Below are positions 1 through 64,000 of a stretch of DNA of 64,000 nucleotides, piece after piece; within the stretch, counting starts at the first letter, position 1; each line of letters begins with the position of its first letter. The DNA is from an uncultured Methanosarcinaceae archaeon (GTDB lineage Archaea; Halobacteriota; Methanosarcinia; Methanosarcinales; Methanosarcinaceae), in assembly GCA_963733675.1 (NCBI GenBank), contig CAVTET010000004.1:512001-576000 (forward strand), read 5' to 3'. A model generated the notes under the pieces. That model was given only the letters and a program-made list of their open reading frames with translations, ran no database searches and was not told where the DNA came from. A program made the translations under genes and the position numbers.

Positions 1-399
1 TTATGAATAAAATGTTCTATGTTATGCTTAAACTAACAGGTTTTTAAATAAACTGGTTAATTTTTCGTCATCGGTTATCTGCTAAATTATTTTTCGTGTC
101 CAAATGCTTATATAGCTGGTATATATTAAAACAGGTACATATATCTCTTGTACGGAACAAAAGTACTAATTTATATAGTGCTCATCTTTCTCCTTTTTAT
201 AAAAAGGAGTATAATAATCCTTAAAATTGATCATTTAAATATGGGGCTGGAATATATTTTGAAACCGTTTATAATTTATAGAGAGATAACTCTGGGAATA
301 ATATTTGCTAGGATTAAATTCATTAAATACTCCTCTCTAATAAATTTCTTTATTCGAAAGACTCTCGTGTCCCATCACCAAAGAGGTAGGTAATTATCA

Positions 400-1302
400 A
401 TGTCCATTACGATTGCAGCCATGCCTGCCTATAATGAGGCTCACGTCATTGCAGAAGTTATCAAGGGTTGCAAAAAATACGTCGACAGGGTAGTGGTTGT
501 GGATGACGGTAGCACTGATAATACCCTCGATATCGCAGAATCCCTAGGTGCCTATGTAGTTCGTCATGAAACCAATATTGGATATGGTGCAGCCCTCAGG
601 AACTGTTTTGAAACTGCCCGGCATCTTGGTGCAAGTGCTATGGTTATAATTGATTCTGACGGTCAGCATGACCCCTCGGAGATTCCAAAGCTTTTGGAGC
701 CTCTTAAAAATGGATTTGATCTGGTAATCGGGTCCAGGTTTGTCAATGGTAATGGTAAAAATGTCCCAATTTATCGTAAGTTTGGGATGAAGGTCCTTGA
801 TGTTGCGACCTATGTTGCAGGTGGCCCCAATGTTACTGATTCCCAAAGTGGTTTTCGTGCTTATGGAAAAAGGGCCATTGAAAATATACATTTATATGAT
901 ACAGACATGTCCGCTGGCTCCGAAATTCTCATTCAGGCAGGTGATTACAATCTAAAATTTACTGAAGTGGAAATACATTGTAGGTATGACCTTGATAACT
1001 GCTCAAGTGAACATCCTTTCATACATGGACCCAGAGTTCTTTTTCGTATTCTTAAGGATATGGAGTACAGACGGCCGCTGTACTATTTTGCCTTCCCTGG
1101 AATGATTATGGCATCTACAGGCTTTCTTATGGGACTCAAATTTTTACAGGATTATTACATGGGAGGAGGGTATTTGCGCTTTGGGCCTACACTTCTTATG
1201 GTGATGTTGACAATTATAGGAGCTTTTATGGTATTTACTGGAATTATACTGCATGCAATATCAAGGATGATAGTTCTAAATGAGCATATTCGGCAACAAT
1301 GA
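400..1302 (+). CDS. GT2 family glycosyltransferase (DPM1/polyprenol-phosphate glycosyltransferase-like) with two C-terminal TM helices
   Basis: PAYNE, VVDDGSTD, IDSDGQH (DxD), GSRF and DSQSGFRA motifs; GAGGT RBS-like sequence upstream. Confidence 0.9.
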   Translation: MSITIAAMPAYNEAHVIAEVIKGCKKYVDRVVVVDDGSTDNTLDIAESLGAYVVRHETNIGYGAALRNCFETARHLGASAMVIIDSDGQHDPSEIPKLLEPLKNGFDLVIGSRFVNGNGKNVPIYRKFGMKVLDVATYVAGGPNVTDSQSGFRAYGKRAIENIHLYDTDMSAGSEILIQAGDYNLKFTEVEIHCRYDLDNCSSEHPFIHGPRVLFRILKDMEYRRPLYYFAFPGMIMASTGFLMGLKFLQDYYMGGGYLRFGPTLLMVMLTIIGAFMVFTGIILHAISRMIVLNEHIRQQ

Positions 1303-1323
1303 CTTTTAAATTGGGGTCAATTT

Positions 1324-2337
1324 ATGGAATATCCTTTCGTTTCGGTGATAGTAGGCATTCGCAACGAAGAAATATTTATCGAAGAATGCATCGAATCACT
1401 TCTCAGGCTCGACTATCCCTCGGATCTTTATGAGATTATTATCGTTGATGGAATGTCTTCCGATAAAACTCGGGACCTAGTACAGAAATACCCTGTAAAG
1501 CTTCTTCTAAATGATAAAAAAAATGTTGCTGCGGCAAGGAATCTTGGTGTGGAGAATGCCATAGGCGATATTGTTGCTTTTACTGATGGGGACTGTAAGG
1601 TAGATTCTCAGTGGTTGAAAATACTTGTCTGTGAAATGCAAAATGCTTCCTATGATGTAGTGTGTTTTGGAGGACCTAACCTTATCTTTGAGACCGATCC
1701 TGTATTTAGCAGAGTCGTGGGGTATTCCCAGGAAACTTTTCTGGGTTCAGGAGGCTCGGCTCAGTCCAAAAACTCCACAAAAAAACATTATGTAAGCTCT
1801 CTACCAAACTGTAATGCAATGTATAAAAAATGTGTAATTCAGGAAGTCGGTTATTTTGACGAAAGATTTCTGATAGGTCAGGATGGAGACTTGAATTATA
1901 GAATAGGTAAGCAGGGCCACAAGTTTTTGTACGTTCCAGAAGCCCAGGTTCTGCATCATAGAAGAGGAACTTTGTACTCTTTTTCGGTAAGAATGTTTAA
2001 ATATGGTATGTGGATGGCGGAACTTTTCAAAAAGCATGGGGAATTTGTCCGCTGGTATGCTTTTTTGCCTTCAATTGCTATTGTTTTTTCAGTAGCTTTG
2101 CTGATATCCTCTGTTATCTACTACACTCCTATACTGTTTTTACATGCACTGGTAGCTATATATTTTGTTCTGGTCTTTGTCACCTCAATCCAGGTTACTT
2201 GCAAAATGAGGTCCAAATACGGTCTTTTTGCCTTTTTTGTGATCCCTGTGCAACACGTTACTTATGGGCTGGGGTTTTTGTATAGTTTTGTAAATTCCCT
2301 TTATCTTGCTAAATTCAAATCTCGATTTGATATTTAA
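1324..2337 (+). CDS. GT2 family glycosyltransferase with C-terminal membrane segment
   Basis: VSVIV..RNEE, IVDGMSSD, AARNLG, FTDGDC (DxD), GYFDE; hydrophobic C-terminus. Confidence 0.88.
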   Translation: MEYPFVSVIVGIRNEEIFIEECIESLLRLDYPSDLYEIIIVDGMSSDKTRDLVQKYPVKLLLNDKKNVAAARNLGVENAIGDIVAFTDGDCKVDSQWLKILVCEMQNASYDVVCFGGPNLIFETDPVFSRVVGYSQETFLGSGGSAQSKNSTKKHYVSSLPNCNAMYKKCVIQEVGYFDERFLIGQDGDLNYRIGKQGHKFLYVPEAQVLHHRRGTLYSFSVRMFKYGMWMAELFKKHGEFVRWYAFLPSIAIVFSVALLISSVIYYTPILFLHALVAIYFVLVFVTSIQVTCKMRSKYGLFAFFVIPVQHVTYGLGFLYSFVNSLYLAKFKSRFDI

Positions 2338-2493
2338 TATTCACGAGTTTATCGATATCTTTAAGGAATAAAGACTGAAACCTAATATATGTGATACTTT
2401 TCGGGCCAAAATATTTTTAATCAATACTAGCCTGATTATAACTCTGTTTGGCTTTAAACCTAATAACTCGGGTAATATAATTATTTTTCTCAC

Positions 2494-2620
2494 TTTCTGC
2501 AGATGTACCAAGAATGACATATTTTTTTAATATAACAATACTCAAAAATTAATCCAATTCTCAATGAATAATAGGGGCAAATAGGTAACTAAATTCTACA
2601 TATGTGTACATCTACAGAAA
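2494..2620. mobile_element. ~130-bp MITE-like element, family A copy 1
   Basis: Terminal inverted repeats TTTCTGCAGATGTAC...GTACATCTACAGAAA; internal sequence shared with copies at 23.5, 30.1, 32.6, 38.3 and 46.9 kb. Confidence 0.7.
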
Positions 2621-2668
2621 CTGAATTCAATTTGTACTGTTATGTTTGTTTAAGGTTATGGAGATAGT

Positions 2669-4645
2669 ATGTTTGGGCCAAGTAAAGAGAAAGGATTTAA
2701 GGTGGATAATAACTACTTAATGAAGTTAATTTCCTCTGTTTTTCCATTAGCTATAATCTTGGCAGTATTATTAACGTTCTTATGGATGTTTGCCATCGGA
2801 AGGTTTGGTTATGCACTTCGCGGACTATTTACAGGAATACCTGCAGTACTTTCCTGCCTATTTGTGTTGTTTATTTACAAAAAAGATGTAAATTTACATG
2901 ACATATACTTTCCTTCATCTCTAAGCACAAAATCCCTTACATATCTATTCGGAATATTTTATATCAGTTCCCTTGTTGTACTACTGCTTTCTCTTGGAGA
3001 TAGACCCTGGTATTATTTCATCGTTATTCTAATGCTGTACCTTTCGGTAGTCTTGCAAATATTCTCTCAAAATGCAAGTTCTTCCCTTATCCTTGTAGAA
3101 TCTTTCTTAATCATGATTAATCTGATTTACAGTGTTACGTTAAATTACGCTTTCTACTTTGGGACTACAGATATACTTCCACACATATTTTTTTCAGAAC
3201 TTATCGCTTTTTCCGGGCAGATAATTCCGGCTTCATTAAGCGATTACGCATATTTTCCTCTATATCATATACTTGTTGCAGAAGCCTCCGAGATACTTAA
3301 CACAAGCACAAAGACCTCGCTCTTTCTGATAACTGCGCCAATTTATGCAATTACTATCATTTTTCTTTACTATTTTTTTAATTTCATAACAAACAATCGT
3401 CAAATTTCCTTGCTTTCATGCTTATTATTTTCAGTGAGTTCAATTGTACTGTATTACGGTGTCAATGTAATCACTCGCACAATGGCATTTATAATGTTTG
3501 TTATATTAATATACCTTATTTTTAGTGTCAATTTCAAGAAAGATAAACTATCTTTAAAAATACTTTCAGTAATCGTTATGGTTTTTTTAACCCTGGTCCA
3601 CAATGTTTCCTTTCCCCAAATAGTCGTATTGCTGGTTATTTTGTTTGTTTCCGAATATATAATCGGAGACCGTAAATATATTAGTAAGCCATTTTTTGTA
3701 TTACTTAATGTTACTTTCGTTTCATACTGGTTTTATGTAGCCTACTTGTTTGTTCAAAGAAGTCTGACCCCCCGTTTACAGAGCCATCTTTGGGATTCTA
3801 TGGTCTTAACTGCTGGAGGTGCAGAGGTACTTCAGGAGGGCTTGATTAGTTTAATAGGCCTTCTGGATAAATCCATATTTTTATTTTTTGCCTTAATTGG
3901 AATAGGTTTTCTTCTGAAAAATTATAAGGACAATTATGCTTCTGTTTTAGGTTTATTTGCCTTTTTGACCCTGATATTTTATATTCCAAATCCTCTCAAC
4001 ACTATATGGCAGCTTAATGTCCTTTTTAGAGTTGACAGATTCATGCTTCTTGTTAGCCCTTTTATGGCTTTCGTAATGGGTTATGGAATGTACCTATTCT
4101 GGAATTATATCTCTAAATATGCCCCTAAAAAACTAAATTTATTCTTTGTAATATTTCTGTTATTCTCTGTATTTGTCTTGATCTCTTCGATCTACAGTAT
4201 TGGTGATTCGAGTCTTCTTGGCCAAAACGCTGAGCATCAATACTTCACTTTTGATGAATTGAAAGGTTTTGAGCATATTTTCAACTATAGTCCTGTTAAT
4301 TCTTCGATTTACACAGATTATTATACTACAAGGTTTTTTTATCTCCCATTGATTCCTCATACCTCTGCGGAAATGAATTTCGCACCTTATAACGATCATA
4401 GAATCGGTGATATAAATAAAATCATACAGTACAGAGGCTATACAGTGATTAGAACGAGGGAATTTCTAAGGAGTGGCTTATACTTCGGCATTGGTGAAAG
4501 TACTCGTAAAGAAACTCCTAATTATTTCTTTAAGGGAGTACCCCAAAATAAGCTCGAGCTAGGACGTAATCTTGCAACTCTTAATAAAGTATATACAAAT
4601 CCCTCAATTGAAATTTTTGTTCCGCATTCGGGACTAAACTCTTAA
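2669..4645 (+). CDS. Polytopic membrane protein in a glycosylation cluster (possible GT-C fold or polysaccharide polymerase-like)
   Basis: 658 aa, about 13 hydrophobic segments and a soluble C-terminal domain; follows two GT2 genes. Confidence 0.7.
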   Translation: MFGPSKEKGFKVDNNYLMKLISSVFPLAIILAVLLTFLWMFAIGRFGYALRGLFTGIPAVLSCLFVLFIYKKDVNLHDIYFPSSLSTKSLTYLFGIFYISSLVVLLLSLGDRPWYYFIVILMLYLSVVLQIFSQNASSSLILVESFLIMINLIYSVTLNYAFYFGTTDILPHIFFSELIAFSGQIIPASLSDYAYFPLYHILVAEASEILNTSTKTSLFLITAPIYAITIIFLYYFFNFITNNRQISLLSCLLFSVSSIVLYYGVNVITRTMAFIMFVILIYLIFSVNFKKDKLSLKILSVIVMVFLTLVHNVSFPQIVVLLVILFVSEYIIGDRKYISKPFFVLLNVTFVSYWFYVAYLFVQRSLTPRLQSHLWDSMVLTAGGAEVLQEGLISLIGLLDKSIFLFFALIGIGFLLKNYKDNYASVLGLFAFLTLIFYIPNPLNTIWQLNVLFRVDRFMLLVSPFMAFVMGYGMYLFWNYISKYAPKKLNLFFVIFLLFSVFVLISSIYSIGDSSLLGQNAEHQYFTFDELKGFEHIFNYSPVNSSIYTDYYTTRFFYLPLIPHTSAEMNFAPYNDHRIGDINKIIQYRGYTVIRTREFLRSGLYFGIGESTRKETPNYFFKGVPQNKLELGRNLATLNKVYTNPSIEIFVPHSGLNS

Positions 4646-5070
4646 CAAGGCATAAAATCAATGTATAAATAAACTCTTAAAAATCAAGAATTTTAAGGAT
4701 CAATTTGATTGATACATGTGGATTCACGAAAAAATGCAGTTTCTAGTAGACGCGGAATGAAAAGTGAAATATAAATATCCAGGAGTTTTTGTAAAAGCGA
4801 AACGATTTTTTTTCTCCGAACGAAGAAAAATTGGGTATAAGAAGGGCATGAAATTTTTTTAATAACAGGCATAAATAAAATGAGAATAATTTTCGAATTA
4901 CCTTTTTGACCATTGATTTCATCATTACTTTGGCTGGAAGGTTGTTTTAATTTCGATTTTTTAAAAAACGTTATAATACTACTTAGTAAATTTTCATTGA
5001 AGTCTCAAATATATTATTTTTAAGCATATGGCGAAATATAGAGATTCATTGAGATCCTCTACAATAAGCT

Positions 5071-5156
5071 TGGTGCGGGAGAAGGGATTCGAACCCATGA
5101 ACGCCTTCGCGAAACGATCTTGAGTCGTTCACCGTTGACCGCTTGGTTACTCCCGC
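5071..5156 (-). tRNA. tRNA-Leu(CAA), CCA encoded
   Basis: Reverse complement GCGGGAG...AACGA-CT-CAA-GA-TCGTT, long variable arm, GGTTCGAATCCC, ends CTCCCGCACCA. Confidence 0.95.
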
Positions 5157-5315
5157 ATATTGGCTTTTTTTTGTTTGAAATATGCTTCGATTTTCCCAAT
5201 TATATTTCAAATCAAGTAACAGTTGATCCTCTATAACTACTCTGCGTTTATTGGAAGCAATAAGATTACGATATAACTAGCATATATACCTAATCCTGTA
5301 AATGAGTAGTTTCGA

Positions 5316-5468
5316 TTTGCTGCATTTCAGAATGACCGTTCTTATTTGTTTACAATTTTTCTTCAATATTTCATAAGGAAAAAAATTTCATCCATAAATC
5401 TCAATTCCATTTTTTTTGAAATTGTTTCTAGAAAATTCAATATTTTAGAGTTCTGAAGTAAAAATATG
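5316..5468. repeat. Dispersed ~155-bp non-coding repeat, copy 1 (other copy 44928-45077)
   Basis: Colinear similarity: TTTGCTG..TTCAGAATGAC...AAAAATTTCATCC...ATTCCATTTTTT...AGAGT(T/C)CTGAAGTA. Confidence 0.6.
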
Positions 5469-6323
5469 GGTTCCGTTGCAAAAAATCCTTTCTAATGATA
5501 CAATAGAATAAAAAGAAAACCAAAGATAGTAACATGCTATCTAATTCCTTTAAATGGAAGCATTATGAAGGGGAAATTATCTTATTGAATGTAAGATGGT
5601 ACTTAAAATATGCATTAAGTTATAGAAATTTAAAGGAAATGATGGCAGAAAGGGGAGTAAAAGTCGACCATACAACAATCATGAGATGGGTACATCAATA
5701 TTCTCCTGAAATCGAAAAGAAGATAAGAAGACATTTAAGACTAACAAACTATTCGTGGAGAGTTGACGAAACCTATATCAAAGTAAAAGGTAAATGGAAA
5801 TATTTTTACCGAGCAGTTGACTCAAATGGAGATAAAATTGATTTCATGTTAAGTTCAAAACGAGATAGAAAAGCAGCAAAGAGATTCTTTAAGAAAGCTT
5901 TAAGTTCTAATCATAATCAAATTCCAAGATTAATAACCGTTGATAAGAATCCAGCTTATCCACCTGCTATAGATAAACTAAAAATTGATAAAATACTACC
6001 TAAAAACGTAGGCATTCGACAAATCAAGTATTTGAATAACATTATAGAACAAGATCACAGATCTATAAAGAGAATCGTTAATCCAATGTTAGGATTTCAG
6101 TCTTTTCGATCTGCTAATAAGACTTTAAAAGGAATTGAAGCTATAAATATGATCAAAAAAGGACATGTAATCGATCTAAATTACTCTGTTCTTAATGAAG
6201 TCAAATACATTAATCAATTATTTGGTATAGTTTTATAATGTTAGTACATTTTCCTTGAATGTTTTGATTTTTATTAATCACTTATAGATTTACATATTTT
6301 TTTGAAGTTTTTGCAACGGAACC
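5469..6323 (+). mobile_element. IS6-family insertion sequence, complete
   Basis: TIRs GGTTCCGTTGCAAAAA / TTTTTGCAACGGAACC around one transposase ORF; no 8-bp target duplication seen. Confidence 0.93.
5534..6238 (+). CDS. IS6-family DDE transposase
   Basis: FKWKHY..EII, WRVDETYIKVKG, TVDKNPAY, NNIIEQDHR motifs; 234 aa. Confidence 0.95.
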   Translation: MLSNSFKWKHYEGEIILLNVRWYLKYALSYRNLKEMMAERGVKVDHTTIMRWVHQYSPEIEKKIRRHLRLTNYSWRVDETYIKVKGKWKYFYRAVDSNGDKIDFMLSSKRDRKAAKRFFKKALSSNHNQIPRLITVDKNPAYPPAIDKLKIDKILPKNVGIRQIKYLNNIIEQDHRSIKRIVNPMLGFQSFRSANKTLKGIEAINMIKKGHVIDLNYSVLNEVKYINQLFGIVL

Positions 6324-6396
6324 CTAGAAATTATATACTATGTAAAAAAAGGAAAGAAAGTAAGAACTATTCCCAGATTTTCCTTCTTTAATCTGT

Positions 6397-6900
6397 ACTG
6401 TACTTTCCGCAAATTATATATCAGCTTAAAAAATACTGAAGAAATTTAGTACTTTCTAAAAAGATATTTCTTCATATTCTTCATATTATGCATTGTTGAT
6501 TAGCACTGAATATAACAGGTTTCCCTCAGCTAGAAATTTCAAATCACTAATACACAAACTGGCCATAGTATTTCACACTTATTTGGCAGTAGAATACTTA
6601 GTTAGAATTAAAAATCACATATTAGTCAAAAATAAAGTCATGATCTTCAAAAATTTAATTTGACTTATTAACTCATTTGTCAGATTCTAACAATACAAAC
6701 AACAACATAACCTATTATTGAGGTCTTGTACCATTTTAGCATTTTAGTTATCTAAATCCTCTGTACTTTACCAATTATATTGATCTCTAGGGGATCCATA
6801 CTTAACAAGTTTATATTTAGTTCCTGGTAGAACTATACTTGTTTAATCCAGATTTAGATACTTTTTTCAAGATTATAAACCAAAAATTGATTGCTTAGAT
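6397..6900 (-). pseudogene. Possible heavily decayed IS701-like transposase end
   Basis: CTGTACTTTCCGCAA end-like sequence and fragments such as RFYQE..VKYRG on the minus strand; boundaries approximate. Confidence 0.3.
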
Positions 6901-7436
6901 TGCTAATGATTTAAGTGCAAAAAATTACTTTAGTAACTATCAATATTTTTACAAAAAAATGATTTGATTCTCGAGTTTATTATGAATAATGGATATATAG
7001 CTGCGTGAAGCCTTAATGCACTGATTTTTATTTTTGCAGAGATCACAAGAAATTAACAAAAAAGGGGAAAGGGTAATAAATATAAAAAAACAGTATGAAG
7101 AATAGGATCAAAAGTTTAAGCTGAATTGAAGAAAAAAGATACAAGAACACAAAGTATAGTAAAAGAAATAGGACGAAAAATGTGGATGATAACAAATAAT
7201 AATCATTCAGCTTACCAAAAATCAATTGGCTGACCTCTATTTTGATGCAATAGATACTTTCGATTACTAACTGACGGAGAAATAAAAAATATAATCATTA
7301 GCAGACAGTTAAATAAAAATTCTCCCACCGAAATTTGCTCAATGAATCTCAGTAAAAATGGTTATCGGTATTGTATCCCCCAGCTAAATAATTGCAATAA
7401 ATCAAACAAAGGATACATAAATGAAGAAAAAATGTA

Positions 7437-7508
7437 CGTCCCGACTGAGACTTGAACTCAGGTCTAAGGCTCCGCAGGCCTCAAGGATATCCACTACCCT
7501 ATCGGGAC
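7437..7508 (-). tRNA. tRNA-Arg(GCG)
   Basis: Reverse complement GTCCCGATAGGGTAGTGG...AGGC-CT-GCG-GA-GCCT...CTGAGTTCAAGTCTCAG-TCGGGACG. Confidence 0.93.
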
Positions 7509-7681
7509 ACGAGTGAGTATCACTGATAAGCATATACAAAGATATAAACCTTATTCCTAGAGAACTAGCTGAATCCATAGTGTGTCTTTATGGCACCCAA
7601 TAAAATGGAAGAAAAAAAATAATTTCTCCACTGCATCAATATTGATAAAGATTAAATGCAAAAAGTTCGTTTTTATAATTT

Positions 7682-8869
7682 ATGTCGATGACCATAGGCC
7701 TTGCAGGGAAACCTAATGCTGGAAAATCCACCTTTTTCAAAGCTGCTACTCTTGCAAACGTTGAAATTGCAGATTATCCTTTTACAACCATCAATGCAAA
7801 TCATGGAGTTACCTATGTGCGGGTAGAATGTCCCTGCAAAGACAAGGAAAAGACATGTGGAAAATGTGTGAATGGGATGAGGTTAGTCCCAATTGATATA
7901 ATTGATGTTGCCGGGCTTGTACCGGATGCATGTAAAGGAAGAGGGCTTGGAAACACTTTTTTGGATGAACTTCGACAGGCTCAGGCAATTATCCATGTGG
8001 TAGATGCTTCCGGTGGTACAGACGCGGAAGGCAACCTTGTAGAAATAGGAGACCACGATCCTCTTGAAGATTTGACCTTCCTGAATAGGGAAATTTCGAT
8101 GTGGCTCTATGGCATTCTGGAAAGAAACTGGGTTAAGCTTGCCAGAAAAATCCATTCCGAAGGGCTTAAACTCGAAGTCTTAATTGCAGAACAACTCGCA
8201 GGAGCAGGAGTAAAAGAATCCAGTGTAAGCTTAGCTTTGATAGAAACAGGACTTTCAAGGGTTGACCATGTCAAATGGAGTGAAGAAAATATGATCCATC
8301 TCTGCGACACAATGAGGAGGATTAGCAAACCCCTACTAATTGCCGCAAACAAAGCAGATATTGCCCCAAGCAAAAATCTGGACAAAATAAAAAATTTTGA
8401 TGATAGAATAGTAGTAGCTACAAGTGCAGCGGCTGAACTAGCACTCAAGTCTGCAGCAAAAAATGGGATTATCAGGTATACCCCAGGGGACAGAAACTTC
8501 GATTTGCTTATGAATGATCTTACAAAAGCACAGAAAAAGGGGCTTGAATCTATTCAGAAATTAATATATAAACTTGGTAGCACCGGTGTCCAGGAATGCA
8601 TAAACAGGACTGTCTTTGACCTTCTGGACCTTATAGTAGTATATCCCGTGGAAGACGAAGGGAAATGGTCAGACAAACGTGGAAATATTCTTCCTGATGC
8701 ATATCTTATGAAAAAAGGCTCTACATGTTGCGATCTTGCTTACCAAATACATACAGAAATAGGAAATAAATTTTTGTACGGGGTAGATGTGCGGACAAGG
8801 CTTAGATTAGGGGAGAAGCATGAACTGAAAAATGGAGATGTAATCAAGATCATATCCACTGCAAAATAA
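7682..8869 (+). CDS. ychF: YchF/OLA1-family P-loop NTPase with TGS domain
   Basis: GKPNAGKST, YPFTTI, DVAGLV, GLGN, ANKAD, C-terminal TGS (LKNGDVIKI). Confidence 0.9.
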   Translation: MSMTIGLAGKPNAGKSTFFKAATLANVEIADYPFTTINANHGVTYVRVECPCKDKEKTCGKCVNGMRLVPIDIIDVAGLVPDACKGRGLGNTFLDELRQAQAIIHVVDASGGTDAEGNLVEIGDHDPLEDLTFLNREISMWLYGILERNWVKLARKIHSEGLKLEVLIAEQLAGAGVKESSVSLALIETGLSRVDHVKWSEENMIHLCDTMRRISKPLLIAANKADIAPSKNLDKIKNFDDRIVVATSAAAELALKSAAKNGIIRYTPGDRNFDLLMNDLTKAQKKGLESIQKLIYKLGSTGVQECINRTVFDLLDLIVVYPVEDEGKWSDKRGNILPDAYLMKKGSTCCDLAYQIHTEIGNKFLYGVDVRTRLRLGEKHELKNGDVIKIISTAK

Positions 8870-9040
8870 GGTAGCCTGCCTAATTTTCTGTAAAATCATA
8901 AATCAAAATAAGTCATTGAGATCTCATAAGAACTTAACAAAGCACAATATGTAAAAATGTGACTCAAACTTACAACAAATTAACGATCATACCAAAAAAA
9001 ATATCATCCAAAGTGTAAAAACAAAGGAAAAAAATAAATA

Positions 9041-9751
9041 ATGGAATGTTTAGATTTTCAGGGAGATATTTTCCAGATGGATATATTTTCTTTTGCCTAT
9101 CCGTTCTACGAAAGATACCTGACATGGCAAATAACCAGATCGTCCTTAAAGGTCCCCAGACATGTGGCAATCATACTTAAGGAAACCGACCTCTTTGACC
9201 CTAAAGGGATAGAGAGACTGATATCTGCAACTATTATTTTAAAAAAAATTAAGATAGAGTTTGTGAGCATTTATGTTGAAATTCTTAAAACTGAAACCTC
9301 ACTGAAAATCGAAATCGCATCAAAGCTCAGGACCCAGCTGGAAGAAAGTTTTTCCAATCTTCCAGAAGGCACAGGTTATACAATTTATGGTCTTGAGGGA
9401 GAAGTAAAGAGCAAATTTCCCGGAAAGGACTTTTTTATATACATATCACTAGGATTCGGAGGAAGAGATGAAATCACCAGGGCTGTATTAACGATCCTTG
9501 AAAAAGTGAAGGTAGGAACAATCAAATCTGAGGAGGTGGATGAAAAAATGCTCGAATCGTATCTCCTCGTCAAACAAGAACCAGATATAATGATCCGTTC
9601 AGGAGGACAAAAGCTCTCGGATTTCCTGGTATGGCAGTCAGTATATTCGGAACTATTTTTCACAGATATTAACTGGAAAGATATGCGCAAACTCGATATT
9701 TTGAGAGTGATTAGGGATTTCCAAAAAAGACAGAGAAGGTATGGGAAGTGA
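9041..9751 (+). CDS. Cis-prenyltransferase (UppS family) homolog lacking the catalytic DGNxR motif
   Basis: PRHVAII, GRDEI, EPDIMIRSGG, LSDFLVWQSVYSELFF, C-terminal RRYGK; start may be at 9077. Confidence 0.85.
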   Translation: MECLDFQGDIFQMDIFSFAYPFYERYLTWQITRSSLKVPRHVAIILKETDLFDPKGIERLISATIILKKIKIEFVSIYVEILKTETSLKIEIASKLRTQLEESFSNLPEGTGYTIYGLEGEVKSKFPGKDFFIYISLGFGGRDEITRAVLTILEKVKVGTIKSEEVDEKMLESYLLVKQEPDIMIRSGGQKLSDFLVWQSVYSELFFTDINWKDMRKLDILRVIRDFQKRQRRYGK

Positions 9752-9801
9752 GTTAACTGGTATTTGGAGAAAAGCCGATAAATTTTCGCTATGTAGTAAT
9801 C

Positions 9802-10290
9802 GTGTGCCCTAAATGCAGACAAAATGCCCAGATAACAGATATTAGAACAAAAAGTCTTAGATGCCAGCGCTGCGGTATCATCTTACAAGCCCGAAAACTG
9901 AAAATATTTTACTCTTCCGAAAAATTGGCTGAAGCAGTTGCTTTTAGGACTCGCTTACAAGCCGAAATTTCCGGAAAAGAAAGTGATTTTTTTTTGCTGA
10001 GACCTTTTACAAAAGAGTACGAAATCTCAAAACCAGAAACTGAGAACAAATCAAAAGCAGTTAAGACGTCAGAAAATATTGATTCTGGGAATATATTCCC
10101 TAAAAAGGACCAGAAAGCAATTTTTCTTAAACTTTTGGAAGATGCAGGCGGCAAAATAGAGATAGAAAAACTTCAGCAAAAAGCATTTGAAAAAGAGGTA
10201 GGTCCAGAAAAATTCAATATAATTCTTAGGACACTTCTGGAAACAGGAGAAATCTATTCTCCGGAATCTGGAATATTAAAGCTCGTATAA
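9802..10290 (+). CDS. Zinc-ribbon plus C-terminal winged-helix-like hypothetical protein
   Basis: CPKC...CQRC; C-terminal LLETGEIYSPESG; start uncertain. Confidence 0.7.
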   Translation: MCPKCRQNAQITDIRTKSLRCQRCGIILQARKLKIFYSSEKLAEAVAFRTRLQAEISGKESDFFLLRPFTKEYEISKPETENKSKAVKTSENIDSGNIFPKKDQKAIFLKLLEDAGGKIEIEKLQQKAFEKEVGPEKFNIILRTLLETGEIYSPESGILKLV

Positions 10291-10479
10291 CTTCAATTGC
10301 TTTAAGATAATATAATTCCTATTTATCTCTTTTTTTCGCGGGAATCCTATCCAAACCTTTCTCGCTAATTTCTGTATTTTACACCATTTTTTTGTCTAGT
10401 TCATTATTCTTTGATTTTAAAGCTAGTTTTCGCTATCCATAAAACACTTCTTTTATTTTTCGATGTCATCGAAAGATAG

Positions 10480-11330
10480 TGATTATAACAAAAATATTTA
10501 CACAATATCTTCAGATTCACTCTTTGGTAGTAGTACAAGAACTTTTCCTACTTTAGACCTCTTTTTTAGTTTTGCACAAACACGTCCCTATGTATCTCTT
10601 ATTGAGCTGATCCACTTGTTTCTTAATACATCAATCATTCCAGAGGATAGTCTATCACTGCTCTTTTCATTGTTGTATCAGAATCTTTTAATTTTGTTCA
10701 GAAGTACCCTTTATCTCCGTAAACTATTTCTGTTTTTTCTGATAAATCCACCTGAGAATCATGAAGTTATGGCTCGGTTGTTTTGAATTTTCTGATCAGC
10801 TCATACGTCTCTGCCTATAACTATTAAGTTTATATCCAAAGTGCGATTTATTATCCTTTTTTATCCAGTTTACTTATCTACCTCTCCTTGTTTTTGATTC
10901 ATTTTCACGATGTTTATCCACTTTTGCATGTCCAGATCTGAATAGATAAAAGTAGAGTCATAAATAAGTCTCTTTTTCACTTTTAGATATCTTGGAAATC
11001 TCCACTGTCTCCAGCAAACATAAGGATTCGCTTTCCTCAAGCTTTCTGTAGCTGCTTTGATATACTCTTCACAGACAAGCGTTATTTTCTTTAGTTCTTT
11101 GAATTTTTCGAGATTCTGTGATCATGATTTGGACTCTTATTTAGAAGTAATGTTTTTTTTCTCCATCTGAGTGGAGTGAACAACTACCCGTTTCTGTTCG
11201 ATCCGACCATATTCAACAATAATTATTTCGAACGAATATCTGAATTCTTTTCCTGTTTGAACTAAATATCCAATGCCAGCAAATTTGTTAGAAATCTGAA
11301 GAAGGTCAGTACTATTCACAAAAAATTATT
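10480..11330 (-). pseudogene. Decayed IS5-family transposase
   Basis: Frameshifted fragments DSTFIYSD, GHAKVDK..KTRRG, KSHFGYKL, LHDSQVDLS..IVYGDKGYF; boundaries approximate. Confidence 0.7.
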
Positions 11331-11876
11331 TCAATGAAATTAAAATTTTATTATTTTTAGCCACTTAACAATCTTGAAAACAATTCTTGTAAAAAATATA
11401 CTCTGGTTAAAATGTATCTTTTAACAATTATATCAAGCGAGTTCTATTAAGTATGATATATTCTATTTACTTTATATATTATCGAATTATATATCTTTAT
11501 ACTCATTGGTCGTTGAGATTTGAACATATCTACCTCAAACAAAAATGAGTATATCCAAGAATAGAAAATAAGTCGTGGGAGATTACTGAAAATCACAACC
11601 CAAGGAATTGCTCCATACTGATAGAACAACAACATAGTGTTAGTTTTGTAAAATTTAATACAGTTTCGCAGATTGCTGTAAATTGAAAGTCAAATTTCTG
11701 CATACTGTATATAATTCGGTCTTTAATAGGTGTGATTCCCCTAATCATAATTTCTTGAGCTTTGTGATTTTTCAGACAAATCGGCACATTGCCATATTTG
11801 ATCAATAACTTACTCCTACTAAAAAAATAGACCCATAAATGAGTATACCTTCCGCCTCCCTTCCGGAAAGGTAGAA

Positions 11877-11925
11877 AAGCTGCCGGAAATTGATACCAAA
11901 AAAAATATCTATTCCGGCAGCATTT
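11877..11925. terminator. Inverted repeat downstream of gyrA, possible terminator
   Basis: GCTGCCGGAA...TTCCGGCAGC with A/T-rich flanks. Confidence 0.4.
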
Positions 11926-11953
11926 TGAGCGAATAATTATTTTTATTTACTTC

Positions 11954-11987
11954 ATTCTACATTCAGTACTATTCTACATTCAGTACT
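11954..11987. repeat. 17-bp tandem duplication next to the gyrA stop
   Basis: ATTCTACATTCAGTACT x2. Confidence 0.8.
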
Positions 11988-11988
11988 A

Positions 11989-14802
11989 TTAATCTTCATC
12001 TGCCTCTTTTACTTCAAAATCAACTTCTTCTATTTCCTTTTCCCCTGGGTTTCCCATATCTTCAGTTTCTTCTACGTATTCAAGTAGCTCTATATCTTCG
12101 CCTTCATCCTTTGAGCCCTCTATCTCCCTTTCCTCTCCGCTAGCTTTAAGGGCAGTTAGCTTCAGATCCTTTTCAGCGTCTTCACTTTTTATTCTAGCCA
12201 CACCTACGACTTTATCACCTGGTTTGAGATTCATGAGTCTCACGCCCTGGGTGTTTCTGCCCTGGACTGAGATGTCTTTAGCCGGGATTCGAATTATGAT
12301 TCCATCTGCGCTGGTGAACATAAGTTCATCATATTCAGCTACAGATTTAACTTTCGAGACTGAACCATTCCTTATGTTGGTGATGATTGTAATCACGCCT
12401 TTTCCACCGCGTCGGTAGGCAGGGTATTGAGAGTATTTGGTGCGTTTACCAAAACCGTTTTCAGTTACTGTCAGTAGGGTTGTCGTTTCATCAACAAGAT
12501 CCATGCTGACAACTTCATCGTCCTGACCCTCAATGGTCATCCCACGAACACCTCTTGCAGCTCTGCCCATAGGTCGGACGTTTTCTTCGAGGAAGCGGAT
12601 GGCTTTACCTTTCTTTGAGACCATTACCACTTCCTTATGCCCATCAGTCAGAAGAACTTTCACAAGCTCATCGCCCTCGTCCAGAGTAACTGCAATTATA
12701 CCAGCTTTCCTGGGGTTCCTGAACTCAGAGAGAGGTGTTTTCTTGATAGTGCCTGCTCTTGTCGCCATAAGAAGATATCGATCTTCAGCAAACTCTTTTA
12801 CAGGAATCATGGCATTGACCACTTCTCCTTCCTGCAATTCCAGGAGATTTACTATGGCCTTACCTCTGGACTGACGGGAACCTTCAGGGATTTCATAGAC
12901 TTTTTGCCAATAGAGCTTGCCCAGGTTAGTGAAGAAAAGAATATAGTTATGGGTTGAGGAGATAAAGAGGTTCTCCACTAAGTCCTCTTCCTTCATCTCC
13001 ATGCCGATTATACCCCTTCCTCCACGCCGCTGCATCGAGTAAGTATCCAGAGGAATACGTTTTATATAGCCCTCGTTTGTAATCGTGACCACGACATTTT
13101 CTTCATGTATCATGTCTTCATCCGTGACCTCAGCAGCAGCCGGCACAATTTTCGTCCTGCGGACATCTCCGTATTTTTCTTTAAGTTCTATAAGCTCGTT
13201 TTTAATTATTTCATACTTGATTTCGTCGCTTTCAAGGATCTTCATGAATTCAGCGATCAGTTTCTTGAGACTTTCCAGCTCCTCAATAATTCTACGAGTC
13301 TCAAGTCCAGTAAGGCGCTGTAGACGCATTTCCAATATAGCTTTGGACTGAATTTCGTCAAGGGTAAAATTATCCATAAGGATCTGTTTTGCTATATCGG
13401 CGTTTGCTGAACCTTTAATCAAGGCAACTACTGCGTCTATATTATCCAGGGCAATCCCCAGCCCCATCAAGATGTGAGCCCTCTCTTCACTTTTTTTGAG
13501 ATCATAAAGCGTCCGCTTCTGGATGATTTCCATCCTGTAGTCCAGATAGATCTTCAGAAGTTCCTTTAGATTCAGTTCCTTTGTCTTAATTCCATCCACA
13601 AGGGCCAGGTTGATTATTCCGAAACTAGTCTCCATCTGAGTGTGCTTGTAGAGCTGATTTAAGATAACCTTTGAGTTAGACCCCCGAGAGATCTCGATAA
13701 CAACCCTAATTCCGTCCCTGTCTGACTCGTCTCGCAGATCTGAAATTCCAACTATTGTCTTATCTCGGGCGAGCTGAGCAATGTTTTCAATCATTCGAGC
13801 TTTATTCACCTGATATGGAAGCTCTGTTACAATGATCTGTTCCCTATCTTTCTTCAATACCTGTATTTCAGCGACTGCGCGAATCTTTACCGAACCCCTT
13901 CCAGTCATGTACGCAGACTTTATGCCTGCTGTTCCCAGGATATGGGCACCCGTAGGGAAGTCAGGACCCTTGATTATGGTCATGAGTTCCATAATTGTTA
14001 TTTCCGAGTTTTCAATAAGCATGAGAGTGCCGTCAATTACCTCTCTTATATTATGAGGGGCCATGTTTGTTGCCATGCCCACTGCAATGCCCGTTGATCC
14101 ATTTATGAGAAGCTGCGGAAGTTTTGTAGGAAGAACCTCGGGCTCTTCCATGGATCCATCATAGTTAGGCCTGAAGGGCACCGTTTCCTTCTCGAGATCT
14201 GCCAGCATCTCCTCTGCAATTTTGTCCATGCGAACTTCGGTATAACGCATTGCTGCAGCCTCATCCCCATCAATAGATCCGAAGTTACCCTGCCCATCGA
14301 TTAAAGGGTAACGAAGAGAGAAAGGCTGAACCATCCGCACTATACTGTCATAAACTGCAGTGTCCCCATGGGGGTGATATTTACCTAGCACGTCACCTAC
14401 CACACGGGCGGATTTCTTGTAGGACTTGTCATGGGTAATCCCTGCCTCTTTCATGGCAAAAAGTATTCTACGGTGAACCGGTTTTAAACCATCACGGGCA
14501 TCTGGAAGTGCCCTCCCGACTATCACACTCATTGCATAGTTGATGTAGGAGCGTTTCATCTCATCATCGATGAGGACAGTAGTAATCCCTGTCTTTTTAG
14601 AACTTGGTCCTTCGTCTTCAGGGTCTTCCAGAGCAGGATAGGATATGGATATTTTTGATTTCTTTTCAGGATTTTTTTGTGCGAGAGCTGAGGCAATTTC
14701 CTCATTTTCCAACTCTTCACTATGCTCTTTAGGGATCAGAGTGGCCTGATAAGATTTTTTCACTTCAGCTTCTTGTTCTATTTCGTTTTCGTCTTTTGCC
14801 AT
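11989..14802 (-). CDS. gyrA: DNA gyrase subunit A
   Basis: [23 protein letters not shown] (catalytic Tyr), GyrA-box QRRGGRG, pinwheel repeats; start reassigned to MAKDENE after GAGGTG RBS. Confidence 0.97.
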
Positions 14803-14812
14803 TTTAGACACC

Positions 14813-16723
<1,911 letters not shown>

Positions 16724-17517
16724 TTATTCTCCATAAAAATATGATAATTATCTGAATTATGCAACATTTCGCTTTTTTTAAAAACTCGTGAGAAAACTTT
16801 TGTCAAAATAAATTTTAGAAAATAATAAGAATAATAGCCATATAATCCTTCAATTATTACCATATTGATTTTATATTTCCTACGATGTTTCTACCATAAA
16901 CCGAATTCAATCTGCACTCATACATTTTAAGCCTTTAGATCCACTGAAAATTACATTAGATTCTTCGGTCTAAATCTTCTTGGAAAAGGTATTTTTACAT
17001 AATTTTATATCCAAATTTGCGAATTTTATACTCACTTTTTAACACTTCTTTTGGTTAAATAAATATTTTCTGTTTGATAAGCAAAAATTTGTATCACCTA
17101 AGGTGTACGAGCAAGACTTGCGGCATTGTAAAAATTTTTGAATATACATTTAGATAGTCAAATCCCAAGTATTTTAATTAATAGAAGAAGTCACTTTTAT
17201 TGTATCAAGAAAATTATTAGTAAAGGCTGAGGTGAAAAAGTAATGCTTAAATAAGGTTCCTGCTTAAAAAAGCGAAGTTCAGATAATTTATAGAATCAAT
17301 TTATAAAAAGATGCAATATAACAGCACTTCACTAAATTGTAATCGATGAATACAAAAGCTGATCTACTTATGTTAGTCTTATTAAAAAATAATGTGCAGT
17401 AGAAACTCTCAAATTAGACTTCTAACTTAAAAATCGATTTTTTTTCATTAATCCTGGCTTTCACTTATTTTTTATTTTAAAGCATTAACATTAAATAATC
17501 CAAAATTTGACGTTCTC

Positions 17518-18389
17518 ATGGCTAAAAATAATGTTATATATAAAGAAGTCCTCTTCAAGGACTCCCTCGAAAACTATCTTAGCATAGAAGATACTTCAAT
17601 TTGCCAATTATTGCACTGTCTCTCATTAAGAGATTTCAAAGCACGTAGAAAACACTTTATGTACCAACAAAAGTTTTCAATGAAAGTAAAGTGTTTCTTG
17701 TATGATAAAAACTCTTTATTTTGAAAAGTTTTAAAAAACATAAGTATGATAAAACTATTTCTTCCCTAACAGAGGAAGAAGCTATTCGGGAATTTTTTTA
17801 TGAAAAAGTCCAGATAAAACTTCCTTAAGGTTGAAACCTTATCATTTTATGAATAAAAGGCTCTTAGAGAAAGGTATCAATGAGATAATTATGTTTTTGA
17901 TGAAAAAATCCTCAAAACTCTCACAAGAAAAAAAGCTAAGATCGATTTCACTTCACTTAGAGCTTCAAGATATGATTAGCATTCTGATTATAATCCACAT
18001 TATGAAAGTATAATAGATAAGGGATACATCACAACGTTTGGAACTTATCCTGTTTTCAGGATATATATTAATGGTTTTGCTTCTGATTTTCTTGAACTTA
18101 TTAAACATATACAAGCTTTACAAAAAATAAATGCTGATATAGGATCATATTCTTCTGACGAGGTTATGATTCTTTTCTTAATCATACATAAATGTGGTTT
18201 CATCTTAAAGCAACAACAGGCATTACTTATACATCAAATGCCGTAATCAATAAGAAAGTAGAGATTGAGAGAATAGATCATGGGCCAATAAAATATGGAA
18301 AAAAGGAAGAGAAATATCAACAAAAAAATGGGAGAAATACTCAGTTTCGATGCCATAATGGAAGAATGGTTCAGATTGGAATACTTTAG
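17518..18389 (+). pseudogene. Decayed DDE transposase (resembles a common Methanosarcina IS)
   Basis: Chain of frameshifted fragments MAKNNVIYKEV..SLTEEEAI..ASRYD..DYNPHYE..GTYPVF..ERIDH; family recalled from memory, not searched. Confidence 0.55.
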
Positions 18390-19244
18390 TTTGATTGGAG
18401 CTAAACATATAAATTCTTTTTGCTACCGCTATTATCAAAAATAGTTCAATTTTGATTCAATCAAAGATGACACATGAGCTATATTTCAAGGTTCTAGCAA
18501 CAACGTCTATACAAATTGTCATTCACACACTCAATTCAAAATACAGGTTAAAAAAATACGTTGTGGAGTTTAGTTAAGCAATCATCTAAAGAAAATAGAG
18601 TTGTAGCCATCAAAATAGATAAAAATCAAAATGAGTTTAAGAAATGTATTTCTCTACAAAAAAAATATTTGACTCGATCAAATTTCCTGTTATTTGTTTC
18701 ACTGTAGTAAATATATAAGTATAAAATAATCTCCCTGTGGATATAAAAAGGGAAATGGAACAAATTCAAGGTAAAATTCGAGAAAATGGATAGAATTATA
18801 TAGGGTATCTGAGCTGTTGGCGAAGTATTAAACTTGTTAAAGTAAGAAGCTTCTCAATTTAATCCTAAGAGTAAACATCAATGTATTTTTATTCCGTCAT
18901 TTAGCTATAACTATCTTTTTTAAGGAAAATATATTCTACAATGTTTATCTAGTTTCTAGATATTCATATATAAAACGTAAATGAATAAAACTTAATCAGT
19001 TTATTTAAAAATGAAGAAGTATAAATTGAATAAATTATAATAGTTGATTACTGCGAGTATCGCACATGCTCAAATTTAGAAATTTTAAAACATCAATCTT
19101 GTAGGCAAACCTTGTAGATGGGGACGAAACAATTGCCGATACTGGGAAATCATGCAAATCAATTCTATTGATTTTGATTGCACCAGTGCTTGAATTCACA
19201 GTTTTCGTTAATAATTTTAAAATATAACTTGGGGGTTATTCAAA

Positions 19245-20215
19245 TTGAATAATGAGCAGTCTATAGGCAAAGAAATCAAGTGTATAAGTAAAACAGAACA
19301 ATATCAACCCGAAAGAGGTATAACTCCCCAGAACATCATAGTAGTTCTTCCTGCTTATAATGAAGAAGTCTCCATCGGAAGCATGGTTCTCCTGACCAAA
19401 TTTTATGCGGACAACGTAATAGTTGTTGACGACGGTAGTTCAGACCGTACATCTGACATTGCCAAAGAAGCTGGAGCCGAAGTAATCGTACATCAAATCA
19501 ACATGGGAAAAGGGGAGCTCTAAAAACCGGTTTTACAGTCGCAGCCAGTTTGGGTGTCGATGTAATTGTAACAATGGATTCAGACGGCCAGCACAACCCT
19601 GCCGACATTCCAAAGCTAATAGCTCCAATTATTGAGGGAAATGCTGACATTGTAAATGGTAGCCGTTACTTAAACGGCCTTGACAAAAGCACTCCTTTTT
19701 ACCGCCGCGTCGGCCAGACCATTTTGGACAGGTTCACTAACATAAACTCAGGCATCCATATTACCGATTCCCAGAGCGGTTTTCGCGCCTTTGCAGCCTC
19801 TACAATAGAGGTTTTTCGCTTTAATGCACCGGGTATGGCTATAGAAAGCGAAATGCTTGCAGATGCCGGGAAAGCCGGCCTCCGCATAAAAGAAGTCGAG
19901 ATCGGGGTCCGTTATGACGTTGACTGTTCCACCAAACATCCGATCCATCACGGCCTTGAAGTCCTCATCATGATCTTAAAGGACATTGAATTCGACAAGC
20001 CCCTTTTTTACTTCACAATCCCCGGTATATCTCTTGGAGTAGGCGGTCTCTACATGGTTGCACACTTTCTGCAAACATTTTCTATGGGAGAAAATCTCAG
20101 TTTCGGGCTTACGATGCTCATGATCTTACTAATTGCTACAGGGAGTTTTATGGCTCTAACAGGCATCATGCTGCATTCAATGTCTGCAATCCTTAAGGGT
20201 ATTAGGGCAGCTTAA
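19245..20215 (+). pseudogene. GT2 glycosyltransferase split by a 1-bp deletion (paralog of 400-1302)
   Basis: PAYNEE..DDGSSD in ORF1; MDSDGQH..GSRY..DSQSGFRA in ORF2; restoring one base at GGAAAAGGGGAGCTCTAAAA (~19510) gives GKGGALKTGF. Confidence 0.85.
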
Positions 20216-20892
20216 ATCTATACTAAGGAAACACTTTTTTTTGAAAACATTGCGGATTCCCATCTCACACCTACATTCACATGATTTGCAGGTTTTTCAT
20301 TTTTGTTCATGAAATGCCCAAGGAATGTCAGTTTATAAATTGGAACCGGATCCAAAAACTCAAAATTTGCTTACTTGAATTTCATATTTTGAGTGGATAA
20401 TCTAGTTTTATGATCATGACAAAGATTCTGAAAACTCTTAACCATTAGAAGCAGAATGGCTTTCGAGGTAAATTCAATCAAAAATAAAAAAGAGCTATTC
20501 TTTTTTGCCTTGAATCCATTTGCCAGCTTTGCAGCATCTAGTCTTTCACCATGAACATTTTTGCCTTTGTTTTCAATAATCCTGTATTACACAAAAGGTG
20601 ACTATAATAGAGGACCACCAAAAAATATACACCGGGCTAGAAGCTTTTGATTCTGACTTTAACAAAAAAATCTGTACCGGATTAAACATCTATCTTCATT
20701 AAAGAAAAAATAAGCATAAATAATAAAATATTTCGATAAATGTCTGATGTTCAGCAAATACCTATACATATTTTATAGGTTATATAATACAGGTTAGGTA
20801 TTTACCTAAATACTTGAAAATAAATAGTTGAATTTCCCCAAATATAGCTAAATATGGAAAAGTATAATTCAAAGGAAGTATCAGCCTAAGAT

Positions 20893-21756
20893 TTATTTTT
20901 TTCTCTGCTGTTTCTTTTCGTATTCCTTTTCGAGTTCAAAAATTCCTCTAGCTGCCTCAAGTTCTTTTTCAATCCTGGAATAATGTAAAAGCACAAGACC
21001 AACACCAATGATCAGTACCACAATTGTGGCTAAGAAAAATATAGGCGCAGATTTAGTATAATATTTTACCTGAATAGCAACTTCTCTTTTTCCCATTTTC
21101 GAAGAAATCCAACGAAGATTTTGCCTTCCTTTTTCATCAAAAGTTACGTTGGAAGGTGTCGGTAGTGCGATTCCAAATACCCTGTTGCCAGTAACATACC
21201 CTACTGGAAGAACCACACGGATAAACTCAGAATCAGGTTTTATGAATCCAAAGCTCTGGGTCCCTGGAATTTCATTTGTATAAGCAATAAATCCTGTGAC
21301 AGGTTCTTCAAATTCTAGGTGTATAACTTTCAGGTTCTGGCTAATTTCTTGAATCAGAGTATATTTCACAGATGAATTCTCAGTTTTGTGTGAAATTTCT
21401 CGTAAAGTATTGACGTCTGCTACGATCTTCTTCGAAAGATCCACAAGCAATACAAAATTTTCAATTGGTTTATCCTCTGAATTGCCGCCTAAGGTATCGG
21501 GAGGATAAATATCAAATTTACTACAATTTATTACAATGTTTACAACCTGTACTTTTCTATTATCCTCTGATATATAGTATGTGCTGGTATTTGCAGGTGT
21601 TTGATTGATCCATGAATCCTGAAAAACCTCAAATTCATAGCTAGAGATATTGCCGGGCTGATCAAGGAAAATTTTCTTTTTTTCGTCGATACAACCTGAT
21701 ACTAGGACCACCATCAGGACAAGGAATATAAAAATTAGTTTAGTTTTTATTTCCAC
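20893..21756 (-). CDS. Exported lipoprotein-like protein with C-terminal TM anchor
   Basis: Signal peptide with lipobox-like VSGC; C-terminal hydrophobic helix followed by a basic tail. Confidence 0.75.
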   Translation of the reverse strand: MEIKTKLIFIFLVLMVVLVSGCIDEKKKIFLDQPGNISSYEFEVFQDSWINQTPANTSTYYISEDNRKVQVVNIVINCSKFDIYPPDTLGGNSEDKPIENFVLLVDLSKKIVADVNTLREISHKTENSSVKYTLIQEISQNLKVIHLEFEEPVTGFIAYTNEIPGTQSFGFIKPDSEFIRVVLPVGYVTGNRVFGIALPTPSNVTFDEKGRQNLRWISSKMGKREVAIQVKYYTKSAPIFFLATIVVLIIGVGLVLLHYSRIEKELEAARGIFELEKEYEKKQQRKK

Positions 21757-22362
21757 AAAAATTCTCCCTTTAGCTTCAAGCGATCTTTTTCAGCCTGCGA
21801 CAATTTCTTTCTCCCCCAAAGTGAAGCCATTTTAGGATATGGAACATGTTAGCCTTTATCCTATGCTCTCTCTTCTTAATAAATAAAGCGGATATCCAGT
21901 AATTCCGAATCTTTAAGTTCCAAAGCCATTTCTACAACTCCGACCTATATTAAAAAAATATTTTAAGTTCATGAAGCAATTGGTTTAACATCGAAAAACA
22001 ATTACACTTTCGAATATAAGTTTAAGGGCTGAGAATCAACTTTCAATATTATGACAATGTTGGATCAGAACAGAGAATGCATCTGATTTGCAACAAATAA
22101 AAAAATTGATATTATAGCCAAATTTGGCAAGAAAAAAATCTTATGAATGCAGAGAAAGATGGAATATAGAAACTGGATATAAGTAAACTATGAGTTTAAT
22201 ATACTAACATGTCCAAAATCATCCCATCGCAAAGAATTTTTTTTGCAATACAATATTCGAAACTACATCAAATCTGAACTACTGTAATCGTGATGTAAAA
22301 GGGCAACATAAAACTCCAATTTCCTAAAGAAAGAATAAAAATCAGGCAGATAAACTCAAAAC

Positions 22363-22620
22363 TCAGGGGCTAAGCTTTCCAGAAAAATTCAAAAATCTCT
22401 CCATCATAGGCCAGTCAATTTTCTTTATATACTTTGCCTGGATCTTTGAAATATAAAGAACATTACTACCAATAAGTATCTTAAGGTCTGAAGGTTTGTG
22501 TGAAACGTAATCAAGCGTAAGAAGTACCGGGCCCTCTGTAGAGGTGGAAAGCCTGAAATCCTGCCCACTTTTTCTTATATAAGCTCTTACCTTCTCATCA
22601 ATTGCAAACGACGGAATCAT
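22363..22620 (-). CDS. Small conserved-looking hypothetical protein
   Basis: MIPSFAIDEKVRAYI...GPVLL...KPSDLKILIG; GGTG RBS-like sequence upstream; protein-like composition. Confidence 0.6.
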   Translation of the reverse strand: MIPSFAIDEKVRAYIRKSGQDFRLSTSTEGPVLLTLDYVSHKPSDLKILIGSNVLYISKIQAKYIKKIDWPMMERFLNFSGKLSP

Positions 22621-22968
22621 ATTAGCACCATACAAAATTTGCCCTGGGAAGATAAATAATTACAGGTTTTGAAACTTGGGTCAGCCGTCATAAAGTGATT
22701 GATATTTTCATAATCAAGTTTCCATTGTGACTAAAATTTATGTTCCCATGCGCCTAAGTATATATGTTCTAACTAACCTCATTGAAGTGCAGAACGAAGA
22801 GACCAAAAAATAGTACGACATGCGTTTTGATAAGAAAATCAATCAAATAATCGAAGAGGACAAAAATTGAGAGATGATAAAAACTCGACGATACGGATAA
22901 AGTTCTGACCTTTAAGAATCTCCAGGGCAGTTTTAAATTGGATGAAAGCAATTTAGAACAAAGATATT

Positions 22969-23280
22969 ATGATGATGAGAGATAAGAGAAAACTTGTAAT
23001 CTGGCCAATATACATTGACCAGATGAAGTCAAGGAGCAAGGGAAGAATAATAGCTCGGAAAAATTCGATCAAGGAGCCGCAGCTCAATGAGATAAAAGAG
23101 GCAGCCAGACAACTTGGCCTAAATCCTGAAATAGAGCCCGAAAAAGCCTACCCCAAGTCCTGGTGGGAAGTAAGTGGGAGAGTGCTTGTAGACGACAAAG
23201 GTCCTAAATCAATTATCACAAAACAGATAGCCTTGTCCATAAAAAAAATGCGCGGACAGAAGGACTCTACTAGAAGTTGA
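22969..23280 (+). CDS. srp19: Signal recognition particle 19 kDa protein
   Basis: VIWPIYID..KSRSKGR..EP.L.EI..AA..LGL..EPEKAYPKSWW..GRV. Confidence 0.93.
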   Translation: MMMRDKRKLVIWPIYIDQMKSRSKGRIIARKNSIKEPQLNEIKEAARQLGLNPEIEPEKAYPKSWWEVSGRVLVDDKGPKSIITKQIALSIKKMRGQKDSTRS

Positions 23281-23540
23281 AATTAAAAATCACTCGGAAT
23301 TGAAGTTAATAATTGACTTTTTTCGGTGAAGTAAAGAATCAATTAAAGGAGTTGCCTTAAATTAAAATTTCAAATTAAATTTATATTTGCATGTGTAAAA
23401 ACTACTTTTAGTCAAATTCAAATAATTCTGATAATTTTTACCTTATCAGTTTTGTTTCTGCAATTTTTGTCCGAATTAATGTTTGTATAAATTTCATTAC
23501 CATATTTTTTGTATACATTACTTAATTACTCACAACTAAT

Positions 23541-23670
23541 TTCCAAAGATATGCACAAAATACCATCTATTTTCTCAACATGAAAGTGGATTAAAAATTA
23601 GACTAACCTTCAATGAATAATAGTAGATAAATGGATAGACAAATCAAATATATATATTGTATTTATAAAT
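23541..23670. mobile_element. MITE-like family A, degenerate copy 2
   Basis: AGATATGCACAAAATACCATCTATTTTCTCAA...AAAAATTAGACTAACCTTCAATGAATAATAG matches the internal sequence of the other copies. Confidence 0.5.
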
Positions 23671-24613
23671 ATGGGATTTCTGTTTAAGAACATATTGCCT
23701 TGATTATTCATTCCATAATCTGGAAAAACTTTATTCAAGCAACAAAACTATGAGAAATCCATACCAGAAAGAATTTCAATCCACACAAATAATAATAGAA
23801 TCAGCATAACTATTCAGCCTAGGGGGAAAAAAAAATATCATTAGTGATCTTTACTAAAACTCAATGCAAATTTAGTCAGAATATCTGATTAATCTGTAGA
23901 GTATTAGTAATAGTTATTATTTTTCCATTAGTTAGTAATCAGAAAAGAATTTTGATAAACCTCCGATTTCCGCAAATTAATTATATAGGCATTACAAACA
24001 ACCAGCCAAAAATTGGGGTTTCTCGAAATCCTCAGAAGTTACTTACTAAGGAAACGATCTAAAATCGGATCATGTCCTTGAGTAATTGAGCAAATCTAAA
24101 AAAAGAGTACAACTATCATTTTTTGGACAAATATAAAGAGAGTTTCATGCTTACCATTTTCACAAAATCATGGATACGACCGAAAATTGATAGCAAGAAA
24201 AATTGTGAACTATGATGTTTTACTGGGGAAGTGGTTGAAAAATTGGATAACATAATTTCATGAAACTCAGTGTATGAGTCCTTGTTCTCAAGCTCTAAAT
24301 CCCAGTATATAATAGCTTTTGGGGCCTTCTCCTTGAAAGGCAATTTCTAATATTTGACCTGTATTTGAGATAACTTTTTGGAAAAAAAGCTATCTCATAG
24401 TCGAAAGTTTTTCAATCACACCTTAATATGTAGAAGATATTTTAGTAACTATGAGATTTTGGAACTACTGTTTCTGTAAAACACAAGTTTCCGTCACATC
24501 TAATATATGAATATAGCTAGAAGAATATGGTCAAAAATAATTCACGGATAAATTTATGTTCCCGGAGGTTCCGAAGATTTGTAGTCTCAGAAATCCTGAA
24601 CAAATAAATTGAA

Positions 24614-26290
24614 TTAATACGAATAATCCTTTTTTTTCGTACTTTTCGTATTTCTCATGTTATTCGAATTATTCATGGTGCCAGAATTAGTCATATTCTT
24701 TGAGCCTTTTCCCTTTGATTTCTGGGCAAGTTCCACAAAGGGTTTTCGTCCTTTCTTTTTGTTTTTGAATATTTCAAGTAATGTTTCAGCCTGAGCAAAG
24801 GGTACAGTTACGAAAGAAAAATTTGGAAAAATCTCTGCATCCATTATTTTCAGTTCGCTATCTCCTGTCTCCTCCTGTATGAACTCTCGTAACTTGTCCG
24901 GAGTCATGCCGTCGAATTTTCCCATGGCAATAAATAGCCTGGTTTTACCCTTTCTATCGACATATGAACTGCCGGTAATCTCTGCATACATGCTTTCATC
25001 GAACTTTTCCTTGAAAGCGTACTTAAGGACTGCGGCCAGGATTTTCTCTGCCGGATATTCATCGAGGAGTTTTTCACTCATTTCAAGGCAATCAATGTAT
25101 TCTTCTGCTTTTATGGTTGACTCAAGTTCAGCTTTCACTCTTGCCCGTTTGGCTTTGATAACATCTTTTATTTCAGGCAATCTTCCTTTCCTCATATCGG
25201 ACTTTGAAGTTTTTATAATGTAGGTTAACCGCCTATATTCCGTGGATGTAACAAAGGTGATAGCAGTTCCCTGCTTACCAGCTCTTCCTGTCCTTCCTAT
25301 TCTGTGCACGTAGGAATCAGGATCTTGGGGCAATGAATAGTTGATAACATGGGTTAACTCTATGATATCGATACCTCTCGCTGCAACATCAGTTGCTACC
25401 AGGATATTGATCTTCTGCTTCCTAAATTTGTTCAGGATTTTTTCCCGCTCCTGTTGTGAGAGGTCACCGTGTAGAGCATCGACTAAATAACCCCTATCTC
25501 CTAAATTTTGAGCAAGCTTACTTGTATCAGTTTTTGTCCTGCAAAATATGAGCCCGTAAAATTCATCTTCAATGTCAATAATCCTGCAGAGGGCCTCAAA
25601 TTTATCGCTTTCCTGGACTTCGAAGTAGATTTGTTCGGTCAGGTCTGTGACAAGTTCCTCCTCAATGGCAACGTGCTCATATTTTTGCATATACTTTTTG
25701 ACGATCCCAAGGATTGCTTTTGGCATTGTAGCTGAAAAGAAAAGCATTCTTTTTTTAGGACCAGTTGCATTCAAAATATCCTTTATAGCATCAATAAAAC
25801 CCATGTTTAGCATTTCGTCGGCTTCATCCAGCACGAAATATGCAACATCTTTGAGGTTTAAGCTCTTTCGCTCAAGGTGGTCGATGATTCGTCCAGGTGT
25901 TCCGACAACAATGTCAACCCCGATTTTCAGTGCACGAAGTTGCTGGGTCATAGACTGCCCACCATATATGGGGATGATATGCAATTTTTTATCCCCTTTG
26001 AGGGAATTTAGTTCCTCTGAAACCTGAATTGCCAATTCTCGGGTTGGTGTCAGGATTATTGCCTGTATTTTCCCTGATTTTTCAGGGATTTTTTCGATAA
26101 TAGGGGCTCCGAAAGCCGTTGTTTTCCCTGTCCCGGTCTGTGCCTGCCCTATAATATCACACTCTCCTTTCAAAAAAAGTGGGATAACCTTTTCCTGGAT
26201 TGGAGTTGGTTCTTCAAACCCTTTCTTTTTTAGAGCTTTCAACGTGCTGTCTGAAAGCCCTAATGCCTTAAATTTTGCTAATTTTTCCAT
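24614..26290 (-). CDS. DEAD-box RNA helicase (DeaD/CsdA-like, DbpA-type RNA-binding C-domain)
   Basis: Q-motif, AQTGTGKT, PTRELA, DEAD, SAT, ARGID, HRIGRTGRAG. Confidence 0.95.
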   Translation of the reverse strand: MEKLAKFKALGLSDSTLKALKKKGFEEPTPIQEKVIPLFLKGECDIIGQAQTGTGKTTAFGAPIIEKIPEKSGKIQAIILTPTRELAIQVSEELNSLKGDKKLHIIPIYGGQSMTQQLRALKIGVDIVVGTPGRIIDHLERKSLNLKDVAYFVLDEADEMLNMGFIDAIKDILNATGPKKRMLFFSATMPKAILGIVKKYMQKYEHVAIEEELVTDLTEQIYFEVQESDKFEALCRIIDIEDEFYGLIFCRTKTDTSKLAQNLGDRGYLVDALHGDLSQQEREKILNKFRKQKINILVATDVAARGIDIIELTHVINYSLPQDPDSYVHRIGRTGRAGKQGTAITFVTSTEYRRLTYIIKTSKSDMRKGRLPEIKDVIKAKRARVKAELESTIKAEEYIDCLEMSEKLLDEYPAEKILAAVLKYAFKEKFDESMYAEITGSSYVDRKGKTRLFIAMGKFDGMTPDKLREFIQEETGDSELKIMDAEIFPNFSFVTVPFAQAETLLEIFKNKKKGRKPFVELAQKSKGKGSKNMTNSGTMNNSNNMRNTKSTKKKDYSY

Positions 26291-26630
26291 ATACTCACTC
26301 TATTATTGACAATTATTTTCTACAAATCTTGCAAATTGCAGACTTGCTACTATTACTCGCTACAGCATACCCAGCACTTTCATTTATGGAAAAACGTCAC
26401 TTATTAAAACGGTAAAGAGACCAGCTAAATATAAGTAAACACGCAGTATAAATGGTTAATATTCCCGGGAATGCTAGAATGTGCCTAAGGACCAGGTAAA
26501 TTCAGAAACTGAATACATAAAACTTATACAGCAAAAATAAGATTTTCTTGGATAAGTTCCATATGCTTTTTTGAATTCATCCCTATGGTGCAGGCAAACT
26601 AATTGATTACACTGAATAATTTTTTATTTT

Positions 26631-26666
26631 GATAGTTATCCTGTAATTTAGATAGTTATCCTGTAA
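26631..26666. repeat. Direct repeat with 20-bp period upstream of the helicase
   Basis: GATAGTTATCCTGTAA x2. Confidence 0.7.
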
Positions 26667-27293
26667 CTCCGTTTCATGTATATAACCCTTTGCAGCCTGT
26701 CTAATGATAACATGTGAGACGAAGTTTACGATTCTCCAGCATAACGCTTGAGCCCAAAATATAGAATGTTTGAAGGTAATGGATACTATTAGTACTAACC
26801 TTAAAGACGAAGTTTATAAGTAAACATTTTAATGGGAGGTAAAATCTCTCAATAGAGTTTCTGATTTATTCGAACTTGTCCTAAATTTCTTATACCCTAT
26901 TTGTTCTGTATCGTTGTGACCCTCAAAAACTCAACAAAATTTGTGCACTCACCCAGAAAACTATTAAATAGCATGCAGAATTTTGCAAAGTGCTATAATT
27001 TCCTAAAGTCAAGCTGGCTAGCTTCCTTGTGATCTGCTCTCTGATTCATCTGTGCTTCAAGTAGAAGGATCTCAAAATAAACTATGGAGTTCAGAAAATT
27101 ACCATAGTCTTTGAGAACTCTTCCGAGATGCTAAGTAAAATAAGTCACTTCAAAAGTTCATTAATTATAAAAATTGGTTTCTGCGCCTTTGCTAAGAAAA
27201 TTTGGATCAATTTTCAGACCATAAATTGCTTACTTTTTTCCTGTCGCCTTTTCATAATATTAACTCACTCACTGGGAACAAATATAAATTTAA

Positions 27294-27435
27294 GAGACCC
27301 TTTAATATCTTCTGGGATCCAAAAATTTACTATTAACTAGACTTTTGATTTACCATCTGGGTTTCGGATTGATTGAACTCAATTAACACAAAAATTAATG
27401 AAAATTTTGGATCCCAGAAGATATTAAAAAGTCCC
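27294..27435. mobile_element. 142-bp MITE-like element with ~34-bp imperfect TIRs
   Basis: GAGACCCTTTAATATCTTCTGGGATCCAAAA...TTTTGGATCCCAGAAGATATTAAAAAGTCCC. Confidence 0.65.
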
Positions 27436-27649
27436 AGCCTGTTAATTTTGCCTTCTGGAAACCGGTTCATTCTTTGTTTGAATAGAAGTATCAAAGCTTC
27501 AATTACTGGTAACCCGGAAGTTATCTCAAATTCAAAATGACCTTTACTTTTGGGATGATAAAGTAAGTAGAATGATATCGCATTTTATTCCATTTTAGGA
27601 TTTAGGTAGCATCAAGCTCTGTTAATTGATTTCCCACAATTTATTCAAG

Positions 27650-28270
27650 AGTTCGGATATGATTTAGCTGTATCTTTGTTGGCTTATAGATACCATTTCT
27701 CAATTTTGTGAATTTTTGTTTTACCTTCAGCCCAAAAAATCTTGTTCCAGATTTTATGTAACACCAGACTTAGAAAAGCTCTCAATGAGAACATTATATT
27801 ATTCTATCGACTTCTTTTTTCTTGTTCGAACCTTTTCCACATAACATAATGTTTTATTTCCCTATGATACTCTTCAATTTTCCAGGATTTATTAGCCAAA
27901 TCTATTCTCTTGGGTTCATCCATATCCAGTACATTTGTTATAAAGTATTTTCGTTTCTTCGTTTTTAGAAACTATCCAAATTACTCTCACAAAATCCATA
28001 AGCTTTCAGATAAACCATAATTCTTTCATGATGAATTCAACTATTTCAAGACCAACTGTTTCAAGCAACATAATTTTCCATATTATCAGGATTTACCAAA
28101 AAATTTGATTTCAATATTGTTAAAAAATACCATTTTTTTCCCCTAATGACTTTGTGATTTTTTACGCTTGCGAACAAAGTAGCAAAGATAGCGAATTTAG
28201 GTTTGAATCCAAGTTTTTTGGCTGTATCAAGAATACCAAGGAAATGCTCATTCTTAGTTATATTCTTTGA
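27650..28270 (-). pseudogene. Decayed IS701-family transposase (C-terminal half)
   Basis: Fragments TKNEHF..LGFKPK, LVNPDN, YLKAYGF, KSWKIEEYHR, MFSLRAFL across frames. Confidence 0.7.
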
Positions 28271-28452
28271 TCGACATACCAGATACGAATACAGATATAT
28301 TTATATACAATAACTGCTATGTAAGTTCATTAAAAATAAAGAGACGTATAATCATCTGTTGTTAAAAAACCAATTTTTGTTTTTAAACAAAGAGTTCTAT
28401 ACAATCTTATTTTTAAACTAGTAACAAAAAATAAACCAAAGGTGAAACAAAG

Positions 28453-28641
28453 ATGGCTTTTAATGACAGAAATAACTTCAGAGGAAATAATTTTGGAGCT
28501 CCCAGAGAGATGCACAAGACAACCTGTTCGGACTGCAAAGCTGAAACAGAGGTGCCTTTCAAACCTGACCCCGAAAGACCGGTTTACTGTAGGGATTGTC
28601 TTCCTAACCACAGGACACCCAGAGAAAACCGCAGATATTAA
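28453..28641 (+). CDS. CxxC-x17-CxxC zinc-ribbon small protein
   Basis: PREMHKTTCSDC..EVPFKP..RPVYCRDC; GGTGA RBS. Confidence 0.9.
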   Translation: MAFNDRNNFRGNNFGAPREMHKTTCSDCKAETEVPFKPDPERPVYCRDCLPNHRTPRENRRY

Positions 28642-28765
28642 GGGTTATTCCAAGTAAGGATTATTCTAAGTGCTATTTTTAAAGTGAGTGACATAAACAC
28701 TCATCTATTTAACTATTTTTTAAAAGCATCGATATAGTAATATACTTTTTTCTCAACCAGTAATT

Positions 28766-29017
28766 GGTTCCGTTGCAAAAACTTCAACAAAATATGTAAA
28801 TCTATAAGTAATGAATAAAAATCAAAACATTCAAGGAAAATGTACTAACATTATAAAACTATACCAAATAATTGATTAATGTATTTGACTTCATTAAGAA
28901 CAGAGTAATTTAAATCGATTACTTGTCCTTTTTTGATCATATTTATAGCTTCAATTCCTTTTAAAGTCTTATTAGCAGATCGAAAAGACTGAAATCCCAA
29001 CATTGGATTAACGATTC
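28766..29017 (-). mobile_element. Truncated IS6 right-end fragment in inverted orientation
   Basis: Reverse complement of the last ~250 bp of the IS6 copies, starting at TIR GGTTCCGTTGCAAAAA. Confidence 0.92.
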
Positions 29018-29018
29018 G

Positions 29019-29875
29019 GGTTCCGTTGCAAAAAATCCTTTCTAATGATACAATAGAATAAAAAGAAAACCAAAGATAGTAACATGCTATCTAATTCCTT
29101 TAAATGGAAGCATTATGAAGGGGAAATTATCTTATTGAATGTAAGATGGTACTTAAAATATGCATTAAGTTATAGAAATTTGAAGGAAATGATGGCAGAA
29201 AGGGGAGTAAAAGTCGACCATACAACAATCATGAGATGGGTACATCAATATTCCCCTGAAATAGAAAAGAAGATAAGAAGACATTTAAGACCAACAAATG
29301 ATTCGTGGAGAGTTGATGAAACCTATATCAAAGTAAAAGGTAAATGGAAATATTTTTACCGAGCAGTTGACTCAAATGGAGATACAATTGATTTCATGTT
29401 AAGTTCAAAACGAGATAGAAAGGCAGCGAAGAGATTCTTTAAGAAAGCTTTAAGTTCTAATCATAATCAAATTCCAAGATTAATAACCGTTGATAAGAAT
29501 CCAGCTTATCCACCTGCTATAGATAAACTAAAAATTGATAAAATACTACCTAAAAACGTAGGCATTCGACAAATCAAATATTTGAATAACATTATAGAAC
29601 AAGATCACAGATCTATAAAGAGAATCGTTAATCCAATGTTAGGATTTCAGTCTTTTCGATCTGCTAATAAGACTTTAAAAGGAATTGAAGCTATAAAATA
29701 TGCATCAAAAAAGGACAAGTAAATGATCTAAATTACTCTGTTCTTAATGAAGTCAAATACATTAATCAATTATTTGGTATAGTTTTATAATGTTAGTACA
29801 TTTTCCTTGAATACTTTGATTTTTATTCATTACTTATAGATTTATATATTTTTTTGAATTTTTTGCAACGGAACC
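29019..29875 (+). mobile_element. IS6-family element, second full-length copy
   Basis: Same TIRs and near-identical sequence to 5469-6323. Confidence 0.93.
29084..29722 (+). pseudogene. IS6 transposase with C-terminal frameshift
   Basis: GCTATAAAATATGCATCAAA versus GCTATAAATATGATCAAA in copy 1 (2 extra bases) truncates the product to 212 aa. Confidence 0.8.
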
Positions 29876-30060
29876 TCAATTGATGACATCGAAAATAAGA
29901 GGAGTATTTTAAGAATAGAGAAAGCTATTTTTAAAATCAAAAAATAATGAACCAGAAGAGTCAAAAATCTGGCCAAATGCAGAAATTAGCAGGAAAGATT
30001 TGGACAGAATTCCCGCGAAGAAAAAAATTGGAGATAAATTGAATCCGTCTTATAATTTCC

Positions 30061-30143
30061 GCAGATTAAAAAATAATCCAACTTCCATGAATAATAATAA
30101 CCAAATAAGCAAACAAATTTGACATCTATTTACATCTACAGAA
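30061..30143. mobile_element. MITE-like family A, partial copy 3
   Basis: AATCCAACTTCCATGAATAATAATAACCAAATAAGCAAACAAATTT...TACATCTACAGAA. Confidence 0.5.
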
Positions 30144-30568
30144 CGTCGATTTTAGGATTCAATCTGAAAGATAATTTATCGATCCCTTGATCGTTATTTT
30201 TTAATTTTGAGTGAATTTTTGAATTCCATCTAATGACTTTTGATGAAAAGATATGGTTCATTCCAAATGTAATTTAATCTATCAAACTAAGGTACTATGT
30301 GACGATTGTTTCTACTGGGAGAACTATAAATTAAGCATGTGAAAAAAAGCATTTCAATAATCGAATATAAAGTAGGCACAGATAAAGTTGAGTTTATAGT
30401 AATCCTATCGAAAAAAAGTTCAAATAAAATTCGGAATATATAAGGACTTACTCAGTTGAAATGAAGAACCAAATGTAAATAACACTTAATTGTATAAATC
30501 CTAGTAACTATTCAGAGGCTTCATGCTCGTGATGTCCACCCTGGAGTGCATAAGTCATTATAATAATG

Positions 30569-31615
30569 TCAATGTGTCAATTTCTTCAGTTTTGAAAGCT
30601 CCTCGGGAGTTCCTACAGCCAATAGAACTGAGTTCTCTCGAATTAAATCTTCTGCCTCCGGCTCAAAGGAAAGAGTACCACTTTTCCATATGCCTACAAT
30701 TTTAGCACCTGCCAAATGCTGCTGGTTGGAAACTTCCTTAAGCCTCTTGCCTATAAGAGGACTTTTCAGATAAATAGGAAACTCAACTATATGAATCCCT
30801 TCAAAAATTTCAGTTGCTCCTGTAACTCGACTTACGAGTCTGTCCATCGCTTTTTTCCCGATAAATTGTCCGAACATTGATTTTGGAGAAACAACCGTAT
30901 CATGCCCCTGCATACTTGAGGTATTTTAAGTTTGAAATATCTTCAACAATAGCAATGATGTAAAGATTTTCAAATTCTCGGGCAGTTAAGACAACATTTG
31001 CATTTTTTTCGTCAGATTTGTTTGCAATAAGGATTACAGCTTTCTCGATACCTGCATTTATAAGTGTCTGCTTATCGCTCAGGACTCCAAAAATACAGGG
31101 AATGCTCTTATAAGAAAGTTCTCTTATTAATTCTTCTTCCTCATCAACTATTACAAACTGTAAATTCTGCTCAGACAATTCATCGATCAGGGTCTCAACC
31201 ATCTGATTGTATCCGCAGATAATTATATGATCTCTCATCTCAGAAGAGACCTTTCTTGGCAACCTAAACTTGATAGTATTGTCCATCCAAGGAGTTATTA
31301 CATAAGTGATAAGAAAACTCGAAATTAGAATGACACCTACAATCTGTATAATTATTGAAAAAGTCTTCCTCCTTGGGAAGTGAAGACTACATCACCAAAT
31401 CCTACAGTTGTAATAGTAGTTGTAGCCCAATAGATAGCAGTGATAATGTTTGCATTTTCGGGATGGTTCTCAAGAACCATAAGATACTCAAAAATCAAAA
31501 TATACAGGATAAACAAGAGCACCGCTGCGATTTTATATGCTACCTTATGCTTTTTGTGAATTATTTTCCGAAATCTGGATCTGAGATTAATTTTCTTTAT
31601 CTTCGAGGTAAACAT
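30569..31615 (-). pseudogene. Potassium channel (2TM pore + RCK/TrkA-N + TrkA-C), broken by two frameshifts
   Basis: TTVGFGD selectivity filter; HIIICGY Rossmann motif; TrkA-C tail; frameshifts near 31355 and 30902. Confidence 0.85.
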
Positions 31616-32285
31616 ATTTAAAATCCTTCCCTAACTCCATGGTATAAATTGAGCTGAAATACCATGTGACCATCACTGACAATATATAAGAATACGTTCC
31701 AACCATCCAGCAATTTTTCATTTTTTGATCAGAATATTGATTTCAGTACTTCATCACCTAGCTCAGATAATTTGTAATTCCCTACCATTTTTCACGATTT
31801 TTATAGAAAAGTAAAATTAAATATTATTTCTCAGATTATTCATCCCAAGTTCGAGTTGATAGAGAAATAATAAAAATTCCCAGCTGAAATTGGCCTGAAA
31901 CACATCTAATCAGCTTATTTTTGGATATAATGAGGATAGAATAATCACAAAGCTTAATCTATTGGATTATATCTACAAGCTAAATTACTCTAATATTTTT
32001 TCATTCAGTCTGACTTAATATTACTTATATTAATCACTCTATTTGAGATTCGAAAACAGCTTTTATGAGTAGTCCCATGAAACCATTTTTAATTTATCAA
32101 AGCGAAATATATCCTAGTCAATTGTTTTTGGGACCGGATAGTCCTTTCCGAATTGATTTTATTGCAACATGATCCAGCAATTTAGAATTAACAACGAAAT
32201 TAGAGAGGATTTCGATAATCTCCTAAATATTGAGATTAGATTGAGATTTTTCGCTTAGATATATTTAAAGTTTTCTTTGGTTCCA

Positions 32286-32370
32286 GCCCTGCACCTAAAG
32301 TCCTATTTTAGCTCGACTTTAGGTGCAGAAATTAGACATTAGGTGCAAAATGTACTTTAGGTGAACAGCC
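32286..32370. mobile_element. 85-bp MITE with 10-bp target-site duplication
   Basis: Ends GCCCTGCACCTAAAGT / ACTTTAGGTGAACAGCC; TTTGGTTCCA at both 32276-32285 and 32371-32380. Confidence 0.75.
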
Positions 32371-32560
32371 TTTGGTTCCATTAATTTCGAATTTTCATCA
32401 GTTCTGAGATCATTTCCAAAAATTAGAAGAATATCTAAAAATTATTTTAATGTAATGAAGTAGTTGATTATAATGACGAAAAATGACTCACACCTGGTAT
32501 AATACCTTCAGTTTACTCTATATACCTCTTAATGATTTAGTATCGTTGATATAACCGATA

Positions 32561-32691
32561 TTCTACAGATGTACACATATTTGGAATTTGTTTGCCTATT
32601 TGCCAACTATTAATTTATGGAAGTTAAATTAATTTTTAAGCTGCGGTTATATTGAGAAAAGATATGGCATCCTTGTGCGCATCCGCAGAAA
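32561..32691. mobile_element. MITE-like family A, copy 4
   Basis: TTCTACAGATGTACACA...TGTGCGCATCCGCAGAAA; colinear with 46891-47021. Confidence 0.7.
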
Positions 32692-33906
32692 GTAGGATTA
32701 AAGAAAGATATGGTAAAAATCAAAATTTCAGTGGCATACCCTCATTGCAAGCAGCTGGGAATGTTCACAATGCAGCTCTGGATATAAGGAATTTATTCAG
32801 AATCAAATTTTTTAATTTACTTCTATTGATACTTTCACACCATTGTTCCCTGATTTCAAATATTTTTTAATGAACCGAAGGTTGTACGATCACCAACATT
32901 CCAATATAACCTCTATGACCTCCAAAGGCTAACTACACTAAATCTTTTTTGATCTCAGACCATTCTTTAAAGATTTGTCTTGCTGTGATAATTCTCATAG
33001 TATGTATCTATCATCTCCCTCGATTTCATTAGTAATTTAGAAATCTAAATAATTCAGGAGTCTTTCAGGATTTTATAACAAAGTCTAACATTAATTCGAT
33101 ATCTTAAACAAACTTCAGAAAATATTTGAGTCAAAAAAATAAATAAACGAAAGGAATCTATAAAATTTTATTAAAAAGAGTTAAAAATGATATCTAAAAA
33201 GGGGGACTTGAACTTATTAAACATTTCATAGGTTTGTAATTTAATTAGTCAAAGATGATAATAATACGCTTAATTAAGATATAATATACTCCAATATCCA
33301 ATCAAAATAAACTTTTATTTCGTAATATTATATAAGTAGGAGTTATAATATCCTAAAAAGAACTAAAACAGAAATATTTTAGAAATAGATATTCAAGATA
33401 ATAAGTAGTTCCTATAAAATCCTCAAAAACTACTATTTGTAAGAAAAACTAATTCTATAGACTTTATATAATTTAATATATATAGTTAGATATAGTCACT
33501 GGCAAGCAAAAATTAGACTTTTATGGGTCAAAACAAAGAAAGAATGCCAGATAATTTAGCAAAAAAATGCTTAAGTTATATAACTTGAGGGGGGTATTAT
33601 AAGAAGCATTATCTGCAAACATTTCTTGAAGACTTAAGGAGTGTAGTTCAGCAAAGGATACACAAAATAAGCATGGAAGGAAAATAAATAAGGAAGGAAC
33701 ATAAATAAGCACGAAAAAACCAGACGTGCGGAGGGATAATATGTTTACCTTCAATATAAAGATGAATCAATTGTTTAATACAGCAACAGCACACGATCTA
33801 GCACTCAGATTCCATATTTAATCTTAATTACTAACAGTTAAAATTCAGTTGAGCAATTAGCACATAAAAATTACATGAGCGACAACCTAAAGGGGGGAAA
33901 ATTTAA

Positions 33907-33990
33907 ATGACTTATTTGGGTTTCAATTTTCAGTGCCTTAAAACGAAGCTTGATATGACAAGAGCCAGAGTTATTCAGAGTACGGACTGA
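33907..33990 (+). CDS. Putative 27-aa peptide MTYLGFNFQCLKTKLDMTRARVIQSTD (unit 1)
   Basis: G-rich leader before ATG; differences from sister copies in codons 1-25 are all synonymous. Confidence 0.6.
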   Translation: MTYLGFNFQCLKTKLDMTRARVIQSTD

Positions 33991-34127
33991 TAAAGCTACA
34001 AAAGCCATTCAGGGAAATCAGTTTAAGAAGAGCTACCAGAAACAGAAGTTCAAACATTAACACTGATAGTATAGTTCTCAAACATAAGGAAAAAACTAAC
34101 TAGAAATACAATATGGGGGAAATTTAA

Positions 34128-34211
34128 ATGACTTATCTAGGTTTTAATTTTCAGTGCCTTAAAACGAAGCTTGATATGACAAGAGCCAGAGTAATTCAGA
34201 GTTGCGACTAA
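34128..34211 (+). CDS. Putative 27-aa peptide MTYLGFNFQCLKTKLDMTRARVIQSCD (unit 2)
   Basis: As unit 1; CTA/TTT/GTA synonymous variants; TAA stop. Confidence 0.6.
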   Translation: MTYLGFNFQCLKTKLDMTRARVIQSCD

Positions 34212-34348
34212 ACCCACAAAAGCCATTGAGAAAAATCAGTGTAAGAAGAGTTACCATAAACATAAATTCAAGCCTTAACACTGAGAGAATAGCTCTCAAA
34301 CATAAAGAAATGTTGACAGAGACGCACTAAGAGACGGGGGAAATTTAA

Positions 34349-34432
34349 ATGACTTATCTAGGTTTTAATTTTCAGTGCCTTAAAACGAAGCTTGATATGA
34401 CAAGAGCCAGAGTAATTCAGAGTTGCGACTAA
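34349..34432 (+). CDS. Putative 27-aa peptide (unit 3, ORF identical to unit 2)
   Basis: ORF identical to unit 2 while the downstream spacer differs. Confidence 0.6.
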   Translation: MTYLGFNFQCLKTKLDMTRARVIQSCD

Positions 34433-34575
34433 ACCCACAAAAGCCATTGAGAAAAATCAGTGTAAGAAAAGTTGCCAGAAACGTAAATTTAAGGCTTAAT
34501 ACTGATTGTAGACGTCTCAAACATAAGGAAAAGATGGACAGAGACGCACTAAAAGAGAGAAGGGGGAAAATTTAA

Positions 34576-34659
34576 ATGACTTATTTAGGTTTTAATTTTC
34601 AGTGCCTTAAAACGAAGCTTGATATGACAAGAGCCAGAGTCATTCAGAGTACGGACTGA
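34576..34659 (+). CDS. Putative 27-aa peptide (unit 4, same peptide as unit 1)
   Basis: TTA/TTT/GTC synonymous variants; TGA stop. Confidence 0.6.
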   Translation: MTYLGFNFQCLKTKLDMTRARVIQSTD

Positions 34660-34795
34660 TAAAGCTACAAAAGCCATTCAGGGAAATCAGTTTAAGAAGA
34701 GTTACTAGAAACATAAGTTCAAAGCTTAACACTGATTGTAGAGGTATGAAACATAAGGAAAGATAAATCAGAAATACAAGACGGGGGAAATTTAA

Positions 34796-34879
34796 ATGAC
34801 TTATTTAGGTTTTAATTTTCAGTGCCTTAAAACGAAGCTTGATATGACGAGAGCCAGAGTAATTCAGAGTTGCGACTAA
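34796..34879 (+). CDS. Putative 27-aa peptide (unit 5, same peptide as unit 2)
   Basis: TTA and ACG synonymous variants; TAA stop. Confidence 0.6.
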   Translation: MTYLGFNFQCLKTKLDMTRARVIQSCD

Positions 34880-35136
34880 ACCCACAAAAGCCATTGAGAG
34901 AAATCTATGTCAGGGATTTACTGGAATAGGACTTACGCACTAGAAATATAAATTTAAGTACAATATACATTTTGATTTGAAGCATATTTCAGACAATTGA
35001 AGGTTTAATGCTATTAATTTACAAGTTTAACTGCGTGAGTCCTACAGGAACATAAGTTCAAAACCTAACCCTGATTTTTGACGGCTGAAGAATAAAAAGG
35101 ATAAAAAGAGATGCATTAAAAAGAGGGGGAATTTAA

Positions 35137-35220
35137 ATGGATTTGACGTTTTTTGATTCTTTGAACCTTAAAAATATTAATAATCTAAACAATGTCATTG
35201 GCCGCCAATGGGGTTACTGA
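35137..35220 (+). CDS. Putative divergent 27-aa peptide MDLTFFDSLNLKNINNLNNVIGRQWGY (unit 6)
   Basis: Same leader, same ORF length, same post-stop ACCCACAAAA; F6 and L11-K12 retained. Confidence 0.45.
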   Translation: MDLTFFDSLNLKNINNLNNVIGRQWGY

Positions 35221-35479
35221 ACCCACAAAAACAATTGAGAGAATTTGGTGTCGACATATTTGCTAGAGATACCACTTATGCATTAGTAATATAAATTAAG
35301 GTACAACTTACGTTTTAATTTGAAACATATTTCTGAAGGTTGAAGGTCAAGGCTATAATTTTCACGTTTAATTGTGTAAGTTCTATAGAAACATAAATTT
35401 AAAATGTGACCCTGATTGTAGACGACTGAAAAATAAAGAAAAGATGAAAAGAGATACATTAAAAGAAGAGAAAATTTCA

Positions 35480-35578
35480 ATGTACTTCCTATCTCTTGAT
35501 TTTTTTGAACCTAAAAGTCATCTTGATCTGATAAAATTCAGAGTGTCATTAAGTGAGCTAAATAAGGCCAAAAATTAA
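35480..35578 (+). CDS. Putative divergent 32-aa peptide MYFLSLDFFEPKSHLDLIKFRVSLSELNKAKN (unit 7)
   Basis: Ungapped alignment to units 1-5 keeps L4, F8, K12, L15-D16, R21-V22 and S25. Confidence 0.45.
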   Translation: MYFLSLDFFEPKSHLDLIKFRVSLSELNKAKN

Positions 35579-37000
35579 CATTAAAGAAGTCAATATAAAA
35601 GTATATATAAAAATTGATCGAACGTATTCAGTTGCCTGCAGAGCAGGCAACTTTAAATTTCCATTTACTATACCAGATTCGTGACACTAAAGACAACATT
35701 TATTGTAATTTGTACTTCACTAACTAGTAGTCGATAATTCCAAAAGCAGATCTACTTCTTTTAATCCATTAAACGATGATATTCGACATAACTAACTGTA
35801 TTCTGCTTCAGTAAATGGAATAATGACTCCTTAAAAATCCCCTCTAGATTGGTCTTATAAGGTTAAATTCGAATCTAAAAACTCGAGTCTACAAGCTTAA
35901 TTAAAAGTTATTTGCATCTCATAAATAAGAGGATTTCTACAGAGCCAAAAGATATAAAGGAATGATTCGAAATAAGATCTTTTCATTTTAGATGCTTCAT
36001 TTTCTTCCTGATTTCTCTGATTTTCAATATAGTTTTGAAAGTTCGTCGGGAGTTGTAACATTGCCAACGATTCAAATGCAACTTCAATCACCACACAGTT
36101 CGCTATTAATAACTGTTTTTCAATCTCATATTATTTTTTAAAGATCTTCCTTGCTTGATACTTTTTATAATCTACCTTACTCTTGAAGGGGGATATTTTA
36201 ATCCAGCACAAACGTAAAAATGTACATGACCAACATCATTAAAAATTGCATAGACTCAAAAAAATATATTACCAATTTCAAAGCATATAAACTTCAATAG
36301 TTGATGATGTCATTGTCTAGAAGAAATTTTTTATGATACAACATATCGAAAACCATTTGATATCCTATTTAATAGGCACGATGATTTGTATGATTTATTC
36401 CATTTTAGAGCACAAAAATAGTTTAAATATGAATCCGTGATTTAATAAAGGTTCTCTGAAAAGTTTCTATCTCCGCAGCAAGCTTCTGGATATTCAACTG
36501 GAACCAAGATGGGAGAATAGAGTTATCAAAATAGTATGTGTCAAGTGAAAATGAATTATGACACATGAAAAATGAGTCAAGGTTACAACTTTAAGATACA
36601 AACTTCCAGTAAAATTATTCCTGAATTATGAATAAAATTCAACTAAGAAAGAAATCTAACGCTTCAAGTCAATTAATAGATACATAAACTCTAAAAATAT
36701 AATCAAAAAAATCACAACGTGGTTTATTGGCGACTATACATAATTTCTACGTCATAACCCTACAACATTGAATTTTTTAGAGAAATTTATAAAAAAATAA
36801 GATTGAGAGATATGAACCAAGTTTTTTCGTGTCACTATTGAAGGAAAAATATAATTAATAAGAGGAATCATTCTAAGCTACAACAAATCAAACCTGCCGA
36901 AAATTGAGCATCTGAAGTAATTAAAAGTTAGACAGGTCAATGAAATCGCAGCACAACTATAAGGAACAGCTAGAGATGATATATTTAAATACTTCAACCC

Positions 37001-38245
37001 TCAAGAAAACATTTTGCTAAAAATTGATGCTTTAAAATCTACCAGGAGCTTGAGCCTGTAATCCTCAAGAAGCACCTTGCGAGTGTTTTCTAGGGGAACG
37101 CTGAGAGAAATCTCTTTTGTCCGGCCATAACGACCTTTGCTTACGACCACTGCGTTGACTATTCCCAGCATATCAAGTTCAGACATCAGGTCAGTAACCC
37201 TGCGTTGTGTAAGGATATCTACGTCAATGTGATGACAGAGTTGGCGATATACATTATACATTTCTCCTGTTGTAACATTTTTACCCTCTCGGCCTCGATT
37301 TCGCAGCAAGATAATACTATATAGCACGAGTTTAGACTGCGTGGGGAGAGTCCTTACGACTTCCACTACACGATCGATTTCAATCTTTTCCTGAGCACGT
37401 CTGACATGCTCTTCAAGAACCTTGGGCTGGTCTTCCCTTTCTGCAATTTCCCCTGACACACGTAAAAGGTCCAGTGCGCGACGAGCATCACCGTGTTCCT
37501 GGGCTGCAAAAGCAGCACATAGTGGAATTACCATCTCGCCCAGTACACCATCATTGTAAGCCATTTTTGCCCTTTGTTTCAAGATGTCACTGATTTGCTC
37601 AGCATCATAAGGAGGAAAAATTAATTCCTCCTCACCCAGGGAACTTTTAACCCTTGGATCCAGAAACTCAGTGAATTTTAGATCGTTTGAGACCCCGATC
37701 ATACTCACCTTGGCTTTCTGCAAATCTGTATTAATTCTGGAAAGGTTATAGAGGACATCATCACCTTTTTTGATCAGCTTGTCGATCTCATCCAGAATTA
37801 TGATAACAACCTGCTCTCTGTAATCAATTGCTTCCTTAAACTTAGTGAAGACCTGATCAGTTGGCCAGCCAGTCATAGGAACATCTTCTTCGAACTGTCT
37901 AGCAAGATTGGCAAGTAGTCGATATTGAGTATCAATAACTTCGCAATTGATGTACACAACAGAGCAAAAAATTGATTTATCTTCACTTACCCTCTCAAGT
38001 TCCTTTCCCACATAGCGAGTAACAGCGGTCTTCCCTGTCCCTGTTTTACCATAGATCAGCACATTAGAAGGTGTTTCACCCCTTAGTGCAGAAACCAGTA
38101 TCGTTGCAAGGCCATTGATCTGCTCATTCCGGTGTAATAAAAGGTCAGGCGTGTAGGAAGGCCGAAGAACTTCTTTATTTTTAAAAATTGATTTCCCGTC
38201 AAGCAATTTTTCGAATAAGCCATCTAAAGATTGAGTTTTTATCAT
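37001..38245 (-). CDS. cdc6: Orc1/Cdc6 replication initiator
   Basis: Walker A GKTGTGKT, Walker B ILDEID, GDARRALDLLR, winged-helix C-terminus GRYGRTKEI. Confidence 0.96.
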   Translation of the reverse strand: MIKTQSLDGLFEKLLDGKSIFKNKEVLRPSYTPDLLLHRNEQINGLATILVSALRGETPSNVLIYGKTGTGKTAVTRYVGKELERVSEDKSIFCSVVYINCEVIDTQYRLLANLARQFEEDVPMTGWPTDQVFTKFKEAIDYREQVVIIILDEIDKLIKKGDDVLYNLSRINTDLQKAKVSMIGVSNDLKFTEFLDPRVKSSLGEEELIFPPYDAEQISDILKQRAKMAYNDGVLGEMVIPLCAAFAAQEHGDARRALDLLRVSGEIAEREDQPKVLEEHVRRAQEKIEIDRVVEVVRTLPTQSKLVLYSIILLRNRGREGKNVTTGEMYNVYRQLCHHIDVDILTQRRVTDLMSELDMLGIVNAVVVSKGRYGRTKEISLSVPLENTRKVLLEDYRLKLLVDFKASIFSKMFS

Positions 38246-38330
38246 GAACGACCCTCTAAAGGTTAATGAAATAAGAGACCTAATGAATTAAGACAATTGA
38301 TTTAAATTTGATATTTATAATGTAATCCAT

Positions 38331-38459
38331 TTTCTGCAGATGTACACAAGAATGCCATTCATTTTCTCAATATGATAGCAGTTTAAAATTAATCTAACTT
38401 CCAATGAATAATAATCTGGAACATACAAACAAATTTATACATTTAAATATACAGCAGAA
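38331..38459. mobile_element. MITE-like family A, copy 5 (upstream of cdc6)
   Basis: TTTCTGCAGATGTACACAAGAATGCCAT...TTCCAATGAATAATAAT. Confidence 0.7.
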
Positions 38460-39264
38460 TGTAAAATGTAAATAACTTATATTGAATTTTAATTAACAAT
38501 TGCCATCACAAGTTTAATTAATTGAAAATCTTGTTTAGAATTTCTTGTTTATGGGATAGGGGACTCTTCATATATTTAGGTCGATATACAGCTACTATTA
38601 ATATGTTTATTAATACATTATTTATTTGGAAAGGTATACTATCATATTTTTCAGACTCTCAGCTGCAGAATGAACCTACAAATTTTAATTTCAAATTTGC
38701 AGGATTTTTGGAAATCAAATTTCCTACAAAGATAATCTTTAAATAAATATCTTTAAACTTTACCTGCTTCCCGAAGCCATGTAAAGTCCCTTCAGACTGC
38801 CATGAATCCATAGCTATAGAATGTACTTCTTTACATAACTTTTTGTTCAAATATTTTTAGACGATGAAAATCAAATTTTTCGACAATCTAAAGTTATAGT
38901 AGCTGGGGGGATTTTGCTAAACCTCTGATTTTCACGAATTAATTATATATTATTCATAAATATATGACAAAATTGAGGAGGTTATCTAAATTCTCCTAGA
39001 ATAATACAATAGCTTTTTCTGCATGACTTTCCAATAGTTAATTTGCCACACATGGTTACTTAAAATTCATATAGTTATAACATTAGAATATATATAGGGA
39101 TGAAATGTTATACACCTTAAAGCGCTACCAGGACTTGATAAAACCCGTATTACATATTTTCTTTTATCAAATCTTTAGATGAAACTGATATATCAGCTCA
39201 TAATTTTAATCTATAATTGCAGTAGATGCAATGGAAGTACACCGTATTAATAGTTATGGTAATG

Positions 39265-39287
39265 ACCCGTCTATTTCCACTGGAAAG
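39265..39287 (-). promoter_or_regulatory. ORB-like origin recognition box
   Basis: Minus strand CTTTCCAGTGGAAATAGACGGGT matches the ORB core TTCCAGTGGAAA plus G-string; upstream of cdc6. Confidence 0.6.
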
Positions 39288-41049
39288 CACCTTTGATTTA
39301 AAAAATTACTAAATAATCACACTCTAGAGAGAAGTAGACATATAAAATAATGGATCGTAATTCCAAAAATATTGAAAATCTAATTTAAACCTACATTTCT
39401 AATGGAAATGAATATAACATTTTTCGGTTTTATTACTCCGATTCAAAGAATAAAATTTTTTACCGAAACTATAGCTGATTTTACATAGCTCAATTTCTTT
39501 ATTTAGATTTAAAGATTTTGAGTCTTTTCTATATTATTTAGTTATTGCAGCCAATTGCTAGTGTAACTAATGGTAAATTTTTACGATCCCCGAAGATACT
39601 AACAAGTCTCAAGATTCAACACTTTATCTAGACAATCAACGTTCCGAAGGAAAATTATGTAGTCACTCACAAGGCAGTTACCTGAATAGGTACGAACCCC
39701 CTATTCCATCCATCACAGATTGACAGTTACCTTTTCCCTAAGTTCCTATGTCCTTTGTACCATCGATTTCTTCACATATTTCCCCTTTTTGGATTAAAAA
39801 GAGACAAATCGGGCTTACCAAGTGTGATATCATAAATAATTGTACGTGCCTCAGATACTATCTATATATAAGGAGGCTTCTACCCATTTGCTGCAGTGAG
39901 TAACGAACCAGACAGCTATTTTTCCTACCTACTTGTCCAAGAACTTAATTCCGATTTCGATTATTCAACTTAAGAGCCTTATCAAATTTTAAAAAATTTT
40001 CCTTCATGATATTTTCATCATGTCAAATAATCCGAATTAGACTTCTAAATTTTTCTACGCTGTCATATGAGCTTGAAATATCAGCATCAATGCCAATGCA
40101 CTTTAAAGTAGGATTACTACAAATGGGAAAAGTGACACACAAGCAATTCATAGTATAATTTATTGGCAACCCATTAAATATTTGATTTTTATGATTAAAT
40201 GTCCATCTTGATAAATGCTTTCGTTTTCACGAGTTGGAACATGTCTGCTCTAACCTCACATAAGTGCGGAATATTTAGAATAAATTAAACTATTTTTATT
40301 GCAACTTTAATATATTGTGTAGCTAGTTTCTAATATTATTCAGATAACTTGAAAATAAAGAGTATTACTTGAGTTTTTTAAATCTTAATTGAATACAACA
40401 GGTATTTTAAACATAATGATTACTTCAGCTTCAGGCTTGCCTCAGAAAACTTTTTTGTTAAAATATATGGGCTCAAAAATAATACGAAGAGATTTCAATC
40501 AATTGAGAAATCAATTTTTGTAAATTGATCTACAACTGACTGCAGAAGTTTGTATTATTCGTTGAGACCAAAATCAGTAAAATTTTTCACGAGTAAAAAT
40601 TAATGTTAATATATTAAAAGGTCTCCAATGCTCAAATGCATAGGAGTTCATCGAAATTCTCTTGAATTTTTTCTTTGCAATCATCACTGTACTTATTCAT
40701 TTCTGTTAGAAACTGATTTATCTCTATAGCTCATCGCTGTTTATCTTCTCTTCAATCCCATTAAGCTCTCTGAAATGAGATTACAAAAAGTGTAAACATA
40801 TTAATAAATGACGCAGGCTTTTCACCCTCACGAACTGCTATTCCTTTAGAGTCGGAAGAAATTCCATAGCTTTCATTGTTTTAGACCCCCTTTTTGGATG
40901 AGAAAGATAACATTTGTATTTGCCATTGGAAGCTACATGGAGTTAATACCCTTCTCGCTTAATTTTCATACCTACTTCATCACAATAGACAATATACTAA
41001 AATATCAACTGTTCCCTTATCATATTTTCAAATTATTCTAAATTCCAAA

Positions 41050-41684
41050 TAAACTATCTTCCTGCTATAATTATGATAGCATAACATATGTTTGTTCACA
41101 CAAAATCATTAAAAAATTCATATAATATTTCATAGAACATAAACTAGTAGTTTTTGCAGTAATTTCTGAAGCTAAAATATTTGAACCAAACTGGATTGGA
41201 TATTTTATTGATTCAGGAAAAACAGCTTTATTTAATCCTACACTGTAAGGAAGATTCTTCATCTGGCTTCGATATTATGTGAAAATAAGATTTCGGTGAA
41301 ATATCTAAAACTTCGTCTTTTCCCATAAGCTTCAATTTCAACATCCTTACAAAAATATCCGTATTCTCCGCATTCATTCAAAGAACGATATATTAGCCAA
41401 TTAGAATCATTAACCATTTCAAAAGTCATTTTTGGATGAACTTCTTAACCTCAAGATATCCAGTCACACTTTTTGTAGCAACTCTTGGAATTAGGATTCT
41501 TTTTGACAAAAAAAATAAGTCGAAGAAGATTTGCTACTGTTATAAATGTTATGATTTTAAGCAAGATTTTTATAAGAGAAATCCTCAGTGATTTCTTCAA
41601 TTTGAGATTCAAGACTTTCATATAAGAAATAACCTTATTGTCTGAAGCACACATAGCAAGAATCTCTTCATGGTTCATCAGCAA
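41050..41684 (-). pseudogene. Decayed IS66-family transposase, N-terminal part
   Basis: MLMNHEEILAMCAS..., KKNPNSKS, LNKAVFPESIKYPIQFGSNILAS fragments. Confidence 0.65.
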
Positions 41685-41950
41685 AAAAAATAAATCATTT
41701 TACATCCAATTTTTCATCGTTCCGATGAAAAATTTTATAGTCCCTTATAGGCTATTTAATAGTTACGAAATTACTTTAAATTAATTATAAAATAATTAGT
41801 TTTGCATCAAAATATATTTTCACAGCAAAAGGTTCAAAGATGAAATAGCACTGTAGATGAGATTTACTATTAGCCATAATGTCTTAAAAATCCCATATGG
41901 CACAAAAATTAAGTACAAGGATTAATCTATAAGTAAAAGCTTAAATGTGC

Positions 41951-42023
41951 AGTCCTGTAGGGTAGTGGTCAATCCTTCGGGCCTTTGGAGCCCGGGACAG
42001 CGGTTCGAATCCGCTCAGGACTA
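41951..42023 (+). tRNA. tRNA-Gln(TTG)
   Basis: AGTCCTGTAGGGTAGTGG...CGGGC-CT-TTG-GA-GCCCG...GGTTCGAATCC..CAGGACTA; A1-U72 pair typical of archaeal tRNA-Gln. Confidence 0.95.
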
Positions 42024-42039
42024 TAAAAATATTTATGGC

Positions 42040-42850
42040 AGCCAGAATCAAATATTATTTCTCAATTATTGTTTGCGCTATTGTCACTGTGTAAAAGTAG
42101 GGAATAGCGAGAAACCTTTTTTTCTCAAAATATATTAACTGTCTGAATATATTCAACCAAAAATGTATTCTTTCCACTACCAACCTTCTTGCCCACAATA
42201 TGATACCTCTTTTTTTCTTATGTTTTCTCTCTACGTCTCCGAATATGAGCAGCATGTCCAGAATCGTCAACCAATTATCTAATATCATGAAAATCTTATC
42301 CTTGTTCATACATATATTCTAAATTATGACATCCTTATGAGATTTTTCAACTATTATGGCATTAAGAGTTCCTTAAAAATATTTTATCATGAAGATTGGC
42401 TCCATCCAACAGAACAGAAAGTGGAATGCTTTTACTATCTGTTAACATCTTCTTTTTTGTGGCTTTTTTGCCACGATTAGTGGAATCAGCTCCTTTTCCA
42501 GTTCCACCTAATGGTACTTTTGCCATGCTATATCACTTGCTTGTCATTCCCACTATAATCCTTTGTCATTATCATCTCATTAAGACCAGCTTTACACATG
42601 TTATCAAATAATCCTGATCTTTATCATTCCTGAAATCTATCATGTATGGTACTTGGAGCTCCATAAATCACGCTTTCCATTGGCAGCCAGTAAAGAACCA
42701 GAAAAAGTGGTTTTTTTCAAGACGATCTCAATAGATCAAAAGATGGCAATTTTAAAAAATAGAACTCAAAATGATTTTCAGAAACGTACTTTCCTACCAA
42801 GAAATTGTTTGACTAGATAAAATGTCAGTCGCTTGTATCTCCATAACATA
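42040..42850 (-). pseudogene. Decayed IS5-family (IS1031/IS427-like) transposase next to tRNA-Gln
   Basis: Fragments TGCQWKA, GAPSTIHDRFQE, KVPLGG..NRGKK..GANLHD, RLVVERIHFWLN. Confidence 0.72.
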
Positions 42851-43351
42851 CATAATTCTAAAAATATATTTCCTGGCAAATGCAGGAAGTAAATATGAAA
42901 CAAAATAAATATATGACTGAAATTATTATCCTCTAAAGGAATTCTTATCATTGGGATTCTTGATCTAAGATAGTTACTTGCAGATTAAAGATAATTTGTA
43001 GAAGATGATGCAGCACTGAATAAAACATTCGGGCCTTCTTGATGGTTATAATTTGATCCATCCAGTAAAGTAATCATAAGACAAAATTATGACATTAACG
43101 ATACAATATAATTCAGAATGTACAGACAATAAACCGACTGTGGCCACACTATAGGGGGTCAGTTTTCATTGTCAGAATCAACGACTTCATCAACTTCAGT
43201 AAGTATCTCGATTTTATTTCAACTGATAAAAATAGTCTCACAACTGGCGAGATTCATAGATACTTAATTAAGGCATAGAGCTATGTATTCTAAAAAATAC
43301 TAGCATACATATATATCCAAGTGTTAATTCAGATGTAATTATGGAGAAAAT

Positions 43352-44029
43352 ATGCAAGAAACCGAAACCAAACCAATAAAAATTCTGGGAATATCGGGAA
43401 GTCCCAGAAATATGGCAACTGACTTTTTGGTTCAGGAAGCTTTACAGATCACAAAACAAAAATATGGTGCAGAAACAGATTACTTTTCCTCCAAAGGAAA
43501 GAAGCTGAACTTTTGCATTCATTGCGATTTTTGTGTAAGGACAAAAGAAGGCTGTGTTCATAAGGATGACATTTCTGCCGAGCTGTACGACAAAATGATC
43601 TGGGCAGATGCCTGGATTATAGGGACTCCTGTATATCAGGGAACAGTTAGTGCACAAACAAAAACGATCATGGATCGCTGTAGAGCTATTGTTGCCAGAG
43701 ACCAGAAAATCTTTTTAAACAAAGTCGGGATGGGAATCGCAGATGGTGGAGACCGAATAGGCGGGCAGGAACCAGCCATCCAGACCATTCTAAACTTTTA
43801 TGTAATCAATGAAATGATCCCTATTGGAGGTGGCTCCTTCGGAGCAAATCTGGGAGGAACATTCTGGTCAAAGGATAACGGAGCAGAAGGGGTTTCCGAA
43901 GATTTGGAAGGCATGAAAAGCCTTAGAAAAACCCTGACGAAACTTATCCAGACAACTCATATGGTAAAAAAGGCTGCAGAAAACTCAATCTCAGAAACCC
44001 AAATTGTTGAGAAGGAGGACAAGAAGTAA
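43352..44029 (+). CDS. Iron-sulfur flavoprotein (Isf, flavodoxin-like FMN reductase family)
   Basis: ISGSPR, CIHCDFC-x6-C cluster motif, GTPVY, GGQE. Confidence 0.9.
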   Translation: MQETETKPIKILGISGSPRNMATDFLVQEALQITKQKYGAETDYFSSKGKKLNFCIHCDFCVRTKEGCVHKDDISAELYDKMIWADAWIIGTPVYQGTVSAQTKTIMDRCRAIVARDQKIFLNKVGMGIADGGDRIGGQEPAIQTILNFYVINEMIPIGGGSFGANLGGTFWSKDNGAEGVSEDLEGMKSLRKTLTKLIQTTHMVKKAAENSISETQIVEKEDKK

Positions 44030-44576
44030 ATCTAAGAGAGGTTCAAAGGATCTTTGAGTTTCAGAAATGGGATTAAAATCGAATTAATCAGGATCCTAAG
44101 TCAATTCAAAGTTCAGATTTAAACTTTCAAATGAGTGAGTTATTTTGGTCGAAAAGATAACAAAAAAATCAAGCGCATAGAAGAGGAAACTATAAGTTAA
44201 GAGGACCAGATGATTGGGGTGCATAGCATTCTGATGGATATTAAGAGCTAAACAGGTATTGAAGAGATGGTTTTCCTGTAAAAGAAGGCGAAAAAGTGAT
44301 GAAATTGTATCGTCTATTGGACAAAAGCCTGATGAACTTTGAGACTCATATTACTTTTCTAAAAATTGAATAAAAAGTATATTTTTGCTAATTTTGAAAA
44401 TAGCAATACTTAATTGTAACAAAAATAGGTGACATTCGAGATAGTATATAATAACATACTATACATTCATAATTTTTATTAAATTAACTAAAATAATTTA
44501 ACCGAAAGAATACTTGTTGTCACATTCCCAAATACTTATTAATACATCTGCACATACAATGAGCAGGGTGAATAGC

Positions 44577-44861
44577 TTGTTATCTAAAATACCTGTAGAC
44601 CTTCAGGACATATCCGACGAAAATATTGACAAAGAAATCCTAAGAGTAGCGATTATCGCAGAGCTTGATGCCATAAACCTTTACGAGCAGATGGCCAGCC
44701 TGACTAAAAAAAGGGATATCAAAACAATCCTCATGGATGTTGCAAAGGAAGAAAAAACACATGTTGGAGAATTTCAGGCACTTTTACTTCGATTTGACAC
44801 TCAGCAAAAAAAAGAACTTGAAGCTGGGGCTGAAGAGGTGGAGGAGGAATTATCCAAATAA
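44577..44861 (+). CDS. Small ferritin-like protein (EncFtn/rubrerythrin-like half bundle)
   Basis: AELDAINLYEQ...EEKTHVGEF; TTG start chosen after GGTGA RBS (ORF is open from 44514). Confidence 0.85.
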   Translation: MLSKIPVDLQDISDENIDKEILRVAIIAELDAINLYEQMASLTKKRDIKTILMDVAKEEKTHVGEFQALLLRFDTQQKKELEAGAEEVEEELSK

Positions 44862-44927
44862 TTCCTATAACTCGAATTCCGAAATTTTCTTGGATGATTT
44901 GCGAAAAAACTCGATTATTAGTCCTAT

Positions 44928-45077
44928 TTTGCTGTAGTTCAGAATGACTACTTTATTTTTTTACAACTTTTCCTCAAGAGTTTACAAGAAAAAATTTCAT
45001 CCGCACATCTCATATTCCATTTTTTGCAATCGCCTCTAAAGAATTCGATATTAGAGAGTCCTGAAGTAGAAATTATG
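44928..45077. repeat. Dispersed ~155-bp non-coding repeat, copy 2
   Basis: Colinear with 5316-5468. Confidence 0.6.
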
Positions 45078-45612
45078 CATAGTCTCCACTAAATAATTGT
45101 ATAATTTTTTTGAGTGTTTTTTTGAATATATTTTTGAGTTTACTCATCTATTAAAAAAGCACAAAAAGCTAGATTTTTTTCCAGATTGAATTTCATTAAG
45201 CAATTCAAAAGTAATTTCACTTGAATATTTTATGATGTCTCAATTCCATCTGTTACTAGTATAATAATATCCTGACTGAGTACTTATTTCATTTGATATG
45301 CTGTAATCTCAAAAACCTACTTTAACACATTAAAATGTCATGCATTATAGATTGTTTTAGAAAAATAATATCCTCGCAAAGGATAACTTGGAACATGTTA
45401 ACATCTTAAAATAATTTTGTATTTCAGATACAATTTCTATGTTTGAGCCTTATGCGCCAATAAAATTGGTCAGAAAAAAATCTTTTTTTTGATAAGATAT
45501 TTTTCAGGCCATATCATAAGTATACAGATTTATTTCTGTGAATATGAATAATGAATGTAAAAAATATAATCAACTCATTTACATTAGTGTTTAGGTTAAC
45601 AAAACATATATA

Positions 45613-45641
45613 GTAATACTTACAATGAGTTAAAGTATTAT
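45613..45641. promoter_or_regulatory. Candidate NikR operator
   Basis: GTAATAC-N15-GTATTAT (perfect TAATACTT/AAGTATTA inverted repeat) adjacent to a TATA-like element, 33 bp before nikR. Confidence 0.45.
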
Positions 45642-45674
45642 TTTATAGATAAATCTAGATCACTTGGTGGTACG

Positions 45675-46097
45675 ATGGAAACAGAACTTATGAGGATAGG
45701 GGTTTCCCTTCCTGATACCCTTCTAAGTAAATTTGATGAAATCATCGGAAAAAGAGGTTATTCTTCCCGTTCAGAAGGCATACGCGACGCCATCAGAAGT
45801 TATATTTCCTACTACGAGTGGATGGGTGATATTAAAGGGCATCGTATAGGAACCGTTGCAGTTATTTACGACCATACAAAAAGAGGTCTTTCAAATGCCC
45901 TTGCAGATATCCAGCACCACTACTCTAAACTAATAAAGTCCTCAGTGCATATTCACCTCGATCATGACAATTGTTTTGAAGTAATCGTTCTGGAAGGGGA
46001 CGGCGAAGAAATCAAAGAGCTTTCAGAAGCCATAATGGCCCTTAAAGGGGTAAAATTCTCAAAACTCACAACTGTACCATCAAATGAAAAAATTTGA
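45675..46097 (+). CDS. nikR: Nickel-responsive transcriptional regulator
   Basis: RIGVSLP, GYSSRSE.IRDAIR ribbon-helix-helix; HxHLDHDNCxE nickel site. Confidence 0.95.
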
Positions 46098-46890
46098 CCA
46101 TCAAGATAATTGTGCGAATCAATAATTCAGAGACGCTTTGATACCTTGTGGGATCCTGAAATTAACATTAATTCTACTAACGATTGATTGTAATAGGTGA
46201 AAAATAAAAAATATAGGAAGTCTCATAATTCAGAGTATTGAAAATTCAAGCATGAGAAATAGAACAAAATTTTCCGTTTGCCCCGATTCAAGACCCAAAA
46301 GAACACTTTTCAACATATTTCAAGGATAACCTCCAGAATCTGTGAAATCGTAGCTCTGAAATTTTGTCCGATTCACAAGTTCACCATATTTTTTGAGATT
46401 TTAAGTGGTAGTAAAGTACATATGGTTCTGGTTTATAACTTCCACAAGGAAACATATGCATAGGCGCTGAATTTTGAGAATGGAGCGTATTTCCAAGTTA
46501 TTGAACAAGAACCATCAATATTAATAATTTTTTTAAATTAGATATAAATAGTCACTTTCCCACCATTATTGAGTTTTTTGGATTCTTTTGTTTCCGAATT
46601 CGATTTTTTATCTTTAGAGAATCATGAGGTTTAATGAAGTTATATCACGTTTGGAATATATCCAAATTTCAGTAATTCACCCAATGCAACCAAAGGTTAT
46701 AATATCTCAACAGCGCTTGATGTAAAGAAATTATTCAAAATCAAATATTTTCATTGGCTTAAATGCCTCTTTTTCCTGTTTTCAATATAATTTTAATGAC
46801 TCGAAAGTCGTACCATCATCAACAGTTCCAATGAAATTAAAAAATATTTTTAAAATCAGGGTAGACAGAACGAAAAAAAAACATTCACCA

Positions 46891-47021
46891 CCTGCAGACG
46901 TACACAGAAGTAGAAATTGTTTGCCTATTTGCTCACTATTATTCATTGAAAAAATATATTAATTTTCAAGCTACTGCCGTATTGAGAAAATAAATGGCGT
47001 TCTTGTGTACATCTGCAGAAA
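46891..47021. mobile_element. MITE-like family A, copy 6 (just downstream of the echF stop)
   Basis: CTGCAGACGTACACA...TGTGTACATCTGCAG. Confidence 0.72.
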
Positions 47022-47029
47022 GTGGGCTC

Positions 47030-47359
47030 TTATTTGAGAGCTACCATTTTGATATGCTCTTTAGGACCAGTTTTTGCTCTTTCATTGGATATTACTATAC
47101 ATTCTTTTGGGCAACTGGTAACGCATTCAGTGCACATAATACATCTAAATACATTAAGTTCCCACGTTTTTTCGTCTTTGGTAACTGTTATTGCATCAGG
47201 AGGACATTTCTTTTGACATATCCCGCAATAAATACAGTTTTCAGGACTGAAAATGATTCTCCCCTTAAAACTTTCATAAGGTGTCTTTATATCGAAAGGG
47301 TAAAGCCTGGTAGGAGGTTTACGAGAAACATTTGACAAAACAAGGTTTAACATACCCAT
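47030..47359 (-). CDS. echF: Ech hydrogenase subunit F (2x[4Fe-4S])
   Basis: CIYCGICQKKCP and CIMCTECVTSCP; start set at MGML after GGTGA. Confidence 0.92.
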   Translation of the reverse strand: MGMLNLVLSNVSRKPPTRLYPFDIKTPYESFKGRIIFSPENCIYCGICQKKCPPDAITVTKDEKTWELNVFRCIMCTECVTSCPKECIVISNERAKTGPKEHIKMVALK

Positions 47360-47372
47360 TATATCACCTTTA

Positions 47373-48455
47373 TTATCTTTCAGTGCAACTAATACATGGG
47401 TCGACAGTAAGTACAACTACAGGAACATCAGCAAGTTTGATGCCTGGTAGCATCTGTAACAGTGCAGGTATATTTGCAAAGGTGGGTGTCCTTATTTTAA
47501 GTCTTTCCAGATTTTTAGTACCATTACCTTTGACATAATATACAACTTCACCTCTAGGCTGCTCTGATCTTGAAATAGCTTCAGTTCCTGCTGCAGGAGA
47601 ACCCTTTACAGGTATTGAAATTTCACCTTCAGGCAATTTGGAGATCGCATTCCTTATTAACTTAAAGCATTCGTATAACTCATAAATTCTTACTTTAGTT
47701 CTGGCATAGCAATCTCCATCATTTTCAACAACTGCTTTAAAATTAAGATCTTTATAAATACTCCAGCTAGATGATTCTCTTATGTCACTGTGAACCCCAC
47801 TTCCTCTCAGTGTAGGACCAACAGCTCCAACATCATATGCAAGTTGTTTTGATAATACACCTAATCCCACCAGTCTTTTCTTTACGGTGTAATTATTTAC
47901 GAATACTTTTTCGAGATTTTTGACCTGAGGTTCCAAGTCATCAATTGCTTTTAGAATTATATTAATATGTTCTTTAGACAAATCTTTGGTAGTTCCTCCA
48001 ACTTTACACATTGAAGTTATCACTCTGTTTCCCGTGGTCATCTCCATTATATCCATTACTGCTTCTCGATACTTCCAGCATTCCATGAAGAGACTTTCGA
48101 ATCCGAAACCATCAGCAAATAAACCAAGCCAAAGGAGATGACTCTGAACTCTTGCGAGTTCACTCCATATCACTCTTAAATATTCTGCTCTTTCAGGGAT
48201 CTCGACATTCATTAGTTGTTCGATCCCCCGTGCATAAGTTATAGAATGGATGGCGCTGCAGATCCCACATATTCTTTCACAAATATAGAGTGTTTGATTA
48301 TAGTCCTTTGTGTCGATAAATTTCTCAAGCCCTCTGTGCACATAACCTAGTGAGGGAAGTGCTCCAACAACAACATCATTGTCCAGTTCAAGTTTTAACT
48401 GTACAGGTTCAGGTAAAACCGGATGTTGAGGACCAAAAGGTATTACAGTTGTCAT
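47373..48455 (-). CDS. echE: Ech hydrogenase large [NiFe] subunit E
   Basis: GPQHP, RICGICSAIH (L1), DPCISCTER (L2). Confidence 0.96.
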   Translation of the reverse strand: MTTVIPFGPQHPVLPEPVQLKLELDNDVVVGALPSLGYVHRGLEKFIDTKDYNQTLYICERICGICSAIHSITYARGIEQLMNVEIPERAEYLRVIWSELARVQSHLLWLGLFADGFGFESLFMECWKYREAVMDIMEMTTGNRVITSMCKVGGTTKDLSKEHINIILKAIDDLEPQVKNLEKVFVNNYTVKKRLVGLGVLSKQLAYDVGAVGPTLRGSGVHSDIRESSSWSIYKDLNFKAVVENDGDCYARTKVRIYELYECFKLIRNAISKLPEGEISIPVKGSPAAGTEAISRSEQPRGEVVYYVKGNGTKNLERLKIRTPTFANIPALLQMLPGIKLADVPVVVLTVDPCISCTER

Positions 48456-48478
48456 AATAATTCTCCTCTCAAATTGCT

Positions 48479-48820
48479 TTAAGCTAATGGAGTTTTTGGA
48501 CTGTTTGGTGTCAAATAAAGGTGACCTTTAAAGTCTATTGCCAAACCTTCAAAAGTTAATCCAAACAGATCCTGGTATTCATTCTCGATCAAAAGTGCGC
48601 ATAAATAAATACCTGACATACTCTTTGGATTCTCAGATGGCTTCACAAAATATCTTAGAGTTTTTAGAGCGTAACCTTTGTCTAAAACGTATATAAATTC
48701 ATGACCATCGTTAGCTTTCAAGCATATCATTGTAGCATATCGATAACCATCATTTTTTAATTCCTGAACAGTTTTTAGCAGTTCTGAGCTGCTTTTTATT
48801 TCTACGTTATTCTCAAGCAT
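48479..48820 (-). CDS. echD: Ech hydrogenase subunit D (NuoC-like)
   Basis: ENEYQDLFGLTFEG; position in operon. Confidence 0.9.
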   Translation of the reverse strand: MLENNVEIKSSSELLKTVQELKNDGYRYATMICLKANDGHEFIYVLDKGYALKTLRYFVKPSENPKSMSGIYLCALLIENEYQDLFGLTFEGLAIDFKGHLYLTPNSPKTPLA

Positions 48821-49283
48821 TTGATGGCACCTCGTTTCCCTTGAGTTTTACATCTTTTCCTTTGATTTTTCCTTGGCTCTTGCTTTCAAGTACTGAAAGT
48901 GCTGCAACCACTCCATCGAGTATAGCTTCAGGTCTGGGACAACATCCTGGAACATATGCATCTACAGGTATTACCTGATCCACCCCACCTATTACATTAT
49001 AGCAGTCATGGAAAATTCCGCCTGTAGATGCACAAGCGCCTACAGCTAAAACAACTTTGGGATCAGGAATTTGGTTATAGATGTTCTTAAGCACATTCAC
49101 ATTTTTATAATTTATCGAACCCGTAACCACCATTATATCAGCTTGCTTAGGAGTACCGATGTTTAAAACACCAAATCTTTCAGCATCATATAGAGGAGTA
49201 AGACAAGCCAATACTTCAATATCACAGCCATTACAACTGTTGCAATTCACGTGTATGATCCATGGGGACTTTGCCAATGCCAT
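48813..49283 (-). CDS. echC: Ech hydrogenase small subunit C
   Basis: SCNGCDIE, VGACA..GG, VPGCCPRPEA. Confidence 0.95.
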   Translation of the reverse strand: MALAKSPWIIHVNCNSCNGCDIEVLACLTPLYDAERFGVLNIGTPKQADIMVVTGSINYKNVNVLKNIYNQIPDPKVVLAVGACASTGGIFHDCYNVIGGVDQVIPVDAYVPGCCPRPEAILDGVVAALSVLESKSQGKIKGKDVKLKGNEVPSNA

Positions 49284-49296
49284 AAATATCCCTCTT

Positions 49297-50166
49297 TTAA
49301 ATTAACTTAATCTTAGCAACGTACAGATATAGTACATTTACGACCGAAATTATCAATAAAATTGTCCAACTTACTTTGAGCATCCATTGCCAGTATACTC
49401 TTGCAGTGATATTGTCCATTATAATTACAAACAAGAAAGCAATCAATGCTATAAGCAAACCAATTATTATGTTCACTTTCCAGAATAGGAACATAAGTCC
49501 TAACAAAAATACGTATTCATAGAAATGCCCAATCTCAATTCCAGCTAATCCTGGTCCTGAATATTCGGTAAGCATACCTTTAACCAATTCCTGATGAGCA
49601 TGGTGAGATGTTGAATAATCGAAGGGTGACTTTTTAAATTTAATATTCATAACAAACATCATTGAGATGAATATAAGTGGTATGTATATTAGGAGAGGAG
49701 TCGTTGTATTATTAAGCGCAGATAATTTAAAGGTACCAGTAAGCAAGTATATTGCAAGAGCATACAAGATTAAAATTGGCTCATATGACAATATAGCCAT
49801 AATTTCTCTCGAACTTCCGATCCTTGCATATGGAGAACCAGTGCTCATTCCTCCTACTATGAGAGCTACAGAAGATACTGTATAAACAAATACTATCATC
49901 AAAATATCTGCATCAAAGACTAACATTAAAAGACTCAAAATTACAAACGCTACGTAAATAACTACGTAGAGATTTTGAGATCCACTCACAATCATATTAT
50001 CTTTCTGGAAAAGTTTCATGACATCATAATAAGGTTGAAGAAGAGGTGGACCAACTCTCCCTTGCAATCTTGCCGTAAGTCTCCTGTCAATACCTGCAAG
50101 TAAACAGCCAAGGATAGGAGCACCAATCAAAACAAGAACAATTTTTGCAATATCTAAACTGTTCAT
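49297..50166 (-). CDS. echB: Ech hydrogenase membrane subunit B (NuoH-like)
   Basis: ARLQGRVGPPLLQP, PFD, ELVKG..TEYSG. Confidence 0.95.
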   Translation of the reverse strand: MNSLDIAKIVLVLIGAPILGCLLAGIDRRLTARLQGRVGPPLLQPYYDVMKLFQKDNMIVSGSQNLYVVIYVAFVILSLLMLVFDADILMIVFVYTVSSVALIVGGMSTGSPYARIGSSREIMAILSYEPILILYALAIYLLTGTFKLSALNNTTTPLLIYIPLIFISMMFVMNIKFKKSPFDYSTSHHAHQELVKGMLTEYSGPGLAGIEIGHFYEYVFLLGLMFLFWKVNIIIGLLIALIAFLFVIIMDNITARVYWQWMLKVSWTILLIISVVNVLYLYVAKIKLI

Positions 50167-52067
50167 AATACCACCACTTCTACTAATGCAATTACAATAA
50201 GCAATATGGAAACTAAGTATCCAAGTGTCGTAAGTTTGTTTTCTCCAAAAATATTTTGAAGATAAATGTTAGAGACACTACTTTTATCGTAACTGCCAAT
50301 TCCATTACGGAACATCAATTTATCCTTTTCAAGGTTATTTTCCCCACACATATAATAACCAGCTGGGCGGGGAGTAAACATGCTTTTAGCAGCGAAGTAG
50401 ATCAGAATGGCCAAAACGAGCACTATAAATATTAATGCATAAGCAAATGCTCCGATCTCCGATGAGAATTGGCCACCTTGCCCTGAAACAGTAGGGACAA
50501 TATTGAGCAAAGTCGCAACCTGAGGTTTAATGAAATAGTCATATATTGAGAATACAAGAATACTTGTAACTACAATTAATGACCCAAGTAAAGATAGCGG
50601 GAAATAGGTTTCTGGTTTCAAATGGTGAACCGCATTTTTATCCATAGAGGAGGATAATATTGTTCCAAGCCATTTAACATAATAAACTGTAGTAAGTGCA
50701 CTCCCAAGTATGAGGAATATCGATACAATAGGATTGCTTGAAGCTACCTCCATTGATACCCATTTTGTGAGTAAAACCCCAAAAGGAGGTAATAGCATGG
50801 ATATCATTCCTAGAGATGCAAGCATTGTAAGAAGAGGAGCCTTTTTTATCAATCCGGACATATCTTCAATATCTTTGCTTCCAATCGTGTGTTCAATTTC
50901 GCCTGTACAAAGGAACAACAAGGCTTTTGATATTGCATGAAATAAAATAAGCATAATGGCAGCAGCTACAGCTAAAGGTGTGCCTATTCCAGCACTCGCG
51001 ATAATTAATCCTAAATTTGCAATCGTAGAATACGCCAGCACTCTTTTAGCATTTCTTTGAGATAAGGCCAAAGCTGAACACATAACGAAAGAAAAACTTC
51101 CGTAAATAGCAATTGCTGTCCCGAGGGGTGTGTTCGCAAAAGCTGGCACAAGCTTGACAATTAAGAAAACACCTGCATTTACCATCGTGCTTGAGTGGAG
51201 TAAGGCGGAAACTGGAGTGGGAGCTACCATCGCACCTAATAGCCAACTTTGGAAAGGCATCTGGGCAGATTTTGCAAAACCTGCAATACATAGTAAGACA
51301 ACCGGAAGAGCCACAGCAGCTGCTGTTGAACTAGTTCCAACTGCCGAAAGAATGGATATATCAAATTTAGTACTTAGCAGAATTATAGCTAAAGAAAAAG
51401 TAATTCCACCAATCAAGTTTAGAGCTAGTGCTCTGAAACCATTATTTATGGATTCTTCATCCTGGTTGTATGCGATTAAAACGAATGAACAGAGCGTCGT
51501 GATTTCCCAGAACAGAAACAGCCACCCTAAGGTGTCAACCATGACTAGACCGTTCATAGCTGCTAAGAAAAAGCTCATTGTAAAGTAAAACGTTTTTTGT
51601 CTGTTTAGATGCCTGTGTTTTTCATAGTGATCCATGTATCCTGTTGCAAATAATATAATCGCAGTACCGATTATATTCACAATCAGTATCATGACCTGAG
51701 AAAATTGATCAATATTAAAAGAAACACTTTCAACTTTTGCAATAGTCAGGTAGGAATAAGCTGCTATAACTGTTTGAATTGCAATTAGTGCAAGTGTAGG
51801 CCAGCTTTTATGTTTTGCTGACACATAAAATACAAATAGTATTATAAGTACTTCAAGTATAAGAACAATGTTTTCTAATAGTGCAAAACTTGATCCAGCA
51901 ACCTCAACTTTTCCAGTTCCATCTAATACTAACATAATCGAAGAAACTGCTCCTACTATGAAAAAAGCCCAGGCGAGAAATTTGTATAACGATTTGCCAA
52001 GAGCTAAGAATAAAAAAGAAAAAAGTATAGGTGCTGCAATTAATAGCATAATGGTGGTCTTCAACAT
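50163..52067 (-). CDS. echA: Ech hydrogenase antiporter-like subunit A (NuoL-like)
   Basis: FWEITT, KSAQMPF.SWL..AMVAPTPVSALLHSSTMV.AG, KRVLAYST. Confidence 0.95.
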   Translation of the reverse strand: MLKTTIMLLIAAPILFSFLFLALGKSLYKFLAWAFFIVGAVSSIMLVLDGTGKVEVAGSSFALLENIVLILEVLIILFVFYVSAKHKSWPTLALIAIQTVIAAYSYLTIAKVESVSFNIDQFSQVMILIVNIIGTAIILFATGYMDHYEKHRHLNRQKTFYFTMSFFLAAMNGLVMVDTLGWLFLFWEITTLCSFVLIAYNQDEESINNGFRALALNLIGGITFSLAIILLSTKFDISILSAVGTSSTAAAVALPVVLLCIAGFAKSAQMPFQSWLLGAMVAPTPVSALLHSSTMVNAGVFLIVKLVPAFANTPLGTAIAIYGSFSFVMCSALALSQRNAKRVLAYSTIANLGLIIASAGIGTPLAVAAAIMLILFHAISKALLFLCTGEIEHTIGSKDIEDMSGLIKKAPLLTMLASLGMISMLLPPFGVLLTKWVSMEVASSNPIVSIFLILGSALTTVYYVKWLGTILSSSMDKNAVHHLKPETYFPLSLLGSLIVVTSILVFSIYDYFIKPQVATLLNIVPTVSGQGGQFSSEIGAFAYALIFIVLVLAILIYFAAKSMFTPRPAGYYMCGENNLEKDKLMFRNGIGSYDKSSVSNIYLQNIFGENKLTTLGYLVSILLIVIALVEVVVL

Positions 52068-52849
52068 ATAATATATCCTCCAATCTACTGATTTCAGTCT
52101 ACTCCATAGATTTATTTTTCAAGTTGCATATATTCTGTCTAGTTTTATCCTCCAATTTATTAATAGGAGGACTTACGCAGCTGAAGGAAAAATTACCCTT
52201 AATAAAGCGCTGTGATTAGTTTGACATTTTAGATGTTTCAAGACTTTTTGAGATCAGTTTTCCATTTCAATTGCGTAATTCCTGGGCAAATAAGAATATG
52301 GACTTAAATAGCCCACAAATTTGAAATAGAATTTCGATGAGCGCCGATTTTCGGTTGGTTGTTCATAAAGTATAAATGTAAGCAATTTGTTGACATCAAG
52401 GATCTATCGAAATTCTCTATCAATTCTTAAATCAAAATTACAAGAAATAATAATAATACGCAACTAGTATCGATATGATACCTACATGTTACAAATATAA
52501 CAAAGGCATATTTAAAGATAGTGATTTTTTTTCTATTTTTATATGATGCTCCCAAAATAGAGTTTTGATTTAAAAATCCATCCTTTTTCTCATCATTATG
52601 ATCGTTACTCTTTTTGTTTTATAAAGATAGATATAAATAATATAAAAATTGACCGCTTTTGTGACAAATGATACTATAATAAGATAGCCCTTTCCAAGAA
52701 CTAGATGTTATCAATAAATGATTGATGTTTAATAATATCCAAATAGCATAATTTTCGATAACTAGCACTCAGTTGGAGACTAAGTGGCTTGTTGGTTCAT
52801 TTATTCTCTTTGAGAACAAGTCCCCAAGTACATCCCCCGCATTCCATGA

Positions 52850-53975
52850 GTGTCAGATTCCAATTAGGTTTTGATCAATGAAAACTAATTTTTAGATATT
52901 AATTGCAGCATTAAATTGCAGCATTAACATCTCTATCATGTTTTGTCTTGCAATCAGGACATTTCTTATTCTCTATCTTTTAGTGTTAGCTCAGAGTTAT
53001 GATATCCACAAACACGACAGATCCTAGATGACGACTCAAATTCATCTATCATGAGAATGTTTTTTCCGGACTATTCTGAGTTATATTCCAATTTTGTTAC
53101 AAAACTACTCCACGCCGAATCACATATAGCCTGTGCTAAATTATAATTCGTAATCATGCATTTAATATTCAGAGTTCAACAGCTATTGCTTGGTTTTCGC
53201 TAACAGGTTTAAAAAAGAGAGTTTGTGTTGAAAATTATTTCTCTAATTTGTTATTTTTTCATGAAGTACAGAAAGTTTTTGTTTGGCTTTTTCTCTGTTT
53301 TCAGAACCGTCTGTTTTCGACTAACTCTTTTTTAGAGTACTTTAAGTCTCTTCAAAGAGTTTTTAAAGTACTTAGAATTTTCAACTTTTTCACTAGTTGA
53401 CATCAAGGTAAAATCTGTTATCTCAACGTCTACACTAATAGTCTTAGATTCAGAAAATACTTGTTTAACTGGAATTTATGTTACATCTTCCGCTATGAAT
53501 GTTGATAGAGTACTTTCCTATGCAAGACATCAAAATCTTAGCGGTTTTTAATTCACCTTCAAATGTTTTGTGAAGAACTGCTTTGATTTTCCCAATCTAA
53601 GGAAGCTTTAACAGTATTATTTTCAAAATCCAAATTGTAGTGTTGTAGTATCGATAATACTGAATTGGATTCTTCTGTGATTGATACTTAGAAAACCATT
53701 TTATTCTCTAAAAAATCTAGCGAATTCATATTCTACCTTTTAATCATACCCTGAAGTAATTGGGAATTTGCCTCCCCAAAAAAACTGAGTTCGCTTTTGT
53801 AGAGTCTGAATTTATTTTGTAAGTCAAACATAGAAATTAACTGCTTGATTTGCACATTTGTTTTTACTTTCTGATCAAGCGCCTAATTATAGATAACCAT
53901 ACAACTACAATATATTTATTAAGCTGATTAAATTGATCAATTTTTGGATATAGCCTAAAATAGAGTGGTTTTATG
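52850..53975 (-). pseudogene. TnpB (RNA-guided nuclease family) pseudogene
   Basis: LAQAICDSAWSSFVTKLEY, SSRICRVCG, CPDCKTKHDRDVNAA; many stops and frameshifts. Confidence 0.85.
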
Positions 53976-54027
53976 ATAAAACACTTAAAACTCTTTATCA
54001 ATAGATTTACTGTTTGGTAAATAGAGA

Positions 54028-54385
54028 ATATGAACGTAGAATCATAGCAAATTTTTGTTAATGCATCACATTATCTCTGTGTGAAAATATCGAAAAAAGA
54101 TACTAGAACAGATTTAAAAAACTTAGACATATAGTTCGACATTGAAAAGGAGGGCCGTTTTGGAATACCAAAAATTGAAACTGACAAAGCCCACATACAT
54201 TTAGTCATTCAGAGAAAGCCAACAGTCTACACATTGCGATCATTCGAAAACTGAAACACGAAGTGTATTCGAAAAAATACTATTGAAAAGAACATACACT
54301 GTAAAAGTACTGGATATTTCACATTTTCTATACGCAATTTTAGGAAAGAAGTAGCCAAAAATTACATACTGAATCAGGTTAAAGT
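54028..54385 (+). pseudogene. IS200 TnpA (Y1 HUH transposase) pseudogene
   Basis: NHSKFLLMHHII..KYRKKIL, ETDKAHIHLVI (HUH), YILNQ. Confidence 0.8.
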
Positions 54386-55023
54386 TGACGTTTACATCCA
54401 CTTTTTGAAGACCCACTGATTTTACGCTTTGTCCTATGAATATGAATATTTACAAAAGCAATTAATTTAACATTAAAATTATGAAGTTATCCTCTTCAAG
54501 TACTCTCAAAGTTTTCTTTTTCCATAAGTTCGATTATTCCACTAATCAATCTTATAAATGGATTAAGGGAAAATTTTTCAGTCTTAACAATTTTTCCATC
54601 CTGAAGTTCTCCCTTTTGAGATCCTGTTTCATCGTCTTACGTCTCATCATTTGCAGAGAATTTCGATAAGCTTCTTATTTTCACGCGTCACTTAATATAC
54701 CAGTTATAAGTATATGACAAATTATTAGGATTTATCAAAATCATCTGTAGCAAGATACCATATAATTCTGGTACTTTCCTAGCCAGAACAATAATTGAAT
54801 TTAAATAAATTCGTTATGTCCAGATAGTGGTACGAACCTACACAGATGTTTGCACCTGGGTGTTCCATCGTGAATGCTATTTGAGCTTGTTATTTGAAGA
54901 TTCTATATTTGCTTTTAGCAAATAAATAATACAACAATTTACTAAAAATGAGAATAATTTTTGGTAATGTTAACAGAATAAATTTTAAAAAATGAAAAAA
55001 AATTGACTAAAGAAAAAAGAAGA

Positions 55024-55220
55024 TGGGGCTGGTGAGATTCGAACTCACGATCGACGGGTCTCTCCGAACAGCTAACTCTAACAGTTTTGGTTCTGGTTAG
55101 CAACTATCAGTGCTCCAACGGTTCCTCATTGTGTTTCTCCGTCGAGAAAAACTCAGTAGACCCGTTGTTCATCATTTATCCGCTGGAGCCCATCGCCATG
55201 CCGGACTAGGCCACAGCCCC
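55024..55220 (-). tRNA. tRNA-Trp(CCA) with 123-nt intron (55060-55182)
   Basis: Exons GGGGCTGTGGCCTAG...GGGCTCCAG and ACCCGTCGATCGTGAGTTCGAATCTCACCAGCCCCA. Confidence 0.95.
55060..55182 (-). ncRNA. Intron-encoded box C/D guide RNA
   Basis: C box ATGATGA, D' CTGA, C' ATGAGGA, D CTGA; guides ACGGGTCT and TGGAGC are complementary to the host tRNA. Confidence 0.9.
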
Positions 55221-55612
55221 TTGACAAGAATATTGAGATATTCGTTCTCTTTTAAATAGTTGACGGCAAAAAATAAGTTTTTACGGAACGTGATTCTTAT
55301 TTCATGAGCTTTTTTTCCTTAAAAACATTCCGATAATAGATCAGTTCTTAAGATCACCTATCTTATCAAGCGTAGTACTGCCTAATAAAATTATTTAAAT
55401 TAGATCATTTTTAAACACACAGAAGAATTTAAATAAATTCCTAAATTTTGTCATATGCTTACGAATTTTATAGAAATGACTTGAAGAAAGCAGAGGTTTA
55501 TCTAGATCCTCAATAATCTAGATTTTTATAAGTCCTATATTATATTGTGAGGTCAGCCTGAAATAAATCAAACAATAGTTTTTAGTAGGTTTCCGCACAA
55601 AATTACTTTGTT

Positions 55613-56749
55613 ATGAAAGCTGTGTGCATCTGTATGGGGGTACATCTGCCTTACAGTCCGAAGTGGTACTGGCCTGTAGAGGGTTTTTATGGAGTGCCCG
55701 AAATGGACCGTTATTTTGACAGAGAAAATATTTTCTCTAAATTTTTAAAAACAAGTCGACAATTTTTGCACCTTAATAATATAATTATGGAATCCGTTGA
55801 AAAGGGAGGAAGATATTCCTTTGATCTATCTGGTCCTTTCCTCGAACAATGCAGATGGGATCATGAACTCCTAGAGTCTTTTCACGAACTCCAAGAAAGC
55901 GGAAGCGTGGAATTTACAGGAAGCTGCAATTACCATTCACTTAGTTCCCTATACCCTGACCTATCTTGGTTTCATGAGGAAATCAGCATCTACAGAGAGA
56001 TTATCAGGGAACTGTTAGGTGTTACTCCCAAAACTTTCGTGAATACCGAACTTCTATACACGGAAAGAGCAGGAGGTATTCTCGCAGAGGCGGGGTTCGG
56101 ATGCTTAATTGCCGAAGGGTCAAGAAACCTCATAAAAGAATTTGATCCGGTAAATGTCTTCCAAAACCACCTTCCGACTCTCTTAAGACATATAAACCTT
56201 AGCGAAGACCTTGAACTACGTTTTTTGGAAAAAGACTTTGAAGGATACCATCTTATCCCTAAAAAGTTCGCAGACTGGATCAAAAGCATGGAAGGTGATG
56301 TCCTGACCCTTTATTTTAACTATACAAATCTCTGTGTTCACCACAGGAATGAGAATACAGTAGCCGATTTTATCCGGAATTTCCCCAGCGCTCTCAAAAT
56401 CAGAGACATTGAAATGCTCACACCGTCTGAAGCTGTGAAGAAATTCTCACATTCAAGTCTCCAAACACTTGGAACTGAGCAAACAATCCGTTATGGAATG
56501 CATAATGCAATAGGAAATAATGCACAGCAAATTTACATGCAAGAACTTTTAAGAATTGGAGAGGAGCTTTCAGAGCTTAAGGGAAGTAAAGATTACTGGA
56601 AACTGAAGCAGATATTTGGCTATCTTCAGCAGAGTGAAATATTTTTTTCCATGAATTCTGGAAGTATTAGGGAAGGTTATGAGAGAGCTGTGAATTATTT
56701 TTCTATCTTGTCTGACTTCAGGAGAGCTGTCCTGGAGGAAGCAAAATGA
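55613..56749 (+). CDS. Divergent GH57-family protein (acid/base Asp apparently lost)
   Basis: HLP, YHSLSSL, FVNTELLY; LYFNYTN where the neighbouring paralog has IFIDYET. Confidence 0.8.
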   Translation: MKAVCICMGVHLPYSPKWYWPVEGFYGVPEMDRYFDRENIFSKFLKTSRQFLHLNNIIMESVEKGGRYSFDLSGPFLEQCRWDHELLESFHELQESGSVEFTGSCNYHSLSSLYPDLSWFHEEISIYREIIRELLGVTPKTFVNTELLYTERAGGILAEAGFGCLIAEGSRNLIKEFDPVNVFQNHLPTLLRHINLSEDLELRFLEKDFEGYHLIPKKFADWIKSMEGDVLTLYFNYTNLCVHHRNENTVADFIRNFPSALKIRDIEMLTPSEAVKKFSHSSLQTLGTEQTIRYGMHNAIGNNAQQIYMQELLRIGEELSELKGSKDYWKLKQIFGYLQQSEIFFSMNSGSIREGYERAVNYFSILSDFRRAVLEEAK

Positions 56750-57942
56750 CATCTGTTTGCATATATTTTCAGGTGCATCAGCCATTTAGGTTGCGTAAGT
56801 TCTGGCCCGACAAAAGATCTGGCTTTTACCGTTATTTTGACGAGAAAGGAAACCGGGAAATCTTTGAAAGGGTAGCAAGAAAGTGCTATATCCCTGCAAA
56901 CAAAGTCCTTCTGAATTCTATTGATGAGCACGAAGGAAAGTTTAGATTTTCCCTTTCTGTTACTGGTACACTGCTAAAACAATGTGAATTATGGGGAACA
57001 GAAGTTCTAGAGGGCTTCCGACAAATGGCAGAAACAAAAGCTGTGGAATTCTTGGACGAAACTTATTATCATTCCCTTTCAAGTCTTTTTGAAAAAAAAG
57101 CCGAATTCATCGAAGAAATAAAGGAACATAGAGAACTGATGTCTACCCTCCTGGGGGTTGAACCTAAGGTATTTCGAAACACTGAACTGCTCTACAATAA
57201 TTCAATTGCAAAAATTGCTTTTGATTTGGGTTACAAGGCAATACTTACTGAAGGCGCAGATCACCTGCTTGAAGGTAGATCCTCTAACTTACTTTACAGA
57301 GCAAAAAATTTAAGTCTCCCAATCATCCTCAGGAACTACAAGCTGAGTGATGATATAGGATACCGTTTTTCAGCAAGGTGGTGGGAAGGCTATCCTTTGA
57401 CTGCGGAAAAATGGGCTTCTTGGATTTCAGGAATCAAAGAGGACTGCGTTAACATCTTTATTGACTATGAAACCTTTGGAGAACACCAGTGGGAAGAAAC
57501 CGGAATTTTTACCTTTCTGCGAGAACTGCCTGGAGAAGTTCTCAAGAAGCACCTTAATTTCAGCACTCCTTTTGAGATTGTCGAGAAATACTCACCTGTA
57601 GCTGAGATAGATGTAGGGGATTTCTCCACTATTTCCTGGGCTGATATGGAACGTGACACCAGTGCATGGCTTGGAAACGATATGCAAAGACGTTGTTTTG
57701 AGGAAATTAAGTTGCTTGAACCTTTTGTAAGAAAAACAGGAGACTCTGAGATTCTACGTATATGGAAGCATCTGCTAACTTCGGATCATTATTATTATAT
57801 GTGCACTAAATGGCTTGGGGATGGGGATGTACACTCTTATTTCAGTGTTTATTCTACACCCTTCGATGCAGCAGTCAATTTCATGGCAGTACTCATGGAT
57901 TTCAAAGCCCATGTATTCAGGAAACTTAGAGAGATAGCTTAA
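56746..57942 (+). CDS. GH57 alpha-amylase-like glycoside hydrolase
   Basis: HQP, ETYYHSL, FRNTEL (nucleophile), DYETFGEH (acid/base), TSDHYYYM; ATGA overlap with the upstream gene. Confidence 0.92.
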   Translation: MTSVCIYFQVHQPFRLRKFWPDKRSGFYRYFDEKGNREIFERVARKCYIPANKVLLNSIDEHEGKFRFSLSVTGTLLKQCELWGTEVLEGFRQMAETKAVEFLDETYYHSLSSLFEKKAEFIEEIKEHRELMSTLLGVEPKVFRNTELLYNNSIAKIAFDLGYKAILTEGADHLLEGRSSNLLYRAKNLSLPIILRNYKLSDDIGYRFSARWWEGYPLTAEKWASWISGIKEDCVNIFIDYETFGEHQWEETGIFTFLRELPGEVLKKHLNFSTPFEIVEKYSPVAEIDVGDFSTISWADMERDTSAWLGNDMQRRCFEEIKLLEPFVRKTGDSEILRIWKHLLTSDHYYYMCTKWLGDGDVHSYFSVYSTPFDAAVNFMAVLMDFKAHVFRKLREIA

Positions 57943-57972
57943 TTTAATTTTACGCATACAAATCATAGGAGT

Positions 57973-58785
57973 TTGAGTAATATGGTCAAAGATTTATTCA
58001 TGTTTGCAGGCTTCAATGAAAATTCACAGATTGTATGGTTTAAAATTATTTATTCTAAAAAGCCTGGATCTTTATCCTTAATAACTGATTTTATTGAAAA
58101 AGAAAATGCATTCATTATGTTTGGTCATCTGGATAATATTACACAAAAATCGGGAGAATATTTGATATATACTGAACTTAATGAAAATATTAATCCTGAG
58201 GATCTTGCTCAAAGAATAGAAAGTATTGAAGTTGTAAGCGAAGTAGATTACGGAATTTCAAGATATGGGATGATTTATTCCGTAGACTTTCCTCTTAATG
58301 TAATAGGAGTCAGAGGAGTCATGGCAAGAGCACTCACGATTGTTGATATCATTAAAACTCTCAACCAAAGTGTGCCGCATGCAGAGGGACTTCTTACCGT
58401 TTCAGGCCTTAAAGGAGGAATTCACGCAGCAAAATACTTCAAGAGTATCATGCCTATTAATGACAGTAATTACGCAAGCGTTCTTGCGGAGCTCTACAGA
58501 GCTGTAGGGTGGGGAATCTTGGAAATTGAATGTGATCCAAAGACTTACGAAGGAAAAATCATTGTGAAAGACTCGTTTATAGCCGACGTTTATGGATCTG
58601 CTGACCAGCCTGTTTGTGCCTTTATGAGCGGCTACTTTGCAGGTTACCTGACCGATTATTTCGGGAAAAATATCAGTGTAAGGGAGATTAGCTGTAAAGT
58701 CACCGGAAAGAAGGTATGTGAACATGTAATTTCTTTAGCGCCCTCCAGCTTAAGCCAGGAATACGCTAAGGGGGACACACAGTGA
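57973..58785 (+). CDS. ACT-like + V4R domain protein
   Basis: KPGSLSLI ACT-like start; GWG, SF.A, C...GYFAG...E.SC...G..VC V4R motif. Confidence 0.8.
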   Translation: MSNMVKDLFMFAGFNENSQIVWFKIIYSKKPGSLSLITDFIEKENAFIMFGHLDNITQKSGEYLIYTELNENINPEDLAQRIESIEVVSEVDYGISRYGMIYSVDFPLNVIGVRGVMARALTIVDIIKTLNQSVPHAEGLLTVSGLKGGIHAAKYFKSIMPINDSNYASVLAELYRAVGWGILEIECDPKTYEGKIIVKDSFIADVYGSADQPVCAFMSGYFAGYLTDYFGKNISVREISCKVTGKKVCEHVISLAPSSLSQEYAKGDTQ

Positions 58786-60803
58786 TCCGGCAACCTAATG
58801 TCATTCTAGGAAATGACGGACTGCTTGTGACAATGGGAAGAAAAGGAGATATATTGGGCTTATTTTACCCCCGCAGAGATCATGCTCAGCATGTAGAAGA
58901 ATCCCTTGCCTGCATCCACACAGGGGAAAAACTTCTCTGGACAAATGATAATGAATGGCATAGCATTCAGAACTATATCGAAGACACTAACATCGTATCC
59001 ACAAAACTTTACCATGACTCAGGAATTCGTATTTCGATTCTTGACCTTGTGCACTCAGAAGTACCTGTTCTCATCCGCAGGTTCAAGGTGCAGTCCCAGA
59101 AAAAAATTTCCGGGAAATTTTTTTACTACTCTAATTTCAATGTAGGAGAAACATCTAAAAAAAATTCTGGTTTTTGTGATATAGATGCTCGCTTGCTAGT
59201 ACAGTACTGGCAGAATTATTATATCGGGCTTCATTCCTTGCCCGAATTTACTGAATGGCAGATCGGAAAGGCAATGGACACCATATGGTGGACTAATTCC
59301 AAGTATGATATGGAAGATGGAAAACTCCAGCGAAATAAAGAAGATATTGGAAATATTAATAATGCTGCTGGCTGGGATCTGGAACTGGAAGCTAACGGAG
59401 CAAATGAATTTGTTATTCTGATAGGGGCTGCATCTTCCCGGAGCCTTCTTTACAAGAGAATGCATGAGCTTTCCAAAATGTCTCTGGAATACATTTTCGA
59501 AAAGACTCGAGAATACTGGGTTATGTGGCTCTCTAAAAAAAAGGTGCTAAAAATGCCAGGGCTCGGAGGACACGAGAACTTGCGCCAGGAACTGTTCAGC
59601 GCATACAACAGATCTCTTCTCATGCTTGACTTACTTCAAGACCGCGAACATGGATCTTTTGTGGCCGCTCCTGAGTTTGACTCGAATTTTGAGAAATGTG
59701 GAGGATACGGCTTTTGTTGGAACAGAGATACTGCCGAAATTGTACTTGCACTCAAACATTCAGGATATCCTGAGTATTGTGACATGTTTTTCAAATGGTC
59801 TATTCGGACCCAACTCCCGAATGGTTCCTGGTTTCAACGCTATTGGCTTAATGGGGATACAGCTCCCTCTTGGGGCAATTTTGATTACTCGACTCAAATA
59901 GACGAAACAGGGTCGACTCTCTATGCCATGGATGTGTATTACAGAATCCTCGAAGGTCTTAAAAAAATTGAATTTTTGGACGAAGTATGGGTTTCAGTAC
60001 TCAGAGCTGCCGAATATCTGATGAAGAAAACAAAGTCTGGGATTCATGAGAGTTGTATGGATCTATGGGAAACTTATTATGGAATTTTCACATACACAAA
60101 TGCTGCAATCTACGCTGGGCTTATGGGCGCGTCGAATCTAGCCGAAGAAAATGAGGAATCTGGTATGGCTAAGCGTTGGAAGAAAAGAGCGGAATTCATC
60201 AAGAAAGCTACAATTGATCGTCTATGGCTTCAAGAAGGCTACTTTGCAAAAGGAATCATCAACGATAAATTGGATAAAACCGTTGATGCAAGCATCCTGA
60301 GCTCTTATATCCCCTTTGGGATGCTGTCTCCAAAGGACCCTATAGAAAAGGATATGATCCTGTTTATGATAGAAAATATCAAGAAAAAACTCTCAGTGCC
60401 CATTAATAAAAGTTACGGGATCAAGAGATATGAAAACGACAGTTACATTGATGGAAACCCATGGATAGTAACCACTCTCTGGCTTTCGGAAGCGATGCTT
60501 GCCCTTGCCCTTGATATTCCTTCTGAAAAAGCCATTTTTTCCCCCACTCACGACGTTCCCTCTGAAAAAGAAAAGAGCGATATAGAAAACGTGGAAGATC
60601 TGACAAATGAAGGAATTAAATGCCTTAAATGGGCCCTTGCAGGTGCAACCAGTACAGGACTTCTCCCGGAGCAGGTTGATAAGTCGACAGGCAAACCTGC
60701 CTGGGCAATTCCTTTAGGATGGAGTGGATCCCTAATGATTGACAATATCTTACTTCTAGACAAGATATGTGTGAGAAAAGCAGGAAATACAGAAAAAAGC
60801 TAA
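58782..60803 (+). CDS. GH15 glucoamylase-like glycoside hydrolase
   Basis: GYGFCWNRD, QIDETG, DLWE, RYEND.Y..GNPW, LLPEQV, PLGWS; GTGA overlap. Confidence 0.92.
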   Translation: MIRQPNVILGNDGLLVTMGRKGDILGLFYPRRDHAQHVEESLACIHTGEKLLWTNDNEWHSIQNYIEDTNIVSTKLYHDSGIRISILDLVHSEVPVLIRRFKVQSQKKISGKFFYYSNFNVGETSKKNSGFCDIDARLLVQYWQNYYIGLHSLPEFTEWQIGKAMDTIWWTNSKYDMEDGKLQRNKEDIGNINNAAGWDLELEANGANEFVILIGAASSRSLLYKRMHELSKMSLEYIFEKTREYWVMWLSKKKVLKMPGLGGHENLRQELFSAYNRSLLMLDLLQDREHGSFVAAPEFDSNFEKCGGYGFCWNRDTAEIVLALKHSGYPEYCDMFFKWSIRTQLPNGSWFQRYWLNGDTAPSWGNFDYSTQIDETGSTLYAMDVYYRILEGLKKIEFLDEVWVSVLRAAEYLMKKTKSGIHESCMDLWETYYGIFTYTNAAIYAGLMGASNLAEENEESGMAKRWKKRAEFIKKATIDRLWLQEGYFAKGIINDKLDKTVDASILSSYIPFGMLSPKDPIEKDMILFMIENIKKKLSVPINKSYGIKRYENDSYIDGNPWIVTTLWLSEAMLALALDIPSEKAIFSPTHDVPSEKEKSDIENVEDLTNEGIKCLKWALAGATSTGLLPEQVDKSTGKPAWAIPLGWSGSLMIDNILLLDKICVRKAGNTEKS

Positions 60804-61402
60804 AGAAAAAAACTAATTTGATACTCAGAGTTTTGGTGGCGCATCCCGCTGCAAACACCTGGGTAGGTTCGTGTCACTGCTCTGGACATAAAGACATTAT
60901 TCAAATTCAATTATTGTTCCAGCAAGGAAATTACCAGAATTATGTGACATCTTATTACAAATAAAATATATATGAAGATGAAATAGGTGTTGAACGAGAA
61001 AAATCAGAAGAGGAAGATTATTGAGATTGAAGAATCCTCAGTTAACACACTTATAAAAACAATTAAATAAATAATCACAATTGTGAAAACATATATGGCG
61101 AGAGTACTTGAGAAACTAGTTTAATCACGTAATGCTATTTTAAATAAAAATATTGAGACATTTAAAGAGCAATAATATCAAATAGCGCCTCAAGAATTAG
61201 TGCCATACATATTCAATTTCCTTTTTCACGACTCAATAGCCATCTTTGTAAAGATTCGATGAGCAAATTTTGGTGGCCTGAATTTATTCAACTGCTAGCT
61301 ATATATAATTGTTATATATTTACATCAGTTAGTAATCAGAAGTATATTTCGCATCAGAATAGATATCTCCAGCGGATTGTCGGTAGACTGAATAGTTATT
61401 CT

Positions 61403-62581
61403 TCATATTTTTTTTTCGAAAAAGGCCTCCAATCTATCCATACCTTCTTTTATATTTTCAATGCTATTGGAATAGGAAAAACGCAGATATCCCTCTGCTC
61501 CGTTACCAAAGTCAATACCAGGAGTCACTGCAACGCCTACATCATTAAGAATACTGCGGCTTAATTCCAGAGAGTCGTTGCTGTATTTGCGAGCATCTGC
61601 AAGAACATAGAAAGCTCCAGTTGGCTCTTTGCGGACATCTAGTCCCATACCTAGAAGCCTCTTGAGCATATATTGGCGGCGTATATTATAGATCTGTATC
61701 ATATCAGTAACATGTTCCTGGGAACCTTGCAAGGCTGAAACTCCTGCTTCCTGGACAAAGGCATTGGCGCAGATAAAAAAATTCTGATGAATTTTCTGAA
61801 TCGTACGAACACATTCAGGTGGGCAGATAATGTAGCCGAGCCTCCAGCCAGTCATTGCATATAATTTAGAAAAGCCGTTAATGACAAAGGTATTGTTCGT
61901 ATATTCCAGGATAGTATGCTCTTCTCCACTGTAGATCAAACCCTGATAAATTTCATCTGAAACTATTGGAACTCCTCTTTCGTCAGCTACCGCAGCAAGG
62001 CCTTTCAAGTTTTCAGAAGACATTACATACCCACCAGGATTTGAAGGACTGTTGATGAGAATGGCCTTTGTATTGGGACTAACGTACTGCTCTACTGTTT
62101 CCGGCTCGAGGGTAAAGCCATTAGCATCATTCGTGTAGACATAGACAGGAACTCCTCCGAGGTATTTCACAAAATTTGGATAGCAGGCGTAGTGTGGGTT
62201 TGACATAATTACTTCGTCCAGTTTTTCTAGCAGAGCCATAAAAAGTAACAGGAGACCAGGGCTTGTCCCTGAAGTTACAATGACCTGATTTGGACTCAGG
62301 TCAATTCCAAATTTATGATAGTAAGAGTTAACTATTGCCTCCCTAAGAGGAAGAAATCCCTGGCTATGAGTGTACTTTGTAGATCCTCGAACAATAGCAT
62401 CATATGCAGCTTCACAGATATGAGGAGCAGTAGGGAAATCTGGCTCACCGACCTCTAGATGAATAATATTTCTACCCTCAGCTTCCATAGCCTGGGCACT
62501 TTCCAGCACTTCCATCACATAGAAGGGAGGTATATCGTCAGATTTTTTAGATAGGATGTATTCGGAGTTTATCGAGAGCAT
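61403..62581 (-). CDS. PLP-dependent class I/II aminotransferase (aspartate aminotransferase-like)
   Basis: GEPDF, NSPSNPGG, SDEIY, GFSKLYAMTGWRLG; start set at MLSINSE. Confidence 0.93.
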   Translation of the reverse strand: MLSINSEYILSKKSDDIPPFYVMEVLESAQAMEAEGRNIIHLEVGEPDFPTAPHICEAAYDAIVRGSTKYTHSQGFLPLREAIVNSYYHKFGIDLSPNQVIVTSGTSPGLLLLFMALLEKLDEVIMSNPHYACYPNFVKYLGGVPVYVYTNDANGFTLEPETVEQYVSPNTKAILINSPSNPGGYVMSSENLKGLAAVADERGVPIVSDEIYQGLIYSGEEHTILEYTNNTFVINGFSKLYAMTGWRLGYIICPPECVRTIQKIHQNFFICANAFVQEAGVSALQGSQEHVTDMIQIYNIRRQYMLKRLLGMGLDVRKEPTGAFYVLADARKYSNDSLELSRSILNDVGVAVTPGIDFGNGAEGYLRFSYSNSIENIKEGMDRLEAFFEKKI

Positions 62582-62673
62582 AGAAGACCTTCTGAAAAGC
62601 AAACATTTTGAAAAGAACTGATGTAGAAGCAAGTAACTTCGCTGAAGCTATATCTGAAAATTCGTATGCTTTC

Positions 62674-62781
62674 AATATTTAAGAGGATTTCGATAAATGC
62701 CTAAATTTCATCTTACGCTTATATAATAGTATATAAAAGACTCGAGAAAATCGTAGATTTATCGAAATCCTCTTAAATATT
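62674..62781. repeat. Perfect 25-bp inverted repeat enclosing TATA-like sequence
   Basis: AATATTTAAGAGGATTTCGATAAAT (62674-62698) and ATTTATCGAAATCCTCTTAAATATT (62757-62781). Confidence 0.85.
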
Positions 62782-62805
62782 CTATGGGAAAGAAATTTAG
62801 AATCA

Positions 62806-63490
62806 GTCAACTACAAACGCCAAAGCTGTAGGGCTTGCAGTCTCCTCGGAGTTAACATTTAAATTCAGTAGACTCAAAGGATAATCTCAGTCTAGTTGAT
62901 CTGTTTACAATACCTCTATAGGTTCTCAGTTCCAGAATCAAATCATCGACTACTTTTCGGAGTATATTAATCGTTCCATTAATATCAGCATTGATTAACT
63001 GATATACATAAATTTTTGACTGTTTATATTTTAATTCCTCGTGATCTACATATTCAGATTTTTAAATCTGATCTATGTCAGAGAATCCACTTGATTTTTA
63101 TATGCTTCATCTACAAGTTGATACTTAATACAATGAAAGAAACATTTGCTTTCTAACATACATTTGAATGTACCAAATGGAATCGGCACAAAGTTTCGAT
63201 TATTACGTTTAATGTGACTGATTCCTTGTTTAATTCCGGTTAATTCTCAGATAAGAACATTGCCTAAATTATTTTCGAGATAGTGTTTAACCAGATAGTT
63301 GACTAACAAGTTCACGAATTCAGTAATTCTATTAAATCATCCGGTTAACATCCTTATTTGACGGTAGTTACATCTTTATTTTTCTGTAAATCTTTGATAC
63401 TCCGTAATCTAGCATTTTCCTTGTGATACCATTGGTTGAGAATTTATATATTTGCCACAAACGATTTAACCAGTTCCATCGGTATCGACA
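62806..63490 (-). pseudogene. Second decayed TnpB (C-terminal half) with IS200/IS605 end
   Basis: RNNRNFVPIPFG..LESKC..LVDEAY, LINADINGTINILRK; GTCAACTAC end-like motif at 62806. Confidence 0.75.
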
Positions 63491-63639
63491 CTACGTCCCA
63501 TTTCTTCGAGTAGATTTCCGTAAGTATATATTTTTGTGTCAGCTTCCGGAGCAAAATCAAAAAATTATGATGCATTGATAAAAAGAGCATTAAAAAACAT
63601 CCTCAGGGAATGATTGAGGTATTAAGAAACAGAAGGACT

Positions 63640-63822
63640 AGATAAAAAAATATTTGAAAAAACACTATTGTAAAGAACATACACTATAGATTGATGGATA
63701 TTTAGCATCTTCTATCGGCAAGGTTAGAAAAGAAGCAGCCGAAAATTGCGTACTGAACCAGGGTTGAAGTTGACGGTACATCTACTGGACTGAAGACCCC
63801 AGGTTTTACGCTTTGTCCTTAT
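63640..63822 (+). pseudogene. IS200 TnpA C-terminal remnant and element end
   Basis: KYLKKHYCKEHTL*IDGYLASSIG..NQG; downstream TGAAGACCC..TTTTACGCTTTGTCC shared with 54400-54435. Confidence 0.75.
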
Positions 63823-64000
63823 AAATGAATTATTTTAAGGATAGCGTAAGCTATCGTTGAAACCAAAGAATAATGAACGATAGGAGAAAAATAAGATCAA
63901 ATACAGAAATCAGCAGGAAAGCTTTGGATGGAATTCCTCAAAGAAAAAGAATCAGAGAAATAATCCTCTGTAATTACATGCTACATATATTAATTTATCA

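Follow-up and report, generated by a model that had tools for sequence, protein, structure and literature searches.

Whether a set of 27-codon open reading frames (ORFs), repeated in tandem beside the cdc6 gene of a methanogen, is translated, acts as RNA or merely provides DNA-binding sites is the question raised by the locus described here, which lies within a 64-kb stretch of DNA (the window). No part of archaeal genomes is charted less well than the small proteins, and ORFs of 27 codons are skipped entirely by gene callers. The array provides an unusually clean comparative case for protein-level selection on a 27-codon ORF, with decaying copies as a control, and represents a tractable example of the birth, amplification and loss of very short genes.

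Organization of the Array and Its Genomic Context

One tandem array was detected by TRF at 33894-34905 (period 221, 4.6 copies, 84% matches, score 1349), which also exhibits a super-period of 447 bp. Each of the five ~221-bp units contains a G-run, an ATG and a 27-codon ORF, and the encoded peptides read MTYLGFNFQCLKTKLDMTRARVIQS followed by TD or CD. The units are arranged as follows:

33892..33990, + strand: unit 1, Shine-Dalgarno-like G-run and ORF1 (33907-33990), peptide end ...STD, stop codon TGA
34115..34211, + strand: unit 2, G-run and ORF2 (34128-34211), peptide end ...SCD, stop codon TAA
34336..34432, + strand: unit 3, G-run and ORF3 (34349-34432), peptide end ...SCD, stop codon TAA
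34562..34659, + strand: unit 4, G-run and ORF4 (34576-34659), peptide end ...STD, stop codon TGA
34783..34879, + strand: unit 5, G-run and ORF5 (34796-34879), peptide end ...SCD, stop codon TAA

An earlier description from the letters alone (the sequence-only reading) had placed ORFs at 33907, 34128, 34349, 34576 and 34796 in five ~221-bp repeats, and TRF and the ORF list reproduce these coordinates exactly. Its codon-level observations were likewise recovered in the alignment, namely TTG/CTA/CTA/TTA/TTA at codon 4, TTC in unit 1 and TTT in the other units at codon 6, ACG at codon 18 of unit 5, GTT/GTA/GTA/GTC/GTA at codon 22, and a stop codon that switches between TGA (units 1 and 4) and TAA (units 2, 3 and 5). 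This substitution pattern far exceeds chance expectation.

Five or six G residues in a row are located ~8 nt 5' of every ATG in the array. The 3' end of the 16S rRNA of the same genome reads ...GGATCACCTCCT, and its CCUCC pairs with this G-run, which is retained in all listed copies of the unit.

The array is situated inside a 5-kb ORF-free gap, 2.1 kb away from cdc6 (37001-38245, - strand). In many complete genomes of the genus, cdc6 is found at most ~1 kb from coordinate 1. A Cdc6 with 94-97% identity is encoded by 18 further genomes of the genus, whose syntenic 9-10 kb contain neither a ~220-bp array nor any similarity to 31600-37000 (E <= 1e-3). A 95-nt inverted repeat (32597-32691 and 38331-38425) brackets the array and cdc6, and was rejected as an origin feature with at least 41 matches in the genome. 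Pyrrolysine read-through was also discarded for the gap at 38.3-43.3 kb, where reading TAG as pyrrolysine yields no long ORF. A scan of 30 ORFs (at least 100 aa) across the 64-kb window identified no radical-SAM, YcaO or lanthipeptide-type enzyme, peptidase or ABC exporter, in agreement with the earlier remark that no modifying enzyme or transporter lies nearby.

Distribution

The array occurs at a single locus in its own genome, with five matches at E <= 3e-37 and a next best match at E 0.76. A search for homologs in relatives, as proposed by the sequence-only reading, recovered the same array in two of the 58 other genomes of the genus (G019 and G066) and in eight metagenome contigs; the latter were among 12 metagenome loci matched by a 20-nt anchor, the remaining four being chance matches. 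A fourth genome, G055, carries relic units. Beyond G019, G066 and G055, DNA, peptide and profile searches of the 58 other genus genomes returned no related sequence. The assemblies of G019 and G055 are interrupted at the repeat. In total, nhmmer identified 33 full unit copies in three species and the eight metagenome contigs. A viral origin was considered and rejected, with no anchor matches in viral contigs and no match in PHROGs. The locus is probably a real operon of micropeptide genes, restricted to one lineage and representing a new family.

Relic Units Downstream of the Array

Two diverged units, absent from the earlier reading, are found 3' of the array, together with a duplicated insert:

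35121..35220, + strand: relic u6, G-run and 27-codon ORF 35137-35220 (MDLTFF...WGY)
35466..35578, + strand: relic u7, ORF 35480-35578
34926..35004, + strand: relic-specific insert, ~120 nt, with a second copy (80% identical) at 35269-35347

In u6, a frame of 25-27 codons is open in eight loci, and its changes are mostly replacements and look neutral. This shows that open short frames can persist here without selection. In other loci, u7 is disrupted by indels of 1 and 2 nt or lacks the ATG; the u7 of locus L088, which looks intact, retains 46% identity to the main peptide. These drifting or frameshifted older units serve as an internal neutral control for the array.

Coding Signature of the Active Units

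Of the 33 copies, 32 start with ATG and remain open up to a stop at codon 28 or 29; the single exception carries ATA in place of ATG. The tail variants differ in length by 3 nt. Copies within one array are homogenized and therefore not independent. Counted as minimal events on 20 distinct 75-nt cores, at least 19 substitutions have occurred, 13 of them silent and six replacing (simulated P = 3e-5, approximate, as are the other P values given here), and three of the six replacing events fall on a single codon, position 10. With the anchor codons left out, 11 silent events stand against three replacing ones (P = 3e-5). The dN/dS check suggested in the sequence-only reading gave a crude omega of ~0.12 (0.115), and 0.06 once the codon 10 events were removed. 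In the G066 genome, C10S and a ...STCC tail are fixed in all four copies.

The silent bias is confined to one reading frame. Nine of the 11 sites that vary among the first 11 copies fall on third codon positions and none on second positions. Of 12 minimal events, 10 are silent in frame +0, compared to two to seven when any of the other five frames is read (P = 1e-5). Each unit also contains a minus-strand ORF of 29-30 aa; these ORFs were rejected as genes, as 10 of the 12 events are replacing in that frame. Mean column identity reaches 0.956 in the ORF vs 0.61 in the spacers; within the ORF it amounts to 0.973, 0.988 and 0.908 for the first, second and third codon position, respectively, and five of the eight 4-fold sites are variable. 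As third codon positions are better conserved than spacers, gene conversion or RNA-level constraint also acts on the array.

The original proposal of a micropeptide gene that is under selection, amplified for dosage and too short for gene callers is supported by the conserved frame (32 of 33 copies) and by the ratio of 13 silent to six replacing changes. Frameshifts, stops or a dN/dS near 1 had been named as evidence against it; none of these was found for the five active units, while relic u7 has decayed in this manner. Taken together with the RNA data described below, it is likely that the array is selected, expressed and coding.

Putative Promoter and Leader, and Representation in RNA Libraries

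The region upstream of unit 1 and the far 3' flank contain three further features:

33463..33485, + strand: TATA-like promoter elements, TTTATATA at 33463-33470 followed by a ATATATATA run
33508..33892, + strand (inferred): putative leader (5' UTR) of ~385 nt; RNA-library contigs of runs X6 and X9 begin at ~33507
36116..36166, + strand: cluster of T5-T6 runs at 36116, 36134 and 36162, a putative terminator region

The ATATATATA run is centered ~27 nt 5' of 33508, and the whole stretch, which we take to be a promoter on the basis of archaeal promoter geometry, is nearly invariant in all seven loci that reach that far. The leader is conserved in eight loci. It was rejected as a riboswitch or structured RNA (z = -0.91; of 93 alifold pairs, four compensatory and 22 broken; no Rfam match). 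A leader sORF at 33741-33821, preceded by a GGAGGG ribosome-binding site, has either been deleted or acquired a stop in the G066-type lineage and is thus not a conserved gene. The array unit folds no better than shuffled sequences (z = +0.67). No Rfam 15 match was obtained inside 33500-36100 at E <= 1, and matches in 31000-44000 comprise only tRNA, a sub-threshold PYLIS_5 and a weak group II intron fragment. An exact TTTATATA does not occur inside the array units, which is a narrow test for unit-level promoters.

Seven of the 20 sequencing runs that hold the array stretch are RNA libraries. Leader, ORFs and spacers are covered by contigs from four RNA libraries of two studies, evidence that consists of assembled contigs, which are unstranded, have no true ends, provide no usable expression level and may include DNA carry-over. 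Contig X10 record 2 (33721-33954) joins the leader to ORF1, X17 record 11 (34430-34615, second study) joins spacer 3 to the start of ORF4, and X9 record 29 (34819-35981) extends from ORF5 across u6 and u7. The sole listed RNA-contig variant that affects an ORF is the silent change 34861 A>C (codon 22, position 3). The coding-like evolutionary change and the presence in RNA libraries make it most likely that one tiny protein is produced. The libraries holding this methanogen stretch were derived from soil and peat, and the peptide may therefore matter for life in situ.

With regard to the transcribed strand, the + strand of 33508-35100 contains one run of at least five T residues (at 35075) vs eight runs of at least five A residues. 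Further T-runs follow at 35149 and 35500. The TATA-like box and the scarcity of T5 runs fit one + strand transcript from ~33508 to ~36100, and the last RNA-library contig ends at 36089, just 5' of the T-run cluster. The transcribed strand is thus presumably the + strand, with all five cistrons on one transcript. An RNA end at 33508 would be equally compatible with a - strand transcript that terminates at 33508-33512, where the A5 run reads as T5 on the - strand. In one RNA-library run, an 8-letter loose end was observed at the contig start at ~33507.

In all four libraries, 32868-33301 and 36123-36990 are not covered by any RNA contig, unlike the array and cdc6, an observation that is no proof against DNA carry-over and does not define the transcript ends. 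The word depth of contigs was 1086-1224 at 33614-33923, 266-404 inside the array, 93-171 at 35004-36089 and 21-43 in cdc6, in runs that were chosen for holding the array stretch. A reading of these depths as strong expression falling from 5' to 3' was set aside as a hint only, as contig depth cannot rank genes.

Properties of the Peptide

The peptide comprises 27-28 residues, is slightly basic (+2 to +3) and shows neither a signal peptide nor a membrane segment. Twenty-two of its first 25 residues are invariant. The tail after residue 25 varies by lineage (TD, CD or TCC), leaving a candidate RiPP-like core of only two or three residues. GRAVY values range from -0.10 to -0.21, and the maximum Kyte-Doolittle mean over 15 residues is 0.23. 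The maximum helical moment over 18 residues is 0.18-0.20 and is reached by 4594-4757 of 5000 shuffles. Therefore, of the earlier characterization as basic, amphipathic and non-transmembrane, the charge and the missing membrane segment hold, whereas helix amphipathicity does not (moment 0.18, reached or exceeded by 95% of shuffles). Signs of a beta-strand periodicity (160-degree moment of 0.86 at residues 12-22, 19 of 5000 shuffles) were dismissed, as they were gone at 170 and 180 degrees. The peptide has no match in Pfam, NCBIfam or PADLOC (E <= 10), nor in PHROGs or PDB sequences.

Alternative Explanations

Peptides from the array could be made but be extracytoplasmic or modified, either as RiPP-like multi-copy precursors or as leaderless secreted peptides. 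Such systems typically carry several copies of a cistron in tandem on one RNA: in the PSM alpha operon of Staphylococcus aureus and in aureocin A70, several related cistrons for 20-30 residues follow one another on one strongly expressed RNA, every cistron having a ribosome-binding site of its own, and their peptides lack a signal peptide, form strongly amphipathic helices and are served by a dedicated ABC exporter. Tandem short cistrons, individual ribosome-binding sites and the missing signal peptide are shared by the array, whose peptides are almost fixed over 25 N-terminal residues and often carry a Cys in the TD, CD or TCC tail. However, the array is archaeal, has no sequence similarity to these operons and lacks helical amphipathicity (moment 0.18, matched or exceeded by 4753-4757 of 5000 shuffles). 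Moreover, no modifying enzyme, peptidase or exporter was present among the 30 ORFs scanned in the 64-kb window, a core of two or three residues would be unusual, Cys10 can be exchanged for S, G or N, and a C-terminal Cys is missing from the G019-type lineage, which together render this scenario unlikely. Small toxic peptides checked by antisense RNA, as in type I toxin-antitoxin repeats, would also take the form of tandem small ORFs with long untranslated flanks. The ldr/rdl and ibs/sib loci of Escherichia coli, tandem direct repeats with tiny ORFs outside annotated genes like the array itself, encode hydrophobic membrane toxins and possess their own promoters and an antisense RNA per repeat. 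A conserved - strand TATA-like word at 35604-35611, 3' of the array, could drive an antisense RNA, and the RNA contigs are unstranded. Yet the peptide has no hydrophobic segment (15-residue Kyte-Doolittle maximum 0.23; GRAVY -0.1 to -0.2) and no toxin family match in NCBIfam, Pfam or PADLOC, and individual units exhibit no obvious promoters or TATA word. A - strand RNA over 33508-35100 would hold eight oligo-U runs, a weak argument against a long antisense RNA. An array of this toxin type is considered very improbable. The resemblance to LDR and RiPP systems noted in the sequence-only reading accordingly extends to the tandem layout, but not to a membrane segment, toxin family or modifying enzyme.

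The ORF could also be incidental to a noncoding array of tandem sRNA modules or to a sponge or scaffold RNA. In Nostoc, the NsiR1 array consists of tandem, short, near-identical and expressed intergenic units that are noncoding and have their own promoters; the units studied here are likewise tandem, short, near-identical and intergenic, their sequence is found in RNA libraries, spacer blocks are conserved, and third codon positions exceed the spacers in conservation. Unlike NsiR1, the array displays a coding signature in a single frame: substitutions are 3-nt periodic and silent-biased in that frame, 32 of 33 copies retain the start, the stop and the G-run, and tail variants differ by 3 nt. 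Unit stability is not above that of shuffles, Rfam contains no matching family, and the narrow promoter test for an exact TTTATATA inside the units was negative. A noncoding array is thus quite unlikely. For DNA elements of a replication origin, such as Orc1/Cdc6 binding sites or iterons conserved as DNA, the position by the origin-linked cdc6 gene in an ORF-free gap, close to coordinate 1 in many genomes, would be fitting, and each unit opens with a G-string, as archaeal ORB elements do. However, the 18 genomes with a 94-97% identical Cdc6 lack the array in the syntenic region, codon-periodic substitutions are not expected of DNA-binding sites, and the array stretch is found in RNA libraries; a function as origin DNA is extremely improbable.

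Proposed Model and Relation to Known Small Proteins

In light of these comparisons, the locus is likely to be a small operon of near-identical micropeptide genes, and neither a series of DNA-binding repeats nor a structured RNA. In the proposed model, a single promoter, the TATA-like box ~27 nt 5' of 33508, would drive a + strand RNA that comprises, in this order, the ~385-nt leader, five 27-codon cistrons and the decaying older cistrons u6 and u7, and that would end near the T-runs at ~36116-36166. For ribosome binding, every cistron would rely on its own G-run, which is able to pair with the CCUCC of the 16S rRNA, and all five ORFs are predicted to be translated. Four to five cistron copies would multiply the initiation sites and could yield large molar amounts of a single peptide of 27-28 residues. 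Given a selected and expressed array, the peptide may act stoichiometrically by docking onto a cellular partner, a tentative proposal with somewhat less than an even chance that is drawn entirely from composition: as the peptide is soluble and slightly basic, has no signal or membrane segment and contains 22 fixed residues among 25, partner docking would be its most likely mode of action.

The docking model would parallel known small proteins of Methanosarcina mazei. This organism produces small proteins from spRNAs and sORFs, such as the 23-aa sP26, its Ribo-seq catalog lists 314 unannotated sORFs, and several of its small proteins bind larger proteins (PMC11456600; bioRxiv 10.1101/2020.05.06.080432; bioRxiv 10.1101/2025.10.28.685009). 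The M. mazei spRNAs resemble the array in that they belong to the same genus, encode proteins well below 70 aa, are transcribed separately as short or intergenic RNAs and were missed by annotation. The array agrees with this type in that its sORFs do not exceed 70 aa, are preceded by a ribosome-binding site and lie in an intergenic stretch covered by contigs from four RNA libraries, on a strand that is inferred. However, the M. mazei sORFs are single-copy genes, while the array encodes one peptide four to five times in tandem; the words tandem, copies and paralog are absent from the main text of PMC11456600. Supplementary sORF tables excepted, no description of a tandem micropeptide array in archaea was found in the literature searched.

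A further, rather unlikely variant of the coding model is that of a young gene family, born in fast-evolving, ORF-free DNA by the origin and amplified to four or five cistrons under purifying selection while older copies are dying, whose product has acquired a new role. Such a product might, for example, act on the neighboring replication-initiation machinery or be an unmodified exported peptide. If this reading were true, gene birth, amplification and death would be visible within a single locus, the sequence having been seen only in metagenome contigs and in four of the genus's 59 species genomes.

Organization of the Tandem Array

A multi-cistron micropeptide operon is the best-supported reading of the tandem repeats at 33894-34905, which Tandem Repeats Finder reports as a single array with a period of 221, 4.6 copies and 84% matches, calling a 447-bp super-period as well. 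The five active units encode the same peptide, MTYLGFNFQCLKTKLDMTRARVIQS followed by TD or CD, and a G-run of 5-6 G lies approximately 8 nt upstream of every ATG. The codon variants and both stop codons that the sequence-only reading had named were each recovered exactly in the alignment. Continuing the alignment past the array revealed two diverged relic units, u6 and u7, absent from that reading, which keep the G-run/ATG layout at just ~55-60% identity to the active units and each carry an additional insert of ~120 nt (repeat family D7). The genome contains no second copy of the array.

Starts at 33907, 34128, 34349, 34576 and 34796, plus strand: five 27-aa ATG ORFs of the active units (ORF listing)
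35137-35220, plus strand: ORF of u6
35480-35578, plus strand: ORF of u7

Coding Signature and Relic Units

The earlier claim of purifying selection holds in relatives. A search with nhmmer retrieved 33 full copies from the collected sequences, 32 of which, checked for frameshifts and stops, start with ATG and stay in frame until a stop that follows codon 27 or 28. The remaining copy (metagenome contig L091, 1820-1918) carries ATA for ATG and is otherwise intact, its ORF differing by silent changes only; it may have been silenced recently, contain a sequencing error or use a non-ATG start.

In codons 1-25 of a first set of 11 copies from three genomes, third codon positions accounted for 9 of the 11 variable sites and second positions for none. 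Silent changes made up 10 of 12 minimal substitution events in the ORF frame, versus 2-7 in the other five frames (P = 1e-5 for 10 silent events under random placement). Among 20 distinct cores, 13 silent events stood against six replacing ones (P = 3e-5), or 11 against three when the anchor codons, forced to match by the search, were left out (P = 3e-5), although copies within one array are homogenised and therefore not independent in these counts. Crude omega was 0.115. Half of the six replacements fell on codon 10, which specifies C, S, G or N, and the rest are T2N, K14N and M17K. Mean column identity was 0.956 in the ORF versus 0.61 in the spacers.

The relic units serve as a neutral control for the active ones. 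In several loci, u7 has acquired 1- and 2-nt indels, with frameshifts, or has lost its ATG. The changes in u6 are mainly replacements, yet its frame remains open, and short open frames can therefore persist here by descent alone. The best-preserved u7 (metagenome contig L088) reads MDFLFLDFFELKSHLDLIKFRVIQ and shares 46% identity with the main peptide, which argues that the units are old paralogues and not chance look-alikes. With active copies beside decaying ones, the locus is a compact record of how so short a gene arises, multiplies and dies.

Transcription and Translation Signals

The array locus is present in RNA libraries, which make up seven of the 20 public runs holding parts of the stretch. 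Contigs from four of them, three of one study and one of another, together cover the leader (the ~385-nt 5' part of the putative transcript, 33508-33892), the ORFs and the spacers; such assembled contigs carry neither strand nor level, and DNA may be present in libraries of this kind.

33721-33954: RNA contig joining leader and ORF1
34202-34354: RNA contig covering spacer 2
34430-34615: RNA contig of the second study, joining spacer 3 and ORF4
34819-35981: RNA contig from ORF5 across u6 and u7

In two runs of one study, contigs start at ~33507, and one of them has eight extra letters before this point, presumably the end of an Illumina adapter. A TATA-like, A/T-alternating run is centred ~27 nt upstream, with an exact TTTATATA just before it, and every locus reaching that far keeps this block almost unchanged. 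Oligo-T serves as a termination signal in archaea. On the plus strand of 33508-35100, the sole run of five or more T lies at 35075, just past ORF5, compared with eight runs of five or more A; further T-runs follow at 35149 and 35500, and a cluster at 36116-36166 lies just beyond the last RNA contig. The scarcity of T-runs until 35075 thus fits one putative plus-strand transcript spanning all five cistrons. The G-run can pair with CCUCC at the 3' end of the genome's own 16S rRNA, including one G-U pair.

A 26-codon ORF in the leader (33741-33821, plus strand; MFTFNIKMNQLF...), preceded by a GGAGGG ribosome-binding site, is probably no conserved gene, as it is kept in loci of the type found in genome G019 of the genus, deleted or stopped in those of the G066 type, and changes silently about as often as by replacement. 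An exact TTTATATA also occurs on the minus strand just downstream of u7 (35604-35611), in a block conserved in seven of the seven loci reaching it. It could be a candidate promoter of an antisense RNA directed back into the array, or a plus-strand element.

Alternative Explanations and Proposed Function

The repeats might instead specify a noncoding RNA, and third codon positions are indeed more conserved than the spacers, a caveat on the coding signature. Unusual RNA structure was found neither in the unit (z = +0.67) nor in the leader (z = -0.91), and Rfam gave no match in the array. They might also be DNA repeats of a replication origin; many complete genomes of the genus have the adjoining cdc6 no more than ~1 kb from coordinate 1, so it is the origin-linked copy, while the silent bias described here is specific to the ORF frame. 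A type I toxin-like array would likewise comprise small peptides. The present peptide, 27-28 residues long, carries a net charge of +2 to +3, has a GRAVY between -0.2 and 0.0 and lacks any hydrophobic stretch. As for a secreted or modified peptide, no modifying enzyme or exporter was detected among 30 ORFs scanned in the window.

Under the multi-cistron operon, repetition of the cistron would provide more translation starts per RNA and hence a higher output of one small soluble peptide, which might present a specific binding surface to a cellular partner. Such a surface is suggested by the pattern of constraint, with 22 of the first 25 residues invariant but residue 10 and the final 2-3 free to vary, and by the analogous small proteins of M. 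mazei; given that the array is coding, we propose it tentatively, with somewhat less than even confidence. Searches of the families in Pfam, NCBIfam, PADLOC and PHROGs and of PDB sequences gave no match to the peptide. Its earlier description as amphipathic had to be dropped for a helix, since its helical hydrophobic moment has the low value of 0.18, which ~95% of shuffles reach or exceed. A beta-type periodicity seen at 160 degrees was gone at 170 and 180 degrees and was therefore given no weight.

Small archaeal proteins are of an already known kind, and bacteria have tandem micropeptide operons. A literature search of article main texts, those of M. mazei studies included, returned no archaeal micropeptide encoded in a tandem array.

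Distribution and Genomic Context

A DNA search located the array in two of 58 other genomes of the genus, G019 (at least two copies, broken by a contig end) and G066 (four copies). At the peptide level, three of 177 genomes of the family, our own included, matched at E <= 1e-10, the other seven matches having E-values of 0.18-0.88. A profile including u6 and u7 added a further genome, G055, with relic units at the very start of its cdc6 contig. In 18 further genomes of the genus, the corresponding syntenic stretch of 9-10 kb contained no ~220-bp array and gave no blastn match to 31600-37000 at E <= 1e-3. Scanning with an anchor of 20 nt (codons 7-13) yielded 12 metagenome loci (eight real, four chance), no viral contigs and, among 185,579 species genomes, only two records repeating already-counted arrays plus five chance matches. 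Judged by these searches, only a small clade has the peptide family. In other species of the genus (L052-L067), the DNA flanking cdc6 carries its own short, species-specific tandem repeats (period 40-87 bp, 2-6 copies), none related to the array.

The array lies within a 5-kb gap without long ORFs (~31900-37000), bordered by the following genes:

37001-38245, minus strand: Orc1/Cdc6 gene
30569-31615, minus strand: K+ channel gene split in three ORFs (Ion_trans_2, 31352-31615; TrkA_N, 30900-31286; TrkA_C, 30569-30913)

The split reflects either a frameshift that made the gene a pseudogene or errors in the assembly. Of 59 genomes of the genus, 54 encode this Cdc6 protein at 94-99% identity. Remaining genes of the window encode gyrase, SRP19, a DEAD-box helicase, NikR, an Ech-type hydrogenase and glycosyl hydrolases, in addition to two IS240-family DDE transposase ORFs (5534-6238 and 29084-29722).

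A second 5-kb gap without long ORFs lies beyond cdc6 (38250-43350), where reading TAG as pyrrolysine opened no ORF of at least 120 aa. It contains:

39999-40134, minus strand: weak group II intron D1-D4 fragment
41299-41399, minus strand: sub-threshold PYLIS_5 match (54.6 bits, cut-off 60)
41951-42023, plus strand: tRNA

Two inverted copies of a dispersed repeat of ~130-150 nt (32530-32700 and 38306-38425) flank the array and cdc6. At least 41 matches to the repeat, at 74-83% identity, are spread over many of the genome's contigs, and it looks like a MITE-like element; loose ends of RNA-library contigs fall at its edges (32584 and 38327-38333).
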